Source: Bacilli bacterium (GTDB taxonomy: Bacteria; Bacillota_I; Bacilli_A; RF39; UBA660). Taken from it: a stretch of DNA of 64,000 nt. Every line of letters begins with the position of its first letter. Within the stretch, counting starts at the first letter, position 1. Below the pieces are notes generated by a model. That model made no database searches. It had not been told where the DNA came from and saw nothing but the letters and a program-made list of their open reading frames with translations. The DNA lies in NCBI GenBank assembly GCA_051893155.1, contig JBJFGY010000017.1, forward strand, positions 1,677-65,676, in the 5' to 3' direction. The position numbers were made by a program, and so were the translations under genes. Positions 1 through 64,000 of this stretch are shown here, in pieces.

Positions 1-580
1 CTAATAAAATATTATTATTATCCATGATATTATTAAGCCATGTTTTATCTTTTTTAATATTTTTTAGTGATTCCTCATCTATTTTACCATCTAAAATTAT
101 TGGCATCGGATATGTACCTTTTATTTTAAAAGGTTTATATTTAAATATTGATAACTTTCCATTTGGCTCTAAAAAGGCAAATTCTACTTCCGTTATATCT
201 CTTATTTCTTTTTGTCTTAATGATAGTAATAAATCATCTAAAGTATATCTTTGTTTTATCATTTCATGATAATTAATTTTCCCATTTGAAATAATTAGTG
301 ATGGTTTTCCATCAAGTATTATTCTTAAGCTTCTACTTTTTATAGAAATATAAGCAAGTAATATTTCAAGTATTACTAGTACTACTATTGGGACTATAGT
401 TAAATAAATTGGTTCTGAGTGGTTTTCAATCGATATTGCTACAAGTTCGGCAATAAGTATTGATACTATTAAATCAATTACACCTAATTGACCAACTTCT
501 CTTTTTCCCATTAAACGATATGAAATAGTTATAAAAAAATAAAAGAATAATGTTCTAATTACTACTTTAAGTAAAACCAT
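1..580 (-). CDS. DUF421/YetF-like membrane protein. The 3' end runs off the window; the ORF track missed it because no stop codon lies inside the window.
   Basis: My own translation from the ATG at 580-578: MVLLKVVIRTLFFYFFITISYRLMGKREVGQLGVIDLIVS...ILDGK.... This pattern resembles the YetF/YdfS family. The frame continues past position 1. Confidence 0.45.
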   Translation of the reverse strand, partial: MVLLKVVIRTLFFYFFITISYRLMGKREVGQLGVIDLIVSILIAELVAISIENHSEPIYLTIVPIVVLVILEILLAYISIKSRSLRIILDGKPSLIISNGKINYHEMIKQRYTLDDLLLSLRQKEIRDITEVEFAFLEPNGKLSIFKYKPFKIKGTYPMPIILDGKIDEESLKNIKKDKTWLNNIMDNNNILL

Positions 581-645
581 AAATAATCACCATAATTATT
601 ATGTTAAAAGTAATAAAATTTTAAACATATCATAGTATTTAACAG

Positions 646-1023
646 GTGATTATTATAAAAAAATATTTAAAAACTCTAAAATATTTAGGATTATTTATTT
701 TAACTGAAACATTTTTAGCATTTTTCTTAGGCTTGATAAATCTTTTTGGAGTAAGTAGTTATATAACTAATCTTTTATCATTTTTATTTAACATTGCGCT
801 ATTTTTTATATTATCATTTAAAAAAGGTAAAACTACTAACAAAAAGGGCTATCTTGAAGGCTTAATTAATGGACTTATATTAGTTTTATGTTTATTTATT
901 TTTACTTTAATTTTCTTTATAAAAAATATAAGTATTTATACTATTTTATATTATATAATACTTATTTCAACTTCAATTATTGCTTCAATATTAGGTAAAA
1001 ATACCAAAAAGGAAAATAAATAA
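646..1023 (+). CDS. hypothetical polytopic membrane protein
   Basis: 125 aa with about 4 hydrophobic segments. It is convergent with the next gene and shares the hairpin at 1025-1050. Confidence 0.35.
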   Translation: MIIIKKYLKTLKYLGLFILTETFLAFFLGLINLFGVSSYITNLLSFLFNIALFFILSFKKGKTTNKKGYLEGLINGLILVLCLFIFTLIFFIKNISIYTILYYIILISTSIIASILGKNTKKENK

Positions 1024-1024
1024 T

Positions 1025-1050
1025 ATTAAAAAAAGTGGATAACCACTTTT
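1025..1050. terminator. bidirectional rho-independent terminator between convergent genes
   Basis: aaaaagtggataaccactttttt is a hairpin (gtggat/atccac-like) flanked by A and T runs. Confidence 0.4.
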
Positions 1051-1356
1051 TTATTTTTTCTTTCTAAAAAATGTTCTAATTACATAATATAAAAATACTA
1101 CATAAATACCAAAAATTACCCAAGAAATAATTGTATAAAAAATTCCACTTGTATAAGAAGCTGCTATATCAAGAATTGAATTATGAAAATACTTATTTAC
1201 TAAAACAGAAAATTCTTTTACTCCTAACATTTTTTCTAATCTATCAAGTAATCTTAAAAAGATATCAATAATACATATTACATAAACTACATTCGAAAAT
1301 TTACGCATAAAAATTATTGTTAAAATTATTAATATTAGAATAATTGCTAAATCCAT
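1051..1356 (-). CDS. hypothetical small membrane protein
   Basis: 101-aa ORF, hydrophobic, no recognisable motif. Confidence 0.3.
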   Translation of the reverse strand: MDLAIILILIILTIIFMRKFSNVVYVICIIDIFLRLLDRLEKMLGVKEFSVLVNKYFHNSILDIAASYTSGIFYTIISWVIFGIYVVFLYYVIRTFFRKKK

Positions 1357-1401
1357 AGTATCACCTATAATATAATAACATAATTATCAAAAAAAATCGA
1401 G

Positions 1402-1662
1402 TTATTTAGACTCGATAATTAACTTAATTGCAGTTTTCTTTTCACCACCAATTTCTATATCAGAAAATGCTGGTATGGCTACCAAATTATCCCCCATTGG
1501 TGCAACAAAACCTCTTGCTATAGCTAAAGCTTTAATTGCTTGATTTAAACTACCAGCTCCTACAGTTTGAATTTCTAAAGTTTTTTTCTCTCTAAAAATA
1601 TTAGCGATTGCTCCAGCAACTTTACTTGGATTTGACTTTGAACCTACTTTCAATATTTCCAT
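1402..1662 (-). CDS. spoVS: stage V sporulation protein S
   Basis: 86 aa. MEILKVGSKSNPSKVAGAIANIFRE...EIQTVGAGSLNQAIKALAIARGFVAP...AIPAF is near-identical in pattern to Bacillus/Clostridium SpoVS. Confidence 0.85.
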   Translation of the reverse strand: MEILKVGSKSNPSKVAGAIANIFREKKTLEIQTVGAGSLNQAIKALAIARGFVAPMGDNLVAIPAFSDIEIGGEKKTAIKLIIESK

Positions 1663-1703
1663 AATTCCTCCATAGTAAAATATATGAAAGTATTAAAAAT
1701 ATA

Positions 1704-2234
1704 TTACCTTAATTCTATTAAATAATTTGTTATTGGATCAATTAATTCTAAAATACCATGAATAAAATAGAAAAATCCTAATACTAATACTTGAACACTT
1801 TCTTCATAATATAAATTTATTGTACAAAGAAGACCAATTAGAACAAATATTACCAATGTAATTATTTTTAAAATATATATTTTTTTATTTCTATCATGAT
1901 AATAATCACATTTTTTTAGTTTAATTAAACTCATTAGTGTAATCCAAACAAATAATGTTAAAGCTAGATTAAGAGGATTATTTTCAATATTTACAAGGCC
2001 TAAAATAATTAATGTAATAATACTTGCTATCATTGTAAATAAGCCTTCATAATCTTTTGATTCATTAGTTAATATATATTGAATTAAATTCATAATTCCA
2101 TAAAAAGTTAGTACTCCCATAAAAATATATTTTACATTAATTATTTTTAAAAGTGGGAATATCAAAATAATACTTCCAACTACTATTAATGCTACTGCCG
2201 TAATTAAATCAATTATTTGTTTTCTTTTCATCAT
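1704..2234 (-). CDS. hypothetical polytopic membrane protein
   Basis: 176 aa with 5-6 TM segments. Overlaps the uppS start by 26 nt, operon-like. Confidence 0.4.
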   Translation of the reverse strand: MMKRKQIIDLITAVALIVVGSIILIFPLLKIINVKYIFMGVLTFYGIMNLIQYILTNESKDYEGLFTMIASIITLIILGLVNIENNPLNLALTLFVWITLMSLIKLKKCDYYHDRNKKIYILKIITLVIFVLIGLLCTINLYYEESVQVLVLGFFYFIHGILELIDPITNYLIELR

Positions 2235-2931
2235 TTATACCTCCGAATCTTCTATCTTTTAAATAGAAATTATCAATTATTTTATCAACTTTTTTTATAG
2301 TAAAATCAGGAAATAAAGTATCAATAAAATAAATTTCTGCATATGTTAATTGATATAACATAAAATTACTTAATCTTTTTTCACCACCAGTTCTTATTAG
2401 TAAATCAATAGGTGGTAAATAATTATCCATATATTTATAAAAATTATCTCTATTTATATCATTTTTACTTATTTTTTTAGTTATTAAATCATCATGATAT
2501 CTATTTGCTGCCCGTATAATTTCTTCTTGTGAACCATAATTTAAACAAATATTTAAGACTGAGCCATTATTATTTTCGGTTTTCTTAGTAATACTATCCA
2601 TTGAATTAACTACATCTTTACGAAGACCATTTTTATCCCCACTAAAGATTACCTTAATTCCTTTTGCCTGAAGTTTTTTAAATTTTTTATTAAACATTTC
2701 AATAAATAAATTCATTAAATAATCAACTTCTTCTTTACTACGTTTAAAATTATCTGTTGAAAATGCATAAATACTTAAATACTCAATATTTAAATCATTT
2801 ATATGAGATGCTAGTTTTTCAAGGGTACTTGCTCCTTTTTTATGACCCATACTGCGAGTCATTCCCCTTTTTTGAGCCCATCGACCATTTCCATCCATTA
2901 TTATTGCAATATGTTTTAATTTATTTTCCAT
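2209..2931 (-). CDS. uppS: undecaprenyl-diphosphate synthase (isoprenyl transferase)
   Basis: HIAIIMDGNGRWA, SIYAFSTDNF, and a C-terminal RRFGG-like motif. Typical cis-prenyltransferase length of 240 aa. Confidence 0.9.
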   Translation of the reverse strand: MENKLKHIAIIMDGNGRWAQKRGMTRSMGHKKGASTLEKLASHINDLNIEYLSIYAFSTDNFKRSKEEVDYLMNLFIEMFNKKFKKLQAKGIKVIFSGDKNGLRKDVVNSMDSITKKTENNNGSVLNICLNYGSQEEIIRAANRYHDDLITKKISKNDINRDNFYKYMDNYLPPIDLLIRTGGEKRLSNFMLYQLTYAEIYFIDTLFPDFTIKKVDKIIDNFYLKDRRFGGINDEKKTNN

Positions 2932-2995
2932 TTTTTCCTCTTAAATTAATTATAATAAAAATTTTTTTAATATACAATTAAAAAAGAAAGATTTT

Positions 2996-3865
2996 TTATT
3001 TCTTATCTTTCTTTTCTTCACCTTGTAATCCTTCTTTAATACCTTTACTAATTTCTTTAGCAATTTGTCCATAAGTAGGTGCCATTTCTTTTGCAATACT
3101 TGCTCCAGCTTTACCTATTGAAGGTGCTATTTTTTCAATACCTTCTTGTGCAATAGGCATCATTTGTTGTGCAGAAAATGCAGCAATTTCTCTTCTTTTA
3201 GTCATCATATAAATAGATGAAGATATCATTACAGAAGCAATAATAATAAATACACCAACTATATATAAGTAATCATGTTTTCCAGCTTCATGTTTTCTAT
3301 TAAAATCAGAATATTTACTATCTAATAAATTTATTTCATTATTTTTTGCTTTTAACTCATTTTTTAATAAGCAATATGAAGCTGTATAATTATTATTCTT
3401 AGCACTATCAAAAGCACAATGATCAAAACTTTCATCTAGAGCGTTTTCTATTACATCAATTGATTTTTTATCATCAGCAATACTTTCTTTTAATTCTTCA
3501 ATTTTATCTTCTCTAGCATAATATGCATCATCAAATCCTGTAAAAGTAACTCTATCTAAACTTTTTATTTCATCTTCTATTGGTTTAATTTTTGCTTCAA
3601 GATCTTCCTTTGATTTTATAAGATTTTGTTTTTCTTCTTCAACTTGATTAGATAGTTGTTGTTTTTCGTTTTCCAATTGTTGTAATTCCTTTGCTTTGCT
3701 TTTTTCGGAATATTTTTCATTAACAGCATTTTGTTTTACTATTCCTGTAATTATTAAACTACCTCCTAGTAATAATCCAATAACTAAAATAATTAATGAA
3801 ATAGACTTAATTTTTTTCTTTCCTTTTAAATAATTTTCCTCAGTTAAAATTTCTTTTTTTTCCAT
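2996..3865 (-). CDS. coiled-coil membrane protein with N-proximal and C-proximal TM segments
   Basis: 289 aa. A TM at about aa 20-45, a long E/K/Q-rich coiled coil, a second TM near aa 215, and a tail with IAKE-type repeats. Confidence 0.4.
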   Translation of the reverse strand: MEKKEILTEENYLKGKKKIKSISLIILVIGLLLGGSLIITGIVKQNAVNEKYSEKSKAKELQQLENEKQQLSNQVEEEKQNLIKSKEDLEAKIKPIEDEIKSLDRVTFTGFDDAYYAREDKIEELKESIADDKKSIDVIENALDESFDHCAFDSAKNNNYTASYCLLKNELKAKNNEINLLDSKYSDFNRKHEAGKHDYLYIVGVFIIIASVMISSSIYMMTKRREIAAFSAQQMMPIAQEGIEKIAPSIGKAGASIAKEMAPTYGQIAKEISKGIKEGLQGEEKKDKK

Positions 3866-3880
3866 AAAAACTACCCTTCC

Positions 3881-4420
3881 TTATCTTTTAAAACTATTTT
3901 CTTTTTCTTGATTATATAATTGTAATTCAGAAAATGATAAATGACATTTTTTTAATGCATTATTTTTTATTTCAAATTCTTCATGTAAAATTGATGTAGT
4001 ACTAATTATATCATCTAGAGTAAGATATGTAAATGCTTTATTTGCCTGAATTATACCATCACAATAATTAAATATATCATCAATATTATTGATTTTATCT
4101 TTAATAGTATTTAAATATTCTTCAAGTTGTTTACTTTGATAAGATTCACTTTGATCAAGAAATATTACACCCGAACCATCAGGATATAAATCTGCAATTG
4201 CCGGCCTTACAATAAAATTTCCAAATAATTGTTGAAAACGACCATACTCATCTTTTGTTACTTTAGCAATTAGATACGAATTATCCTCATATTTTACTAC
4301 CCCATAATAATCTGCTTCAGTAAGCATTAGTCCCTCTTTAATACCAATTCCTTCCCAAGAACCCTTTGGATTAGTATCATTAGAATATCCAAATTCAATA
4401 GTTTTCATTTTTCCCTCCAT
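3881..4420 (-). CDS. hypothetical protein
   Basis: 179-aa ORF with an RBS-like ggaggg upstream. No recognisable family. Confidence 0.4.
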   Translation of the reverse strand: MEGKMKTIEFGYSNDTNPKGSWEGIGIKEGLMLTEADYYGVVKYEDNSYLIAKVTKDEYGRFQQLFGNFIVRPAIADLYPDGSGVIFLDQSESYQSKQLEEYLNTIKDKINNIDDIFNYCDGIIQANKAFTYLTLDDIISTTSILHEEFEIKNNALKKCHLSFSELQLYNQEKENSFKR

Positions 4421-4578
4421 ATTTAACTAAATTATATCAAATATTCAATAAAAAGTCTTATATTTTGATTTAATTAAATATTTTTTACAAAATTTTATAT
4501 TAATAAGAATCATTTTAAATCAGCATCTAATTTTTATAGTTACTATTTTCAAGGATAATAAAACTAGAGGTGGTATTT

Positions 4579-4683
4579 ATGACTAAAAAAGATGGTTTAA
4601 ATTTTAGAAATATGCAAATATTAAGAGAAAAGCAAAATATAACTCAAGTTAAACTTAGTTTATTAGTTGGCGTATCTCAGTAG
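4579..4683 (+). pseudogene. decayed XRE/Cro-C1 type helix-turn-helix regulator remnant
   Basis: Good RBS (agaggtggt) followed by an ATG. MTKKDGLNFRNMQILREKQNITQVKLSLLVGVSQ, then an in-frame TAG, then SIIHLQN. It matches the HTH_XRE consensus LTQeeLAekLGVSrqtIsrwEnG but is interrupted. Confidence 0.35.
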
Positions 4684-4758
4684 AGTATTATTCACTTGCA
4701 AAATTAAATGTTCCTCTTTTTTATTTTATGCAAAATTTCTTGCTAAATATTTTACAAA

Positions 4759-4832
4759 TGGTGCCGAATACAAGAATTGAACTTGTGGCTAAAGCTTACC
4801 ATGCTTTTGTTTTACCATTAAACTAATTCGGC
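4759..4832 (-). tRNA. tRNA-Thr (anticodon GGT)
   Basis: Reverse complement GCCGAATTAGTTTAATGGTAAAACAAAAGCATGGTAAGCTTTAGCCACAAGTTCAATTCTTGTATTCGGCACCA folds as a cloverleaf. Acceptor 7 bp, D-stem GTTT/AAAC, anticodon stem AAAGC/GCTTT with loop ATGGTAA, T-arm ACAAG-TTCAATT-CTTGT, CCA encoded. Confidence 0.6.
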
Positions 4833-4933
4833 ATAAATAAATTATATAATTAATTATTAAAAATGTAAACTTTAAAATATAATAGATTTATTTATAGCTA
4901 AATGATATAATTAGTATAATAAGAGGTGGAAAG

Positions 4934-5440
4934 ATGAGAGAAGCTGTTGGTTCTAGTTGGATATTTTTTATAGTAATAAGTTTTACGCTTATTTTCGCAG
5001 GTTTTTTAGTTATGGCACTAAGTTATTCAAAAACATATAAATTGAAAAATGAACTTACTTCGATAATTGAAAAGTATGAGGGTTTAACTCAAACTGATAC
5101 TTCGGGAAATAAAGTAAGTGGTTCAATTAATATAATGAATACATATCTTCAAAATAGTAATTATGTTGGAAGAGGTACTTGCTATGATGGTTCAAGTACA
5201 ATGTATGGATTTAATTTAGATGATACAATGGCAAATGTTGCTAAAGAAAATGAAAAATACTCATATTGTGTAAAAGTTATGACAAATACAAAAACTTGTG
5301 AAACATTATTTAGAGTTACTTTATTTTATGAATTTAATCTTCCTGTTCTTGGTGATTTATCGAAATTTAAAGTTTCTGGTCAAACAAACGAAGTAAATAA
5401 TGCATTTATTAATGATGTTCAAATTAAATGTGTAAGTTAA
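4934..5440 (+). CDS. secreted or membrane-anchored Cys-containing protein of unknown function
   Basis: RBS aagaggtgg. An N-terminal TM or signal anchor (IFFIVISFTLIFAGFLVMALSY), then a soluble domain with 5 Cys. A terminator follows. Confidence 0.5.
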   Translation: MREAVGSSWIFFIVISFTLIFAGFLVMALSYSKTYKLKNELTSIIEKYEGLTQTDTSGNKVSGSINIMNTYLQNSNYVGRGTCYDGSSTMYGFNLDDTMANVAKENEKYSYCVKVMTNTKTCETLFRVTLFYEFNLPVLGDLSKFKVSGQTNEVNNAFINDVQIKCVS

Positions 5441-5446
5441 ATAACA

Positions 5447-5480
5447 AAACAAAAAACCCCATTAAATGGGGATTTTATTT
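5447..5480 (+). terminator. rho-independent terminator
   Basis: aaaaaaccccattaaatggggattttatttg: a ccccatt/aatgggg stem followed by a T run. Confidence 0.6.
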
Positions 5481-5485
5481 GCTTC

Positions 5486-5561
<76 letters not shown>

Positions 5562-5564
5562 AAA

Positions 5565-5641
5565 TGGCGGTTCCAACGGGATTTGAACCCGTGATCTCTT
5601 GCGTGACAGGCAAGCGTGATAGGCCGCTACACTATGGAACC
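5565..5641 (-). tRNA. tRNA-Asp (GTC)
   Basis: Reverse complement GGTTCCATAGTGTAGCGG...CCTGTCACGCAAG...GGTTCAAATCCCGTTGGAACCGCCA. Confidence 0.9.
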
Positions 5642-5643
5642 AT

Positions 5644-5721
<78 letters not shown>

Positions 5722-5732
5722 ATATTTCAACT

Positions 5733-5825
5733 TGGCGGGGGAAAAGGGATTCGAACCCCTGCGCCGGTTACCCGACCTCCTGGTTTTCAAGACCAGTCCC
5801 TTCAACCGGACTTGGGTATTCCCCC
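5733..5825 (-). tRNA. tRNA-Ser (TGA)
   Basis: Reverse complement GGGGGAATACCCAAGTCCGGTTGAAGGGACTGGTCTTGAAAACCAG plus a long variable arm, ...GGTTCGAATCCCTTTTCCCCCGCCA. 93 nt. Confidence 0.9.
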
Positions 5826-5844
5826 ACTTTTTCAAGTGCAATTT

Positions 5845-5940
5845 GATTATAGCATATATTATTTTAACTTGTCAATCAACTTTTAAAAAAAAATACTTGC
5901 AAAGTACTAAAAAAAAAGATATAATTAAATAGTCTTATCA
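5845..5940. promoter_or_regulatory. divergent sigma-A-type promoters for the minus-strand tRNA operon and plus-strand tRNA-Leu
   Basis: Minus orientation: TTGACA, 17 nt, CTATAAT. Plus orientation: CTTGCA, 17 nt, TATAAT upstream of tRNA-Leu. Confidence 0.45.
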
Positions 5941-5959
5941 AATTAAGACAAGTGCCTTT

Positions 5960-6048
5960 GCCCGAGTGGCGGAATAGGTAGACGCACAGGACTTAAAATC
6001 CTGCGAGTATAAAAACTCGTGCCGGTTCAAGTCCGGCCTCGGGCACCA
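5960..6048 (+). tRNA. tRNA-Leu (TAA)
   Basis: GCCCGAGTGGCGGAATAGGTAGACGCACAGGACTTAAAATCC plus a long variable arm, ...GGTTCAAGTCCGGCCTCGGGCACCA. Confidence 0.9.
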
Positions 6049-6057
6049 ATAATAAAA

Positions 6058-6086
6058 TTACTCAATTAAATTTGAGTTTTTTTATG
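6058..6086 (+). terminator. rho-independent terminator after tRNA-Leu
   Basis: actcaattaaatttgagttttttt: an actcaa/ttgagt hairpin plus a T run. Confidence 0.5.
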
Positions 6087-6119
6087 CAAAAAAAATAATT
6101 TATGCAAAAAAAATAATAA

Positions 6120-6476
6120 TTATTCATTATTATTCTTAATCTCTGATAGTTTTTCACTTATCCAAGTATTTAAATGATTTTTAAGAGGTAAAAATCCAAG
6201 TCTTGACTCTTTAATTTTACTTTTTGAATTAGATTTATAATTAATATTTTTTATTGACAATTTTAAATGATGATTAATCTCATCTACCTCTAAAATTTGT
6301 GTATAAATAATTTCTCCCACTTGTAAAAAATCATTTATATCTTTAACAAAATCATTTGATATTTCTGAAATATGAATTAATCCTGTATAATTTGAATCAA
6401 TATTAACAAAGGCTCCATACTTCTCTATTCCAGTTACTTGGCATTTAACGATACTACCTGATCTATATTCTGCCAT
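6120..6476 (-). CDS. S1 RNA-binding domain protein (YabR/GSP13-like)
   Basis: GSIVKCQVTGIEKYGAFVNID...GLIHISEIS...DINDFLQVGEIIYTQILEVDE is an S1 fold signature. Start placed at MAEYRSG, which follows a gaagaagg RBS. Confidence 0.65.
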   Translation of the reverse strand: MAEYRSGSIVKCQVTGIEKYGAFVNIDSNYTGLIHISEISNDFVKDINDFLQVGEIIYTQILEVDEINHHLKLSIKNINYKSNSKSKIKESRLGFLPLKNHLNTWISEKLSEIKNNNE

Positions 6477-6536
6477 AAAACCTTCTTCCAAATAAATTCT
6501 ATCATATTTTTAAAAAAAATGATATACTAATATTTA

Positions 6537-6770
6537 GTGATATATATGGAAGAAAAAATTTTAGAAATAATTGAAAAAATACGTCCATATTTAAATATGG
6601 ATGGTGGCGATATTGAATTTATCAAGTATGAAGATAATTATATTTACATTAAATTATATGGTGCATGTGAACATTGTCTATATCAAGATAATACTATCAA
6701 TGAAAATCTTTTATCTTTTTTTAAAGATGAAATTCCTGAAATTAAAGGTATAATTAATGTAAATTTTTAA
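6537..6770 (+). CDS. NifU-like (Nfu-type) Fe-S cluster scaffold domain protein
   Basis: IRPYLNMDGGDIEFIKYEDN.YIKLYGACEHC matches the NifU C-terminal domain CxxC pattern. Start is ambiguous; the ATG at 6546 is more likely. Confidence 0.65.
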   Translation: MIYMEEKILEIIEKIRPYLNMDGGDIEFIKYEDNYIYIKLYGACEHCLYQDNTINENLLSFFKDEIPEIKGIINVNF

Positions 6771-7674
6771 TCCAAGAAATATCTTCTAAAGGGGCATATG
6801 ATGAAATTAAATCATATGCTTTTTTTAAAAATAATTCATATTCATTACATTTAGAAATAATATTAATTAATTTTTGACTATCTTCATTTGAATTTATAAT
6901 ACTTTCATAAATATCAAAATAATATGAAGGATATAAAAGTCTTGCAAATAACATATTATATGAATATATTGATAATTTAACACTTTTTAAATATGTTATA
7001 AGTTCTGTTAAAGCATCTTCACCAGCAAAAAAATAACTTTTTATATACTCTACTATATCCCTTACTTCTAAATCAAAAATAAAAGTCAATGGATTAAAAT
7101 AATTTAATGAATAATTTGGATAAAAAATTCTTTTCCTACTTAAAACTACTTTATCTACCATGGATAACTCATATTTTTTATTTATATTATTTACATAATA
7201 TATAGCATTTTCGCAAAGTCCAATATAATAATCAATACTACTTTCAATAATTTTATTTGTTTTTATTTCTTTAAGTTGCTGTTCAATATAATCTATTTTA
7301 CTTGACCATAAATAACTCCAATTATTACGATATAAATTATTTTTACTACCATTTAAAACTAATTTTTTATTATAACTTATCATATCAGATATTGAAATTA
7401 TTTCATCTTTATTTGTTACTTTAACTAATATATAATTTACATCTTCTATTTTAGTTAAATATTCATTATTTATATTTATTAAAATATTATGGCACTGCAT
7501 TCCTTTTTGTTTAAGTTCTAATGTACAATTTATAATATCTTTTAAATCTTCATTAGTTCTTTTATAGAAAAGAAAATAATAATCTTCATTATTTAAAATA
7601 AAATGATATACATCTTTTTCTATAAATAGTTTATCAATTTTTATATTGTAATAGTATTCAATAGTTTCTTTCAT
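6754..7674 (-). CDS. hypothetical protein (possibly CotS/YutH-like kinase-fold spore protein; unconfirmed)
   Basis: 306-aa ORF with a tiny convergent overlap with the nifU-like gene. No firm motif. Confidence 0.35.
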   Translation of the reverse strand: MKETIEYYYNIKIDKLFIEKDVYHFILNNEDYYFLFYKRTNEDLKDIINCTLELKQKGMQCHNILININNEYLTKIEDVNYILVKVTNKDEIISISDMISYNKKLVLNGSKNNLYRNNWSYLWSSKIDYIEQQLKEIKTNKIIESSIDYYIGLCENAIYYVNNINKKYELSMVDKVVLSRKRIFYPNYSLNYFNPLTFIFDLEVRDIVEYIKSYFFAGEDALTELITYLKSVKLSIYSYNMLFARLLYPSYYFDIYESIINSNEDSQKLINIISKCNEYELFLKKAYDLISSYAPLEDISWIKNLH

Positions 7675-7715
7675 ATTAAATTATATAAAAAAACTTTCAG
7701 CTTTATACTGAAGTT

Positions 7716-8498
7716 TTATTTATTTTCCATAATTTTAACTAAGGCATCAAATACATTTTCACAAGATTTCATAAATGTTTCTTTAACTTGATTAATTTCA
7801 TTATTATTTATTTGACTTAATTGACCTAAATTTTCATCATTTAACGCTTGATTTAAAGTATTAACAAAAGGATTAGTTTGTTGCGTTTGCATAATATTTT
7901 GAGTATTAGGCTGAGCGATATTCTGTATTGGATTGATATTACTAATATTTTGGTCTAATGAATTTGGCATTGTTGGACTAACCATATTAGGCATCATTTG
8001 ATTCGGTAAAACTTGTGAATTAACACTTGGACCCATAGTAATAGGACTATCCATTATATTTTGTTCAATTGGAGTTTCTACTGGAGCAACCGGTTCTAAA
8101 GTTGGCATTACTTCAGGTGCAACTGGCACAACCTGTGGAGTTTCTGGAACTGGAGGTTTATAAGCATTTTTCAATACATCAAAAGATGCTACAGGTAATG
8201 TAAGTTGAGTAAAGAAATCATCTTGTGCAGTTAAATTTTCTGGAATAGTTAAATATATAAAATTATTCCCACTTATTATAGATTTTAAATTTTCTTTAAC
8301 ACTACTCCATTCACTTTGATCATATATTTTTTCAAGTTTATTTCCAACAAGCTTACTTATGCATATTATTGGAAGGCCCATAGAACCATTCATTTCATTA
8401 TCAAAAACAATATAATTTGCACTTGTACCTTGAAAACAGGTTACTAAAGGCTTTTCAAAAATATTACCACTTGCTAAACTTACTTTTATTTTACTCAT
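7716..8498 (-). CDS. hypothetical protein with a globular N-terminal domain and a Pro/Gln/Asn-rich low-complexity C-terminal half
   Basis: 260 aa. A PVPETPQVVPVAPEVMPTLEPVAPVETP linker, then N/Q-rich sequence. Confidence 0.4.
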   Translation of the reverse strand: MSKIKVSLASGNIFEKPLVTCFQGTSANYIVFDNEMNGSMGLPIICISKLVGNKLEKIYDQSEWSSVKENLKSIISGNNFIYLTIPENLTAQDDFFTQLTLPVASFDVLKNAYKPPVPETPQVVPVAPEVMPTLEPVAPVETPIEQNIMDSPITMGPSVNSQVLPNQMMPNMVSPTMPNSLDQNISNINPIQNIAQPNTQNIMQTQQTNPFVNTLNQALNDENLGQLSQINNNEINQVKETFMKSCENVFDALVKIMENK

Positions 8499-8542
8499 CT
8501 ATATCAATCCCTTCTTATGATAAAATCATTATAACAAAAATA

Positions 8543-8824
8543 TTATTTATTTTCAACTTTTTTGAGTATAAAATATCTACACCCATAAGCACAATATTTT
8601 TCAATATATTCTTGCACATTTTTTATATCATTTATCTTTTTAAAATTTTTATTTTCTTTATCATTAAATCCTTTTAAACGCAACTTACCATACGCCCAAT
8701 CACCAACTATATAATTAAATTCATCAAAATATTCAGTTATTTTATCTTTTAAAACATCTTCATCAATTGCATCTTTTTCATTTTTAATTACTTCATATGT
8801 TTTATCATTAATAGTTATTTTCAT
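8543..8824 (-). CDS. yutD: YutD-like protein (DUF1027)
   Basis: YIVGDWAYGKLRLKGF...YCAYGCRYFILKK matches the conserved YutD core (DWgYGqLRLKGF...C.FGC.YFvL). Confidence 0.6.
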   Translation of the reverse strand: MKITINDKTYEVIKNEKDAIDEDVLKDKITEYFDEFNYIVGDWAYGKLRLKGFNDKENKNFKKINDIKNVQEYIEKYCAYGCRYFILKKVENK

Positions 8825-8835
8825 TAATACTCCCC

Positions 8836-9660
8836 CTAAAAAACAAAAATAGTTAATAAGAATATTGCAAGGCCTAACGTTGCAACAATAGATAAAACTA
8901 GCAAAATATCAACATAACCATTACCAGATGATAATGCTGGTTTTGGATTTTTATAATCATATACTGCTTTATCTAATAAATAATCTTTATTTATTGCATT
9001 TTCATTTATATCAAAATAATTATATACTTTTTTATTTACTTCATCAAGTTCATCAGCAGATAATTTATTTATATCTTCTAAAGAATATTTTAATATTTCA
9101 TAAGCATCAATATTAAGAGTTTTTTTAGGTTTTTGTGGTTTATGATATTTACTTGTTTCCATAACTTTTGAAAAATATTTTTCAATTTCATTAGGATTTT
9201 TTGCCATCAAATAATTATATGATATTATTAGCATATTTGAAGAATTAGGAGTATAAAGTAAATCTTTAAAATTACATTGTTCATCTTTACTAATTTCCAT
9301 AGTTTTATTTTTTAAAGCAAACATATCAATAAGCATTTTTTGTAGATTTACAAAATCTTCAGAATTTTCATTTGTATAATAATTTTGAAAAGTTTTTTTA
9401 AATTTATCTACATTTAAATAACTATAACCATATTTTTCTAAATTATCATTCAATACTTGTTCATTATTTAAATAAAATGGATTTAATATATCTAGCTCAT
9501 CATAAATAATCATTAATAATCTTATAACTACAACCATAAATGAATTATACTTTACTCCTTCAGGAGAATTTTTACTATTTAAATAATCATTTATAGCAAT
9601 AGTAAATGCTTCATTTACAAAAACATTTTTCATACTCTCACCTATTATTAAGTATAGCAC
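8836..9660 (-). CDS. hypothetical C-tail-anchored protein
   Basis: 274 aa, soluble, with a single C-terminal TM (ILLVLSIVATLGLAIFLLTIFVF). The start may instead be MKNVF at about 9633. Confidence 0.4.
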   Translation of the reverse strand: MLYLIIGESMKNVFVNEAFTIAINDYLNSKNSPEGVKYNSFMVVVIRLLMIIYDELDILNPFYLNNEQVLNDNLEKYGYSYLNVDKFKKTFQNYYTNENSEDFVNLQKMLIDMFALKNKTMEISKDEQCNFKDLLYTPNSSNMLIISYNYLMAKNPNEIEKYFSKVMETSKYHKPQKPKKTLNIDAYEILKYSLEDINKLSADELDEVNKKVYNYFDINENAINKDYLLDKAVYDYKNPKPALSSGNGYVDILLVLSIVATLGLAIFLLTIFVF

Positions 9661-9665
9661 AAAAA

Positions 9666-10322
9666 TTATTTAATTGGAATATCTAAAATTGCGCCATCTT
9701 TTATAATACTATTACCATAAAACGAAGGTACTTTACCTTGAATTACTTTTGAACTTAATAATAAATCGTATTTTTCTTTATATTTTTCAATATTTATTGG
9801 TATTGTAATTAAATAATTTATTTCTAAATGTAAATAAATTTCTATTAAAGCATTATTTATTCCAAAATTTGTCACTTTAGTTTGAATATTTGCCACAATA
9901 GAATTAGTAAAATCATATTTTATCTTAATTTTAGGTCCCATATTTGCAAGCAATATATTATTACTACTTATAAGAATTGGAACTTCAATTATATCTTCTT
10001 TAATTATTGTTTTTTTTAAATTATTTATATAATCATTTAAAATAGTATATGACTTATTTAAATCATAATCAACATATATTATTTCATTATCATTATTTTG
10101 AACAATTTCTAAAAGATTATTAAAATTATCATTATATATAGTGTTAATATTTTTAATTATATTACTTTCAAGTTCTTCTTTTACTTTTTGATGTGTATAA
10201 CTTTCAAGTTTAGGGTTAATTTTTTTACTATAAATACTAAATAAAATAATAAATAAAAATAAGATTAAAATAAATGAAAACAATATATAATATTTTCTTT
10301 TAATCTTATCTTTTAATTTCAT
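9666..10322 (-). CDS. yunB: sporulation protein YunB-like
   Basis: N-terminal TM followed by an about 190-aa domain ending ...GINNALIEIYLHLEI...VPSFYG. The size and architecture resemble YunB. Assigned from memory of the family. Confidence 0.4.
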   Translation of the reverse strand: MKLKDKIKRKYYILFSFILILFLFIILFSIYSKKINPKLESYTHQKVKEELESNIIKNINTIYNDNFNNLLEIVQNNDNEIIYVDYDLNKSYTILNDYINNLKKTIIKEDIIEVPILISSNNILLANMGPKIKIKYDFTNSIVANIQTKVTNFGINNALIEIYLHLEINYLITIPINIEKYKEKYDLLLSSKVIQGKVPSFYGNSIIKDGAILDIPIK

Positions 10323-10338
10323 AATAAATAATATGCTT

Positions 10339-11160
10339 TTATAAAAAAGATTTTACTAAAATAATTGCCCCAGCAATAAAAGCTATAATAAGTAATAATA
10401 TAATTATTTTAACAAATATAGAGGATTTTCCATCTTCAATATCAGCAAAATCTTCAAAATCTTCTTTATTAAATTTAGTGGATTTAGTAAAAAATGATGT
10501 ATCCATAGATGTTTTAATTTCTTCATTATTTTCTTTTGAAACTTCTTCGAATACAGTTTCTTTAGTTATTTCATTATAATCTTTATCAACAATTTCTTTA
10601 ATTGTTTGAGTCTTATCACTACTTTTTAAATCTTCATATAAATCCAATGGATTATAATCATCATTATCATTTTTTAAAGATTTTTCATTAATAGTAATTG
10701 TATTAATTAAATTTTGCAATTCTTTAGCTGTTTCCTCTTTTATTGAATGATCATTTTCTTCATGTTCTTTAAAATCTAAACTATTTAAAATATCAAATTG
10801 GGTATTTCTTAATTTTTTATTTCGTTCTTCTGAATAATTATCTTCTTTATCTTCTTTTGCTTTATCTAAAATAACATTAATATCATATTCTTTTGTTTCT
10901 TCAACTTTTTTAACCGGAACTATCTCAGTATCAATTTTTATTGATTGTCTTTTGGGAGCATCTTTATAATGAGTATCTAATATACTTTTAATTTTTTCTA
11001 CATCAATGTTTCCTTTATTATCACCAATAACAGTTGCATTACTTTTCACTTCAAAATTATCAAGTTCAGTTTTACTTATTTGTTTATATAATTCCTGATT
11101 TCTTGAAGTTCTACTTACAACTTGGCCTTCTTCGTAATATTTATCTACTCTATGTTCCAT
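10339..11160 (-). CDS. acidic protein with a C-terminal TM anchor
   Basis: 273 aa, very D/E/K-rich, C-terminal IFVKIIILLLIIAFIAGAIILV. Confidence 0.4.
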   Translation of the reverse strand: MEHRVDKYYEEGQVVSRTSRNQELYKQISKTELDNFEVKSNATVIGDNKGNIDVEKIKSILDTHYKDAPKRQSIKIDTEIVPVKKVEETKEYDINVILDKAKEDKEDNYSEERNKKLRNTQFDILNSLDFKEHEENDHSIKEETAKELQNLINTITINEKSLKNDNDDYNPLDLYEDLKSSDKTQTIKEIVDKDYNEITKETVFEEVSKENNEEIKTSMDTSFFTKSTKFNKEDFEDFADIEDGKSSIFVKIIILLLIIAFIAGAIILVKSFL

Positions 11161-11220
11161 AAAACACCTCTACCTTTATAATAATAACACGTATATTTTA
11201 AAAAGTAAATTGTATCATTT

Positions 11221-11829
11221 TTATATTTCATCCTGTTTTTTTGAATAATTACATCCACAAAAATTTTGTCTATATAAGTTAAATACTTTAGAATACTCTA
11301 TTGATTTTTTATATCCATCTTCTTTTTTAAAATCACTATATAGATACTTTATATTATATTTTTTTTCTAAGTCAGAACCAATTTCATTTAAAATATTAGA
11401 ATTTTTATAAGGACTTACTGAAAGAGTTGTACAAAAATAATCATAATTTTTTTCTTTAGCAACTTTACATGTTTTTTCCATTCTTAAATAATAGCATCTA
11501 TGACACCTTTGCCCACCTTCAGGGCAATTTTCATATCCTTTTGCAATTTTCTTAAATTCAGTATTCTCATAATCACAATCTAAAAAATCTATTTTATTTT
11601 TAGTTTTTATTTTTTTTAATAGATTAATTTGTTCATCTTTCCTTTTTAAATATTCCTCTTGTGGTTCAATATTAGGATTATAATAAAATACTGTTATATC
11701 AAAATAATCTGAAAGTACTGAAATAACTTGTGTTGAGCATGGTGCACAACAACTATGAAGTAGTACTTTTGGAATATAATCTAAATTATTTATAGTCTGT
11801 TTTAAAACTTCATTATAATTTGTTTTCAT
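11221..11829 (-). CDS. queH: epoxyqueuosine reductase QueH (DUF208)
   Basis: LLHSCCAPCS plus a downstream CxxC...C pattern, diagnostic of QueH. Confidence 0.8.
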   Translation of the reverse strand: MKTNYNEVLKQTINNLDYIPKVLLHSCCAPCSTQVISVLSDYFDITVFYYNPNIEPQEEYLKRKDEQINLLKKIKTKNKIDFLDCDYENTEFKKIAKGYENCPEGGQRCHRCYYLRMEKTCKVAKEKNYDYFCTTLSVSPYKNSNILNEIGSDLEKKYNIKYLYSDFKKEDGYKKSIEYSKVFNLYRQNFCGCNYSKKQDEI

Positions 11830-11882
11830 ACATTTTTCCTTCTTAAGTATTTTAACACTTTAATAATTAAAATACTATAAAA

Positions 11883-12614
11883 TTATTTATCTATATCTTC
11901 CCCGTATTTTTTAAAAACAAAATTCGAACTACTACTATCTAAATAAAGTATTCCTTTTTCCTCTAAGACAGAATAAATTTCCTGATATTTATTTAATTTA
12001 TCTATATTTACTAAATTAATGTATATTGTATTTCCATCTTTCATTCTAAGTAAAAATCTTTCATCATCAATAACTGTATCTTCATATTTATCAATTGAAT
12101 ATTCTATTTCACTAATCATTTGATAATTACTATCGTCTATTTTAGATAATGAATTAATTAAATTTTTATATATTTCACTAGGCACATAATTAACTAAAAT
12201 TGGATAGCCAATATATTCATTACTATTTTCTATTTCTTCTCCATTTGACAAAACTATTTTTTTAGTAAGTGAATTTAAAAATAATATTTTATTTTCTTCA
12301 ATTTCAATTTCAATTGTACCATTAAAATTTCTTTTAATATATGCTTTATTAATTAATGGATTATTTTCTAAATTTGTTTTTATTTTATTTGTACTTATTT
12401 TAAAAATTGAATCTTTATAACTAATATTAGCATAACTAATTATTTGTGTATCATTTAATATATTATTTCCTTTAATACTTATATTTTTAATAGGCATTTT
12501 AAGAAAATAATAAATTAAAGTTAATATTAAATATATAAATAATAGTAAAAAAATTAATCCCATTAATCTAATTTTTTTATGTTTCTTCTGATTTTTTTTC
12601 ATAATGAAGACCAC
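11883..12614 (-). CDS. divIB: cell division protein DivIB/FtsQ
   Basis: N-terminal TM followed by a POTRA-like segment (IKNISIKGNNILNDTQIISYANI). It sits directly downstream of murG-murB, as in the Firmicute dcw arrangement. Confidence 0.6.
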   Translation of the reverse strand: MVFIMKKNQKKHKKIRLMGLIFLLLFIYLILTLIYYFLKMPIKNISIKGNNILNDTQIISYANISYKDSIFKISTNKIKTNLENNPLINKAYIKRNFNGTIEIEIEENKILFLNSLTKKIVLSNGEEIENSNEYIGYPILVNYVPSEIYKNLINSLSKIDDSNYQMISEIEYSIDKYEDTVIDDERFLLRMKDGNTIYINLVNIDKLNKYQEIYSVLEEKGILYLDSSSSNFVFKKYGEDIDK

Positions 12615-13474
12615 CTTACTATAATAGGTTCTGTTTCTAAAGAAATACCATAATTTTCAAATACTTTAATTTTAATAAAATTAATTAATTCTATTACATC
12701 TTTAAAAGAAGCATTACCAATATTTACAATAAAGTTTGCATGTTTTTCACTTATTTTAGCATCATTTATATGAAATCCTTTTAAATTAAGACTATCAATT
12801 AATTTCCCTGCACTTGCATTTTCTGGATTTTTAAATATACTTCCTACACATTTTTCATTTAGCGGTTGACTTTGTAATCTTTTTTCATTATTTTCTTTCA
12901 TATCTTTTAAAGCTTTTATAGGGTCACCTTTTTCTAACATAAATGTTACTGATAAAATTATACAATCATTTAAATTTGTAAATCTATAACCATAACTTAT
13001 TTCACTTTTAAGTATTTCTTTAACTTCAAAATCTTTTGTAAGTACTTTAACTTTATAAACATATTCCATCATATTATGATTATAACAGCCAGCATTTCCC
13101 ATAACTGATGCTCCAACAGTTCCTGGAATCAGTGAAGCAAAAGTTAAAGAAACTAACCCTTCCTGAAGACATACATTATTTAAAAATCCTAACTTTACGC
13201 CACATGAAGCCGTTACAAAATTATCATTTATTTCTATTTTATTTAAATTATTAAGTCTAATTACAACCCCATCAAAATATGAATCATCTAATATAACATT
13301 AGAACCATTACCCAATATATAATATTTAATATTATTATTTTTTAAATGTTTAAGTAAATTTATTAAACAATTTTCATTTTTTACTTCAATCAAATATTTA
13401 CATTTTCCTCCTATACCAAAAGTAGTATATTTTTTTAAATCTGCATTTTCTAAAACATTTCCATATTCATTCAT
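12599..13474 (-). CDS. murB: UDP-N-acetylenolpyruvoylglucosamine reductase
   Basis: FGIGGKCKYLIEV...ILGNGSNVI... with an FAD-binding PCMH domain and a C-terminal MurB domain. Confidence 0.9.
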   Translation of the reverse strand: MNEYGNVLENADLKKYTTFGIGGKCKYLIEVKNENCLINLLKHLKNNNIKYYILGNGSNVILDDSYFDGVVIRLNNLNKIEINDNFVTASCGVKLGFLNNVCLQEGLVSLTFASLIPGTVGASVMGNAGCYNHNMMEYVYKVKVLTKDFEVKEILKSEISYGYRFTNLNDCIILSVTFMLEKGDPIKALKDMKENNEKRLQSQPLNEKCVGSIFKNPENASAGKLIDSLNLKGFHINDAKISEKHANFIVNIGNASFKDVIELINFIKIKVFENYGISLETEPIIVRWSSL

Positions 13475-14565
13475 TTTAAAAGTTCCTTTATTTCATTATA
13501 GATAATTTCTGAACTACTTATCATATTGATTTTTTCTAAATTATTTTTCATTTCTTGATATTCTTTACTATTATTAAGTAAATCATTAACTTTATCATAT
13601 AATTTATCCATATTCAAATCTTTTTCCTCAATTAAAATAGATAAATTTTTACTTTTTAAATCTAATGCATTATAATATTGATGATTATTTGCAACATTTG
13701 GAGAAGGAATTAATATTGAAGGCACTTTTGAAGTAATTATTTCTGATATGGTACTAGCTCCTGCTCTTGAAATAATTAAATCAACATTTCTAAGTAGTCC
13801 TGACATATTATCTAAAAATGGAAGTATCTTAATATTTTTAGAAAATGTTTTGTCATTAATAAAATCATCATAATGTTTTTTACCAGTTATATATAATACT
13901 TCATAATTATCTTTTTCATTAACTTTAGATAAAAAGCCTAAAAATATATTATTAATACTTTCGCTTCCTAATGATCCTGATACAATTAAAAGAAGTTTTT
14001 TATTTTTATGTAGTCCTAAGCTTTCTTTAGTAATTTCTTTTGTTTTTAAAGCATTTTCTCCCGCAGGATTACCCGTATAAATACATTTTTTTGCTTTAGT
14101 AAAAAATCTATTACTATTTTCATATGAAGTGCATACTAAATCAACATTTTTAGCTAAAATTTTATTTGTTTTACCAGGAATACTATTTTGTTCATGTATA
14201 ACAGTTTTAATACCTAATTTCTTTGCAACATAAATAACAGGCATGGTAACATATCCACCAGCACCTATAACAACATCAGGTTTAAAATCTTGCATTATTT
14301 TATAGCATTTATTAATGGCTTTTTTGATTAAGATAATATTTTTAAAATCTCTTAAAATCATTGTTTTGCTAAAACCATATATTTCAAGTGGAATATATTT
14401 TATATTAAGATTAGGAATAATATCTTTTTCCATTCTATTATGAGTTCCAATATATAAAATATTTAAATTTTTTTCTTTTTCTTTAAATTTATTAATAATA
14501 GCTAAAGCAGGATTAATATGACCCCCTGTTCCACCAGCGCTTACTATAATATTCATAAAAATCAC
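13471..14565 (-). CDS. murG: UDP-N-acetylglucosamine--N-acetylmuramyl-(pentapeptide) pyrophosphoryl-undecaprenol N-acetylglucosamine transferase
   Basis: IIVSAGGTGGHINPALAI is the MurG G-loop. 364 aa. The stop overlaps the murB start. Confidence 0.9.
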   Translation of the reverse strand: MIFMNIIVSAGGTGGHINPALAIINKFKEKEKNLNILYIGTHNRMEKDIIPNLNIKYIPLEIYGFSKTMILRDFKNIILIKKAINKCYKIMQDFKPDVVIGAGGYVTMPVIYVAKKLGIKTVIHEQNSIPGKTNKILAKNVDLVCTSYENSNRFFTKAKKCIYTGNPAGENALKTKEITKESLGLHKNKKLLLIVSGSLGSESINNIFLGFLSKVNEKDNYEVLYITGKKHYDDFINDKTFSKNIKILPFLDNMSGLLRNVDLIISRAGASTISEIITSKVPSILIPSPNVANNHQYYNALDLKSKNLSILIEEKDLNMDKLYDKVNDLLNNSKEYQEMKNNLEKINMISSSEIIYNEIKELLK

Positions 14566-14731
14566 CTATCTATCTATTTAATATTATACAAAAATATGTA
14601 CTTTTTTACAATTACTATGTTTATTTACTAAATATTTAAAAATATGCATTCTTCTAATTAACATTTTTTTACAAATTTAAAATAACAAATTCAACGTTTA
14701 ATGTATATATTTTTTTTCATAATAATATTAG

Positions 14732-16159
14732 GTGATTATTTTGGATAATATTTCAATATGGCAAAAATATAATGAAAATAATATAAATAATAGTAAGTTT
14801 CAAACAATAAATACTGATATTTTAATTATTGGTGGAGGCATTGCAGGTTTAGTAACTACCTATATGTTATCACAAAATAATCAAAATATTACCTTAATTG
14901 ATAAAAATAATATTGGAAATGGTATAACAAATAAAACTACTGCAAAGATAACATTTTTACAAGGAATAATTTACCAAACTTTACAAAAAAATTTTAATAT
15001 AGACATATCAAAAACATATTATAATTCTCAAAAAGAAGCTATAAAATTAATAGAAAAAATAATAAATGATAATAAAATTTCCTGTGATTTTAAAAAAAGT
15101 AATTCAATTTTATTTACAATAGATCAAAAAAATATTTCTAAAATAATAAAAGAAAAAGAAATATTAAAAAGTTTTGGTGAAAATATAATTGATGTAAATA
15201 ATAAAAGTATAAAAAAAGGTTTTAGTGTTGATAATACTTATGTTTTTAATCCAATTAAATTTTTAAATGGTTTAAAAAAAATATTAAAAAAGAAAATTAA
15301 TATTTATGAAAATGTTTTAGCTACAAAAATTAAATATCAAAATAATAAGTTTAAGATTATAACAGATAAAGGCACAATTATTGCAAATAAAATAATTATT
15401 GCTTGTCATTATCCTTTCTTTACTGTTCCAATGCTATTACCTTTAAAAACTTATATTAAAAGAGAATATGTTTGTGCTGGTAAAACTAATGAAAATAAAG
15501 ATTTTAATGCTATAAATATTGATAAAAATTTACATTCAATAAGATATTATGATAATTATCTAATTTATACTTCAAATGAACATAAATTAACAAATAAAAT
15601 TAATTATGAAAATAATTATGTTCAAAGTATTAATGATTTTAAGAAATATTTCAATCTAAATATAGAATATAATTGGATGAATCAAGATATAGTAAGTAAT
15701 GATTATTTACCATTTATTGGGAAAATAAAAAATAATTTTTATATTTTAACATCTTTTAATACCTGGGGTATGACAAATGCCACGATTGGAGCCAAAATAA
15801 TAAATGATTTAATTAATAATAAGGAAAATGAATATCAAAAAATTTTTAATCCTAATAGGATTAATTTTACTTTAATTAAAAATTCATTTTTAAATATATT
15901 TAGTTATTTGAAAGTTTATATTGTCTCATTATTTAAGAAAAATAATCCTTATTATATAAAAATAAAAGGAGTTATATATGGCATATATGTTGATGAAAAT
16001 AAACAAAAACATAAAGTTAAATTAATTTGTCCTCATTTAAAATGTAATTTAATATTTAATAATAAAGAAAAGACATGGGATTGCCCATGTCATGGTTCTA
16101 GATTTGATATAGATGGTAAATTAATTTACGGACCATCTACTAAAAATATTGATAAATAA
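14732..16159 (+). CDS. FAD-dependent oxidoreductase fused to a C-terminal Rieske [2Fe-2S] domain (YhfW-like)
   Basis: ILIIGGGIAGL is a dinucleotide-binding motif at the N-terminus. C-terminal CPHLKC...CPCHGSRFD is a Rieske CxH...CxxH pattern. Confidence 0.75.
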   Translation: MIILDNISIWQKYNENNINNSKFQTINTDILIIGGGIAGLVTTYMLSQNNQNITLIDKNNIGNGITNKTTAKITFLQGIIYQTLQKNFNIDISKTYYNSQKEAIKLIEKIINDNKISCDFKKSNSILFTIDQKNISKIIKEKEILKSFGENIIDVNNKSIKKGFSVDNTYVFNPIKFLNGLKKILKKKINIYENVLATKIKYQNNKFKIITDKGTIIANKIIIACHYPFFTVPMLLPLKTYIKREYVCAGKTNENKDFNAINIDKNLHSIRYYDNYLIYTSNEHKLTNKINYENNYVQSINDFKKYFNLNIEYNWMNQDIVSNDYLPFIGKIKNNFYILTSFNTWGMTNATIGAKIINDLINNKENEYQKIFNPNRINFTLIKNSFLNIFSYLKVYIVSLFKKNNPYYIKIKGVIYGIYVDENKQKHKVKLICPHLKCNLIFNNKEKTWDCPCHGSRFDIDGKLIYGPSTKNIDK

Positions 16160-16651
16160 TTATTCAATTATACATATTTTATTATTATTTAGACTTTTTT
16201 GAACATCAATTACTCTTTGATTAGATGATCCTTTCCATTTTAATGTTGGATTATGTAAATTATTTATAAATTGTCCATCAACTAAAACATCTATATATTT
16301 AAGTACTTCTTTATCTTTTAAATCTTTATCAAATAAATATCCACTCCATACCCAAAGATTTTTATTTGGAAATTTTTCTTTAAATGCTTTAGCAAGAGCT
16401 GTTGTTCCATCGATATTATTTGGATGCATTGGTTCTCCTCCTAAAATTGAAAGTCCAACAATATAATCTTTATCACAAAGATCTAATATTTTTTTAATAG
16501 TTTCATCATTAAAATCTAATCCACCATTAAAATCCCACGTTTCCTTGTTAAAGCAATTTTCACAATGGAAAGCACATCCTTGCATAAATATTGAAACTCT
16601 TACACCAGGTCCATTAGATATATCCATTTTTCTTATTTTATTGTATTTCAT
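16160..16651 (-). CDS. nrdG: anaerobic ribonucleoside-triphosphate reductase activating protein (radical SAM)
   Basis: GPGVRVSIFMQGCAFHCENCFNKETW matches the NrdG cluster motif. 163 aa. Confidence 0.85.
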   Translation of the reverse strand: MKYNKIRKMDISNGPGVRVSIFMQGCAFHCENCFNKETWDFNGGLDFNDETIKKILDLCDKDYIVGLSILGGEPMHPNNIDGTTALAKAFKEKFPNKNLWVWSGYLFDKDLKDKEVLKYIDVLVDGQFINNLHNPTLKWKGSSNQRVIDVQKSLNNNKICIIE

Positions 16652-16653
16652 TA

Positions 16654-18807
16654 TTATGCATCCTTATTATCTATATGAATTACCCTTTCCTTTATTTCTT
16701 GAGTTCTACCTTTATTCCAGAAATTTGTACCAATATAACCACATGTTCTTCTTGCAACATTTAATTTATTATGATCTCTATTTCCACAATTTGGACAATA
16801 CCATTCTAAATTATCATCAATTAATATTTCTCCAGTATAGCCACATTCTTGACAATAATCAGATTTAGTATTTAGTTCAGCATACATGATATTATCATAA
16901 ATATAACTTATTACCTCTAAAACAACATCTAAATTATTTTCAAGATTTGGTGTTTCAATATAACTTATCGCTCCACCTGGAGAAAGTTTTTGAAACTCAC
17001 TTTCAAGTTTTAATTTAGTAAAAGCATCAATTTCTTCGAATACTGGAACATGATATGAATTTGTAATATAATCACGATCTGTTATACCTTTAATTGTACC
17101 AAAACGTTCTTTTAAACATTTAGCAAATTTATATGTTGTTGATTCGATTGGAGTTCCATAAACAGAATAATCGATGTCTTCTTCTTCTTTCCATTTTTTG
17201 CATTTATCATTCATATATTGCATAACTTTTAAGCCAAATTCTTTACCTACTGATCCATCTGTATGAGAGTGTCCTGTCATATATTTTACACATTCATATA
17301 AACCTGCATAACCTAAAGAAATAGTTGAATAGCCATGATGAAGTAATTCATGAATACTTTGGCCTTTTTCAAGTCTTGCAAGAGCACCATGTTGCCATAG
17401 TATTGGAGCTACATCACTAGTAACTTTTGAAAGTCTTTTATGTCTTATTTGAAGAGCTCTATGACATAGTTCAAGTCTTTCATCAAATATTTTCCAAAAT
17501 AAGTCCATATCCTTATCAGATGAAAGCGCAACATCAGGAAGATTAATAGTTACAACACCTTGATTAAATCTACCATAATATTTTGGATTACCTTTTTCAT
17601 CAACATATGGAGTTAAGAAACTTCTGCATCCCATACATGGATAGCATTGTCCGTTACCATTTTTATCAATTTTTAATTGCTTCATTATTTTTTCAGATAT
17701 ATAATCTGGAACCATTCTTTTAGCAGTACATTTAGCAGCAAGTTCAGTTAAATAATAATACTTTGTTCCTTTTTTAACATTATCTTCTTCAAGAACATAA
17801 AGAAGTTTTGGAAATGCAGGAGTAATATAAATACCTTTTTCATTTTTCATTCCTTCAATTCTTTGTTTTAAAACTTCTTCAATGATCATAGCAAGTTCAT
17901 CTTTATATTCATCAGTTTCATTTAAATACATACATACGCTTAAAAAAGGAGCTTGACCATTAGTTGTAGTCATAGAATTAATTTGATATTGAAAAGTTTG
18001 TACACCATCTGTTATTTCTTTTTTTAAATCCTCTTTAGCATACTTTTCACAATCTTCTTTTTTAAATTTTCTTTTCTTATATTTTTCTAAATATTTTTCA
18101 TAACTACTTCTTACAAAAGGTGCTAAATGAGTAAGAGTTATAGTACATCCACCATATTGGCTTGATGATACTGCAGTAATAATTTGAGTTGCAATTGTCA
18201 TTGCTGTTAAAAATCTATGAGGTTTTTCTATCATAACTCCATTGATATTTGTTCCATTTTGAAGCATATCTTCAAGATTTATTAAATCACAATTATGTAA
18301 TGCATTTTGAGCAAAATAATCAGCATCATGAAAATGAATAATACCTTCATCATGAGCTTTTACTATATCTTCAGTAAGTAAAAATCTTCTTGTAATATCT
18401 GTTGAAGTAATACCTGCTAAATAATCTCTTTGAGTAGTAACAACTCTAGCATTTTTATTAGAATTTTCTGTATTCCAATATTCACTTTCTCCATCAATTA
18501 ATTCTTTAATAGATAAATCTGTTGTATTACTTTTTCTAACTAATTCTCTTGTATAACGATAAGTAATATATTCTTTTGCTAAAGCATATTTTCCAAGTGC
18601 CATTAAACGATATTCAATAATGTCCTGAATATCTTCAACAAGCATTCTTTTTTTCTTTAAACCCTCTATATATTTAATAATATTTTTAATTTGAATATCG
18701 CTTACTCTATCTTCTTCAGCAACTTCCTCATTTGCCTTTTTAATGGCTATTTCAATTTTTTCAGGACAATAATCAACTATATGCCCATCACGTTTTACTA
18801 TTTTCAT
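16654..18807 (-). CDS. nrdD: anaerobic ribonucleoside-triphosphate reductase
   Basis: ATP-cone N-terminus (MKIVKRDGHIVDY), a C-terminal glycyl-radical motif region with a CxxC...CxxC zinc ribbon, ...RTCGYIG. Start moved to the ATG preceded by GGAGGT. Confidence 0.9.
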   Translation of the reverse strand: MKIVKRDGHIVDYCPEKIEIAIKKANEEVAEEDRVSDIQIKNIIKYIEGLKKKRMLVEDIQDIIEYRLMALGKYALAKEYITYRYTRELVRKSNTTDLSIKELIDGESEYWNTENSNKNARVVTTQRDYLAGITSTDITRRFLLTEDIVKAHDEGIIHFHDADYFAQNALHNCDLINLEDMLQNGTNINGVMIEKPHRFLTAMTIATQIITAVSSSQYGGCTITLTHLAPFVRSSYEKYLEKYKKRKFKKEDCEKYAKEDLKKEITDGVQTFQYQINSMTTTNGQAPFLSVCMYLNETDEYKDELAMIIEEVLKQRIEGMKNEKGIYITPAFPKLLYVLEEDNVKKGTKYYYLTELAAKCTAKRMVPDYISEKIMKQLKIDKNGNGQCYPCMGCRSFLTPYVDEKGNPKYYGRFNQGVVTINLPDVALSSDKDMDLFWKIFDERLELCHRALQIRHKRLSKVTSDVAPILWQHGALARLEKGQSIHELLHHGYSTISLGYAGLYECVKYMTGHSHTDGSVGKEFGLKVMQYMNDKCKKWKEEEDIDYSVYGTPIESTTYKFAKCLKERFGTIKGITDRDYITNSYHVPVFEEIDAFTKLKLESEFQKLSPGGAISYIETPNLENNLDVVLEVISYIYDNIMYAELNTKSDYCQECGYTGEILIDDNLEWYCPNCGNRDHNKLNVARRTCGYIGTNFWNKGRTQEIKERVIHIDNKDA

Positions 18808-18868
18808 TTTTACCTCCACTTCTATTTTAAAACTACATTAAATATATCATAATTTATAATAATATAAA

Positions 18869-18882
18869 GTTGCAATTGCAAC
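18869..18882. promoter_or_regulatory. 14-bp perfect palindrome GTTGCAATTGCAAC in the nrdD / crp-fnr divergent promoter region
   Basis: Seen directly. Each half is TTGCAA, a -35-like hexamer, with TATAAA-like -10 elements about 17 nt away on both strands. Confidence 0.3.
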
Positions 18883-18923
18883 ACTTTTTAAAAAATGATA
18901 AAATTTTACTATAGAGGTGTAAA

Positions 18924-19565
18924 GTGAAAGATTTATTTGAAAATATTTGTGAAAAAGATAAAAAGAAATTAGAACAAAACTTAGAGGCAACTACCTACAC
19001 TTTTCATAAAAATCAAAGCATTTCAAAGTATTTAAAAGAACATATAATTGGAGTTATTTTAAATGGAACTGCCAAAATTATTCATACTGATTATAATGGG
19101 AATAGTATTGTTATTGATGAACTATATGAAAATTCTATTTTTGGTTCAAACATATCATTTCTATATAATAGTGAATATGAAATTATTGCTTATGAAGAAA
19201 CAAAAGTATTAATATTTGATTATGATTTAATTTTAAAATATGATTCATCCTCTAATTATTTTAATCAATTTTTAAAAAATTTAATTGGAATTATAAATAA
19301 TATTATTGAAGAAAAAAATAATCGTTTACAAATTATAAGTAAAAAAACCATCCGAGATAAATTACTTGAATACTTTAATATAGAAAGTAGAAAACATGGA
19401 AGTAGTACTATATATTTACCATTTACTTATGCTGAACTTGCAGATTTTTTAGCAATCGATCGAAGTGCAATGCATCGTGAACTTAAAAATTTAAAAGAAG
19501 AAAATATTATTGATATAAAAGGCAAAAAAATCATTTTGCTTTATAGACATTCATTTGTAATATAA
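18924..19565 (+). CDS. Crp/Fnr family transcriptional regulator
   Basis: N-terminal cNMP-binding-like beta barrel. C-terminal HTH TYAELADFLAIDRSAMHRELKNL. GTG start. Confidence 0.75.
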   Translation: MKDLFENICEKDKKKLEQNLEATTYTFHKNQSISKYLKEHIIGVILNGTAKIIHTDYNGNSIVIDELYENSIFGSNISFLYNSEYEIIAYEETKVLIFDYDLILKYDSSSNYFNQFLKNLIGIINNIIEEKNNRLQIISKKTIRDKLLEYFNIESRKHGSSTIYLPFTYAELADFLAIDRSAMHRELKNLKEENIIDIKGKKIILLYRHSFVI

Positions 19566-19622
19566 TTACTTGAAAATATTGTCTAAACTAAAGTATAATA
19601 ATAATGAAAAGGAAATGATTTT

Positions 19623-20984
19623 ATGTTTGAAAATAAAAAAATTCATATGATTGGTATTGGTGGTATATCAATGAGTGGTATTGCTGAAATTTTGCTTTCT
19701 TTTAATTGCAAAATAACAGGTTATGATGCTATGAAAACAGATATAACTAATCATTTAATCGAAATAGGTGTTCCTGTTTATGATAAATGTAATATCTTAA
19801 ATGTTAAAAATGCCGATATTATAATTTATACTGCCGCAATTCACGATGATAATGAAGAATTAAAATATGCTAAAAATAATCATAAAAAAGTTTATGAAAG
19901 AAGCAATTTTTTAGGTTTACTTATGAAAGAATATGAAAATGTTTTATGTATAAGTGGAACTCATGGAAAAAGCACGACAACTGGAATGGTAAGCAATATA
20001 TTTTTGAAAGCGAATTTAAATCCGACAATTATGATTGGAGCTATACTTCCTTCAATTAATAGTAATAATAAAGTTGGAAGTAAAAAATATTTTATTGCCG
20101 AAAGTTGTGAATATGTTGATAGTTTTCTAGAATTTTTTCCAACAAGTGAAATTATCTTAGATATTGATGATGATCATTTAGATTATTTTAAAAACATTGA
20201 TGGAATTATTTCTTCATTTAATAAATTTGCAAATAAATTAAATAATAATGGAAATTTAGTAATTAATAATGATGATTTAAATACATTAAAAGCCACTAAT
20301 AATATAAATAATAAAATTACTTATGGTATAGAAAATAATTCAAATTATATGGCTAAAAACATTGTTTTTGATTCACTTGGTCATCCAACTTATGAACTAT
20401 TTATTGATAACCAAAGTCAAGGCCTAGTTTCATTAAATGTTACAGGTATTCATAATGTTTATAACTCACTTGCCGCTATTGCATTAAGTAATATATATAT
20501 TAAAGATTTAAATATTATAAAAGAAGGATTACTTTCTTTTACTGGAGTTGGACGACGTTTTGAATATATTGGAAAATATAAAAATGTAAGTGTTTATGAT
20601 GATTATGCACACCACCCAAGTGAAATAAAAACAACATTAGACTCTGTTAAAAAAACTAAACATAATAAAAGTTATGCCATATTTCAATCTCACACTTATT
20701 CAAGAACATATGAACATTTAACTGAATTTGCAGATATCTTAAAAAATTTTGATAATGTTATAATAGCTCCTATATATCCTGCTAGAGAAACAAATATATT
20801 TAATGTTAAAGAAGAACAATTAGTAGATTTAATTAAAAAAGAAAATAAAAATGTTTGGTATATAGACTCTTTTGATAAAATTATTGATTTTATTAAAGAA
20901 AATGTTCAAGATAATGATTTAGTTATAACAATAGGTGCCGGACCAATTAATGAAGTTGCTAAAAAGTTAGTAATGGAGGGATAA
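19623..20984 (+). CDS. murC: UDP-N-acetylmuramate--L-alanine ligase
   Basis: IHMIGIGGISMSGIAEIL and GTHGKSTTTGM: a Mur ligase P-loop with the MurC-type N-terminus. Confidence 0.9.
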   Translation: MFENKKIHMIGIGGISMSGIAEILLSFNCKITGYDAMKTDITNHLIEIGVPVYDKCNILNVKNADIIIYTAAIHDDNEELKYAKNNHKKVYERSNFLGLLMKEYENVLCISGTHGKSTTTGMVSNIFLKANLNPTIMIGAILPSINSNNKVGSKKYFIAESCEYVDSFLEFFPTSEIILDIDDDHLDYFKNIDGIISSFNKFANKLNNNGNLVINNDDLNTLKATNNINNKITYGIENNSNYMAKNIVFDSLGHPTYELFIDNQSQGLVSLNVTGIHNVYNSLAAIALSNIYIKDLNIIKEGLLSFTGVGRRFEYIGKYKNVSVYDDYAHHPSEIKTTLDSVKKTKHNKSYAIFQSHTYSRTYEHLTEFADILKNFDNVIIAPIYPARETNIFNVKEEQLVDLIKKENKNVWYIDSFDKIIDFIKENVQDNDLVITIGAGPINEVAKKLVMEG

Positions 20985-21496
20985 TGAATAAAAGAAAAAA
21001 TGGATTACTTGTTTGGTTAGTTTTTGCAATTATTATTATTTTAGCTATATTTTGTATTTTTTATTTTACACAGTTAGAAAGAAAAAAAGAATTTGATAAT
21101 TTATATAATAAAGATTATTATTTAAGAGTTGATTATGGAGTTATTGAATCTAAAGGAAATAATTTAAGAGATTTAGGTGTTTTCTTAAAAGAAAAAGATA
21201 TAGAAAAAAATTATTACTTATATATAACAAAAGATAATATTTTATACACTTATTTTACAGATGCATATTATATATTTGATCCCCTTCATGGTTATTATGT
21301 TGAATATAAAATCGTTTTAGAAGAAGATGTTGTTCAAAATATATTAAATGATATAAGAAGTAAAAAAGTTAATAACTTGCTTAATAAAACTGAAAGTGAA
21401 TATAATATTATAAGAATTGATAATGAAAACTACTATATTAATAAAAAAGATTTACAACTAATTTTTCAAAATTACGATATAATTTTAGACATTTAA
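20984..21496 (+). CDS. hypothetical N-terminally anchored protein
   Basis: 170 aa. Start overlaps the murC stop (ATAATG). One TM, then a soluble domain. A terminator follows. Confidence 0.4.
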   Translation: MNKRKNGLLVWLVFAIIIILAIFCIFYFTQLERKKEFDNLYNKDYYLRVDYGVIESKGNNLRDLGVFLKEKDIEKNYYLYITKDNILYTYFTDAYYIFDPLHGYYVEYKIVLEEDVVQNILNDIRSKKVNNLLNKTESEYNIIRIDNENYYINKKDLQLIFQNYDIILDI

Positions 21497-21530
21497 AAAG
21501 GAAGCATAATTTTTTATGCTTTTTTTAAAT
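21497..21530. terminator. bidirectional terminator
   Basis: aaaaaggaagcataattttttatgcttttttt: an aagcataa/ttatgctt hairpin. Confidence 0.5.
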
Positions 21531-22506
21531 ATTCTAAATAATCATCTAATATTTTAATAATTTCATCTTTTTGAGTTTGACTACATATTTTATTTTTAAT
21601 TTCGGCATTATTAGGCATATTTTTTAAATAATATAAAAAATGAGTTCTAATTTGAATTACAGCTTGTTTTTCATTTGTATCAATTACTAAATTATTTAAA
21701 TGTTTTTTCATCATTGTAATTTTTTCTTCATAACTAATTTTTTTAGGTAATTTACCATTTTCAAGATAATCATTACATTCTTTAATAAGCCACGGATTAC
21801 CAAGCAGTGCTCTACCTATCATTACTGCATCACAATTTGTTTCCTCTAGCATTTTTTTTGCATCGAAACAAGAATGTACATCACCATTTCCAATTACTGG
21901 GATATTTACACTATCTTTAACTCTTTTTATTAAATTCCAATCGCTATGACCTGAGTAGCCTTCTTTTCTAGTTCTTGCATGAATGGTAATTACACTTGCT
22001 CCTGCTTTTTCAGCAAGTTTTGCAACTAAGGGTGCATTAATTGAATTTTCATCCCAACCACTGCGAATTTTTATTGTAACTGGTACTGAAATATTTTCTT
22101 TTACAGTTTTAACAATTTCATATATTTTATCTGGATTTTTTAAAAGAGCACTTCCTGCTTGAGATTTTATAGCTATTTTAGGAACAGGGCATCCCATATT
22201 TATATCAATTATCTTAACATTATAAAGTTTAATTACTTTTTTCGCTGCATCAGCAAGTGTCTGAGGATTAGAACCAAAAAGTTGAACAGCTACAGGAATA
22301 TTAATTTTATCAATACCATTTAGCATTTCTAAAGTTTTTTTATTATCTCGAACTATTGCTTCAGCACTAATTAATTCAGTAACTGCATAACCTAAACCAA
22401 AACTTTCACATAATTTAATGTATGTTGGATTAGATATTCCCGCCATGGGAGCAAGAACTATTTTACTTTTTATTTCAACATTTCCTATTTTAAAACTCAT
22501 AAACAC
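21514..22506 (-). CDS. dusB: tRNA-dihydrouridine synthase
   Basis: VLAPMAGISNPTYIKLC...TELISAE... plus a conserved catalytic Cys region. 330 aa. Confidence 0.85.
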   Translation of the reverse strand: MFMSFKIGNVEIKSKIVLAPMAGISNPTYIKLCESFGLGYAVTELISAEAIVRDNKKTLEMLNGIDKINIPVAVQLFGSNPQTLADAAKKVIKLYNVKIIDINMGCPVPKIAIKSQAGSALLKNPDKIYEIVKTVKENISVPVTIKIRSGWDENSINAPLVAKLAEKAGASVITIHARTRKEGYSGHSDWNLIKRVKDSVNIPVIGNGDVHSCFDAKKMLEETNCDAVMIGRALLGNPWLIKECNDYLENGKLPKKISYEEKITMMKKHLNNLVIDTNEKQAVIQIRTHFLYYLKNMPNNAEIKNKICSQTQKDEIIKILDDYLEYLKKA

Positions 22507-22568
22507 TCCTAGATAAATTTATTATACATTATTTATTTTTTATATCAAGAAAAAAAAGTCCATACGGA

Positions 22569-23129
22569 CTATAAATCAAAATATGCATCATCATCATTAT
22601 TTAATAAAAATGCACAAGCATCATCTTTATCAATATGAAGTTCATAATAGCCTTCATCTGTTACTTTGAAAAAACATTCCATAGTTCCTTTTTTTTCTTT
22701 TCCTACTTTAACAAAGACACTTTGACCATCTTTTATATTTAATTTTTCAGCGCTACTTCTACTAATATGAATATGTCTTTGAGCTATAATGCAACAAGGT
22801 AATGTAACACTTCCTTTTTCTGTTTCAATTGTAACTAAAGATGCATCATGTAAATCAGAACTTTTTCGTACTGGAGGCTTTACATTTAATTTTAAAGCAT
22901 CAGAAAAAGCAATTTCAACTTGATTATAATTTCTCATTGGTCCTAATACTTTAACATTTTCAATTTTTTCATCACCATTTTTTATAGTAACTACTTTATT
23001 TGTTACAAATTCATTTGGTTGTTTTAAGTTTTTAATTATTTGATAATCTTCATCAAAAAGTTGGTCATATACTTCTTTAGTCAAATGAACATGACGATTA
23101 CTAATTGCAATCTTAATACTTTTTTCCAT
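22569..23129 (-). CDS. pduL: PduL-like phosphate propanoyl/acetyl-transferase
   Basis: Two copies of the PduL signature: ISNRHVHLT and IAQRHIHIS. 186 aa. A terminator hairpin agtccatacggact lies downstream. Confidence 0.65.
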   Translation of the reverse strand: MEKSIKIAISNRHVHLTKEVYDQLFDEDYQIIKNLKQPNEFVTNKVVTIKNGDEKIENVKVLGPMRNYNQVEIAFSDALKLNVKPPVRKSSDLHDASLVTIETEKGSVTLPCCIIAQRHIHISRSSAEKLNIKDGQSVFVKVGKEKKGTMECFFKVTDEGYYELHIDKDDACAFLLNNDDDAYFDL

Positions 23130-24105
23130 TTTTTCTCCTTAACAAACTATATATTTTTATTAATAAAAAACTAATACAAAAACTACTAAAAAATACTATA
23201 ATAAATAATAAAGGAATCATAAAAAGTGAATAATAATTCCGTACTAAATAATTATTTATTATAAATTCAAATATTAACATACTAAATAATAAACTTAAAA
23301 ATAAATAATTTATATACTTTTCATAATTAAATTTTCCTTTACAATTAAATAATAAATAAAATACAGAAACAACATAACTAACCATTAATAAATTACTATT
23401 ATTTATTAATGTAGATTTAAAATATAAACCATTATTTGATAATAAATAAGTTATTATGATTAAATAAATAAACATCATAACATTTATTATTATAGAATAT
23501 CTTTTTATTTTCTTTGTATTTAATTTATTTTTATTTAAATATATCAATTTTCCAATAATGAAATATATTAAATTATTTATAAATGGTAAATTAAAATCAA
23601 TATTTACAAATGGGCCAACTAAATTTAATATAAGATAAATTATAACTAATATACTTAATAATTTAATCTCATTCATATCAAGATTATCAACTAATTTATT
23701 TACAAAAGGATAAAATATGTATAAACAAATTATTGTTAATAAAATGTTAGCAACTGAATTAATAGGACTTATTAAATATAAATAAATATCACTTAATTTA
23801 ATATTATAAATAATCATAAAAGTGATAGTAAATAATAAATATAATAAATATATTTTAATTATTTCTTTTATATAATCTTTTAAATCAAATTTTTTGGTAT
23901 GTAAATATATTCCTAAAAACATTATAAATAAAGGTAATCCACATTTACTAAACACTATACATACTAATGAAAATATAAAGGAAATCACTCCATTATTTAT
24001 ATATATTTTAGCAAAATAATTACTTATTATAGAAAGTATAATAAGTAAAATACTCCAAAAATAAATTATTTCTAATTTTACATCTTTTTTTACCATATTA
24101 ATCAA
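23113..24105 (-). CDS. polytopic integral membrane protein of unknown function
   Basis: 330 aa with about 10 predicted TM segments. Possibly a small 30-aa hydrophobic ORF immediately upstream (24106-24198, minus). Confidence 0.4.
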   Translation of the reverse strand: MINMVKKDVKLEIIYFWSILLIILSIISNYFAKIYINNGVISFIFSLVCIVFSKCGLPLFIMFLGIYLHTKKFDLKDYIKEIIKIYLLYLLFTITFMIIYNIKLSDIYLYLISPINSVANILLTIICLYIFYPFVNKLVDNLDMNEIKLLSILVIIYLILNLVGPFVNIDFNLPFINNLIYFIIGKLIYLNKNKLNTKKIKRYSIIINVMMFIYLIIITYLLSNNGLYFKSTLINNSNLLMVSYVVSVFYLLFNCKGKFNYEKYINYLFLSLLFSMLIFEFIINNYLVRNYYSLFMIPLLFIIVFFSSFCISFLLIKIYSLLRRKNGKKY

Positions 24106-24204
24106 TTATATATGTTATCACTCTTGCAATCGAAATTCCAAATAAAATTATTGAAAAACTAAATATTAGACTTTTAATAATCTCTTTTTTCATATATTCC
24201 TTTC

Positions 24205-24819
24205 TTACAACTTAATTTTATTAATATCAATTAATTTATTATCTTTAATTATAATAGAATAGATATCAATATCATTTAACATACCATCATAAATTACATT
24301 ATCATTATACTCTAAAATTAATTGATCTTCAAGATTATATAATACATCACAATAACTTATTAAATAAGATAATATACATCTTCGATGTGTAAATATGGCT
24401 ACTTTATTAGCATTATTTAAATGAATTATTCGTTCGATTTCATCATTTACTCTTTTTTTTACTTCATTTAAAGATTCACCATTACCATTTTTTATATCAA
24501 AATCATGTTCTTGCATAAAATATATATTTTTTAATTCTTCTAAAGAAACATTATCATTTTTTTGAGGATTAAATTTATCTGACAAATAAATATTTTTATT
24601 TAATCTTTTTCCTAAATAAGAAGCAAATATTTTAGCACTAGGATCTGTAGAAGAATAAATAGATTTAACACCATTAAATAGACTTATTAAAGAAAGTCTT
24701 ATCGCATAATCTTTATTTTTTTCAACAAGAGGAACTTCTATTTTTTTCTTGTCATATTTTATATTTTTATATATTAAATTATTTTCAATTAAATTATTAC
24801 TAATTAAAATAATTTCCAT
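24205..24819 (-). CDS. hypothetical protein (weak histidine-phosphatase-like features)
   Basis: 204 aa. A VAIFTHRRCI segment, but the N-terminal RHG motif is absent. Confidence 0.3.
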   Translation of the reverse strand: MEIILISNNLIENNLIYKNIKYDKKKIEVPLVEKNKDYAIRLSLISLFNGVKSIYSSTDPSAKIFASYLGKRLNKNIYLSDKFNPQKNDNVSLEELKNIYFMQEHDFDIKNGNGESLNEVKKRVNDEIERIIHLNNANKVAIFTHRRCILSYLISYCDVLYNLEDQLILEYNDNVIYDGMLNDIDIYSIIIKDNKLIDINKIKL

Positions 24820-25670
24820 TAGTTATCCTCTTTTAGAAGCTTTGCACTAATAAAATAACCAATTATAAATAAAATAAGTCCAACAATAAATTCAACTATT
24901 TTAATTTCATAACTAAATATTAAAATAATTATATTAATTATTGAGGCAATTACAAAACCTACAATTGCAAAATATGTTTTTATTTTATGTTTATTAAGTA
25001 AATATTCCATCAATTTACTCATTAAAATAATTCCAAGAATCATGCCAATTCCAAATACTAAAATGATAAAAATATTAGGATTTAAATTAGTTAAATGAAT
25101 TGTATCAGAAATTATTGCAAGAAGTGGTGTATAATAACCTAATATTACAAGTATTGCCGATCCACTTACTCCTGGAATAATCATAGTTCCCGCAGAGACT
25201 AAACCCACTAAAAAGATTTTTATATAACCAATTAAGTTTGTACTTATAATTACTTCACTACTATTTCCTATAAATGATAGACTAATTAAAAGTAAAGCAC
25301 CAATAATTGTACATCCTATATTAGAAAGGCTTAACTTTTTTTCGGTTTTTTTTATAATTAATTGAACTCCACCAAAAATTAAACCAGTAAAAAATAATAA
25401 AGTTGCAACTGGATATTTATTTAATGTAATATTTAAAAGTAAACAACAGCATATTGCAGAGGCAACAACACCTAAAGCAAATGCAATAATAAATTTTTTA
25501 TTTTTCTTAAAAGAAGAAAAGAAGTTATTAATTATGTTAATTATTTTTTCATAAATACCCATAGTCATAGCTAATACTGAAGAACTAATTGGAAAAATTA
25601 TGCCAAATCCAATTACAAAACCTTTTAAAAAAATTATGATTGCATTTTCATTTTTTTTAGTTTTCATCAT
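24819..25670 (-). CDS. DUF368 membrane protein (polyprenyl-phosphate transporter-like)
   Basis: Duplicated PGVSG-type motif (FPISSSVLAMTMGIYEKII and IIPGVSGSAILVILGYY). Start moved to the ATGATG after a GAGG RBS; the longer track ORF overlaps rmuC. Confidence 0.5.
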   Translation of the reverse strand: MMKTKKNENAIIIFLKGFVIGFGIIFPISSSVLAMTMGIYEKIINIINNFFSSFKKNKKFIIAFALGVVASAICCCLLLNITLNKYPVATLLFFTGLIFGGVQLIIKKTEKKLSLSNIGCTIIGALLLISLSFIGNSSEVIISTNLIGYIKIFLVGLVSAGTMIIPGVSGSAILVILGYYTPLLAIISDTIHLTNLNPNIFIILVFGIGMILGIILMSKLMEYLLNKHKIKTYFAIVGFVIASIINIIILIFSYEIKIVEFIVGLILFIIGYFISAKLLKEDN

Positions 25671-26736
25671 CTTTAACCTCAATTTTTTTAATTTCAACTT
25701 TATTAATTGAATCGAATTTCTTTGTAATTTTTTCAGTTGTTGTCGTAAGTTCATCAACACTATTATTTACTGCTTTAATATTTTTTGATAGTTTATCCCA
25801 ACGATCTTTATATCTTGAAAATTCTATACTTAATTTATTTAATTCTTCATGAATTATTTTTGCATATTTATCCCTTTCAATATTTTTAATTATCATTGAT
25901 ATTGTATAAAGCGTTGATATAAGCGTTGTAGGACCTGTAATCCACACTTTATTATTATAAGCATATGTAATAAGTTCTGGATGATATGCATTTATTTCTG
26001 CGAAAATTGCTTCTGCAGGTAAAAACATAATTGCTTCTTCAGTTGTTACACCAGGTACAATGTACTTAGTTTTAATATCATTAATATGCTTTTTAACGTC
26101 TTGAACAAATAGTTTTTCATACATACTTCTTTCTTCTTTAGTTTTTGTTTTATCAGTCATTTTTTGATAATTTTCTAAAGGAAACTTACTATCAATTGAA
26201 ATTGTTCCAAGTGGTGCTGGAGCAAATAAAATTGCATCTACAACATATCCATTTTCAAATTTATATTGTGTTTTATAAATCCCATTTGAACTGCTACCAA
26301 AGGCATTATTTAAAATATATTCAAGACTTACTTCTCCAAAAGTTCCACGAGTTTTTTTATCAGTTAGTACTCCTTGAAGTGATACAATATCATTACCTAA
26401 ATCATCAATTTTCTTTTGAGCTTCATCAATTTTAGAAAGTCTTTCTAACACAGAATTAAAGGTTTTATTGCTTTTTTCAAAATTTTTATCAAGTCTTTCA
26501 TTAACCATATCATTAATTAAAGTAAGCTTTCTTTCAATTCTTTCATTTAATGTTTCAAAATCTGAAGTCAATACTTTAGAAAAATCAAACTTAAAATCCC
26601 CTATTGATTTAGTTATATCAGTTTCAAATTTTCCTAATTTTTCAATTATATCATTATTATTATTTTTTTTAGTAATTAATATTATAAGCAAAATTATTAC
26701 GATTATAAGTAAACCAATTATTATGTAATCTATCAT
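25657..26736 (-). CDS. rmuC: DNA recombination protein RmuC
   Basis: N-terminal TM, coiled coil, and a conserved GTFGEVSLEYIL...VDAILF...P core. Confidence 0.8.
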   Translation of the reverse strand: MIDYIIIGLLIIVIILLIILITKKNNNNDIIEKLGKFETDITKSIGDFKFDFSKVLTSDFETLNERIERKLTLINDMVNERLDKNFEKSNKTFNSVLERLSKIDEAQKKIDDLGNDIVSLQGVLTDKKTRGTFGEVSLEYILNNAFGSSSNGIYKTQYKFENGYVVDAILFAPAPLGTISIDSKFPLENYQKMTDKTKTKEERSMYEKLFVQDVKKHINDIKTKYIVPGVTTEEAIMFLPAEAIFAEINAYHPELITYAYNNKVWITGPTTLISTLYTISMIIKNIERDKYAKIIHEELNKLSIEFSRYKDRWDKLSKNIKAVNNSVDELTTTTEKITKKFDSINKVEIKKIEVKDDEN

Positions 26737-27152
26737 TTTTCAACCTTTCTCATTATTTGTAATAAAGTATTATCCATTTTAATTGGACTAATATATATTG
26801 TATTACCATTTTTTAATTTAAGTGCAATTCTTTTATATGAAGAAGAATAAAATGGATTTAAATTATTTTCAATATAGCATTTTTTTATTTGTTTATAAGG
26901 AATTTGTTTTTTTATAAAACCTGCTTTAATTAATATATAATTATCCTCTAAAAAATATTCTCTAAAATAAAAGAATATCATTAAAGATGAAACTACTATT
27001 AAAAATACTACACCCAAAATAAAATAAGTTGCACTTACATTTAAAACTAAAATAATTGTTATAAATACAAGGCAAATTATAAAATATATTCCAAAAAAAA
27101 CAAAATTAAAATTGTCATAATAATTTTTAATTTTCATATTTAACTCCCACAT
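26733..27152 (-). CDS. membrane protein with two TM segments and a bacterial PH-like (YdbS-type) C-terminus
   Basis: 139 aa. Hydrophobic N-terminal half, then KAGFIKKQIPYKQIKK... Confidence 0.35.
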   Translation of the reverse strand: MWELNMKIKNYYDNFNFVFFGIYFIICLVFITIILVLNVSATYFILGVVFLIVVSSLMIFFYFREYFLEDNYILIKAGFIKKQIPYKQIKKCYIENNLNPFYSSSYKRIALKLKNGNTIYISPIKMDNTLLQIMRKVEK

Positions 27153-27808
27153 CGAATATTATCTACATAAAAATAGCCGGTAAATGATTGGCCTTGCAAG
27201 CTTGCTTGTGAAGTACTTAATAAATAAAATTTTAAATTAATATTCCATGATTGAGTTGTTCCTACACCTGTATTATCAGATATAGTTGCATCTTTTACAA
27301 TAACTCTTTTAGCTCCTTCAGTAGTAGCTTTCGCAGTCCAATTTGTATCATATGAAAAGTTTACTTCAGAGCTATAATTGTTTGTTCCCACATTTTCACC
27401 AGTAACTTTTAAAGTTAATTCTTTTTGATTTTCATCAGTTACAGGAGTATCGCCATTACCATAAATTTTACTATCCACATCATATTCAAAAATAATATCA
27501 TATAAACAACTATAATTAGTAACATTACCACCCATTATTAAAGTAACATTTAAATTACTATTACTATCAGCAACAACATCACCAGCACTAGCATTAATCA
27601 TATTAGCAAGTGTTGCATGAAGTTCAAGTGGTGTTGAAGTAGAAACAAAAGATGAATTTAATCCTTGCCCTGTTTGGACATTAACTGCAGTTTTATTACT
27701 AATATTTTGAGAAAATGATCCAAAATAAGCAAATGAAGCACCTACAACAATAACTAAAAATAAAAATATACACACAATACTAGTTACATTAATTTTCCCT
27801 TTTTCCAT
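27140..27808 (-). CDS. secreted or N-anchored protein, N/T/S-rich
   Basis: 222 aa with a signal anchor VTSIVCIFLFLVIVVGASFAYF. The C-terminus ends RCGS. Confidence 0.4.
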   Translation of the reverse strand: MEKGKINVTSIVCIFLFLVIVVGASFAYFGSFSQNISNKTAVNVQTGQGLNSSFVSTSTPLELHATLANMINASAGDVVADSNSNLNVTLIMGGNVTNYSCLYDIIFEYDVDSKIYGNGDTPVTDENQKELTLKVTGENVGTNNYSSEVNFSYDTNWTAKATTEGAKRVIVKDATISDNTGVGTTQSWNINLKFYLLSTSQASLQGQSFTGYFYVDNIRCGS

Positions 27809-27849
27809 AATTTATATCCTTCTTTTATAATCATACTATATTTTTTAAT

Positions 27850-27884
27850 TAAAAAAAAGAACAAATATAAAATTTGTTCTCAAT
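27850..27884 (-). terminator. rho-independent terminator
   Basis: agaacaaatataaaatttgttct hairpin with an A run on the plus side (a T run on the minus side). Confidence 0.5.
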
Positions 27885-27903
27885 TTTTGTAAAATATTTT
27901 CTA

Positions 27904-29379
27904 TTAATAATATACTATTGTAGTAAGAATTAATAGAGCAACAAGCATTAATACTGCAAACATCCAAATATATTTAAACCATGATTTATATTCTATTTTC
28001 AAATAAGATAAACCTACCATCAATAGTCCACTTACAGGTAATAATACTTGAACAATTCCATATGTTGATACATATAGTGTATGTATTAATGATATATTTT
28101 CAGCATAACTTGCTGTTAAAAATTGTCCTACTACATAACCTGTATAGCCTAAATCAGCATGGAAAATAGATGTTATAAATGCAACTGCTGTTGCAATAAA
28201 TGGATTAAATTTTTTAGTTAATCCATAAGCCCAATTAGTTATTGTTGGAATAAATGGGCTCATATAAGCTGCAACAAATACTGTATATACTAGTACATAT
28301 AAGCATACTGGTTTTAGCATTTTTTTAGCGCCTTCGCCAAAATTTTTAAGGTAATCATTAAATGAAACTTTTTCAATGAAGGCTACAATAACAGACATAA
28401 TTAGTATAATAACCATTATTGAAGTAAGTTCAAAATTACCTAATCCAGTAGCAGATGTGCCTAATATGTATTTAAATAAAGTAAAATCTTCACCAATACT
28501 AAGACCAGTTAACCAATTATGAAATTTATTAAATACTAAAATATTAAAGTTCGTATCCCAACCAATATAGCCTAATACTACAAATACTAAAAGTACTGCA
28601 AAAACAACTAATATTGGCCAAGTAGATACTTTTCCTTTAACATCCTCAACTGGATAAGGGTCAGCTTCTAATATACTATCTTCATTTGTCTTTTTCTTTT
28701 TAGTTTTTGTTATACGTAGTACTAATAAAGCTTCGTAACCTACAAGAGCAAATGCTGCTAAAATAGCACGATAACTTAAACCTGTACTTGTTGTAGTACC
28801 CATGTAATGATTAATATAATATAATCCATCAGTACCATAAGTACATCCAACTACACCTGCAAGAATAGATCCAAATGTTACAGCAAATGTTGTAAGTTTA
28901 TCAACTTTCATATTTAATAAAATAGATATTAAAAATGGTACAAATACTAATATTGCAAAAGTATTTCTTATAAATGAAGAAAGTACAATTAATAAACTTG
29001 AAGTAATAACCATAAATAATAGTTCTTTACCTTTAAGACGTTTAGCAATATTTTTTACTAATGCTTGATAACTTTTTGTTTTTGATAATACGCCATAAAA
29101 ACCGCCTAGAATGAATAAATAAATAAGTGTTGATAAACCAAAATATGCACCATAATATAGTGTTGTTGGGATATCTGTAAGACCTAAACGATTCATTCCA
29201 TATTCTGCAAATGTTGTATTACTAAAATATCCATAAGGGATAATCCAAGTTAAACAAAATGTAACAAATAATGCAATTAAAAGCCATTTGAATAAATCAC
29301 TATGTTTGCTTTTACAAGTTAATACTGCAAAAAATGCTGCAATAGCAAGTACAATAACAATGCCGATAACTATTCCCAT
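27904..29379 (-). CDS. YfcC-family transporter (putative anaerobic C4-dicarboxylate / arginine-ornithine antiporter-like)
   Basis: 491 aa with about 12 TM. CLTWIIPYGYF resembles the YfcC N-terminal motif LTWvIPaGeY. Confidence 0.45.
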   Translation of the reverse strand: MGIVIGIVIVLAIAAFFAVLTCKSKHSDLFKWLLIALFVTFCLTWIIPYGYFSNTTFAEYGMNRLGLTDIPTTLYYGAYFGLSTLIYLFILGGFYGVLSKTKSYQALVKNIAKRLKGKELLFMVITSSLLIVLSSFIRNTFAILVFVPFLISILLNMKVDKLTTFAVTFGSILAGVVGCTYGTDGLYYINHYMGTTTSTGLSYRAILAAFALVGYEALLVLRITKTKKKKTNEDSILEADPYPVEDVKGKVSTWPILVVFAVLLVFVVLGYIGWDTNFNILVFNKFHNWLTGLSIGEDFTLFKYILGTSATGLGNFELTSIMVIILIMSVIVAFIEKVSFNDYLKNFGEGAKKMLKPVCLYVLVYTVFVAAYMSPFIPTITNWAYGLTKKFNPFIATAVAFITSIFHADLGYTGYVVGQFLTASYAENISLIHTLYVSTYGIVQVLLPVSGLLMVGLSYLKIEYKSWFKYIWMFAVLMLVALLILTTIVYY

Positions 29380-29448
29380 ATTCTACCTCCTTACTAAAAT
29401 TATACTACGATAAAAATAAAAAAAAAAGGAAAAACCTTAAATTTTTCC

Positions 29449-30936
29449 TTATTTATTAATATTTTTCATCGTTGGAAATAAAATTACATCACGAATTGAA
29501 TCTTGTTCTAAAAATAGCATCATAAGTCTATCAATACCAAAACCTATTCCACCAGCAGGAGGCATACCATATTCAAGTGCCTCAACAAAATCCATATCAA
29601 TATCATTTGCTTCATCATTACCAAGATTTTTTTCTTTAAGTTGCATTTCAAATCTATCAAGTTGAGTAATTGGATCATTTAGTTCGGTATAGGCATTAGC
29701 AAATTCCTTTCCGCCGATAAATAACTCAAATCGTTCTACAAATCTAGGATCATTTGGATTAGCTTTTGTAAGAGGACTAATTTCTACAGGATGACCATAT
29801 AAAAATGTTGGAGCAATCAAAGTATCCTCAACATACTTTTCAAAAAATAAATTTATAATATGACCAACTGTATGTTCATGTTCAGCAACTTCAATTTTAT
29901 GTTCATCAGCTAAAGCAAGAGCTTCATCAACACCCATTTCTTTACTAAAATCAATTCCAGTTACTTCTTTAATACTATCTACCATACTAATTCTTTTCCA
30001 AGGACCGGTTAAATCAATTTCGTTACCACACCAATTATAAACCGTTTTGTGCATTACTTGATTTGCAATTTCTTGAAACATTTTTTCTGTTAAATTCATC
30101 ATGCCTTCAAGATCAGAATATGCTAAATATGCCTCCATTAAAGTAAATTCAGGATTATGTTTTGGATCCATACCTTCATTTCTAAAAGTTCTACCTATTT
30201 CATAAACAGCTTCCATTCCTCCAACTAAAAGTCTTTTTAAAGGTAATTCTAAAGCTATTCTTAAATACATATCCATATCTTGCGTATTATGATGAGTTAT
30301 AAATGGTCTTGCACTTGCACCAGTAAGTAATGTTTGAAGTACAGGTGTTTCAACTTCAACGAACCCTTGACTGTCCATAAAATTTTGAATACATCTAATA
30401 ATTTTTGGTCTAGTAAATGCAACATTTCTTGCATCATCATTCATTATTAAATCAACATATCTTCTTCTATAACGTTCTTCAATATCCGTAAGACCATGAA
30501 ATTTTTCAGGAAGTGGTCTTAATGATTTTACTAAATGAGTATATTCATAGCATTTGATAGTTACTTCACCAGTTCCAGTTTTCATTACTTTACCTTTGAC
30601 ACCGACAATATCTCCAATATCTGCCGTTTTAAATAAAGTATATACTTCTTCACCAACATCATTTATAGAAATATAAATTTGAATATTTCCAGTTTTATCT
30701 TTTATTGAAAAAAATGATGCTTTACCCATTTTTCGTATAAACATTATTCTTCCAGCAACTATTTCAATATCTTCACGATTATTAAATTCATCATGAGGAA
30801 TATTTAAATACTTTTCTTTGATATCTTTAGCAAAACCAGTTCTTTCAAATTTATGTCCAAATGGATCAATACCTAAACTTACTAAATTATTTAATTTATC
30901 TCTTCTTACTTGTTCTTGTTCTGTAAATTCTCTCAT
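29449..30936 (-). CDS. lysS: lysine--tRNA ligase (class II)
   Basis: N-terminal OB anticodon-binding domain and class II motifs (RNEGMDPKHNPEFTLMEAY, GGIGFGIDRLMMLF). Confidence 0.95.
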   Translation of the reverse strand: MREFTEQEQVRRDKLNNLVSLGIDPFGHKFERTGFAKDIKEKYLNIPHDEFNNREDIEIVAGRIMFIRKMGKASFFSIKDKTGNIQIYISINDVGEEVYTLFKTADIGDIVGVKGKVMKTGTGEVTIKCYEYTHLVKSLRPLPEKFHGLTDIEERYRRRYVDLIMNDDARNVAFTRPKIIRCIQNFMDSQGFVEVETPVLQTLLTGASARPFITHHNTQDMDMYLRIALELPLKRLLVGGMEAVYEIGRTFRNEGMDPKHNPEFTLMEAYLAYSDLEGMMNLTEKMFQEIANQVMHKTVYNWCGNEIDLTGPWKRISMVDSIKEVTGIDFSKEMGVDEALALADEHKIEVAEHEHTVGHIINLFFEKYVEDTLIAPTFLYGHPVEISPLTKANPNDPRFVERFELFIGGKEFANAYTELNDPITQLDRFEMQLKEKNLGNDEANDIDMDFVEALEYGMPPAGGIGFGIDRLMMLFLEQDSIRDVILFPTMKNINK

Positions 30937-31018
30937 AATATCACCTACAAAAGTATTTTAACATAAAAAATAATTATTACCAACAAAAAATAAACGATTA
31001 TATTTTTTATATAATTAT

Positions 31019-31675
31019 TTATTTTAACCTTAATCTTTTTAACCTACTACCATTTTCATAAAAATTTTCATACTTTTCTTTTACATCTAATGGTAACTTA
31101 TCTATTAAAGTTAGTTTAATTAAAGATTTAAGTTTATCATAATATTTTTTTTCATTAATTTGTTTTGAATTTAATTCTTTTTCATTTATTAAATTTTCTA
31201 ATTTATATAATAATTCAAATTTTGTTTTTAAATCAATATTAGGTGTATTATCAATTTGTATTGATAAACTATTAATCTTTTCATCATAATTAAAAGTATC
31301 TTGAATATTTGGATTAAATATTTTTTCTATAGCACTTTGATTACCATTAAGTAAACTATTAATAACATATACAATTTTAGGAAAATAATAAATATCGTAT
31401 GAATAATGATATATATCTTCTGGAAAAGAGTAAAAATCATTATACTCTCTTACTCCTATTTTTTCCATATGAATATTTTTAAAATAAGAATCATTAAAAT
31501 AACATTTTCCAATCATTTCTTGAGCAACACGAACTTGAAAAATATCATCATATTCAACATGAACAATTCTACTACATTTAAATTTAATTTCTTCAAGTAA
31601 ATTTTGAATTATTTTTTCATCAAAAGATATTTGATATTTTTCTATACATTCATCACCATTTTTATAATATAACAT
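31019..31675 (-). CDS. hypothetical protein
   Basis: 218-aa ORF, Y/F-rich, with no recognisable motif. Confidence 0.35.
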   Translation of the reverse strand: MLYYKNGDECIEKYQISFDEKIIQNLLEEIKFKCSRIVHVEYDDIFQVRVAQEMIGKCYFNDSYFKNIHMEKIGVREYNDFYSFPEDIYHYSYDIYYFPKIVYVINSLLNGNQSAIEKIFNPNIQDTFNYDEKINSLSIQIDNTPNIDLKTKFELLYKLENLINEKELNSKQINEKKYYDKLKSLIKLTLIDKLPLDVKEKYENFYENGSRLKRLRLK

Positions 31676-31758
31676 TTTTACCTCCCTTAATCATTTTTTA
31701 AAAATAATTCCATAAATAAAGGATGACTTATTATCACCCTTCTTATCTTGTTTTTTAA

Positions 31759-32316
31759 TTAAATTTTATAAAGTTTTGTTCTTTTTTTAGTTACATAGTA
31801 TACGCCAGCACCAATAACTAAACCAGTTGCAATAATAATCATTGGAAGACTTGCACCTGTTTCAGGATTTGATGTACCTTGTGAACCACCATTGATAACT
31901 TCAATACTACAATCTTCTGTTGTATTTACAGGAACATTAACAACAATAGTTCCTATTTGAAAACTATTTCCAGTTGCTGTAGAACCATTTTTATCAAATT
32001 GACAAGTAATAAGCATTCTTCCTTCTGAATCTGTTCCATTATTAGTTGTTGTAGCAACAAACTCACCAAAATCTCCACATGTAGCAGAAGTAATAGCTTT
32101 ACCTAATCTAAATTTAACAATCTTTTGTGTAATAACATGATTTTCTGTATTATTAGTTAAACTTACACTTATACTATAAGTTTTCTTGTCAACACCATTA
32201 GTAGTTTCAGTACTTATTGGTGAACTTGAAACTGTAAGACTTTCCTCATAAGCATTAACCAATAAAGGCAAACAAAATACTCCCAAAACTAGTAAAAAAC
32301 TAAAAAACTTTTTCAT
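31759..32316 (-). CDS. cell-wall-anchored surface protein with an NPETG sorting signal (predicted class B sortase substrate)
   Basis: Signal peptide LLVNA-YEE. The C-terminus reads SNPETG, a hydrophobic stretch, then KKRTKLYKI, which is a classic tripartite sorting signal. Confidence 0.6.
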   Translation of the reverse strand: MKKFFSFLLVLGVFCLPLLVNAYEESLTVSSSPISTETTNGVDKKTYSISVSLTNNTENHVITQKIVKFRLGKAITSATCGDFGEFVATTTNNGTDSEGRMLITCQFDKNGSTATGNSFQIGTIVVNVPVNTTEDCSIEVINGGSQGTSNPETGASLPMIIIATGLVIGAGVYYVTKKRTKLYKI

Positions 32317-32433
32317 CCATCAACTCTCCTATCTTTATTATGACCTAATTATATCATAAAATTCAAAAAAACAATATATTTTTTAAAAATTTCTATTAAA
32401 AAATGTCAATTTGTGTTATCATAATTAATATAG

Positions 32434-33993
32434 GTGGATATAGTGAAGATATTAATTAAAATAAAAAACAATAGATTACAATTTATTAATAAGAAAAAAT
32501 TAAATACTGAATATAAAAATATGCTTAATACGAATGTAATTAATAATAATGAGTTAGTATTTAGTGATGAATATATATTATTAAATCAAAAAATTGTTAT
32601 AACTTTTTTAAATGAACTTATTAAAACATATTCTATAAATACTTTATCTTTTCAAAATATTGAAGTATTTACATTAATTTATAAATTAATAGTTAAAATA
32701 AAAAACATAGATTCAATATATATGGAATCTGATGAAATAATGAGTTATAAATTATGTGAAAAAATAAATAAATTAACTAATATAAAATATATTAGCTTTG
32801 CATACATACCAGTCTATATGTTTGAAATGCTTGATAAAAATGGTATTATTCCTGAATCAAGAAATGAAATACTATTTACATCTAATTTTATGGAAACTAA
32901 TGATTTAAAAACTTATTCTGCCATATTTTATAAAAATAGTATTTTATTAGAATTTCCATTATCTAATGAAGATATAGAAGATTTTGATACATTTTGTAAT
33001 ATAAATAGACATTTAAAAATAATTCATGTTAATAAAATTAATAAATATTTTCTAGAACTTGTACTTAATACTTTAATTAATAATAAGCAAAGAAATATTA
33101 AAATTGTTTTACATGGGGATGAACATGACCAAGAAGTTATTGAATATCTTAAAAAAAATAATAAAATCATTAAGAAAAAATATAGAATTTCTTTTAAATT
33201 AAAATATTCTAAAAAATACATTGAAGAAAATCTTGCTAGTGAAACAAATAATACAATATTAAGAACTTGTGGTTTAATTATTTTTGCAATTGTAATTTTT
33301 TCATTTATTTATGTTTTTTATGATAATTATAAATCAATGATGAAAGTAAGTAAAATTCAAAATGAAGTTGTAAAGTTTATTAATGCAACAGATACTAAAG
33401 ATATTGAAACGAATACTGCTTCAAATGGTCTTCCAATTAAAAATAATTATATTTACTCTTTAAAAGAAATAAATTCTGATGTTGTTGCTTGGCTTAAAGT
33501 TAATAATACAAATATTGACTACCCAATAGTTCAAACACTTGATAATGAATATTACCTTAAATATAATCTTTATCATGAAAAAGACGAAAATGGTTGGTTA
33601 TTTATGGATTATGATAATAATACTATAAAAATAGATGATAATATAATTATTTATGGACATAATAGATATTTAAATGGTGTTATGTTTGGAACACTTAATA
33701 AAACACTTTATAAAAATTGGTATACAAATGAAGAAAATCAAATTATAAAATTTGATACTCTTTATGGATCATACCAATATAAGGTATTCTCAATATATAT
33801 TATTCCTACTACTAGTGATTATTTAGAAACTAATTTTGATAATAATGAAGATAAAATAAATTTTTTAAATATGCTTAAAAAAAGAAGCATTTATGATTTT
33901 AACATTCAACTTGATGAAAATAGTAAAATTATTACACTATCAACTTGTCAAAGTGATACAACTAGACTTGTTCTTCATGCAGTCTTAGTTTAA
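32434..33993 (+). CDS. srtB: class B sortase with a roughly 290-aa N-terminal extension of unknown function
   Basis: The C-terminal 230 aa carry DVVAWLKVNNTNIDYPIVQTLDNEYYL, IIIYGHN, TLSTCQSD and TTRLVLHAV (SrtB H/C/R triad). They are preceded by a TM (LRTCGLIIFAIVIFSFIYVFY). No in-frame start lies near the TM, so the N-terminal domain appears fused. Confidence 0.65.
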   Translation: MDIVKILIKIKNNRLQFINKKKLNTEYKNMLNTNVINNNELVFSDEYILLNQKIVITFLNELIKTYSINTLSFQNIEVFTLIYKLIVKIKNIDSIYMESDEIMSYKLCEKINKLTNIKYISFAYIPVYMFEMLDKNGIIPESRNEILFTSNFMETNDLKTYSAIFYKNSILLEFPLSNEDIEDFDTFCNINRHLKIIHVNKINKYFLELVLNTLINNKQRNIKIVLHGDEHDQEVIEYLKKNNKIIKKKYRISFKLKYSKKYIEENLASETNNTILRTCGLIIFAIVIFSFIYVFYDNYKSMMKVSKIQNEVVKFINATDTKDIETNTASNGLPIKNNYIYSLKEINSDVVAWLKVNNTNIDYPIVQTLDNEYYLKYNLYHEKDENGWLFMDYDNNTIKIDDNIIIYGHNRYLNGVMFGTLNKTLYKNWYTNEENQIIKFDTLYGSYQYKVFSIYIIPTTSDYLETNFDNNEDKINFLNMLKKRSIYDFNIQLDENSKIITLSTCQSDTTRLVLHAVLV

Positions 33994-35038
33994 TAATCTC
34001 ATTATTTTTTAAAATTCTTTCATCATTACTTAAGGATATTGCCTTATTACTATAAAGAAGTGCAATATCCTTTTTATTTAAGTAAAAAGCACATATACTA
34101 TATAAATCATATATAAATCCATTCCAAGCAAAATCTTCATTTATATAACTTATACTTTTTTCTTTAATTAAAAATGCTTTATCTAAAAGTTCAATAGCTT
34201 TTTGATATTCTTTTTGATTATAATATAGGTTTGCAAGTTCAACATAACTTTCTCTTAAATAAGGTGCTTCTCTAATTGCACTTTCATACCAAAATATTGC
34301 TTCTTCTGGATATTTTAATCCCAAATAACATCTAGCCATAAATCTTTTCGATGCACATCTTTCATCTTTCCAAGTCGCATTTTTACAATTTAAATGTTTA
34401 TGAAATGTTTTTATCGCTTTTGTATATTTATGATAATACATATACTCTCTTCCCAAATAATGTAAATTTCGATCATCTTCGGGATCCTCTTTTACACTTA
34501 ATTCTAAAAGTGATAAATAATTACTTCTTGATATTTTATAATCCTGATAATGATTTAAAGTAATACCTTCAATTAAAATTTCTTTTTCTTCATTTAAAGG
34601 TTTTAATACTTCATGAACGGGATGAGTCCATATATAATCTTTGGTGTGTATTTTATTTAAATAAAATATAGTTGCAGGATTACCAAATTCATCAAAAGAC
34701 CAATTATATAAATACCTTACTCTAGTACTACCTTTTATATAATTTTCTTCTAATACTTTTCGCCAACCTTTTTCAAAACGTTCATCTATATCAGTACACA
34801 CATATAAATCGTATTTCTTTTTTATCATTTTAAGTGATTTATTTCTTGCTACATCAAACCTAAAAGGATTTATTACTTCTTTTTTTACATGAACACCTAA
34901 AGACTTTAATAATTTAACACTTTTATCAGTACTTCCTGTATCAAGAACATAAATATCATCGGCTTCACTCATACTTTCTTGCCATAAAGCAATATTTTTT
35001 TCTTCATTTTTGCATATTGCATAAACACATATTTTCAT
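33962..35038 (-). CDS. family 2 glycosyltransferase fused to TPR repeats
   Basis: N-terminus ICVYAICKNEE...YVLDTGSTD... is GT2-like with a DxD-type region. The C-terminal half has several TPR-like YYxxG/A repeats. Convergent 32-nt overlap with srtB. Confidence 0.6.
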   Translation of the reverse strand: MKICVYAICKNEEKNIALWQESMSEADDIYVLDTGSTDKSVKLLKSLGVHVKKEVINPFRFDVARNKSLKMIKKKYDLYVCTDIDERFEKGWRKVLEENYIKGSTRVRYLYNWSFDEFGNPATIFYLNKIHTKDYIWTHPVHEVLKPLNEEKEILIEGITLNHYQDYKISRSNYLSLLELSVKEDPEDDRNLHYLGREYMYYHKYTKAIKTFHKHLNCKNATWKDERCASKRFMARCYLGLKYPEEAIFWYESAIREAPYLRESYVELANLYYNQKEYQKAIELLDKAFLIKEKSISYINEDFAWNGFIYDLYSICAFYLNKKDIALLYSNKAISLSNDERILKNNEIIKLRLHEEQV

Positions 35039-35099
35039 TTGTCACCATAATATTTTATGCAATAATAATTTTTTTAGTTAATTAAAATTATTTAATTTT

Positions 35100-35152
35100 T
35101 TATATAAAAAAATCCTCGTTTCACATCATATGTATAACAAGGATTTTATTAT
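35100..35152. terminator. bidirectional terminator hairpin
   Basis: aaaaaaatcctcgtt...aacaaggatttt: an aaatcct/aggattt stem flanked by A and T runs. Confidence 0.4.
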
Positions 35153-35179
35153 TTTATAATTGCTTAATCGATTATACTA

Positions 35180-35971
35180 TTAATAAGAGCCTTTTAAATA
35201 CTCTAAACTTAACATATATTCTATATTATCAGTCTTGTAATATTTAAGTTTAAAATATGCGCCATATTTTTCTTTAGTAATATCATTATCTAATTCATAA
35301 CAATTATTTTTTTTCTCTAAAAGACAATCATCATCATATAAATGTAAAATTAAATAGTAGTTATTACCATTTTTATATTTATCTACTGCTTTTAATACAA
35401 TAGGTGACCAACCTCCGCCAACATAATTAGGGTCATAATTATAAAAATCTTGATTATAAAACTCTTCATTACATATAAATTTTTCTTTACCAAAGAAAAT
35501 ACTAGCTAATGATTTTAATTTTTTTAAATCACAAACATAATTATTATCATCGTCACTTTGTTGGCAATAATCATAAGATGGATATTTTGCATTATTTAAA
35601 GTTCCATTCAATTGAAATTCAACATATGCACTAGCAACTTTAATTTTAGTACAATCATTTAAAAATAAATCATCACCAATTTTAGAATCACCAGGAATAA
35701 AAGGAAACATATTAATACTATTTTCAACATTAAATATTGCTAATCTAGTATTTATTTCTTTTCTTTCTTCATCATTAAGTATTAATTTTGTATAACCACT
35801 TTCAATAGGAAATGTTACTATATTATTTGTATTATTTTCATTACTAATTAGTTTGTTATTAGAATTTATTATTTTATCATAAATAATATATCCTCCAAGA
35901 ATCAATATTAAAGCACTAAAAATACTAACAATAGCATATAAAATTTTAATTTTTTTCTGATTTTCCAACAC
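35180..35971 (-). CDS. hypothetical N-anchored extracytoplasmic protein
   Basis: 263 aa. N-terminal TM, then a Cys-containing soluble domain. Confidence 0.4.
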   Translation of the reverse strand: MLENQKKIKILYAIVSIFSALILILGGYIIYDKIINSNNKLISNENNTNNIVTFPIESGYTKLILNDEERKEINTRLAIFNVENSINMFPFIPGDSKIGDDLFLNDCTKIKVASAYVEFQLNGTLNNAKYPSYDYCQQSDDDNNYVCDLKKLKSLASIFFGKEKFICNEEFYNQDFYNYDPNYVGGGWSPIVLKAVDKYKNGNNYYLILHLYDDDCLLEKKNNCYELDNDITKEKYGAYFKLKYYKTDNIEYMLSLEYLKGSY

Positions 35972-36025
35972 TTATCCCTACTATCTAAAATAATTATAAT
36001 ATAAACGATTTATAATTTCAATATT

Positions 36026-37090
36026 TTAAAAAGAACAATTATATTTTAATATATTTCGATAATAATTACTTATTTCATTATAATTTGTTGGAAAAGATGA
36101 ATTATATTCTTTATCTAAGATATCACTTGTTAAAAATGAAAGTAATGAAATTTGTTTATTTTCTTTATCAATTAAAGCATATCCTTCTTCACCATTAATT
36201 GTTATTTTTCCATCATTAATTTTTTTAATAATATTATCATATTCTGTATCATTATCATAAGTATTTACTTTTATCCTAACTGAAACATTCATACTATTTT
36301 TGTTATTATCAAAAACAAATTTGTCAATAATACTACCATCAGGACTTGTACAATTAAAAATCATTTTTGGTTCATTTTCAATAACATAGACAAAAGATGT
36401 AATGGTATTATCATTATTATTTTCATCAACAGCCTTAATATTTATGTTTTTAAAACCAACACTAGTTAAAGAATTTAATGCATTTTCTTTATTTTCAAAT
36501 GAAAAAGTATAATTATTAGGTGAAGATATAAGTCTTTCAACATTTATACTATTTCCTAAAACTAAATATGTAAATTCATTTTTTAAATTTAGAACTACTT
36601 TCTCAGTAATAACTTGATCATCATCTGTTTTTTCCTTTACAACTACTTTTGCAGAATATTTTGAATTACCACACGTAACATAATAATCATATACTCCGAC
36701 TTTAGAAGTATCAACATTTTTTGTGTTCAAACTACATTTAGAAATATCTAAATTGTCAAAATTACCATAATCATCCATGCTTTCAGGTAAAGAATCACCA
36801 ACTTTTATTGTAATATTATTTAAAGTAAAAGCTGCAGTTGTATTATTTTGATTTTTATTTTTTGCCATATTTAAATAATAATAAACACCATAAGCAACAC
36901 CACCCATTAATGCAATAATTAAAATTACAAATAATAATTTTTTAATAAAAGATTCTTTGTTCTTAGAATTTTTATTATCATTATTTTCTTTTTTTAAATT
37001 ATTGTCTTCTACTTTTTGTTGCGGTACTGGTGCATCTAATGTTTCAATTACTTCTACTAATGTTGGATCAGTTCCAATTTCATTTTTCAC
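36026..37090 (-). CDS. hypothetical bitopic membrane protein
   Basis: 354 aa. A roughly 60-aa N-terminal cytoplasmic segment, one TM, and a large extracytoplasmic domain. Confidence 0.4.
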   Translation of the reverse strand: MKNEIGTDPTLVEVIETLDAPVPQQKVEDNNLKKENNDNKNSKNKESFIKKLLFVILIIALMGGVAYGVYYYLNMAKNKNQNNTTAAFTLNNITIKVGDSLPESMDDYGNFDNLDISKCSLNTKNVDTSKVGVYDYYVTCGNSKYSAKVVVKEKTDDDQVITEKVVLNLKNEFTYLVLGNSINVERLISSPNNYTFSFENKENALNSLTSVGFKNINIKAVDENNNDNTITSFVYVIENEPKMIFNCTSPDGSIIDKFVFDNNKNSMNVSVRIKVNTYDNDTEYDNIIKKINDGKITINGEEGYALIDKENKQISLLSFLTSDILDKEYNSSFPTNYNEISNYYRNILKYNCSF

Positions 37091-37128
37091 ACTTAATCAC
37101 CCTTTACTCTAATTAAATTATATCTTTA

Positions 37129-38445
37129 TTAAATATTTTTTGCAAGATTTTTAAATTCATTCCCACGAGTTTCAAATTTATCATATTGATCCCAACTAGC
37201 ACTTGCAGGTGATAGTAATACTACTCCACTATTTAAATTATCTTTTTTAATCATTTCCATTGCAACTTTAAGTGTATAACATTTTTCAGAGTTTATATTT
37301 AGTTCTTTAGCATAATTAAATACTTCATCAGTAACCTGCCCAATCGCATAAATTTTTTTAACATGTTTCATATAATTATCCAACTCATGAAAATTTTGAT
37401 TTCTTTGCATTCCACCAAGAATAAGATAAACATCTTCTTTAAAAGAATTTAATGCCGTAATAGTGGATGTAGGATTAGTGGCTTTAGAATCATTATAAAA
37501 TTTTAAATTATCTTTTTGACAAACAAATTCTATTCTATGTTCAACTCCATTAAAACTCCTAAAAAAATCTTTTACAATATCTTTATCTATTCCAAATTCA
37601 TTTATAACTAAAAGTGCAGCCATAATATTTTCATAATTATGTTGACCTTTAATTTTAATATCATTTATATTAATAATTTTTTCATCTTTTATAAATATAA
37701 AATCATCTTTTATAAATGCATCTTTACCATTAAAATATTCTTTTTTAGATTTAATATCTTTAGTTATATCCATACTATCTAAATTATTTTGATTAATTAT
37801 AGCAAGATCTTTTTCTGTATGATGATTAAATATATTATGTTTTACTTTTTTATAATTTTCATAATTTCCATGATAATCCAAATGAGTTTGACATAAATTT
37901 GTAAGAACACTTATATCTGTTTTAAAATCTTTAAAGTTAATTAGTTGATGATCAGAAATTTCTAATAAAAGTACATCACCACTTTTTATTAATGGGATTA
38001 CTTCACTTAAAGGATAGCCAATATTTCCTCCTAAAACGACTGGAATATTCATTTTTTTTAATAATTCATAAATAATTGTCGTTGTTGTAGTTTTACCATT
38101 AGAACCTGTAACGCCAATTATTTTGATGTTTTTTGGAAGAAAGTGATATGCTACTTCCATTTCATTATAAATTTGTATATTTAATTTACTTGCTTCAATT
38201 AATAATTCATGAAATGGCATTACTCCTGGGTTTTTAATAACCATATCAAAAGACGAATTAAATATATCTAGAGGTTTATCAGTTTTAATAAATTTTACAC
38301 CAAGGCTTTCTAATTCGTGAACTTTATCTTCATCTTGATCATTTTTATCAGTTATAACTATTTCATTATTTTTACAGAGTAATTTTGCAACATTATAACC
38401 ACTTCTAGCCATACCTAAAATAAATATTTTTTTATTTTCAAACAT
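37129..38445 (-). CDS. murD: UDP-N-acetylmuramoylalanine--D-glutamate ligase
   Basis: IFILGMARSG, GVTGSNGKTTTT, Mur ligase family. 438 aa. Confidence 0.9.
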   Translation of the reverse strand: MFENKKIFILGMARSGYNVAKLLCKNNEIVITDKNDQDEDKVHELESLGVKFIKTDKPLDIFNSSFDMVIKNPGVMPFHELLIEASKLNIQIYNEMEVAYHFLPKNIKIIGVTGSNGKTTTTTIIYELLKKMNIPVVLGGNIGYPLSEVIPLIKSGDVLLLEISDHQLINFKDFKTDISVLTNLCQTHLDYHGNYENYKKVKHNIFNHHTEKDLAIINQNNLDSMDITKDIKSKKEYFNGKDAFIKDDFIFIKDEKIININDIKIKGQHNYENIMAALLVINEFGIDKDIVKDFFRSFNGVEHRIEFVCQKDNLKFYNDSKATNPTSTITALNSFKEDVYLILGGMQRNQNFHELDNYMKHVKKIYAIGQVTDEVFNYAKELNINSEKCYTLKVAMEMIKKDNLNSGVVLLSPASASWDQYDKFETRGNEFKNLAKNI

Positions 38446-38454
38446 TTTATCACC

Positions 38455-40206
38455 TTATTTTAATACTGCTTTAATTCTACGTACTCCAGCAGAAGAACTT
38501 TCTTCTTTAACAATTTTAAATGTACCAAGTTCACTAGTATTTTTTACATGTGGACCCATACAAATTTCTTTAGATACATCTCCGATACTATATACAGATA
38601 CAATATCAGGATATTTTTCTATAAACATTGCTTCAGCCCCACTATCAACGGCACTAGATTTAGGCATTTCTTCCATAGTTACTGGAATACTTTCACTTAT
38701 CCATTTATTAACTAAATTTTCAACTTCAGTTATTTCTTCATTACTTAATTTATGATCACAACTAAAATCAAAACGCATTCTTTCATCATTAATATTTGAG
38801 CCTTTTTGATGAACATTACCATTTATAACTTTTTTTAATGCTGCATTAAGTAAATGAGTTGCAGTATGATATCTTGTTTCTATTTCACTATTACCTGCAA
38901 GGCCACCTTTAAATTGACCAACTGAAGCAGTTCTAGATAAATTTTGATGTTCTTTAAATTTTTCTTCAAACCCTTTTTCATCAACTTTTAAACCTTTTTC
39001 ATTTGCAAGTTCAATAGTAAGTTCAATTGGAAAGCCAAATGTATCATATAAATGAAAAGCTACTTCACCATTTATATCTTCATTATTTTTAATTATTTTA
39101 GAAAATTCTCTTAATCCTTTTTCTAATGTTTTATTAAATTTATCTTTTTCATTTTTTAATACTTCATAAATAACTTCTTCATTTTTACTAAGTTCATTAT
39201 AATATTTTGAATATTTTGAAATAATAAGACTTGCAATTTGTTTTTCCCAATCTGATTCAATATTAATACCAAGATTTTTAGCATGCCTTATACTTCTTCG
39301 AATTAATCTTCTTAAAATATAACCTTGACCAACATTAGATGGTTTTATGCCTGCATTATCACCTGCAATAAAAACTGAAGTTCTAATATGATCTGCAATA
39401 ATACGTATTGATTTTTCATTACCTTCATAAGGAAGTGAAGATATTTTACATATTAAATCAATTACATCTTTCCATATAGAAGAAGCGTAATTATCATTTA
39501 CTCCTTCAAGAACTGCTGTTACTCTTTCAAGTCCCATACCTGTATCAACATTTTTATTAGGTAAAGTTGTTACTGAACCATCTGAATTTTTATTAAATTC
39601 CATGAAAACATCATTCCAAATTTCAACCCATCTATCATCTTCCGGATCAAATTTTTTAGGAATTTCATCATTACTACGAAAATAAAACATTTCAGTGTCT
39701 GGGCCACAAGGACCAGTTTCACCAGCAATCCAAAAATTATCATCTTTTGTAAGAACAATTCTGTCTTCATTTATGCCAAGTGATTTCCATATATTGTAAC
39801 TTTCTTCATCAAAAGGAATAGTTTCATTACCTGCAAAAACAGTAACAGCAAGTCTTTCTATAGGGATATTTAAAACTTTTGTTAAAAATTCGAAACTCCA
39901 AGTGATAGCTTCTTTTTTAAAATAATCTCCTAATGACCAATTTCCAAGCATTTCAAAAAATGTATGATGGGTTGCATCACCAATACTATCCAAATCATTT
40001 GTTCTAATACATTTTTGTGCATCACAAAGTCTTGTTCCGTACGGATGTTTTTTTCCCATTAAATATGGAATGAGTGGCTGCATTCCCGCAGTATTAAAAA
40101 GTACTGATGGATCATTTTCTGGAACTACCGGTGCACTAGGTATTTCCTTATGACCTTTAGAAACAAAAAAATCAATATATAAATCTTTTAAATTAACGCA
40201 TTTCAT
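38455..40206 (-). CDS. alaS: alanine--tRNA ligase, short form (catalytic + tRNA-recognition + editing domains; no C-Ala domain)
   Basis: Class II motifs (FNTAGMQP, VDTGMGLERV) and the editing-domain zinc motif HTATHLL...CMGPHV. Only 583 aa, versus about 870 aa for canonical bacterial AlaRS. Confidence 0.8.
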   Translation of the reverse strand: MKCVNLKDLYIDFFVSKGHKEIPSAPVVPENDPSVLFNTAGMQPLIPYLMGKKHPYGTRLCDAQKCIRTNDLDSIGDATHHTFFEMLGNWSLGDYFKKEAITWSFEFLTKVLNIPIERLAVTVFAGNETIPFDEESYNIWKSLGINEDRIVLTKDDNFWIAGETGPCGPDTEMFYFRSNDEIPKKFDPEDDRWVEIWNDVFMEFNKNSDGSVTTLPNKNVDTGMGLERVTAVLEGVNDNYASSIWKDVIDLICKISSLPYEGNEKSIRIIADHIRTSVFIAGDNAGIKPSNVGQGYILRRLIRRSIRHAKNLGINIESDWEKQIASLIISKYSKYYNELSKNEEVIYEVLKNEKDKFNKTLEKGLREFSKIIKNNEDINGEVAFHLYDTFGFPIELTIELANEKGLKVDEKGFEEKFKEHQNLSRTASVGQFKGGLAGNSEIETRYHTATHLLNAALKKVINGNVHQKGSNINDERMRFDFSCDHKLSNEEITEVENLVNKWISESIPVTMEEMPKSSAVDSGAEAMFIEKYPDIVSVYSIGDVSKEICMGPHVKNTSELGTFKIVKEESSSAGVRRIKAVLK

Positions 40207-40730
40207 TATTTCACCTTATCTAAAATTGCAAATATTTTTTCTTTTAATTTACTTAAATCATCATTTGCTATAATGTAATCAAAATCAGGATAATTTTCTA
40301 AAGCTATTTCAGTCACATGTGATTGTTGCTTAACTGTTAATTTACTAGAACTAAACTGATTAACTATATAAAACGAATATACATTATCAAAAGAATTTTT
40401 AATTTCTTCTATTTCATTTGGCATTCTAACATCACTTATAACTAAATTTTCTACATATTTTTGATATATTGTAATGTCCTTAATCATATTAGAAACCAAA
40501 AAATTAGGATCACTTTCTCTCATCTCATCACCAAGATTTTGCATAAAATCACGTGGCTTATTATTTTCATTACCATCCCAATTTGTAAGCTCTAATGCAA
40601 AGTTTTTAATATATTTACTATAGCTTGTAATTGCACATTCTTCTAGTTTATATATATAATACTCTTTAATTAATTTAGCAATTTCATTTTTTCCACTTCC
40701 AGCTTTTCCTGCTATTAAAAAAATTCTCAT
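40206..40730 (-). CDS. P-loop NTPase (small nucleoside/nucleotide-kinase-like)
   Basis: 174 aa. Walker A IFLIAGKAGSGKNEIAKL. Translationally coupled to alaS. Confidence 0.5.
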   Translation of the reverse strand: MRIFLIAGKAGSGKNEIAKLIKEYYIYKLEECAITSYSKYIKNFALELTNWDGNENNKPRDFMQNLGDEMRESDPNFLVSNMIKDITIYQKYVENLVISDVRMPNEIEEIKNSFDNVYSFYIVNQFSSSKLTVKQQSHVTEIALENYPDFDYIIANDDLSKLKEKIFAILDKVK

Positions 40731-40784
40731 ATTTCCTCCATTAATTTATTTATTATAATACCAATTATTATTACCTAAATCAAT

Positions 40785-42752
40785 TTATTTTTTATATTTA
40801 TAAGCAATATTATAATAATCATAATCAATTATATATTGACTCAAATTAATCCTATTATTAACTAATTGCTTTATGTTTGCTACATAATCTTCATCAACAC
40901 TTTGGCCATTATTTAATACAAATTCACTAGTTGCTGCAAAATATTTTCCTTTATCAGTTACCCATGAACGATTATCAAACATTGCAAGGCCATCTTCTGT
41001 TGATAATATATCTTTTCCAATAATTAGTCTTGAATCATATTCAATACCAAATAAATTATATATTGTTGGTAAAACATCTAATTGACTTCCAACTTTGTTA
41101 ATTTCTACTTTATCCATAGCACTATTATATAAAATAAATTTACTACGATTAATTTCAATTTTATCGTCTTTTTCATAACTAGATACTTCATTAACTTGTT
41201 TAACAGTTAATTCATATGGATAATGATCACCTACTAAAGCAATAACTGTATCTTCTAAAATACCTTCCTTTTCAAGTTTATTAATTAAATCTTCTAAAGC
41301 TTTATCAAGTTCCATTTGTGCTGCCAAATATGCTTTTACTGGATTTGAATATGGTAAATTAAATGCATCAATTTCTTCTTTATGTTTTTTACTCATACTA
41401 TTACCTTCAAAAGAATAACCAGCATGACCAGATACTGTTGCATAAAATACCATAAATGGTTTATCACTATTTACATAATCGGAAAAAGTTGAATCAATCA
41501 TTTCCACATCACTTTGAGGCCAAATACCACTACACTTAATTTTAGTTTCAAGGCCATTAAAACATGCTATAAAATTATCAAATCCTAAAGATTTTAAATA
41601 TACATTTCTATCCTGAAAATTATATGAATTATTATGATAAGCAAAAGTATTATATCCTTCATTTTTAAATATATTTGCAATTCCCATAGGATATGTATTA
41701 TCACCACTCCTAAATTTTTTTAATGATGAAAAATTTGCATAAAGTCCGGTTAATTCTTGAAATTCCCCACCAATTGTACTATATATAGTCGGTGTATAAA
41801 AATTATTAAATACAAATCCATTATTAACAAGTTTATAAAGTGTTGGTGTAATATCTTTATCAACAGCAATCTCATTAAAACTTTCAGCCATAAATAAAAT
41901 TAAATTTTTTCCTTTAAATTTTCCTGTATATTCATTTTGATATGAACCTATATCATTTTTAAAATAATTTGACATCATAACAATTTTATCATTATTTGAA
42001 TAATCATTAATAATACCATCAAAATCAATATCTAATGTATTAGAATCATAATTTATATCAATAATTGTCTTATTATCATTACCATGTTCAATATTTATTT
42101 TTTCTTCAAAGCCAAAAATAAACCGATATGTATCAACCCAAAAAGTATTAATTATTCCAACTTTTTCAATATTAAGAGAAGGATTATTAACTTCATAAAA
42201 TAATTCATAAGGGCTATAACTTTCATCCTTTTTTATATTTAAACTATATATATAACCTATAGAAAATAAAATTAAAAAACATATACTAATTGCTATTTTT
42301 ATATTATTAGTTTTTTTAAACCGAATTTTTTTTCTAATTATAATAACTAAAATTAAAGGAATAGATAAAAGTATTATTCCTGGTAATCTTTTTATTGTTT
42401 CAATTACTGCTTTACCCAAAAAAGATGTAACTTGATCTGCTATTTGTAATATTGAAAAAGATATATAAAAATCAAAAAAATCTTTTACAACATATTGAGC
42501 AACAAACCAAATAGTCCAAAATATAAAAGTAAAATAAAATATAAATCTATTAATTTTTTCTTTAAAAATTCTTGTTAAAATATACATTAATATGCTATAA
42601 CATAAAATAAATATAATCATATTAATGCTTGATGTTATAAAAATTGTCTTATGTAATAAAATTCGATAAATAAATTCCATATAAATAAAACTTAAGAAAA
42701 AAATTACAAATGTACTATATCTTTTATATTCTTTCATATTCCACCTATACAT
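40785..42752 (-). CDS. LTA synthase family protein (membrane-anchored sulfatase-fold; LtaS-like)
   Basis: About 5 N-terminal TM segments, then an extracytoplasmic alkaline-phosphatase/sulfatase-type domain (NLILFMAESF...TPT). Confidence 0.65.
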   Translation of the reverse strand: MYRWNMKEYKRYSTFVIFFLSFIYMEFIYRILLHKTIFITSSINMIIFILCYSILMYILTRIFKEKINRFIFYFTFIFWTIWFVAQYVVKDFFDFYISFSILQIADQVTSFLGKAVIETIKRLPGIILLSIPLILVIIIRKKIRFKKTNNIKIAISICFLILFSIGYIYSLNIKKDESYSPYELFYEVNNPSLNIEKVGIINTFWVDTYRFIFGFEEKINIEHGNDNKTIIDINYDSNTLDIDFDGIINDYSNNDKIVMMSNYFKNDIGSYQNEYTGKFKGKNLILFMAESFNEIAVDKDITPTLYKLVNNGFVFNNFYTPTIYSTIGGEFQELTGLYANFSSLKKFRSGDNTYPMGIANIFKNEGYNTFAYHNNSYNFQDRNVYLKSLGFDNFIACFNGLETKIKCSGIWPQSDVEMIDSTFSDYVNSDKPFMVFYATVSGHAGYSFEGNSMSKKHKEEIDAFNLPYSNPVKAYLAAQMELDKALEDLINKLEKEGILEDTVIALVGDHYPYELTVKQVNEVSSYEKDDKIEINRSKFILYNSAMDKVEINKVGSQLDVLPTIYNLFGIEYDSRLIIGKDILSTEDGLAMFDNRSWVTDKGKYFAATSEFVLNNGQSVDEDYVANIKQLVNNRINLSQYIIDYDYYNIAYKYKK

Positions 42753-42798
42753 ATTATATCATATATTTTTTCTATATTATAAAAATTTTAAAAAGTTA

Positions 42799-44415
42799 TT
42801 AATAATTTAATGTCCTAAATTTTTTTACGCCATATTTACAAATTACAAAGTATAGTATAATTATAGTTAATATAAAAACAATAATTTGTAAAATAATAAC
42901 TATATAAGCAATTTTATAAAATTTTATCATAATAAGTATTGAAATAAGACCTAAACCCATTCCTAAAAATACAGCAACCATAGAACTTAAACTTTGTTTA
43001 ATTACTTCTACTTCAGTTGTCCACTTTAATTTAGGATATTTTAAATTAATTAAAATACCAATCATTGCACTAAGTGTTGGAACAGTCAATGTTAAAAATA
43101 TAATAAAGATTATATCTAATAATTTCACTTTAAAAAAAATTATAAATACTAAATCATTAATAAACATAAGTGGAATTACTAAAATCATACTAAATAATAC
43201 TTTTGAAAATATAATACTTTTTTCATTTATTGGTAAACTTTTTATAATATTTATTTTCTTACCTTCTAAAGAAATACTTGAAGAAGTAATAGATGTCATA
43301 AAACTTATAAAAATAATTATTTCAAAATATATTACTGGAGCATATTTTGTTATAGAAACAATTGAAATTTGTTCTTGCATATCACCATTAATTAAATTAA
43401 CAAAATTTTGAGAATTGCAACAAAAAAGTATTATCATAATAAGCATTAATATAATTCCAAACAAAGTATTAATTACATATACTGGAGAGGAAAAATAATA
43501 TTTAAATTCCTTTTTTATTAATGAAGTAATTTTATTATTTACTTTTATACTGTTATGATTATGCTTTTTTACTTTTTTTGTTTTAGTAACTGATGATTTA
43601 GATATAATCTTATAATAATTAATTGAGCCCAAATAAACAAAAATAATTAATGGAATTATATTAAATAAAATTAATTTTATAAAAGCTAATATATCAAATT
43701 TATTTATTAAGGATATATATGCATTTATTGGATAATAAAATTTTGTTATTATTTTATTAATAATTGGTGCTTTAGTGACAAAATTATTTACACTATTTTC
43801 CATTGAAAATGAAAAATAATAGATTATAACAAAAAAAATTATAGAAAGAATTGTTTGAACTCTTTTCTTATTTTTAAAATTAACAGATAAACCTTTTACA
43901 ATATATCCAATTATTGAAGCAATAATTGTAGGTATAATTGGTATTAGTAGAATCATTATTAAAGATATAAAATAAAAATTTACATTGGGATGTTCAAAAT
44001 ATGAATAAACAACTAAAGCAGGTAAAAATATCATTAATACATAAATATATTGAAATATTAAAAATTTAATTAGTCTTGCTAAAAATATTTTTTCCTTTTT
44101 TATAGGTAAAGAAAAAAGTAAATCATTATCTTCAGATTCAAATAAAATTCCTTGTGATTTAAAAAAACCTTGTAAAATTATAAAAAAAGATATTGCCATT
44201 ATAAATAAACTTAAACAAACATATGTTAAGTTAGCATCATGAAGTGGCTTTGCAAACATATAGGCATACACTCCTACTGAATACATTAGAAGTGCAAATA
44301 ATATTAATGGAAATAATATTTTTTTTATTTTTGATTTATTATTATTTGATTTTATTTTTAAAATATTTAATCCATCTTTTAATAAAACTTTTAATAAAGA
44401 TAATGTTTGTTTCAT
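42799..44415 (-). CDS. ABC transporter permease (large polytopic, ABC-2/exporter type)
   Basis: 538 aa with about 12 TM. Start overlaps the upstream ATPase gene. Confidence 0.5.
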   Translation of the reverse strand: MKQTLSLLKVLLKDGLNILKIKSNNNKSKIKKILFPLILFALLMYSVGVYAYMFAKPLHDANLTYVCLSLFIMAISFFIILQGFFKSQGILFESEDNDLLFSLPIKKEKIFLARLIKFLIFQYIYVLMIFLPALVVYSYFEHPNVNFYFISLIMILLIPIIPTIIASIIGYIVKGLSVNFKNKKRVQTILSIIFFVIIYYFSFSMENSVNNFVTKAPIINKIITKFYYPINAYISLINKFDILAFIKLILFNIIPLIIFVYLGSINYYKIISKSSVTKTKKVKKHNHNSIKVNNKITSLIKKEFKYYFSSPVYVINTLFGIILMLIMIILFCCNSQNFVNLINGDMQEQISIVSITKYAPVIYFEIIIFISFMTSITSSSISLEGKKINIIKSLPINEKSIIFSKVLFSMILVIPLMFINDLVFIIFFKVKLLDIIFIIFLTLTVPTLSAMIGILINLKYPKLKWTTEVEVIKQSLSSMVAVFLGMGLGLISILIMIKFYKIAYIVIILQIIVFILTIIILYFVICKYGVKKFRTLNY

Positions 44416-45122
44416 TTTTCATCCTCAAGTTCTAAAAATACTTCTTCTAAAGATTCGTCACCTTTAATATTTTTCATAGAACCAACTTTAATAAGTTTAC
44501 CATTTTTTATAATTGCTACTTCATCACAAAGTTTTTCAGCAACATCCAATATATGTGTTGAATAAAAAATGATTTTATTTTCTTTCACCATTTCCTTCAT
44601 TATTTTTTTCATATCAAACACGGCCTTTGGATCAAGACCTACAAATGGTTCGTCCATAATTAATATTTCTGGATTATGAGAAAGTGCTGCAATTAATGCA
44701 ACTTTTTGTTTCATTCCATGTGAAAAGCTTGATATTTCATCATATAAATTATTTTCAAGTTCAAGCATCTTTGCATATTTTCTAATGTTTTCTTCTCGCA
44801 CTTCTAATGGTGTTTCATACATATCACAAACAAAGTCAATAAAATCAATAGCTTTCATATTTTCATAAAGATCTGGATTATCTGGAATATAAGCCATTAT
44901 CTTTTTGCACTCTATAGGATTTTCTTTTATAGAATTTCCATTTATTAAAATATCTCCTTCATCAAATTCAATTATTCCCATCATTGCTTTTATCATTGTT
45001 GTTTTTCCTGCTCCATTATGACCTATAAAAGCAAAAATTTTTCCATTTTTAATATTAAAGTTCACATTATCAAGAGCTTTTTTTGTATTGTATTTTTTAC
45101 TAACATTTTTAATTTCTATCAT
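44412..45122 (-). CDS. ABC transporter ATP-binding protein
   Basis: Walker A GHNGAGKTT, signature FSHGMKQKVAL, Walker B ILIMDEPF. Confidence 0.85.
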   Translation of the reverse strand: MIEIKNVSKKYNTKKALDNVNFNIKNGKIFAFIGHNGAGKTTMIKAMMGIIEFDEGDILINGNSIKENPIECKKIMAYIPDNPDLYENMKAIDFIDFVCDMYETPLEVREENIRKYAKMLELENNLYDEISSFSHGMKQKVALIAALSHNPEILIMDEPFVGLDPKAVFDMKKIMKEMVKENKIIFYSTHILDVAEKLCDEVAIIKNGKLIKVGSMKNIKGDESLEEVFLELEDEK

Positions 45123-45181
45123 ATATAAAGGCCTTTCTATATATATATCATATCATATTTTATGAAAAAAGATAGATTATT

Positions 45182-45619
45182 TTAACTTAATCTATCTTTT
45201 ACAATCTTACTAACTAAAGACATATCTGCATTAGTTATTTTTGAAGAAATAATTTTCATTAAATTTCCCATATCTTTCATTGAAGTTGGTTTAACTTCTT
45301 CGAAGACTAAATCAATTACTTTATTTATTTCTTCTTCACTCATTTCTTGTGGTAAGTATTTATTTAATACTTCAACTTCATGTTCTAGTTCTTTTACAGT
45401 CTCAAGTTTATTATATTTTTTGTATTCCTCAATAGAATCTTTTCTAGTTTTAACTTGTTTTTTTATAACTTTTAAAACTTCCTCATCAGTAAGTTCATGT
45501 AAAGAGCCTTTTCGACTTTCAACAATAAATTCACTCTTTAACATTCTTAAGACAGATAAGGTAAATTTATCACCACTTTTTAAAGCGTTTTTTAAATCTA
45601 AATTAATTTGTTCTAACAT
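45182..45619 (-). CDS. yqeY: GatB/YqeY domain protein
   Basis: 145 aa. Conserved N-terminus DLKNALKSGDKFTLSVLRML. Canonical partner downstream of rpsU. Confidence 0.85.
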   Translation of the reverse strand: MLEQINLDLKNALKSGDKFTLSVLRMLKSEFIVESRKGSLHELTDEEVLKVIKKQVKTRKDSIEEYKKYNKLETVKELEHEVEVLNKYLPQEMSEEEINKVIDLVFEEVKPTSMKDMGNLMKIISSKITNADMSLVSKIVKDRLS

Positions 45620-45628
45620 AATTACTCC

Positions 45629-45817
45629 TTAATTATGATTTCTACGGCGTGAATTTTTAATATTTTCTTTCTTTTCATTTCTTCTTTTAACGCCTGGTTT
45701 TTCATAGCATTTTCTCTTCTTAAGTTCTGAAGGGACGCCACTACGAGCAAATTTTGCTTTAAACTTTTTCAAAGCAAGATCAACATTACCATTTTGAACT
45801 ACAACCTTTGTCATCAT
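45629..45817 (-). CDS. rpsU: 30S ribosomal protein S21
   Basis: MTKVVVQNGNVDLALKKFKAKFARSGVPSELKKRKCYEKPGVKRR. Start placed at ATGATG after the gaagggaggg RBS; the track ORF started inside the RBS. Confidence 0.85.
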   Translation of the reverse strand: MMTKVVVQNGNVDLALKKFKAKFARSGVPSELKKRKCYEKPGVKRRNEKKENIKNSRRRNHN

Positions 45818-45843
45818 TATCCCTCCCTTCATTAACTAGCATT

Positions 45844-45872
45844 ATTATAACACCTACCACATATTTTGACAA
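45844..45872 (-). promoter_or_regulatory. sigma-A promoter for rpsU-yqeY
   Basis: Minus-strand reading: TTGTCA, 17 nt, TATAAT. It lies about 25 nt upstream of the RBS and only 6 nt downstream of the peptide-2 stop. Confidence 0.55.
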
Positions 45873-45877
45873 GATTT

Positions 45878-46033
45878 TTAACAACTTGTATGATTAAATA
45901 ATCGACGCAATGTTGAACCAAAATTTTGTCCATAACCATATATGGCAATAATTAATTTTCCTGCAGCAGCAAGCCAAGAAGCACTTACAGCTCCACCAAC
46001 ATATAAAACGCTTTCATCACTATTTAACACCAT
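45878..46033 (-). CDS. double-glycine-leader peptide 2 (candidate bacteriocin or signalling peptide precursor). Too small for the ORF track.
   Basis: My own translation: MVLNSDESVLYVGG then AVSASWLAAAGKLIIAIYGYGQNFGSTLRRLFNHTSC. The leader fits the GG-leader consensus (L-12, E-8, Y-4, GG). The predicted mature part of 37 aa has a GxxxG motif. The ATG is 1 nt after the peptide-1 stop. Confidence 0.55.
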   Translation of the reverse strand: MVLNSDESVLYVGGAVSASWLAAAGKLIIAIYGYGQNFGSTLRRLFNHTSC

Positions 46034-46034
46034 T

Positions 46035-46181
46035 TTATCTTATATTGCAAGCCTTTGGATTAGAAAAGCCATCAATAATTCCAAAAAAGAATGAACTAAT
46101 TACTGAAATAATAAAAATACTACCCAAAGAAAACTTTGCACCTCCTGTATATTTTATCATTTCATCATCTTTCAAAAGCAT
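46035..46181 (-). CDS. double-glycine-leader peptide 1 (candidate bacteriocin or signalling peptide precursor). Too small for the ORF track.
   Basis: Strong RBS GGAGGT 6 nt upstream. MLLKDDEMIKYTGG then AKFSLGSIFIISVISSFFFGIIDGFSNPKACNIR. The leader has L-12, E-8, M-7, Y-4 and GG. The mature part is hydrophobic with a GxxxG motif (GIIDG). Confidence 0.6.
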   Translation of the reverse strand: MLLKDDEMIKYTGGAKFSLGSIFIISVISSFFFGIIDGFSNPKACNIR

Positions 46182-46193
46182 GCTACCTCCTTT

Positions 46194-46601
46194 CTAAAAT
46201 ATAATTTTAAATATTTTTTTTATTATTTTTTCTTTATCAAAATAAAATGTTATTTTCACAACTTCATTTTCTTTTAAATTTATATTTGTTTTTAATGTAT
46301 AAATTTGATAGTTTTGGTAATTTTCATTTAATAAATCTGAAATATTATCAATCTTATAACTATATTCATCATTTTTTATTTTCATCTTATTATTTAAAGT
46401 TATTTTGTCAGAGTTTTCTACTAAAATGTTAACTTTAATAAAGCCATTTTCATAAATACCATAAGTATTAAAATTACTATATGATTCTAAAAAAAATGAA
46501 AGAATAATAAAAATAATAAATATACCTAAAAACATAATTAAAAATAAATTATTTTTATATTTAATATTTTGCAAATAATAATAACTACTTTTCATATTCA
46601 C
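46194..46601 (-). CDS. small N-anchored membrane protein (possible minimal or truncated HlyD/LcnD-like accessory, or an immunity protein)
   Basis: 135 aa with a single TM (LFLIMFLGIFIIFIILSFFL) and a roughly 95-aa extracytoplasmic part. It overlaps the PCAT stop by 17 nt and ends 12 nt before peptide 1. Confidence 0.45.
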   Translation of the reverse strand: MNMKSSYYYLQNIKYKNNLFLIMFLGIFIIFIILSFFLESYSNFNTYGIYENGFIKVNILVENSDKITLNNKMKIKNDEYSYKIDNISDLLNENYQNYQIYTLKTNINLKENEVVKITFYFDKEKIIKKIFKIIF

Positions 46602-48642
46602 CTTTTAAAGTAATAACTCGATCAAACAAATTATCTTGTTTTTTATGTGATATATAAATTATTGTTTTTTCTGGATATTCTCTAATAATATTTTTAATTA
46701 TTGTTTTTTCCATAAAATAATCTATTTCACTAAGTGCTTCATCTAAAATTAATATTTTACTATTTCTTAATAAAGCCCTTGCTAAAATAATTCTCTGTTT
46801 TTCACCTCCTGATATATTAATCGAATCATTACTTATTCCAAAATCATATCTTAATTTTCTTTTATTAACAATTAAATCGATTAAACAAATTTTACAAACT
46901 TTATCAAAATTACTTTCATCTTTATAATTAAATAAAATATTATTTTTTATTGTATCAGTATATAAATTTTCTTTTTGACCAACATAAACAATATTATTTT
47001 TTATTGTGTTAAGACTATAATCATTGATATTTATACCATTTATATAAATATTACCATTATTTAAAGAAAATTCTCTAGTAAGTAGTTTACATAAACTACT
47101 TTTACCACTTCCACTTTTTCCTTTAATCATGATTTTTTCATTAGTTTTAACTACTTCACTAAAATCTTTTATAATGTAATTATAATTATCATAAGCAAAG
47201 CTTACATTTTCAAAAATAATATCGCCATTAATTAGTTTTTTACTTTCACCAACTTTTTCCTCTTTTATATTTATAAAATCACATATTTTATTAAAACTTG
47301 CTCGTAAAAAATTATATTTTGGTATTAGTGATACTATATTTTTAATGGGGTCTATAAAATAAGATAAAAATGTATTATAAATAACTAAACTAATTAAAGA
47401 AAATTTATTATTATAAATTAAATAAAATCCATAAGTATTAATTAAAAAAAATGATAGTTCATAAAAAATATTTTTAATTGTTTCAAAAAAATTTATATTT
47501 ATATTAAAAGAATAATTATCAAAAATCAAATCACATATTTTATTTTCAATTTTATTTAAAATATTTTCAGTTTCATTTAAATTTTTTATACTATTTATCA
47601 TATTAATATTTTCTAATAAAATAGTATTAACTTCTGTTTGATATTCAATATTTTTTCGTATTCTTTTATAAAAATATGGACTAATTAAAATAGAAATTAT
47701 TATATAAATTACAACAAATATAATTAATATAAATGTTATTTTAATATTTAAATTTAAAAGAACTATAAAAGCAGCAAGGCAAATCATTAAGTCTAAAAAT
47801 GCAAAAATAAATATTTGTGAAAATAATTCTTTAATACTACTTATTTCGTTTACTCGTGACATTATTTCACCACTGCTTCTTGATTCAATAACATTTAAAG
47901 GAAGATGAAATAAATGATTAATAAATTCCTTAAAAACACTTATATCAATATTTTTATTAATATGATTTTCATAGTATTTTTTTAAATAATCAAAAATTAT
48001 TTTAAAAATAATACAAACTAAAAATATAAAAATTATTATTTTAATTGTATTTTGAAATGCATTGTTTGAAATAAATTCATTCATTATTTTAAAATACATT
48101 CCAGATATTACAGTAATAATTGTTAATAAAAAACTACATAATAATGCATTAATACATAATTTTTTATTTTTTATTAAAATTTTTATAAAAAGACTATAAA
48201 TACTATTTTCTTTTTCTAATAAAATAATTTTATCTTTAGGAGTAAATTGTAAAATAACGCCAGTAAATATTTTATTAAAATCATCTTTAGTCATTTTTAT
48301 CTTGCCTTTACTAGGATTCATTAAAATATAATTTGAATTTTTAATACCATATAAGCACATAAAATGCGTAAGACCATTATCATATTTCACGTGTACAATC
48401 GCAGGCAAAATAATGTTATCTAATTCTTTATCTTCAAATTTTTTAGCTATAGCATCAAATCCATACTTTTCCGCGGCTTTAAGTAAATGATAGACACTAA
48501 CCCCTTGCATTGATGTATAAGTATCAAGTCTAATCTTTTCTATTGGAACATAACCATTATAAAATCTTATAATAGATTGAAGACAACAAGCACCACAATC
48601 TTTTACATCTCTTTGACAAACTATTACTATTTTATTTTTCAT
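46585..48642 (-). CDS. peptidase-containing ABC transporter (C39 peptidase + 6TM + ABC ATPase), bacteriocin/peptide exporter
   Basis: N-terminal C39 motif VCQRDVKDCGACCLQSI with the conserved His (THFMCLYG). Walker A GKSGSGKSS, signature ISGGEKQRIILARAL, Walker B ILILDEALS. Confidence 0.85.
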   Translation of the reverse strand: MKNKIVIVCQRDVKDCGACCLQSIIRFYNGYVPIEKIRLDTYTSMQGVSVYHLLKAAEKYGFDAIAKKFEDKELDNIILPAIVHVKYDNGLTHFMCLYGIKNSNYILMNPSKGKIKMTKDDFNKIFTGVILQFTPKDKIILLEKENSIYSLFIKILIKNKKLCINALLCSFLLTIITVISGMYFKIMNEFISNNAFQNTIKIIIFIFLVCIIFKIIFDYLKKYYENHINKNIDISVFKEFINHLFHLPLNVIESRSSGEIMSRVNEISSIKELFSQIFIFAFLDLMICLAAFIVLLNLNIKITFILIIFVVIYIIISILISPYFYKRIRKNIEYQTEVNTILLENINMINSIKNLNETENILNKIENKICDLIFDNYSFNININFFETIKNIFYELSFFLINTYGFYLIYNNKFSLISLVIYNTFLSYFIDPIKNIVSLIPKYNFLRASFNKICDFINIKEEKVGESKKLINGDIIFENVSFAYDNYNYIIKDFSEVVKTNEKIMIKGKSGSGKSSLCKLLTREFSLNNGNIYINGININDYSLNTIKNNIVYVGQKENLYTDTIKNNILFNYKDESNFDKVCKICLIDLIVNKRKLRYDFGISNDSINISGGEKQRIILARALLRNSKILILDEALSEIDYFMEKTIIKNIIREYPEKTIIYISHKKQDNLFDRVITLKGEYEK

Positions 48643-48827
48643 TTATTTATCCTCCTTTCACCCTACTTATACTCACAATAAATTATTTTTCCTTTTTATT
48701 TTTTTACTTTTAAAATTTTTAATTTAAATTTAACAATTTTTTACTAAAATTAATAATAAAATTTTACAATTATTAACAGTTATATTTTTAGGACTTAGAC
48801 AATATAATTTACTATGTATAAGGAGGA

Positions 48828-49331
48828 ATGAAAGTATTGATTAATAAACAAAATTTATGGTTTATAACTTTATTTGCACTTATTTTAATTTTAGGAATTT
48901 ATTATATTACATTACCGGATAATGCCATACCAACATTTTCGACTAATGAAACAAACTTACAAAATACAATCGAAGTTACAGATTCTGATGTAATTATAGC
49001 TCTTAAAGTTGAAGAAGAAGAAAAAATATTAAAAGAAATGGAAGAAGCACAAAAAATATTACTAGATAATGCTGCAACTACAGAAGAAAAAAATGCTGCA
49101 TATGAAACATTACAACAACTTAATTTTAAAAAAGGCAAAATAGTTGAAATAGAAAAATTAATTAAAGAAAAATTTGATGTTGATTCATGTGTTAAAATTG
49201 ATGGAAATAAAATAAATATTACGTTATCATGTGAAGATAAAGGTGCAGAATTTGCAAATAATGTTATTAAAGAAGTACAAACACTTTATAGTTCGCAAAT
49301 GTATATAACAATTAAATTTCAAAGTAAATAG
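48828..49331 (+). CDS. N-anchored sporulation-type protein (SpoIIIAH-like architecture; assignment tentative)
   Basis: 167 aa. TM, an E-rich coiled linker, and a C-terminal domain ending ...VKIDGNKINITLSCEDKGAEFANNVIKEV... Confidence 0.3.
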   Translation: MKVLINKQNLWFITLFALILILGIYYITLPDNAIPTFSTNETNLQNTIEVTDSDVIIALKVEEEEKILKEMEEAQKILLDNAATTEEKNAAYETLQQLNFKKGKIVEIEKLIKEKFDVDSCVKIDGNKINITLSCEDKGAEFANNVIKEVQTLYSSQMYITIKFQSK

Positions 49332-49372
49332 GCTTATATATTACCTTTTTTTTGTATTTTTCATAATATATT

Positions 49373-49606
49373 ATGAAGCATAAGAAAGGAAGGCCTATGA
49401 AAAAAATGTTATTAACCAAAAGAGAACAAGAAATTTTTGAACTTTTAGTTCTTAACAAATCAACTAAAGAAATAGCCGAAAAACTCAATATTAGTCAAAA
49501 AACTGTTCGAAATCATATATCTAATACAATGCAAAAATTAGGTGTTAAAGGCCGATGTAATGCGATAATAGAATTATTAAAACTTGGAGCAATTTCATTA
49601 GATTAA
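49373..49606 (+). CDS. gerE: sporulation transcription regulator GerE (LuxR-type HTH)
   Basis: LLTKREQEIFELLVLNKSTKEIAEKLNISQKTVRNHISNTMQKLGVKGRCNAIIELLKLG closely matches the GerE pattern. The real start is probably the ATG at 49397 after the aaggaagg RBS. Confidence 0.8.
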   Translation: MKHKKGRPMKKMLLTKREQEIFELLVLNKSTKEIAEKLNISQKTVRNHISNTMQKLGVKGRCNAIIELLKLGAISLD

Positions 49607-49610
49607 TAAA

Positions 49611-49636
49611 AAAGCCAATAAGGCTTTTTTTGAATA
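49611..49636 (+). terminator. rho-independent terminator after gerE
   Basis: aaaaagccaataaggcttttttt: an agcc/ggct stem plus a T run. Confidence 0.55.
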
Positions 49637-49675
49637 AAGAATAAAATATTAAATATAATTTATTAGGTGATGTAA

Positions 49676-50578
49676 ATGCTAAAAAGACGTGCTATAAAAA
49701 GAATAATTATATCTACAGGTGCACTTCTTATATTTTTTTTAATTTATTTTTTCCCAAATCAAAATAATTTTTCTATTCCAGAAGAAGTAATATATATTGA
49801 AGAATTAACTTTACCACTATATACAATAGATCAAAATAATTATGTTGCAAGAACAAATATTATAAAAAAAGAAAATGATGATATAAACTATATAATAAAT
49901 GTTTTAACAAAAGGTTCAATTAATTCAAATTATCTACCTAGTAATTTTTACTCGCCTATACCAAAAGGTACAAAGTTAATTGACTATAGCTTAAATGATG
50001 GACTTTTAAAACTTAATTTTTCAAAAGAATTATTAAATGTAACAAAATCAGATGAAGAAAAAATGCTTGAAAGTTTAATATATTCATTATGTGAACTTGA
50101 TAATGTAAATAAAATTATGATTTTTGTTGAAAATGAAAAATTAAACGAACTTCCAAATTCAAAGACTAAACTACCTACCGTTTTAGATAAAACTTACGGA
50201 ATAAATAAAGTATATGATATTAAAAATATTAAAGATACCACTAAAACAACAATATACTATTTAAGTAAATATGAAGATGATTTATATTATGTTCCAATTA
50301 CAAAAATTACTAATAATGATGAAAAAAATTATGTAGAAATAATCGTTAATGAATTAAAAACTTCTCCAATTTATGAAAGTAATTTATTAAGTTATTTAAA
50401 TGCTAGTTATGAACTTGAAAGTTATGAAATACTAGAAAATTCTATTACATTATCATTTAATAATAATTTAATTGCTTCTTTAGAAGATAAAGATTTAGTA
50501 GAAAAAGTTAAATATTCAATTTCACTTTCTTTAAGGGACACATATAATCTAGATAATATTATAATTAATGTGAATTAA
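49676..50578 (+). CDS. gerM: GerM-like germination/sporulation protein (two GerMN-type repeats), N-anchored
   Basis: 300 aa. N-terminal TM. Two repeats with ...KLNFS.../...TLSFN... modules, resembling the GerMN domain organisation. Tentative. Confidence 0.4.
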   Translation: MLKRRAIKRIIISTGALLIFFLIYFFPNQNNFSIPEEVIYIEELTLPLYTIDQNNYVARTNIIKKENDDINYIINVLTKGSINSNYLPSNFYSPIPKGTKLIDYSLNDGLLKLNFSKELLNVTKSDEEKMLESLIYSLCELDNVNKIMIFVENEKLNELPNSKTKLPTVLDKTYGINKVYDIKNIKDTTKTTIYYLSKYEDDLYYVPITKITNNDEKNYVEIIVNELKTSPIYESNLLSYLNASYELESYEILENSITLSFNNNLIASLEDKDLVEKVKYSISLSLRDTYNLDNIIINVN

Positions 50579-50617
50579 ATAAAAAAAATAAACCATATTA
50601 ATTATGGAGATGATTAT

Positions 50618-50944
50618 ATGCCAGTTATTGCATTTAAAAAGAAACTTAAAGGATATGATGTAAGCTTTGCTTTTAATACTTGTTATAATAATGAATGTAA
50701 ATTAAAAATTAAAAATACTGATGTTTGTTTTTCTGAAGAAGAAAAACAAATAAATGAAGTAATAAAAAATTTTGATGAAAAAGCTTATCAAAAATATTTA
50801 GATAAATATAATATCATTTTTATAGCGCTTGCAAAATATTTTATTGATAAAATACCAAATATTTTCTCAATAAAATTTGAAGATAAAAATCAAAAATGTA
50901 TTTTATATGTGGACGAAATTGAAAATTTTAGTCAAAAAGATTAA
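50618..50944 (+). CDS. hypothetical protein
   Basis: 108-aa ORF with an RBS ggagatg-like upstream. No motif. Confidence 0.35.
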   Translation: MPVIAFKKKLKGYDVSFAFNTCYNNECKLKIKNTDVCFSEEEKQINEVIKNFDEKAYQKYLDKYNIIFIALAKYFIDKIPNIFSIKFEDKNQKCILYVDEIENFSQKD

Positions 50945-50950
50945 TTTTTC

Positions 50951-50980
50951 TTGTAAATAAAAAAAATTTGATATATAATG
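50951..50980 (+). promoter_or_regulatory. sigma-A promoter for tRNA-Arg
   Basis: TTGTAA, 17 nt, TATAAT, ending about 11 nt before the tRNA 5' end. Confidence 0.45.
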
Positions 50981-50990
50981 TAATTGTGAT

Positions 50991-51067
<77 letters not shown>

Positions 51068-51073
51068 TAATTA

Positions 51074-51112
51074 AGTTTTTTAAAAGTAACTATTATAAAG
51101 TTACTTTTTTTT
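51074..51112 (+). terminator. rho-independent terminator after tRNA-Arg
   Basis: aaagtaactattataaagttacttttttttt. Confidence 0.6.
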
Positions 51113-51208
51113 ATTTAATAATTTATTTGCAAGAACAATACCTATTGGTAAACATATAATATATATTATTACAATTTTATTATTATCCTTACTTTTTTAT
51201 AAAAACAT

Positions 51209-52024
51209 TTAATTATTAAGTTTCTCAATTGAATAAAAATAATAATCATTATTATGCATTTTAAATGATATTTTTAATTTATTATAATTATTGCAATTAT
51301 CTTTTGTAATTTCTTCCGAATTTTCATTATATGAAACATATAAATATACATTGCCATTGATTAATTCATATTTATATAAGTAATCTACGAAAGAACTTGT
51401 CATACCACCTCCACAAGGAGCATTATAATATGCATTATATTTTTCTGAATATATATATTGACCTGCAAATGTATTTACTTTAAAACTTCGATTTGTTATT
51501 TTTTTACCAAAAGAAATATTTTCATAATTTTTTTCAACATTACTTGCATCATATTTAACAACACATTGTTCACCTGTTAAAGTTCCATCCTTATAATAAA
51601 AATTTTCTTTTTCAGTATCATAAATAAAATCATCCAAATTTTCAACGCTTTTTCTTTCAAGAACTTTTAAATCCTCATTTAAACTTAAATATAATAATTC
51701 ATCTTCATTAAGATTTTCTATAGTAAAATTATAGTTTTTTTTCATAAATAAAAAAATTGGTCGAATATTTTCATATCTTTTTTGTATTTTGTTTAATTCC
51801 TCTATTGTAATGGTTTCTTTTTTTACATTTAATTCATCATTAGAATTTTCGTTAGTTACTAGGTTGTTAGTTACTATGTTATTATTATCAATTTTAGAAT
51901 TATTATTTAAAATATTTTTTTCTAAAAATATACCTATTGGCACACAAATAATTACACATACTATTACTGTAATTAAAATTGTAACTAAACTATTATTTTT
52001 CTTATTTTTAGTACCATCTATCAT
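51209..52024 (-). CDS. hypothetical N-anchored protein
   Basis: 271 aa with one N-terminal TM, then a soluble domain containing Cys pairs. Confidence 0.4.
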   Translation of the reverse strand: MIDGTKNKKNNSLVTILITVIVCVIICVPIGIFLEKNILNNNSKIDNNNIVTNNLVTNENSNDELNVKKETITIEELNKIQKRYENIRPIFLFMKKNYNFTIENLNEDELLYLSLNEDLKVLERKSVENLDDFIYDTEKENFYYKDGTLTGEQCVVKYDASNVEKNYENISFGKKITNRSFKVNTFAGQYIYSEKYNAYYNAPCGGGMTSSFVDYLYKYELINGNVYLYVSYNENSEEITKDNCNNYNKLKISFKMHNNDYYFYSIEKLNN

Positions 52025-52102
52025 AACCTCACCTCTTATTATAAGATTATCATATTATAAAAAATAATTCATTAAAAAAGTAAGATTTTGTCCTACTTTA
52101 CA

Positions 52103-53521
52103 TTATTTTACTATATTGCCATCTAAACTAAAACTTTTAGCGTCTGTTATTTTAACAGAAACAATGTTACCTATTTCTTTTTTATCACAAGCCACATTTA
52201 CAAGTTTCATAGTTTCCGTATAACCATATAATTTTTCTTTATCTTTTTCACTTTCACCAATTAAAAGAACTTTAACTACTTTATTTAATAGTTTTTCATT
52301 ACTTTCTTTAGAATATTTGTTAACTAATTCATTTAATCTATGTAATCTATTTTCTTTTTCTTCTTGAGATACATCATCTTTCATAAATGATGAAGCAGTA
52401 CCTTTTCTTTCGGAATAAATAAATGTATATGCACCATCATATTTACAATAATTTACAATATCTAAAGTTTCTTGAAAATCTTCTTCTGTTTCGGAAGGAA
52501 AACCAACTATTATATCAGTGGTAATCGCCACGCCTGGTATTTTTTCTTTCATTTTATTAAATAATGTAATATATTCTTCTTTAGTATATCTTCGATTCAT
52601 CTTCTTTAATATTCTATTACTACCTGATTGAATAGGAAGATGAATATAAGGCATAATATTATCATACTTACTTATTACATCAATCATTTTATCAGTAAAA
52701 TCCCATGGATGAGATGTAACAAATCTAAGTCTTGGAATTCCAAGTTTTGCAACATTTTCAAGTAAAGTTGCAAAATCATAACCTAAATTTAAATCTTTTC
52801 CGTAAGCATTAACATTTTGGCCAAGTAAAGTTATTTCTTTATAACCTGAATCTACTAATGCTTTACATTCATTTAAAATACATTCCATTTTTCTACTACG
52901 TTCTCTACCTCTTGTATATGGAACAATACAATATGTACAAAATTTATCACAACCAAACATTACATTAACCCAAGCGCAAATATTTGAATCTCTTTTATAA
53001 ATTATATTTTCTGGAACAATATCGCTATTTGAATGAACTAATATATTTTGCTTATCAAGTTTTTCAATTAATAGTTTAGGTAAATCAAAAATATTATTTG
53101 GGCCAATTACAATATCAACATATTTATGATTTTTTTCAATATCTTCAACTACATCAACTTGACCAGCCATACAACCCATTAAAATAATAATTAAATCTTT
53201 TTTTTCTTTTTTTAAATGTTTACATCTACCTAAATAGCCAAACACTTTATCATGAGCATTTTCTCTTATTGCACAAGTATTTAATACTACTATATCTGCT
53301 TTTACTAATTCATCAGTTTTTGTAAATCCTAACATTTCTAAATATGAAGATATTTGCTCACTATCATGAACATTCATTTGACAACCATATGTTTTAAGAA
53401 AATATTTTTTTCCTTCATATATTTTTTTTATTTCATTATCAACATTTAAATAATTAATTTTAGTTTCAGATCTATCTTTTGCAATATCATAATTTGGTTT
53501 TAACATAAAAATCACTTCCAA
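52103..53521 (-). CDS. miaB: tRNA methylthiotransferase, MiaB family (radical SAM + TRAM)
   Basis: N-terminal MTTase domain (TYGCQMNVHDSEQ), radical SAM CDKFCTYC, C-terminal TRAM. 472 aa. Confidence 0.7.
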   Translation of the reverse strand: MEVIFMLKPNYDIAKDRSETKINYLNVDNEIKKIYEGKKYFLKTYGCQMNVHDSEQISSYLEMLGFTKTDELVKADIVVLNTCAIRENAHDKVFGYLGRCKHLKKEKKDLIIILMGCMAGQVDVVEDIEKNHKYVDIVIGPNNIFDLPKLLIEKLDKQNILVHSNSDIVPENIIYKRDSNICAWVNVMFGCDKFCTYCIVPYTRGRERSRKMECILNECKALVDSGYKEITLLGQNVNAYGKDLNLGYDFATLLENVAKLGIPRLRFVTSHPWDFTDKMIDVISKYDNIMPYIHLPIQSGSNRILKKMNRRYTKEEYITLFNKMKEKIPGVAITTDIIVGFPSETEEDFQETLDIVNYCKYDGAYTFIYSERKGTASSFMKDDVSQEEKENRLHRLNELVNKYSKESNEKLLNKVVKVLLIGESEKDKEKLYGYTETMKLVNVACDKKEIGNIVSVKITDAKSFSLDGNIVK

Positions 53522-53802
53522 CTAAATCGTATTATAGCAAAATTTATATTTAATTGAAAGGGATTTTGGATAAACTGGGATATTATTAAGAAATTCTTAA
53601 TAATTAAGAAAGTTTATAATTATAATAGGGATGCATGATATGAAATAATTTGTTACCCAAAACCCGCTTTCATTAGTAATTTACCTTATTTAGAAATATA
53701 TTTCAATACATTCGACAAAACTAGAAAAAAATAGAATTATATCGACAAAATTTATCATTTTTTTCATAAAAAAATTAATGAATTATCATTAATGAATTAT
53801 CA

Positions 53803-55089
53803 TTAATTTTTAGGAATAACTTTATCTTTTCCACCCATATAAGGTTGTAATACTTTTGGTATATTTATACTACCATCTTCATTATAATTATTTTCAACAA
53901 AAGCAATTAAAGCTCTTGGAGAAGCAAGCACAGTATTATTTAAGGTATGAACAAAATATGTACCATTTTCACCTTTGGTTCTTATACCAAGTCTTCTTGC
54001 TTGAGCATCAGATAAATTTGAACATGATCCTACTTCAAAATATTTTTTTTGTCTTGGACTCCATGCTTCAACATCACAAGATTTTACCTTAAGATCTGCT
54101 AAATCACCACTACAGCACTCAATAGTTCGTACTGGAATATCTAAATTTCTAAATAATTCAACAGTAGCTTTCCACATTTTATCATACCAATTCCATGAGT
54201 CTTCTGGTTTACATAAAACTATCATTTCCTGTTTTTCAAATTGATGAACTCTATAAACACCTTTTTCTTCAATTCCATGAGCACCACCTTCTTTTCTAAA
54301 GCATGGTGAATATGAAGTAAGAGCAATGGGAAGTTTTTTTTCATCAACTATTTGTCCTAGATATCTTCCTATCATAGAATGCTCAGAAGTACCGATTAAA
54401 TACAAATCTTCACCTTCTATTTTATACATCATAGCTTCCATTTCAGGGAAACTCATAACACCTTCCACAACAGAACTATGAATCATAAAAGGTGGAATAG
54501 TATATGTAAAACCTTTGTCAATCATAAAATCTCTAGCATAAGAAAGCATAGCACTATGAATTCTAGCAATATCACCAGTTAAATAATAAAAACCTTCTCC
54601 AGAAGTTCTTCCAGCGCTTTCCTTATCAAGTCCAGATAAACGCTCCATAATGTCAGCATGATGTGGAATTTCATAATTTGGAACTACAGGTTCTCCAAAT
54701 CTTTCTAATTCTACATTTTTACTATCATCTTTACCAATTGGAACACTTGGATCAATAATATTTGGAATTAAAAGCATCTTTTCATGGATTTCATTTTGAA
54801 GTCTTTCCTCATCAACAGTAAGGCTTGCAATTTGAGTATTAATTTCATTTACTCTTTTTTTTGCATGCTCAACTTTATCAATTTCTTTATTTCTTACATA
54901 TTCACCAATTTTTGAACTAATATTATTTTTTTCACATCTTAATTCATCAGCTTGGGATTTAATTTGACGAAATTTTTTATCTTTTTCTTCAATTTCATCA
55001 ACTAAAGAAAGTTTTTCACTTTGAAACTTCTTTTTAATATTTTCTTTTACTAATTCCTTATTTTCCCTAATTAAGTTAATGTCTATCAT
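53803..55089 (-). CDS. serS: serine--tRNA ligase
   Basis: Long N-terminal coiled coil, class II core (FRKEGGAHG... GSCSNLSDAQARRL). Start moved to MIDINLIRE after the gaaagga RBS. Confidence 0.9.
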   Translation of the reverse strand: MIDINLIRENKELVKENIKKKFQSEKLSLVDEIEEKDKKFRQIKSQADELRCEKNNISSKIGEYVRNKEIDKVEHAKKRVNEINTQIASLTVDEERLQNEIHEKMLLIPNIIDPSVPIGKDDSKNVELERFGEPVVPNYEIPHHADIMERLSGLDKESAGRTSGEGFYYLTGDIARIHSAMLSYARDFMIDKGFTYTIPPFMIHSSVVEGVMSFPEMEAMMYKIEGEDLYLIGTSEHSMIGRYLGQIVDEKKLPIALTSYSPCFRKEGGAHGIEEKGVYRVHQFEKQEMIVLCKPEDSWNWYDKMWKATVELFRNLDIPVRTIECCSGDLADLKVKSCDVEAWSPRQKKYFEVGSCSNLSDAQARRLGIRTKGENGTYFVHTLNNTVLASPRALIAFVENNYNEDGSINIPKVLQPYMGGKDKVIPKN

Positions 55090-55129
55090 TTTTATCAATC
55101 CTTTCAATAAAAAAACACCACACATTTAA

Positions 55130-55370
55130 GGAGCAAATGCTGCGGTGCCATCCTTTATATTACTTAATTATTTTATAACGGAAATTACCCGAAGTTTATT
55201 AAACTCTCTAGAAAGTAGATTCATAAATATTTATTTATTAACTTTCATCAACCGTTAACTTTCTTTAAAATAAAATTATTTATTACTTTTCTTTCATCAT
55301 TGATTTACAAAGATATTGTAGCATTTACTTTAAATTTTTACAAGAATAAATTTTCATATATTTACCAGTT
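55130..55370 (-). promoter_or_regulatory. T-box riboswitch leader of serS
   Basis: Minus-strand reading contains AGAGAG (stem I AG-box region), the T-box sequence GGATGGCACCGCAG, and a terminator (CACCGCA..TGTGGTG + T7) immediately upstream of the serS RBS. A TTGTAA-17-TACAAT promoter lies further upstream. Confidence 0.5.
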
Positions 55371-55425
55371 GAAATTTATTTAATTTTAGATATAATATAA
55401 CTGAAACATTTGTTTGGGAGGATAT

Positions 55426-56688
55426 ATGGATAATCTATTTAAAGAAAGACATATTTTATGTATTGATTTAAAAAGTTTTTTTGCTTCATGCGAATGCGTA
55501 AAAAAAGGTGTTAATCCATTTAATTATCCCCTTGTAGTGGCAAATCCTAATCAAGGTGATGGAGCTATCACTTTAGCTGTTACACCATTTTTAAAAAAAC
55601 TTGGAGTTAAATCAAGAGGAAGAATTTTTGAAATACCTAAAAATATTAAATACGAAATAGCTATGCCACATATGAACTATTATATAAATAAAAGTAAAGA
55701 AGTCGTTTCCGTATATTTAGATTATGTTGCTAAAGAGGATATTCATATATATTCTATTGATGAATGTTTTTTAGATGTAACTTCTTATTTGAAATTATAT
55801 CAAAAAACTGATTATGAACTTGCTAAAGATATATTAAAAAAAGTTTATGATAAAACTGGTCTTACAGCTACATGTGGTATAGGTCCTAATATGTTACTTG
55901 CTAAAGTATCAATGGATATTGAAGCAAAGCATAATACTGATTGTATAAGCAAATGGACATATGATGATGTACCTAAAAAATTATGGAAAATTAGCCCTCT
56001 TAGTGATATGTGGGGTATTGGTAAAAATATGGAAAAAAGATTAAATTCTATGAATATTTTTACTATAAAAGATTTAGCTAAAACTAATCCAGGTATTTTA
56101 AAAGATAAATTTGGAATTATTGGAATTGAACTATGGAATCATGCAAATGGAATTGATAATAGTGAAATTAAAGATTTTAATAATATAACTAAAGATAAAT
56201 CATATTCTAATTCCCAAGTTTTATTCAAAGATTATAATGGAAAAAATATATTTATTATAATGAATGAAATGATTGATAATTTATGTGCAAGACTTAGAAA
56301 AAATAATAAAGAATGTTTAACTTTTGGTTTAGGAATTACATATTCCAAAAATACTCCAGGAGGTTTTTATCATAATGTAAAATTAGATAATGCCACAGAT
56401 AAAATGACTGATTTAATAAAATATGCAAGCATTATTTTTGATCGTTATTATGAAAACTTACCTATAAGAAAAGTAACTGTTTGTGCTGGAAATTTGAGAG
56501 ATAAATTAGGAACGCAATTAAATTTATTTGAAGAATATGTAGATATAAAAAAAGAAGATAATATAAATGAAGTAATTGATCAAATAAAAAAAAAGTATGG
56601 AAAAAATAGTGTTCTAAAAGCCTCAAGTTTACTTGAAGATTCAACGATAAAAGAAAGAAATAATAAAGTTGGAGGTCATAATGCATAA
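55426..56688 (+). CDS. Y-family DNA polymerase (UmuC/ImpB/YqjW-like)
   Basis: ILCIDLKSFFASCE, DECFLDVT, GIGPNMLLAKVSMD are Y-family palm/finger motifs. Start set at MDNLF after a GGGAGG RBS. Confidence 0.85.
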   Translation: MDNLFKERHILCIDLKSFFASCECVKKGVNPFNYPLVVANPNQGDGAITLAVTPFLKKLGVKSRGRIFEIPKNIKYEIAMPHMNYYINKSKEVVSVYLDYVAKEDIHIYSIDECFLDVTSYLKLYQKTDYELAKDILKKVYDKTGLTATCGIGPNMLLAKVSMDIEAKHNTDCISKWTYDDVPKKLWKISPLSDMWGIGKNMEKRLNSMNIFTIKDLAKTNPGILKDKFGIIGIELWNHANGIDNSEIKDFNNITKDKSYSNSQVLFKDYNGKNIFIIMNEMIDNLCARLRKNNKECLTFGLGITYSKNTPGGFYHNVKLDNATDKMTDLIKYASIIFDRYYENLPIRKVTVCAGNLRDKLGTQLNLFEEYVDIKKEDNINEVIDQIKKKYGKNSVLKASSLLEDSTIKERNNKVGGHNA

Positions 56689-57001
56689 TATTGAAAGAGG
56701 TATTATAAAGTGGGCTCCTTTTAATTCAGTAGTATCTGGTAATGAAATGTTAAATAGCATTATAAAAGAAAAAAATAAAATAACAATGCCTACTTTATCT
56801 GATGAACAAAAAGAAGTTATAGAAAAAAAATTAATTTTAGCCCTTTACAGTCAAAATATAGTTAATATTTATTATTTTCAAAATGGAAAAATTTTAAATA
56901 TTAAATCAAATATAAAAAAAATAGACTCTACTTATCATAAAATCTATTTTCAAAATAAAGTTATCTTATTTGAACAAATAATTGAAATTAACCAACTATA
57001 A
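56681..57001 (+). CDS. YolD-like protein (UmuD-analogue partner of Firmicute Y-family polymerases)
   Basis: About 106 aa, overlapping the polymerase stop. IKWAPFNS-type motif and conserved synteny. The family assignment is by context and memory. Confidence 0.5.
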   Translation: MHNIERGIIKWAPFNSVVSGNEMLNSIIKEKNKITMPTLSDEQKEVIEKKLILALYSQNIVNIYYFQNGKILNIKSNIKKIDSTYHKIYFQNKVILFEQIIEINQL

Positions 57002-57731
57002 AAAATCTTTTAAATAAGAAAAATAAAATTAATGCAGTTACAAGTAACACAGCCACCGTACAAATTATTTTAACATTTTTACTAATTTTTGGTTTTTGAT
57101 CTTTTGAATTTTCAGTTTTCTCACCTTCCATAATAGGTGCTGCTTCTATAACCGGTTCTGTTTGATTAATAATTGGAGTTTGCATTGGCTCAGCAGGCGT
57201 TTCAACAACCGGAGTTTGCATTGGTTCAACAGGCGCTTCAACAACTGTAGTTTGCATTGGTTCAACAGGTGCTTCAACAACTGGAGTTTGAACTGGCTCA
57301 GCAGGCGCTTCAACAACTGGAGTTTGAACTGGTTCAGCAGGTGTTTCAACAACTGGAGTTTGAACTGGCTCAACAGGTGCTTCAACAACTGGAGTTTGAA
57401 CTGGTTCAGCAGGTGTTTCAACAACTGGAGTTTGCACTGGCTCAACAGGTGCTTCAACAACTGGAGTTTGCACTGGCTCAGCAGGCGTTTCAACAACTGG
57501 AGTTTGAACTGGCTCAACAGGAGTTTCAACAACCGGAGTTTGCATTGGTTCAGCAGGAGTTTCAACAACCGGAGTTTGAACTGGCGCTATTGGTTCTTCA
57601 ATAGTTTGATTAGCTTCAGGCATTTGAGGCATCTCAATTACTGGAGTTTGCACTTCATTATTATTTTCTACTTGTTCTTCTGAACTTTCAATCTTTGGTA
57701 ACTCAATTTTTAAATCATTATTTTCTTCCAT
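56988..57731 (-). CDS. C-tail-anchored tandem-repeat protein (12-aa Q-T-P-V-V-E-T/A-P-A/V-E-P-V/M x about 13)
   Basis: Acidic N-terminus, about 13 near-perfect 12-aa repeats, a KDQKPK segment and a C-terminal TM IICTVAVLLVTALILFFLF. Confidence 0.6.
   Translation of the reverse strand: MEENNDLKIELPKIESSEEQVENNNEVQTPVIEMPQMPEANQTIEEPIAPVQTPVVETPAEPMQTPVVETPVEPVQTPVVETPAEPVQTPVVEAPVEPVQTPVVETPAEPVQTPVVEAPVEPVQTPVVETPAEPVQTPVVEAPAEPVQTPVVEAPVEPMQTTVVEAPVEPMQTPVVETPAEPMQTPIINQTEPVIEAAPIMEGEKTENSKDQKPKISKNVKIICTVAVLLVTALILFFLFKRFFIVG
57123..57590. repeat. tandem 36-bp DNA repeat array (about 13 copies) inside the repeat-protein gene
   Basis: Seen directly: the unit caacaactggagtttgaactggctcagcaggcgctt and variants. 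All six frames stay open across it, which creates the artefactual ORFs. Confidence 0.85.
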
Positions 57732-57759
57732 ATTATCATACCTCTATTATAATTATGCC

Positions 57760-57796
57760 ATAAAAAAGAAAATATTCCTAGTACTAAATTGATATT
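57760..57796 (-). terminator. rho-independent terminator after spoVAE
   Basis: agaaaatattcctagtactaaattgatattttct inverted repeat. Confidence 0.45.
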
Positions 57797-57799
57797 TTC

Positions 57800-58150
57800 T
57801 TAATTTTTAGGTTTAAAAAATATACAAATTATAAACGCAAATACAATTGCCGCAGTTATCGCAAGAGAACTTTTACATAAAAGTCCTGAAAACAATCCTA
57901 ATATTCCTTCATTTTCAAAGCCTTCTATACCGCCTAAAAAAAGCATATTACCAAAATTCATTATTAAAATAGTAGCTCCTACTCCACATTTTTCTATTAA
58001 AGTTGGATAAACGCCTAAAAATGCAAGCAATGCTCCAATAACAGTAAATATTGAAGTAATATGTCCTGGCGTAAGTTTAGTATTATCTAGAATTATTTGA
58101 CCAATCATACAAACAAAACCCGCTAGTAAAAATGCATTTAAATATATCAT
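57800..58150 (-). CDS. spoVAE: stage V sporulation protein AE (SpoVAEB-type)
   Basis: 116 aa. AFLLAGFVCMIGQIILDNTKLTPGHITS...GVGATILI..FGN... is collinear with SpoVAEB. Confidence 0.85.
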   Translation of the reverse strand: MIYLNAFLLAGFVCMIGQIILDNTKLTPGHITSIFTVIGALLAFLGVYPTLIEKCGVGATILIMNFGNMLFLGGIEGFENEGILGLFSGLLCKSSLAITAAIVFAFIICIFFKPKN

Positions 58151-59121
58151 GATAACACCTCAATTTTTACTGCATGACTAATTGCAGGAACCGTTTGATG
58201 TTGATTAACAAGTACTGGCGTATGTAATGAACCACTTCCAACAAGTAAAATTCTTTTATATTTTTTGCTTTTTAAAATTTTTGTAAAAAATATAAGTGGT
58301 AGACAGCAAGGACCAGATCCTCCTGAATACATCTGACTATCTAAAAAAATTTCACAACCAGCATCCATAATTTTATTTAATTTTTCATGATATATTGTTT
58401 CATAATATTCCTTTAAAATATCTAATCCCACACATCCTAAATCACCTGTTAAAATCAAATCATAATCTTTCATAGTTTCATTATTATTTTTTAAGAAATT
58501 ATAAATTGTATCTGCACAAGCTGGAGCCATAATTGCACCCATGTGATTTACATCATTTATTCCTAGATTTATTACCTTACCTACTAAAGCCGAAGAAACT
58601 TTTATATTTGTTTTATCATTTGACAAAATTGCACCTGTACTTGCAGTTACTGTACATGTAGCAGTGGTAGGTTTTGGTGCACCATATTCCACCGGATAAC
58701 GATATTGTCTTTCCGCAGTTAAATTATGTGATGAAGTTAAACAAATAATATTTTTAGCATTTTTACTTTCAATTAAATTAGCACCTAAAATAATAGAAAG
58801 TGGAAAAGTTGCACAAGCTGCATAAACGCCAATAAAAGGAATATTATAATCCATCATAGTATAGTTTGAAATTGCAATTTGATTTATTAAATCCCCTGCT
58901 ATTATATAATTAATATTTTCTTGGCTTAAATTATTTTTATTAAGCAAATTGAGAATTACTAATCTTTGCATTTTAATTTCTGCAAGTTCAAAAGTTTTTT
59001 CTCCAAAATAATAATCATCAAATTTTAAATTATAATTTGTTATCTTACTATCTTTTTCTTTAGGACCAACAATAGAAAAATAATCTTTAATATAAACATT
59101 ATTAAAATTTAAATTAGCCAT
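58147..59121 (-). CDS. spoVAD: stage V sporulation protein AD
   Basis: 324 aa, thiolase/KAS-like fold (…GDLINQ…, …GCVGL…). Canonical position between spoVAC and spoVAE. Confidence 0.85.
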   Translation of the reverse strand: MANLNFNNVYIKDYFSIVGPKEKDSKITNYNLKFDDYYFGEKTFELAEIKMQRLVILNLLNKNNLSQENINYIIAGDLINQIAISNYTMMDYNIPFIGVYAACATFPLSIILGANLIESKNAKNIICLTSSHNLTAERQYRYPVEYGAPKPTTATCTVTASTGAILSNDKTNIKVSSALVGKVINLGINDVNHMGAIMAPACADTIYNFLKNNNETMKDYDLILTGDLGCVGLDILKEYYETIYHEKLNKIMDAGCEIFLDSQMYSGGSGPCCLPLIFFTKILKSKKYKRILLVGSGSLHTPVLVNQHQTVPAISHAVKIEVLS

Positions 59122-59551
59122 AGAAAACCACCTTTATAACACATAAAATAAAAGCTGATATAATTCCGTATAATAAAACTGATCCTGCAAGTTTAAAAAA
59201 ATTAGCACCAAGCCCTGTTATCATTCCATCTTTTTTATATTCCAAACCACAACTAGTTATACTATGGGCAAAACCTGTTGTAGGAACAATAAGGCCACAT
59301 TTTGTTTTAGTAACCCAATCATCAAAAAAATTAAGACCCGTAAATAAAGATGCTAAAAATATTGTAATTAAACATACAACACTATAACTTACCTTTACTG
59401 ACATGCCAAATAATATAACTAAAAGTCTAGAAATAATTTGACCAATTAATCCTAACGATCCACCAACTACAAAAGCAATAAACATATTTTTTAATTTGTT
59501 TTGTTTAGGATACTTTTTTTTAACAAGATTTTTATACTCTTCTTTATCCAA
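59114..59551 (-). CDS. spoVAC: stage V sporulation protein AC
   Basis: 145 aa. NMFIAFVVGGSLGLIGQII..., 4 TM, collinear with SpoVAC. Confidence 0.85.
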   Translation of the reverse strand: MDKEEYKNLVKKKYPKQNKLKNMFIAFVVGGSLGLIGQIISRLLVILFGMSVKVSYSVVCLITIFLASLFTGLNFFDDWVTKTKCGLIVPTTGFAHSITSCGLEYKKDGMITGLGANFFKLAGSVLLYGIISAFILCVIKVVFYG

Positions 59552-59555
59552 AATA

Positions 59556-59596
59556 AATCACCATTATTATTATTTATTTAAATGGTGATTTTATAC
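59556..59596 (-). terminator. hairpin between the sigma gene and spoVAC (terminator or attenuator separating the two operons)
   Basis: aaatcaccattattattatttatttaaatggtgattt: a 10-bp stem. Confidence 0.45.
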
Positions 59597-60247
59597 TTAT
59601 AAAGTCAAAAACTTTTGCATTTTATCTAAACCTTTTTTTTCATATCTTGAAACCATAACTTGAGTCATAGATAGTTTTCTTGCAACTTCACATTGAGTTA
59701 AATCCTCAAAATATCTTGATTTAATAATATTTCTTTCATCTTCTGAAAGCAAATCCATACTTTCATCAATTAATATTTTATCATCAATTGAAACTTTTTC
59801 TTCACTTTTTATAGTATCATATAAACTAATATTTTCATCACTATCAAGACTCATTATACTTTGTCCAGCCATAACTGCTTCATATATTTTACTTTTATCT
59901 ATTTCAAGAAAATTAGCAACATCTTCATAACTTGGAACAAAGCCATTATTTTGAGTAAGAGAAAATCTTGTTTGTTCAATTAATTTATAAAGTTTTAAAA
60001 TATCTTTATTTATTTTAAGGGGTCTATTATTAACTAATAAATACATTTCTCCATAAATATAATTGTAAGCAAAACTTGTAAATTTAGCATTAAAACTTTC
60101 ATCGTATTGTTTATATGCTTTTAAAAGTCCTAACACTCCTGCTTGAAATAAATCTTCTTTAGGATAACCATAAAATTTTTTAGCAATATCATAAATAAGC
60201 CCAGCATTTTGATTAATAATTTCTTCTTTAATCATATTAAACCTCAA
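59597..60247 (-). CDS. sigF: sporulation sigma factor, SigF/SigG/SigB-type (group 3 sigma-70), short N-terminus
   Basis: Region 2 (DLFQAGVLGLLKAYKQYD, FTSFAYNYIYGEM), region 3 and region 4 HTH (LTQCEVARKLSMTQVMVSRYEKK). At 216 aa it is about 35 aa shorter at the N-terminus than B. subtilis SigF. Confidence 0.65.
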   Translation of the reverse strand: MRFNMIKEEIINQNAGLIYDIAKKFYGYPKEDLFQAGVLGLLKAYKQYDESFNAKFTSFAYNYIYGEMYLLVNNRPLKINKDILKLYKLIEQTRFSLTQNNGFVPSYEDVANFLEIDKSKIYEAVMAGQSIMSLDSDENISLYDTIKSEEKVSIDDKILIDESMDLLSEDERNIIKSRYFEDLTQCEVARKLSMTQVMVSRYEKKGLDKMQKFLTL

Positions 60248-60569
60248 TAGTTTTTAATGCTGTAAGTTCATTATCAAGTTTCTTTATATGCAATTTATGT
60301 AATTTTTTATTTAAATCTTTATTTACTTCACATATATACATAATTCCTTTATTATTTTTTATAGCAAATTTAGTATTTAATAATGCATCTAACCCATTAT
60401 CATCAATATCCTCAAGGAAGTAGAAATTATAAACTAAATATTTTATTTTATGTTTTAATAATACAGGTACTAAATAATTATTAACTTTGTAAGAAGTAGA
60501 ACGATTTAACACTCCATCAAGTCTTACAAAAAGTATTCCTTTATCATATTCTAAATTCATTTTTAACAT
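60237..60569 (-). CDS. spoIIAA: STAS-domain anti-sigma-factor antagonist (SpoIIAA-like)
   Basis: 110 aa. GILFVRLDGVLNRSTSYKVNNYL... is STAS-like. Position immediately upstream of the sigma gene. The usual phospho-serine motif DSSGLG appears as DDNGLD. Confidence 0.55.
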   Translation of the reverse strand: MLKMNLEYDKGILFVRLDGVLNRSTSYKVNNYLVPVLLKHKIKYLVYNFYFLEDIDDNGLDALLNTKFAIKNNKGIMYICEVNKDLNKKLHKLHIKKLDNELTALKTIEV

Positions 60570-60625
60570 ATTATTTTCCTTTGCTATAAATAATATAGTT
60601 CATTTTTATTTAAGTTTAAACAACT

Positions 60626-60683
60626 TCGACAAAACATATCAAAAGTTTTAATTATTATAAATTTTTATTATTATTTTTCGACA
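60626..60683 (-). promoter_or_regulatory. two direct Spo0A-box-like motifs (TGTCGAA) upstream of the spoIIAA-sigma operon
   Basis: Minus-strand TTTTGTCGAA at 60626-60632 and 60677-60683, 51 bp apart, in the same orientation as the operon, at about -57 and -108 from the start codon. Confidence 0.45.
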
Positions 60684-60689
60684 AAATAT

Positions 60690-60720
60690 GATACATAAAA
60701 AAAGAAAGTTTAAATTACTT
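60690..60720 (-). terminator. terminator after the DUF308 gene
   Basis: aaaaaaagaaagtttaaattactttctt: a gaaagt/actttc hairpin. Confidence 0.45.
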
Positions 60721-60726
60721 TCTTCG

Positions 60727-61275
60727 TTATTTAAATACTTTCACAATATCATTTATATACTTTTTAAACATAATAGTATCTATAATATTGGTAATTGAAT
60801 ACACTGTAAGAACTATTCCAATATATGTTGTTATTGCAAGTGAACCTAAATTTGGATTAATTATTATTATAATACCACATATAATAGATAAGATAGCACA
60901 TATAAATAATAGTAACCAATTGCTTCCTTTAATATTTTTTAAAGATAATGAAAGTCTTATATCTAAACTTGATTTAGTTATCATGACAATACCAATTAAA
61001 ATTGGAAACAATGTTTTTACTATATTTGGATTAATAAGTATTACAATTCCCACAAGTAGTTCAATTATTCCTAAAGATAAAAATCCTGGGAAAAGAAAAG
61101 TATTATTTTTTTCAATTATAAAATAAATACCATTTATAATTAAAATAACTGCAATTATATAGGTAATTGTCTCAAATGAAGCTTTTGGAAATATAATAAA
61201 TATAAGTCCCATTAATAGCATAAGTATTGCCATTGCAATTGAAGAATTTAAAAATTTTTTTAATTTATCAAGCAT
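60727..61275 (-). CDS. HdeD/DUF308-family membrane protein
   Basis: 182 aa with 6 short TM repeats of the type GIIFIIFPKASF...IINGIYFII. Confidence 0.4.
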   Translation of the reverse strand: MLDKLKKFLNSSIAMAILMLLMGLIFIIFPKASFETITYIIAVILIINGIYFIIEKNNTFLFPGFLSLGIIELLVGIVILINPNIVKTLFPILIGIVMITKSSLDIRLSLSLKNIKGSNWLLLFICAILSIICGIIIIINPNLGSLAITTYIGIVLTVYSITNIIDTIMFKKYINDIVKVFK

Positions 61276-61330
61276 TTTTCTATTCTCCTTTCTATAATAA
61301 TTTTATTATTTTTTTACATTTATGTAAATA

Positions 61331-62356
61331 CTAATTATTTGGTTTAATAATTATTTTTATAGCATCATCTTTACCACTTGTTAGTCTTTCAAATGCATCT
61401 TGTACTTTTTCTAAAGGTATAATATCATCAATGTATTTTAAAACATCAATCTTTTTTTCTTTAATTAATTCGATTACATTATCAAAATCAAATTCAGTAT
61501 AACCAATAGAACCTTTCATTACTATTTCACCCATAACTGGAATAACCATTGGAATTGTTATAGGTGCCATAGATACACCGACAAGGACAATTGTACCACC
61601 ATTTTTTGCTAAACTCATTGCTTCACTTACTGCCCCAGAATTTCCACAACACTCTATTACTTTATCAAATCCCCCATAAGTTCTATCTTTTAATGTTGGA
61701 ATAGTCTTTTCATCCAAAGCATTATAATATTCATCAACATAGCCAAATTTTAATGCTTTATTTCCACGTGCTTCATTAGTTTCAAGAAGAGCAACATAAG
61801 TAGCACCTTCCATTTTTGCAAATTCAGCTGCCATAAGGCCTATAATTCCACCACCAATAATACAGACTTTTTCACCAACAGTAATATCCGCAAGTTTAAT
61901 AGCATGAAGACTTACTGCAGATGGTTCAACCATACAACCTTCTTCTTCTTTTACTCCTTCAGGAAGTAATCTTACCATATTTGGATGACAACTTGATACT
62001 TGAGCATAAGCACCAGAATTATCTAAAGATAAACCAACTGCATGAGTCCAAGTTTGAGTACAATATTGAGGATTGCCACTTTTACAAGCATCACACTCTC
62101 CACATGGAGATATTGGAAGTCCAGTAATTTTATCACCAACTTTTAAATCACTTCTATCTCCTGGATTAATTACAGTCCCACAAAATTCATGTCCCATAAC
62201 TAGTCCAAATGGATTTCCCATATCCCAATAATGAATATCAGAACCACATATACCACATGTATCAACTTTAAATATTACATTACCAAAATTTATTTCTGGA
62301 TTTTCTTTTTCAATAACTTTTAAGGATTTTACTCCATCAATTTCTACACATTTCAT
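61331..62356 (-). CDS. zinc-dependent alcohol dehydrogenase family (polyol/threonine dehydrogenase-like MDR)
   Basis: CGICGSDIHYW...GHEFCGTV catalytic zinc motif, a structural-zinc Cys cluster (CGECDACKSG), and a Rossmann GGGIIGLMAAEFAK. Confidence 0.85.
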   Translation of the reverse strand: MKCVEIDGVKSLKVIEKENPEINFGNVIFKVDTCGICGSDIHYWDMGNPFGLVMGHEFCGTVINPGDRSDLKVGDKITGLPISPCGECDACKSGNPQYCTQTWTHAVGLSLDNSGAYAQVSSCHPNMVRLLPEGVKEEEGCMVEPSAVSLHAIKLADITVGEKVCIIGGGIIGLMAAEFAKMEGATYVALLETNEARGNKALKFGYVDEYYNALDEKTIPTLKDRTYGGFDKVIECCGNSGAVSEAMSLAKNGGTIVLVGVSMAPITIPMVIPVMGEIVMKGSIGYTEFDFDNVIELIKEKKIDVLKYIDDIIPLEKVQDAFERLTSGKDDAIKIIIKPNN

Positions 62357-62443
62357 ACCATATCACCATTTTTATAATAGCACATCAAAATTAAAAAACT
62401 AAATATTCTCATATTTAGTTTACACATTTTTTCAATAATATTA

Positions 62444-63316
62444 CTAATTACTATCTAAATAACTTGCCATATGTCTAGCCCATAAAAAGAAAAAATATGA
62501 TTTTGGATGAATACCATCGCTTGAAAATGATTCATCATTTAAAAAATAACTATTTTCTAAAAATTCAATATTTTGATCTTTTGCAAGTTTTTTTAATTCT
62601 TGATTAAATAGACCTTGATATGAAAAACAATTATCATTTGCAATTGCATTACTACTTGTAGGTAATACCGAATTAATAATAATAATAGTATTTGGTAAAG
62701 CATTTTTTATACTTTCTATAGCATTTTTATAATTTTGAATAAATGCATCAACATTACCATTAAGCATTTTTAAATCATTAGCACCATACGCTAAAAATAA
62801 ATAATTAGGATTTTTTTGAATTAAAGTTGGTAAATCCAAATTCATATTATCAATTCTTCTACCACGATGCCAAACTACACTTTCATTATTTAAAACACCA
62901 TAACAAGATAATCCTTCACCCATAGAATCTCCAACTACAACAGCATTCTTATTAAGAAATATTACTCTTGCTTGCTCATTGGAAATGTTATCAATTTGAT
63001 ATAAGTCATCACTAGGAAGATTGTATCCATTATTATTAGTTGTATTATTAAATATATTATCATCAAGTATACTTTCATTAGTATCTTTTTCTTCAGAATT
63101 ATTATTAATTACTTCATTTTCTATAATATCATTATTATTTTCTGCTTCAGATGTAGTTTCACTATTAATTATAATTACATCATTATTTTTAGTTTCATTA
63201 ATAATTAATAATCTATTATTTAAAGCAAAAGCATAACTACTTAATAAATAAATAGTTATAGATAATAATAAAATTAAAAGAATTAAACTATAAAATTTTA
63301 CTACTTTTTCTTCCAT
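62444..63316 (-). CDS. SGNH/GDSL hydrolase with an N-terminal TM and an Asn-rich linker
   Basis: VVVGDSMGEG (block I Ser) ... C-terminal DGIHP (catalytic D-x-x-H). Confidence 0.6.
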   Translation of the reverse strand: MEEKVVKFYSLILLILLLSITIYLLSSYAFALNNRLLIINETKNNDVIIINSETTSEAENNNDIIENEVINNNSEEKDTNESILDDNIFNNTTNNNGYNLPSDDLYQIDNISNEQARVIFLNKNAVVVGDSMGEGLSCYGVLNNESVVWHRGRRIDNMNLDLPTLIQKNPNYLFLAYGANDLKMLNGNVDAFIQNYKNAIESIKNALPNTIIIINSVLPTSSNAIANDNCFSYQGLFNQELKKLAKDQNIEFLENSYFLNDESFSSDGIHPKSYFFFLWARHMASYLDSN

Positions 63317-63406
63317 TATACTTCCTTAACACTATAATAAGTATAAAAATAAATAATTAAAAAAGCAAGAGTTTGTCTTGCTTATACCAATAATTTTACA
63401 AAATAA

Positions 63407-63874
63407 TTATTTACCTTCTAATGCTAAAAAATTATCTTTAATTATACTAGCATATTCATTATCCATTACAAGTAATATTAAATTACCTTTGCTTTCAACT
63501 ATTACATTTTCTTCTTCAACTTCAACACATATCCATTTTTTAGGATTTACTTTTTCTTTTATTTCTTCTTTAATACTATTAATATTACTAGTATCATCAA
63601 GTCTAATTAAAACAACTGAATGTGCTATTGAAGACATAAGTGGTTCACTAGCAAGAGCCTCTTTATAAGAAAAATTAACATCACCTAAATAATACTCTTT
63701 ATTATCTTTTGTTACATTTGTCTGTTCAACTTTAGGAAAATCATCTGGAAGACCAACATATAATTTATCCATTATTTCACTTAAATTACCTTCAATATTT
63801 TGAACTTTTTTTTGACATCCAAAAATAAAAAATATTGAACATATAATAACTATACAATAACCTATTTTTTTCAT
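63407..63874 (-). CDS. lipoprotein of unknown function
   Basis: Signal peptide with lipobox IFFIFGC. 155 aa. Confidence 0.5.
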   Translation of the reverse strand: MKKIGYCIVIICSIFFIFGCQKKVQNIEGNLSEIMDKLYVGLPDDFPKVEQTNVTKDNKEYYLGDVNFSYKEALASEPLMSSIAHSVVLIRLDDTSNINSIKEEIKEKVNPKKWICVEVEEENVIVESKGNLILLVMDNEYASIIKDNFLALEGK

Positions 63875-63884
63875 AATACTACCT

Positions 63885-64000
63885 TTCTATTTAATTGCAA
63901 GACTATTATTTATTACTAATGTAGAATACATAAATATTATATCACTATTATCATCAAAATTTAAGTCATTAATTTTATTTAAATAACTACTATTTACATA
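63885..64000 (-). CDS. 3' end of an ORF entering from beyond the window end
   Basis: The open frame ends at TAG (reverse complement of cta at 63885-63887). Only about 38 codons are visible. Confidence 0.2.

Follow-up and report, generated by a model that had tools for sequence, protein, structure and literature searches.

The textbook account of how sigma-F activity is confined to the forespore is a phosphorylation switch formed by SpoIIAA, SpoIIAB and SpoIIE, and in Bacillus and Clostridium the first two are encoded together with the sigma factor in the spoIIA operon (spoIIAA-spoIIAB-sigF). The Bacillus subtilis spoIIA operon itself uses a sigma-H promoter. Promoters of the B. subtilis spoIIG/spoIIE type are Spo0A-activated sigma-A promoters, in which a weak −35 element is overlapped or closely preceded by a 0A box. 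We know of no sporeformer in which spoIIAB is found outside the spoIIA operon. A STAS protein that lacks a phosphorylatable serine is known from Mycobacterium tuberculosis, where RsfA, which probably responds to redox state, acts on UsfX, an anti-sigma factor of the GHKL type. Comparative surveys regard spoIIAB as highly conserved across every sporeformer lineage and as part of a universal sporulation core, and one survey reports it in all 63 metagenome-assembled genomes (MAGs) predicted to sporulate. It is already known from the accessible text of a census of the orders RF39, RFN20 and ML615J-28 (Field, Bowerman and Hugenholtz 2024, PMC10868615) that spoIIAB and spoIIE show 'reduced presence or complete absence' in RF39. 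The census scored genes as present or absent by KEGG orthology, and divergent genes can escape such scoring. Its accessible text makes no mention of spoIIAA or sigF, one of its supplementary files has no entries for spoIIAA, spoIIAB or sigF, and the accessible parts do not analyse the locus, its phospho-site, its promoters or the repeated loss of STAS.

The locus described here lies in a 64-kb stretch of DNA from an uncultured, very AT-rich gut bacterium, referred to below as the window. With a probability of roughly three in four, it represents a kinase-free variant of the spoIIA operon, shared by a large group of gut Bacilli that are uncultured and have reduced genomes, the order RF39 included. 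As far as can be read from sequence, this variant is phosphorylation-independent as well as kinase-free. New here are a phospho-site that carries Asp or varies freely under purifying selection, a positionally conserved 0A box, a predicted forespore promoter before spoVAC, and the independent loss of the STAS gene on at least four occasions. The genes of the locus are as follows, the last three having been assigned from domain and family profiles.

60237 to 60569, minus strand: STAS gene, 110 aa, orthologous to SpoIIAA as judged by fold and position (Pfam, NCBIfam, PDB alignment, AlphaFold2 and Foldseek)
59597 to 60235, minus strand: sigma-F-like group-3 sigma factor gene, 212 aa (Sigma70 domains, NCBIfam and PDB match)
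59114 to 59551, minus strand: spoVAC, 145 aa, with a TTG start
58147 to 59121, minus strand: spoVAD, 324 aa
57800 to 58150, minus strand: spoVAE (SpoVAEB-type) gene, 116 aa

The locus resembles the spoIIA operon of Bacillus and Clostridium in its position next to spoVA, its SpoIIAA-fold first gene (TM 0.91 to 1THN_B), its sigma-F-like last gene, its upstream 0A boxes and its tightly coupled genes. It differs in that there is no spoIIAB, the phospho-Ser is replaced and its position is free to vary, the sigma factor is some 30 N-terminal residues short, several lineages do without the STAS gene, and the promoter looks to be of the sigma-A rather than the sigma-H type. The gene order on the minus strand given in the preliminary description (STAS, group-3 sigma, hairpin, spoVAC-AD-AE) stands, as does the length of the STAS protein, but the sigma factor has 212 aa and not 216. 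The longer call, and an 11-nt overlap between the two genes that came with it, were artefacts of an upstream TTG: all relatives align from a MIKEE/MxxE start at an ATG, and there is no overlap because this ATG (60235) comes one base past the STAS stop (TAA-T-ATG, a gap of 1 nt). The spoIIA/spoVA-type neighbourhood itself holds both in the window and in a large family. The layout recurs in 88 of 88 related places, 79 of which have STAS followed directly by sigma and nine sigma alone behind the same promoter; for the first 83 loci (sigma identity 43–93%) the corresponding figures are 74 and nine, and STAS relatives down to 31% identity show the same layout. The relatives are uncultured gut Bacilli rather than the low-GC Clostridia that had been guessed, and the one named relative, Ca. 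Coprovivens, belongs to order RF39, family CAG-1000 (PMC8035907). This relative, which shares the sigma family, and the names of MAGs make RF39 the probable order of the window as well. A GTDB placement for 'CAG-472' was not found in the literature.

The interval between STAS and sigma contains no ORF of at least 30 aa, and neither there nor elsewhere in the 64-kb window is a GHKL kinase encoded. This agrees with the earlier statement that neither a spoIIAB/rsbW-type kinase gene nor any other ORF separates the two genes, and the kinase gene is missing from that interval in all related loci as well. Using SpoIIAB and RsbW query sequences, we found no SpoIIAB/RsbW-like ORF in the window and the first 83 related loci, which together cover 1.23 Mb with varied gene neighbourhoods. 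As a positive control, a SpoIIAA query recovered 75 STAS ORFs. An RsbV query recovered only one ORF at E<0.01.

The STAS ORF matches the Pfam STAS domain at E=2.9e-9, and its top PDB sequence matches are SpoIIAA proteins. SpoIIAA (TIGR02886) is also its top NCBIfam match, at 33.8 bits against an equivalog cutoff of 114.75. It is a STAS anti-anti-sigma protein of the SpoIIAA type that scores under that cutoff. Its AlphaFold2 model (pLDDT 94.8) superimposes on SpoIIAA 1THN_B/1TH8_B in Foldseek with a TM of 0.91 and an rmsd of 1.7 Å. Where SpoIIAA has DSSGLG, the window has DDNGLD. The gap-free alignment with SpoIIAA, including the solved structures 1TH8_B and 1AUZ, sets Asp57 against the phospho-Ser and Asn against the residue that follows it, in line with the preliminary description, so that the phosphorylatable Ser of the D-S-S/T-G-L-G motif (SpoIIAA Ser58, RsbV Ser56) is gone. 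At this position the window has Asp, close relatives mostly have Glu (56 of 77 aligned sequences, two Bacillus references included) and the wider family has almost any residue, Lys, Tyr, Ile, Leu, Arg and Phe among them. Family-wide, positions 57 and 58 (0.74 and 0.62 bits) are among the least conserved columns, and they sit between the near-invariant Asp56 (3.85 bits) and Gly59 (3.82 bits).

These data bear on the possibility that the canonical switch persists, with a SpoIIAB-like kinase encoded elsewhere in the genome and the STAS protein acting as a non-phosphorylatable, always-active antagonist or being phosphorylated at another residue. Outside the 64 kb of genome covered here there could be a kinase at an unlinked site, or an anti-sigma factor unrelated in sequence. 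Moreover, in a few members the site is still Ser or Thr (17 of 136 representatives have Ser, one of them within the canonical DSSGL), which a kinase of another type could phosphorylate. However, the phospho-Ser position, which forms the centre of the interface in the solved SpoIIAA–SpoIIAB complexes (1TH8/1THN), is together with its neighbour among the most variable, and this is hard to square with SpoIIAB-like docking. An unlinked spoIIAB would also have no precedent among the sporeformers known to us, and the kinase search over 1.23 Mb and the strong conservation of spoIIAB in surveyed sporeformers likewise speak against it. The census is worded as reduced presence or complete absence, not strictly as 'absent', but its accessible text also has SpoIIE reduced or absent in RF39, a further departure from the spoIIA switch (PMC10868615). 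We therefore regard a kinase encoded elsewhere as improbable. Of the two alternatives raised in the preliminary description, a module working without phosphorylation is better supported than one served by a distant kinase, because the phospho-site is variable, no SpoIIAB/RsbW-like ORF occurs in 1.23 Mb, and the accessible census text points the same way. With the phospho-Ser lost, and SpoIIAB apparently lost too, the textbook forespore switch would be unable to work as it does in Bacillus.

The sigma factor ORF contains Sigma70 regions 2, 3 and 4. Among NCBIfam models it scores 140 bits for the SigB/F/G subfamily, 131.2 for SigF, 105/95 for SigG and 84.7 for SigB, all below the curated cutoffs; SigF (TIGR02885, cutoff 321.45 bits) is nevertheless the top equivalog. 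Its top PDB match is sigma-F 1L0O_C (E=3.5e-28), in an alignment that begins at sigma-F residue 30. The N-terminus is thus about 30 residues short of canonical sigma-F, as had been suggested, and the protein measures 212–217 aa in relatives, mostly 212. As expected of SigF, its gene is flanked by spoIIA-type genes and spoVA and has a forespore-type promoter close by.

Upstream of the operon, the following elements were located, the third from an anchored alignment of 65 distinct upstream regions and the fourth being conserved family-wide.

60677 to 60683, minus strand: distal 0A box TGTCGAA, starting 114 nt and ending 107 nt before the STAS ATG, 52 bp upstream of the proximal box
60625 to 60631, minus strand: proximal 0A box TGTCGAA, starting 62 nt and ending 55 nt before the STAS ATG, and ending 27 nt upstream of the −10 hexamer
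60636 to 60644, minus strand: conserved upstream element TTTTGATAT (family consensus TTTTGaCAt)
60592 to 60620, minus strand: putative sigma-A-type core promoter TTTAAA-17-TATATT (family consensus TGTTTAAA ... CTATATT)

The two direct TGTCGAA motifs reported earlier are therefore present, their ends lying 55 and 107 nt before the ATG. In the window alone the motif is not significantly enriched (three matches against 1.6 expected), and its significance comes from a position conserved across loci. A 0A box is found some 60 nt before the operon in each of the loci surveyed, and is exact in 79 of 84. Among 75 STAS loci, 70 carry the exact motif at −53 to −74 (mostly −58 to −65), always in the same orientation, and five a version with one mismatch; in all nine STAS-less loci an exact box stands before sigma. 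The background frequency of TGTCGAA is 0.14 per kb over both strands. A second box near −114 occurs in the window's own sub-clade (L004, L008 and L010–L014). At the level of sequence, then, the promoter has the 0A boxes of a Spo0A-dependent one, and Spo0A control of the operon, proposed in the preliminary description by analogy with spoIIA, is strongly supported as a prediction. The arrangement, deduced from conservation, is like that of the spoIIG/spoIIE-type promoters, with the window's second box some five helical turns further upstream. The operon promoter, as a candidate Spo0A target, reads TTTGTCGAA. The reverse complement of the upstream element TTTTGATAT resembles a one-mismatch 0A box.

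Two further elements occupy the spacer between sigma and spoVAC.

59568 to 59596, minus strand: predicted forespore-type (sigma-F/sigma-G consensus) promoter GTATA-N17-AATAATA, right after the sigma stop and before spoVAC
59555 to 59591, minus strand: hairpin AAAUCACCAUU / AAUGGUGAUUU, with an 11-bp stem, −15 kcal/mol, z=−3.1

The forespore consensus is the one we recall from the B. subtilis literature. Within the window alone this pattern is not significant (two matches against 1.3 expected); across the family, 54 of 55 distinct loci have G[TC]ATA-N17/18-[CA]ATAATA ahead of spoVAC. The hairpin noted earlier is real. Its 5′ arm falls within the spacer of the forespore promoter, its 3′ arm includes the spoVAC Shine-Dalgarno sequence (GGUGA), and a U-rich stretch follows. 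Strong forms of it occur in the window's sub-clade and a few other lineages. Family-wide conservation was rejected, and we consider the hairpin lineage-specific because real spacers did not outperform a control in which spacers were exchanged among loci (p=0.22). In the window it probably stops early read-through transcripts from expressing spoVA, its 3′ arm being the spoVAC ribosome-binding site; transcripts from the forespore promoter lack the 5′ arm and so would be translated.

It might be argued that the locus has no part in sporulation, its sigma factor serving the general stress response (SigB-type) or being some other alternative sigma, and its STAS protein being an orphan, given that every family score falls below its curated equivalog cutoff and that NCBI names the proteins merely 'sigma-70 family' and 'STAS domain-containing'. 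We consider this highly unlikely. The scores fall in the order SigF, SigG, SigB; the closest solved structure to the sigma factor is sigma-F and the top STAS matches are SpoIIAA; the 0A box is conserved; and most loci that extend that far keep spoVAC-AD-AE in synteny, downstream of a forespore-type promoter. There is also no RsbV-RsbW-SigB module here, as no RsbW-like ORF was found in the loci searched, the SigB equivalog scores 84.7 bits and the RsbV query picked up a single ORF against 75 for SpoIIAA. By family scores and PDB match, the sigma factor is sigma-F-like and not SigB- or SigH-like, which upholds its proposed sporulation identity.

Is the module then decaying? The STAS gene has been lost independently at least four times, and four relatives (L025, L026, L030 and L049) share a conserved in-frame TGA early in sigma, and together these could mean decay in part of the group. 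Genetic code 4 was rejected for these four, as TGG is used normally and their spoVAC, spoVAD and spoVAE have no in-frame TGA. RF39 genomes are reduced and related orders have repeatedly lost sporulation, according to the accessible census text (PMC10868615). RF39 MAGs come out as non-sporulating in one prediction tool, and we found no experimental evidence of RF39 spores in the literature. The whole locus could accordingly be a relic of sporulation being lost from a genome-reduced lineage, with the STAS gene a leftover that has no regulatory role. We give this little credence, because the STAS gene is intact, at about 110 aa, in the 75 surveyed loci that carry it and is as conserved as its neighbours (mean identity to the window 60%, against 55–62% for sigma and SpoVA), with dN/dS mostly at 0.04–0.18, indicating strong purifying selection. 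The predicted STAS fold is a confident one, the promoter, 0A box and forespore promoter are kept to single bases, and several more sporulation genes in the window are intact.

In the kinase-free spoIIA variant that we favour, Spo0A~P would activate the operon through a sigma-A-type promoter, in the manner of B. subtilis spoIIG, so that sigma-F activity would be set mainly by synthesis, and the ATP-driven SpoIIAA/SpoIIAB/SpoIIE phosphorylation cycle would not operate. The STAS protein would be an accessory part, since several lineages have deleted its gene cleanly while keeping promoter and sigma. Because it is under strong purifying selection it would still function, by non-covalent binding on a surface distinct from the one that canonically docks the kinase, and its partner could be sigma-F itself or a non-GHKL protein. 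It recalls RsfA in lacking a phosphorylatable serine, and differs from it in that no GHKL anti-sigma partner was found in the window. A more specific idea, which we hold to be unlikely though less so than the rivals above, is that the STAS protein has changed partner and binds the sigma-F-like factor or RNA polymerase directly, so that two proteins would control the first forespore sigma factor with neither ATP nor phosphorylation. If true, compartment-specific gene expression in sporulation could be had without the SpoIIAB/SpoIIE switch regarded as universal.

Several candidate signs of direct binding were set aside. In three of the TGA loci STAS and sigma are in frame across TGA codons, but without recoding there is no fusion, and two adjacent genes have a 1-in-3 chance of being in frame. 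The 278-aa protein P0108 proved to be a sigma factor with an unrelated tail and not a STAS–sigma fusion. Among sigma positions kept with STAS and changed in STAS-less lineages there was one weak case (position 194), which gives no support for an interface.

A widespread gut group thus keeps a putative Spo0A box, sigma-F, a predicted forespore promoter and spoVA, conserved to the base, and has dropped the phospho-site and apparently the kinase, along with the phosphatase according to the literature. If spores are formed, this is a natural experiment in minimal regulation of the first cell-fate decision, or a sign of a substitute; if they are not, the conserved module must have another purpose. 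The result also matters for annotation by spoIIAB-dependent sporulation predictors: tools that require spoIIAB for sporulation call these organisms non-sporulating by construction. Rfam matched tRNAs alone in the window, with no known RNA family at the locus. Further sporulation genes within the window are those for SpoVS, YunB, SpoIIIAH, GerE and GerM.

The STAS, sigma factor, spoVAC-AD-AE gene order on the minus strand, which the preliminary description had read as a spoIIA-like operon, is borne out by profile matches. The G+C content of the window is 23.4%, and the features of the locus are as follows.

60677-60683, minus strand: distal TGTCGAA (0A) box
60625-60631, minus strand: proximal 0A box
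60237-60569, minus strand: STAS gene, 110 aa (Pfam STAS, E=2.9e-9)
60235 (start ATG), minus strand: sigma factor gene, regions 2, 3 and 4 detected
59568-59596, minus strand: forespore-type promoter before spoVAC
downstream of the sigma gene, minus strand: spoVAC, spoVAD and spoVAE (Pfam/NCBIfam matches)

The best NCBIfam model for the STAS protein is SpoIIAA (TIGR02886), at 33.8 bits versus a cutoff of 114.75. The sigma factor scores 140 bits with the SigB/F/G subfamily model, and SigF (131 bits) ranks above SigG (105/95) and SigB (85) in NCBIfam, with every score below its curated cutoff. Its closest solved relative is sigma-F of G. stearothermophilus (1L0O_C, E=3.5e-28). As that alignment opens at sigma-F residue 30, the N-terminal shortening noted previously is real. 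The 216-aa length and the 11-nt overlap with the STAS gene, by contrast, were artefacts of an upstream TTG start. Homologues are 212-217 aa long, mostly 212, and because all align from a MIKEE/MxxE start, we place the sigma start at the ATG one base past the STAS stop.

The kinase gene has been lost from the operon. The window ORF list contains no ORF of 30 aa or more in the STAS-sigma interval, so the original claim that no spoIIAB/rsbW-type gene lies there holds. When the window and 83 loci were searched with B. subtilis SpoIIAB and RsbW (phmmer, filters off; 1.23 Mb, 2,419 ORFs of at least 50 aa, covering 64 kb of the source genome), no SpoIIAB/RsbW-like ORF scored better than E=0.5. As a positive control, a B. 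subtilis SpoIIAA query recovered the window STAS at 7.6e-7 and 75 STAS ORFs in total. Among 1.84 billion cluster representatives, 231 STAS relatives were found at E <=0.001. All three that were checked (31%, 32% and 45% identity) have a sigma gene directly 3' of STAS and no kinase gene between the two, and spoVAC-AD-AE follows in the one contig of sufficient length. The kinase-free layout is common to relatives and not peculiar to the window genome. The same search returned a 923-aa protein (P0312) with 10 separate matches to residues 38-74 of the query, suggesting that a STAS-like segment is repeated in it.

The STAS protein itself has lost the phosphorylated residue. In a gap-free phmmer alignment to PDB sequences, DIDDNGLDALL lies opposite FMDSSGLGVIL of SpoIIAA, and an independent MAFFT alignment gave the same register, confirming the reported replacement of DSSGLG by DDNGLD. 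We take the phosphorylated residue to be the one that directly follows the conserved Asp (Ser58 of SpoIIAA, Ser56 of RsbV); the mutant chain of 1TID/1TIL, FMDASGLG, is consistent with this numbering. At the equivalent position the window protein has Asp57, with Asn58 next to it. In an AlphaFold2 model that draws on 51 family members (pLDDT 94.8, pTM 0.87), helix 2 begins at residue 57, and Foldseek matched this model to SpoIIAA in the SpoIIAA-SpoIIAB complexes 1THN_B/1TH8_B (TM 0.91, rmsd 1.7 A, 28% identity). By modelled fold and by position, the protein is thus a SpoIIAA orthologue that lacks the phosphorylatable serine.

Among closer relatives the phospho-site is Glu in 56 of 77 sequences (two Bacillus references included) and Asp in five, the remainder being mixed. 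In the wider set of up to 138 sequences (the representatives and the window), few positions of the protein are as poorly conserved as 57 and 58 (0.74 and 0.62 bits), with Glu, Ser, Lys, Ile, Leu, Asn, Tyr, Arg, Phe and Met among their residues; the flanking Asp56 and Gly59 are near-invariant (3.85 and 3.82 bits). The phospho-serine reportedly sits at the interface centre in 1TH8/1THN, beside the nucleotide. The phospho-site of this family is unconstrained, and such free variation, our strongest new argument, argues against phosphorylation of the STAS protein and against canonical docking to any SpoIIAB-like partner.

This does not look like decay of the gene. Compared with the window copy, STAS proteins average 60% identity, against 55% for sigma and 58-62% for the SpoVA proteins, and pairwise dN/dS values, mostly 0.04-0.18, are close to those of sigma and SpoVAD, so that purifying selection on STAS is indicated. 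Homologues of the window sigma number more than 1,000 at E <=1e-10 in uncultured gut MAGs, those with names being labelled Bacilli or Firmicutes. A one-genome-per-species scan yielded 80 loci, with labels that include 'Mycoplasma sp. CAG:472', 'uncultured Tenericutes', 'uncultured Bacilli' and 'Candidatus Coprovivens', the last belonging to GTDB order RF39, family CAG-1000 (PMC8035907). A STAS gene of about 110 aa adjoins sigma in 74 of 83 loci; the other nine lack it and carry the same promoter immediately 5' of sigma. A neighbour-joining tree of sigma proteins puts these nine at four or more distinct positions, which implies repeated clean deletions. No sigma positions specifically relaxed in the STAS-less lineages were seen.

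Both TGTCGAA boxes first proposed upstream of the operon are present, but their enrichment in the window alone is not significant (3 matches vs 1.6 expected). Across loci the proximal box leaves a clear footprint. It is exact and in the same orientation in 70 of 75 loci, starting 53-74 nt (mostly 58-65) 5' of the STAS ATG; the remaining five have TGTCGGA or TGTCGAT at its place, and an exact box precedes sigma in 9/9 STAS-less loci. The background of TGTCGAA is 0.14 per kb on both strands. This retention supports the suggested spoIIA/Spo0A link, with Spo0A binding predicted. Taken together, 65 distinct upstream regions give the consensus TTTTGaCAt.tTTTGTCGAA..TGTTTAAA, then about 17 nt, then CTATATT; the window has TTTAAA-17-TATATT. 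This reads as a weak sigma-A-type core promoter with the 0A box just 5' of the -35 element, and by analogy with spoIIG-type promoters Spo0A~P probably activates the operon.

The second box, 52 bp 5' of the proximal one, is common to the window's sub-clade. Just 5' of the proximal box, related loci conserve the TTTTGaCAt element (60636-60644, minus strand); since its reverse complement (TGTCAAA) differs from a 0A box by a single base, the promoter may hold an inverted pair of Spo0A sites. The sole other exact TGTCGAA in the window (53711-53717, minus strand) lies in the gap between a 440-aa ORF (53803-55125) and a 472-aa ORF (52103-53521), some 190 nt ahead of the second of these.

Immediately 3' of the sigma stop codon and ahead of the spoVAC ribosome-binding site, 54 of the 55 distinct loci have G[TC]ATA-N17/18-[C/A]ATAATA; the window -10 is AATAATA instead of CATAATA. 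We take this pattern to match the forespore sigma-F/sigma-G consensus of B. subtilis. The hairpin described after the sigma gene is also supported (11-bp stem, -15 kcal/mol, z=-3.1); strong pairing is seen in the window's own sub-clade and in some further lineages, not across the family. Because the hairpin's 5' arm lies within the promoter spacer and its 3' arm is the spoVAC Shine-Dalgarno, read-through transcripts from the early promoter could have that ribosome-binding site masked, or be terminated, while those begun at the forespore promoter would be free of the 5' arm.

A conserved Spo0A box, a sigma-F-like factor and a forespore promoter thus stand in series, as expected of a sporulation module rather than a SigB-type stress module; the factor itself resembles sigma-F rather than SigB or SigH. 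In the working that we propose for these uncultured organisms, Spo0A~P would switch the operon on, and sigma-F activity would be set by the amount made rather than by a phosphorylation cycle. The STAS protein would be an accessory part that binds a partner non-covalently. For RF39, the order to which the window probably belongs, one line of a gene census (PMC10868615) already records spoIIAB and spoIIE as reduced or absent; other surveys treat as highly conserved, across every sporeformer lineage, the genes spoIIAA, spoIIAB and spoIIE, one of them with spoIIAB in 63/63 MAGs predicted to sporulate. The literature searched does not describe the locus architecture, the retained, non-phosphorylatable SpoIIAA orthologue with its unconstrained phospho-site, the Spo0A-box and forespore promoters, or the repeated STAS loss.

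Four rabbit-gut relatives carry an in-frame TGA in the sigma gene:

L025:10001-10639
L026:658-1311
L030:8721-9350
L049:3526-4155

The TGA is conserved at about codon 15 (..KMI*KIASHFYG..) and aligns with window Tyr15 and the canonical sigma-F Trp. Genetic code 4 was ruled out, since the remainder of each sigma gene is intact and the neighbouring spoVA genes are free of in-frame TGA. The codon could be a programmed read-through site limiting sigma synthesis; alternatively, these loci could share an early nonsense mutation. For three of the four, the STAS gene likewise ends in TGA, in frame with sigma.

Further genes in the window are listed here.

1402-1662, minus strand: SpoVS, sporulation gene
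9666-10322, minus strand: YunB, sporulation gene
48828-50578, plus strand: cluster of SpoIIIAH-like, GerE and GerM (two Germane domains), sporulation genes
55414-57001, plus strand: Y-family DNA polymerase-like ORF (424 aa) and YolD-like gene (Pfam YolD match), adjoining the spoVA genes

The sporulation genes indicate that much more of the programme is kept than the spoIIA/spoVA locus. The polymerase-like/YolD-like pair also flanks the operon in two related loci, L001 and L002 (the L001 counterpart of the polymerase-like ORF has Pfam IMS domains), so the neighbourhood is partly conserved. The gene immediately 3' of spoVAE (56988-57731, minus strand) encodes a 247-aa protein with no Pfam match; tandem PVQTPVVE(T/A)PAE-type repeats, about a dozen in number, make up most of it, and it has a C-terminal hydrophobic segment. 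In several related loci the corresponding position is taken by an ORF of low complexity that is apparently anchored in the membrane.
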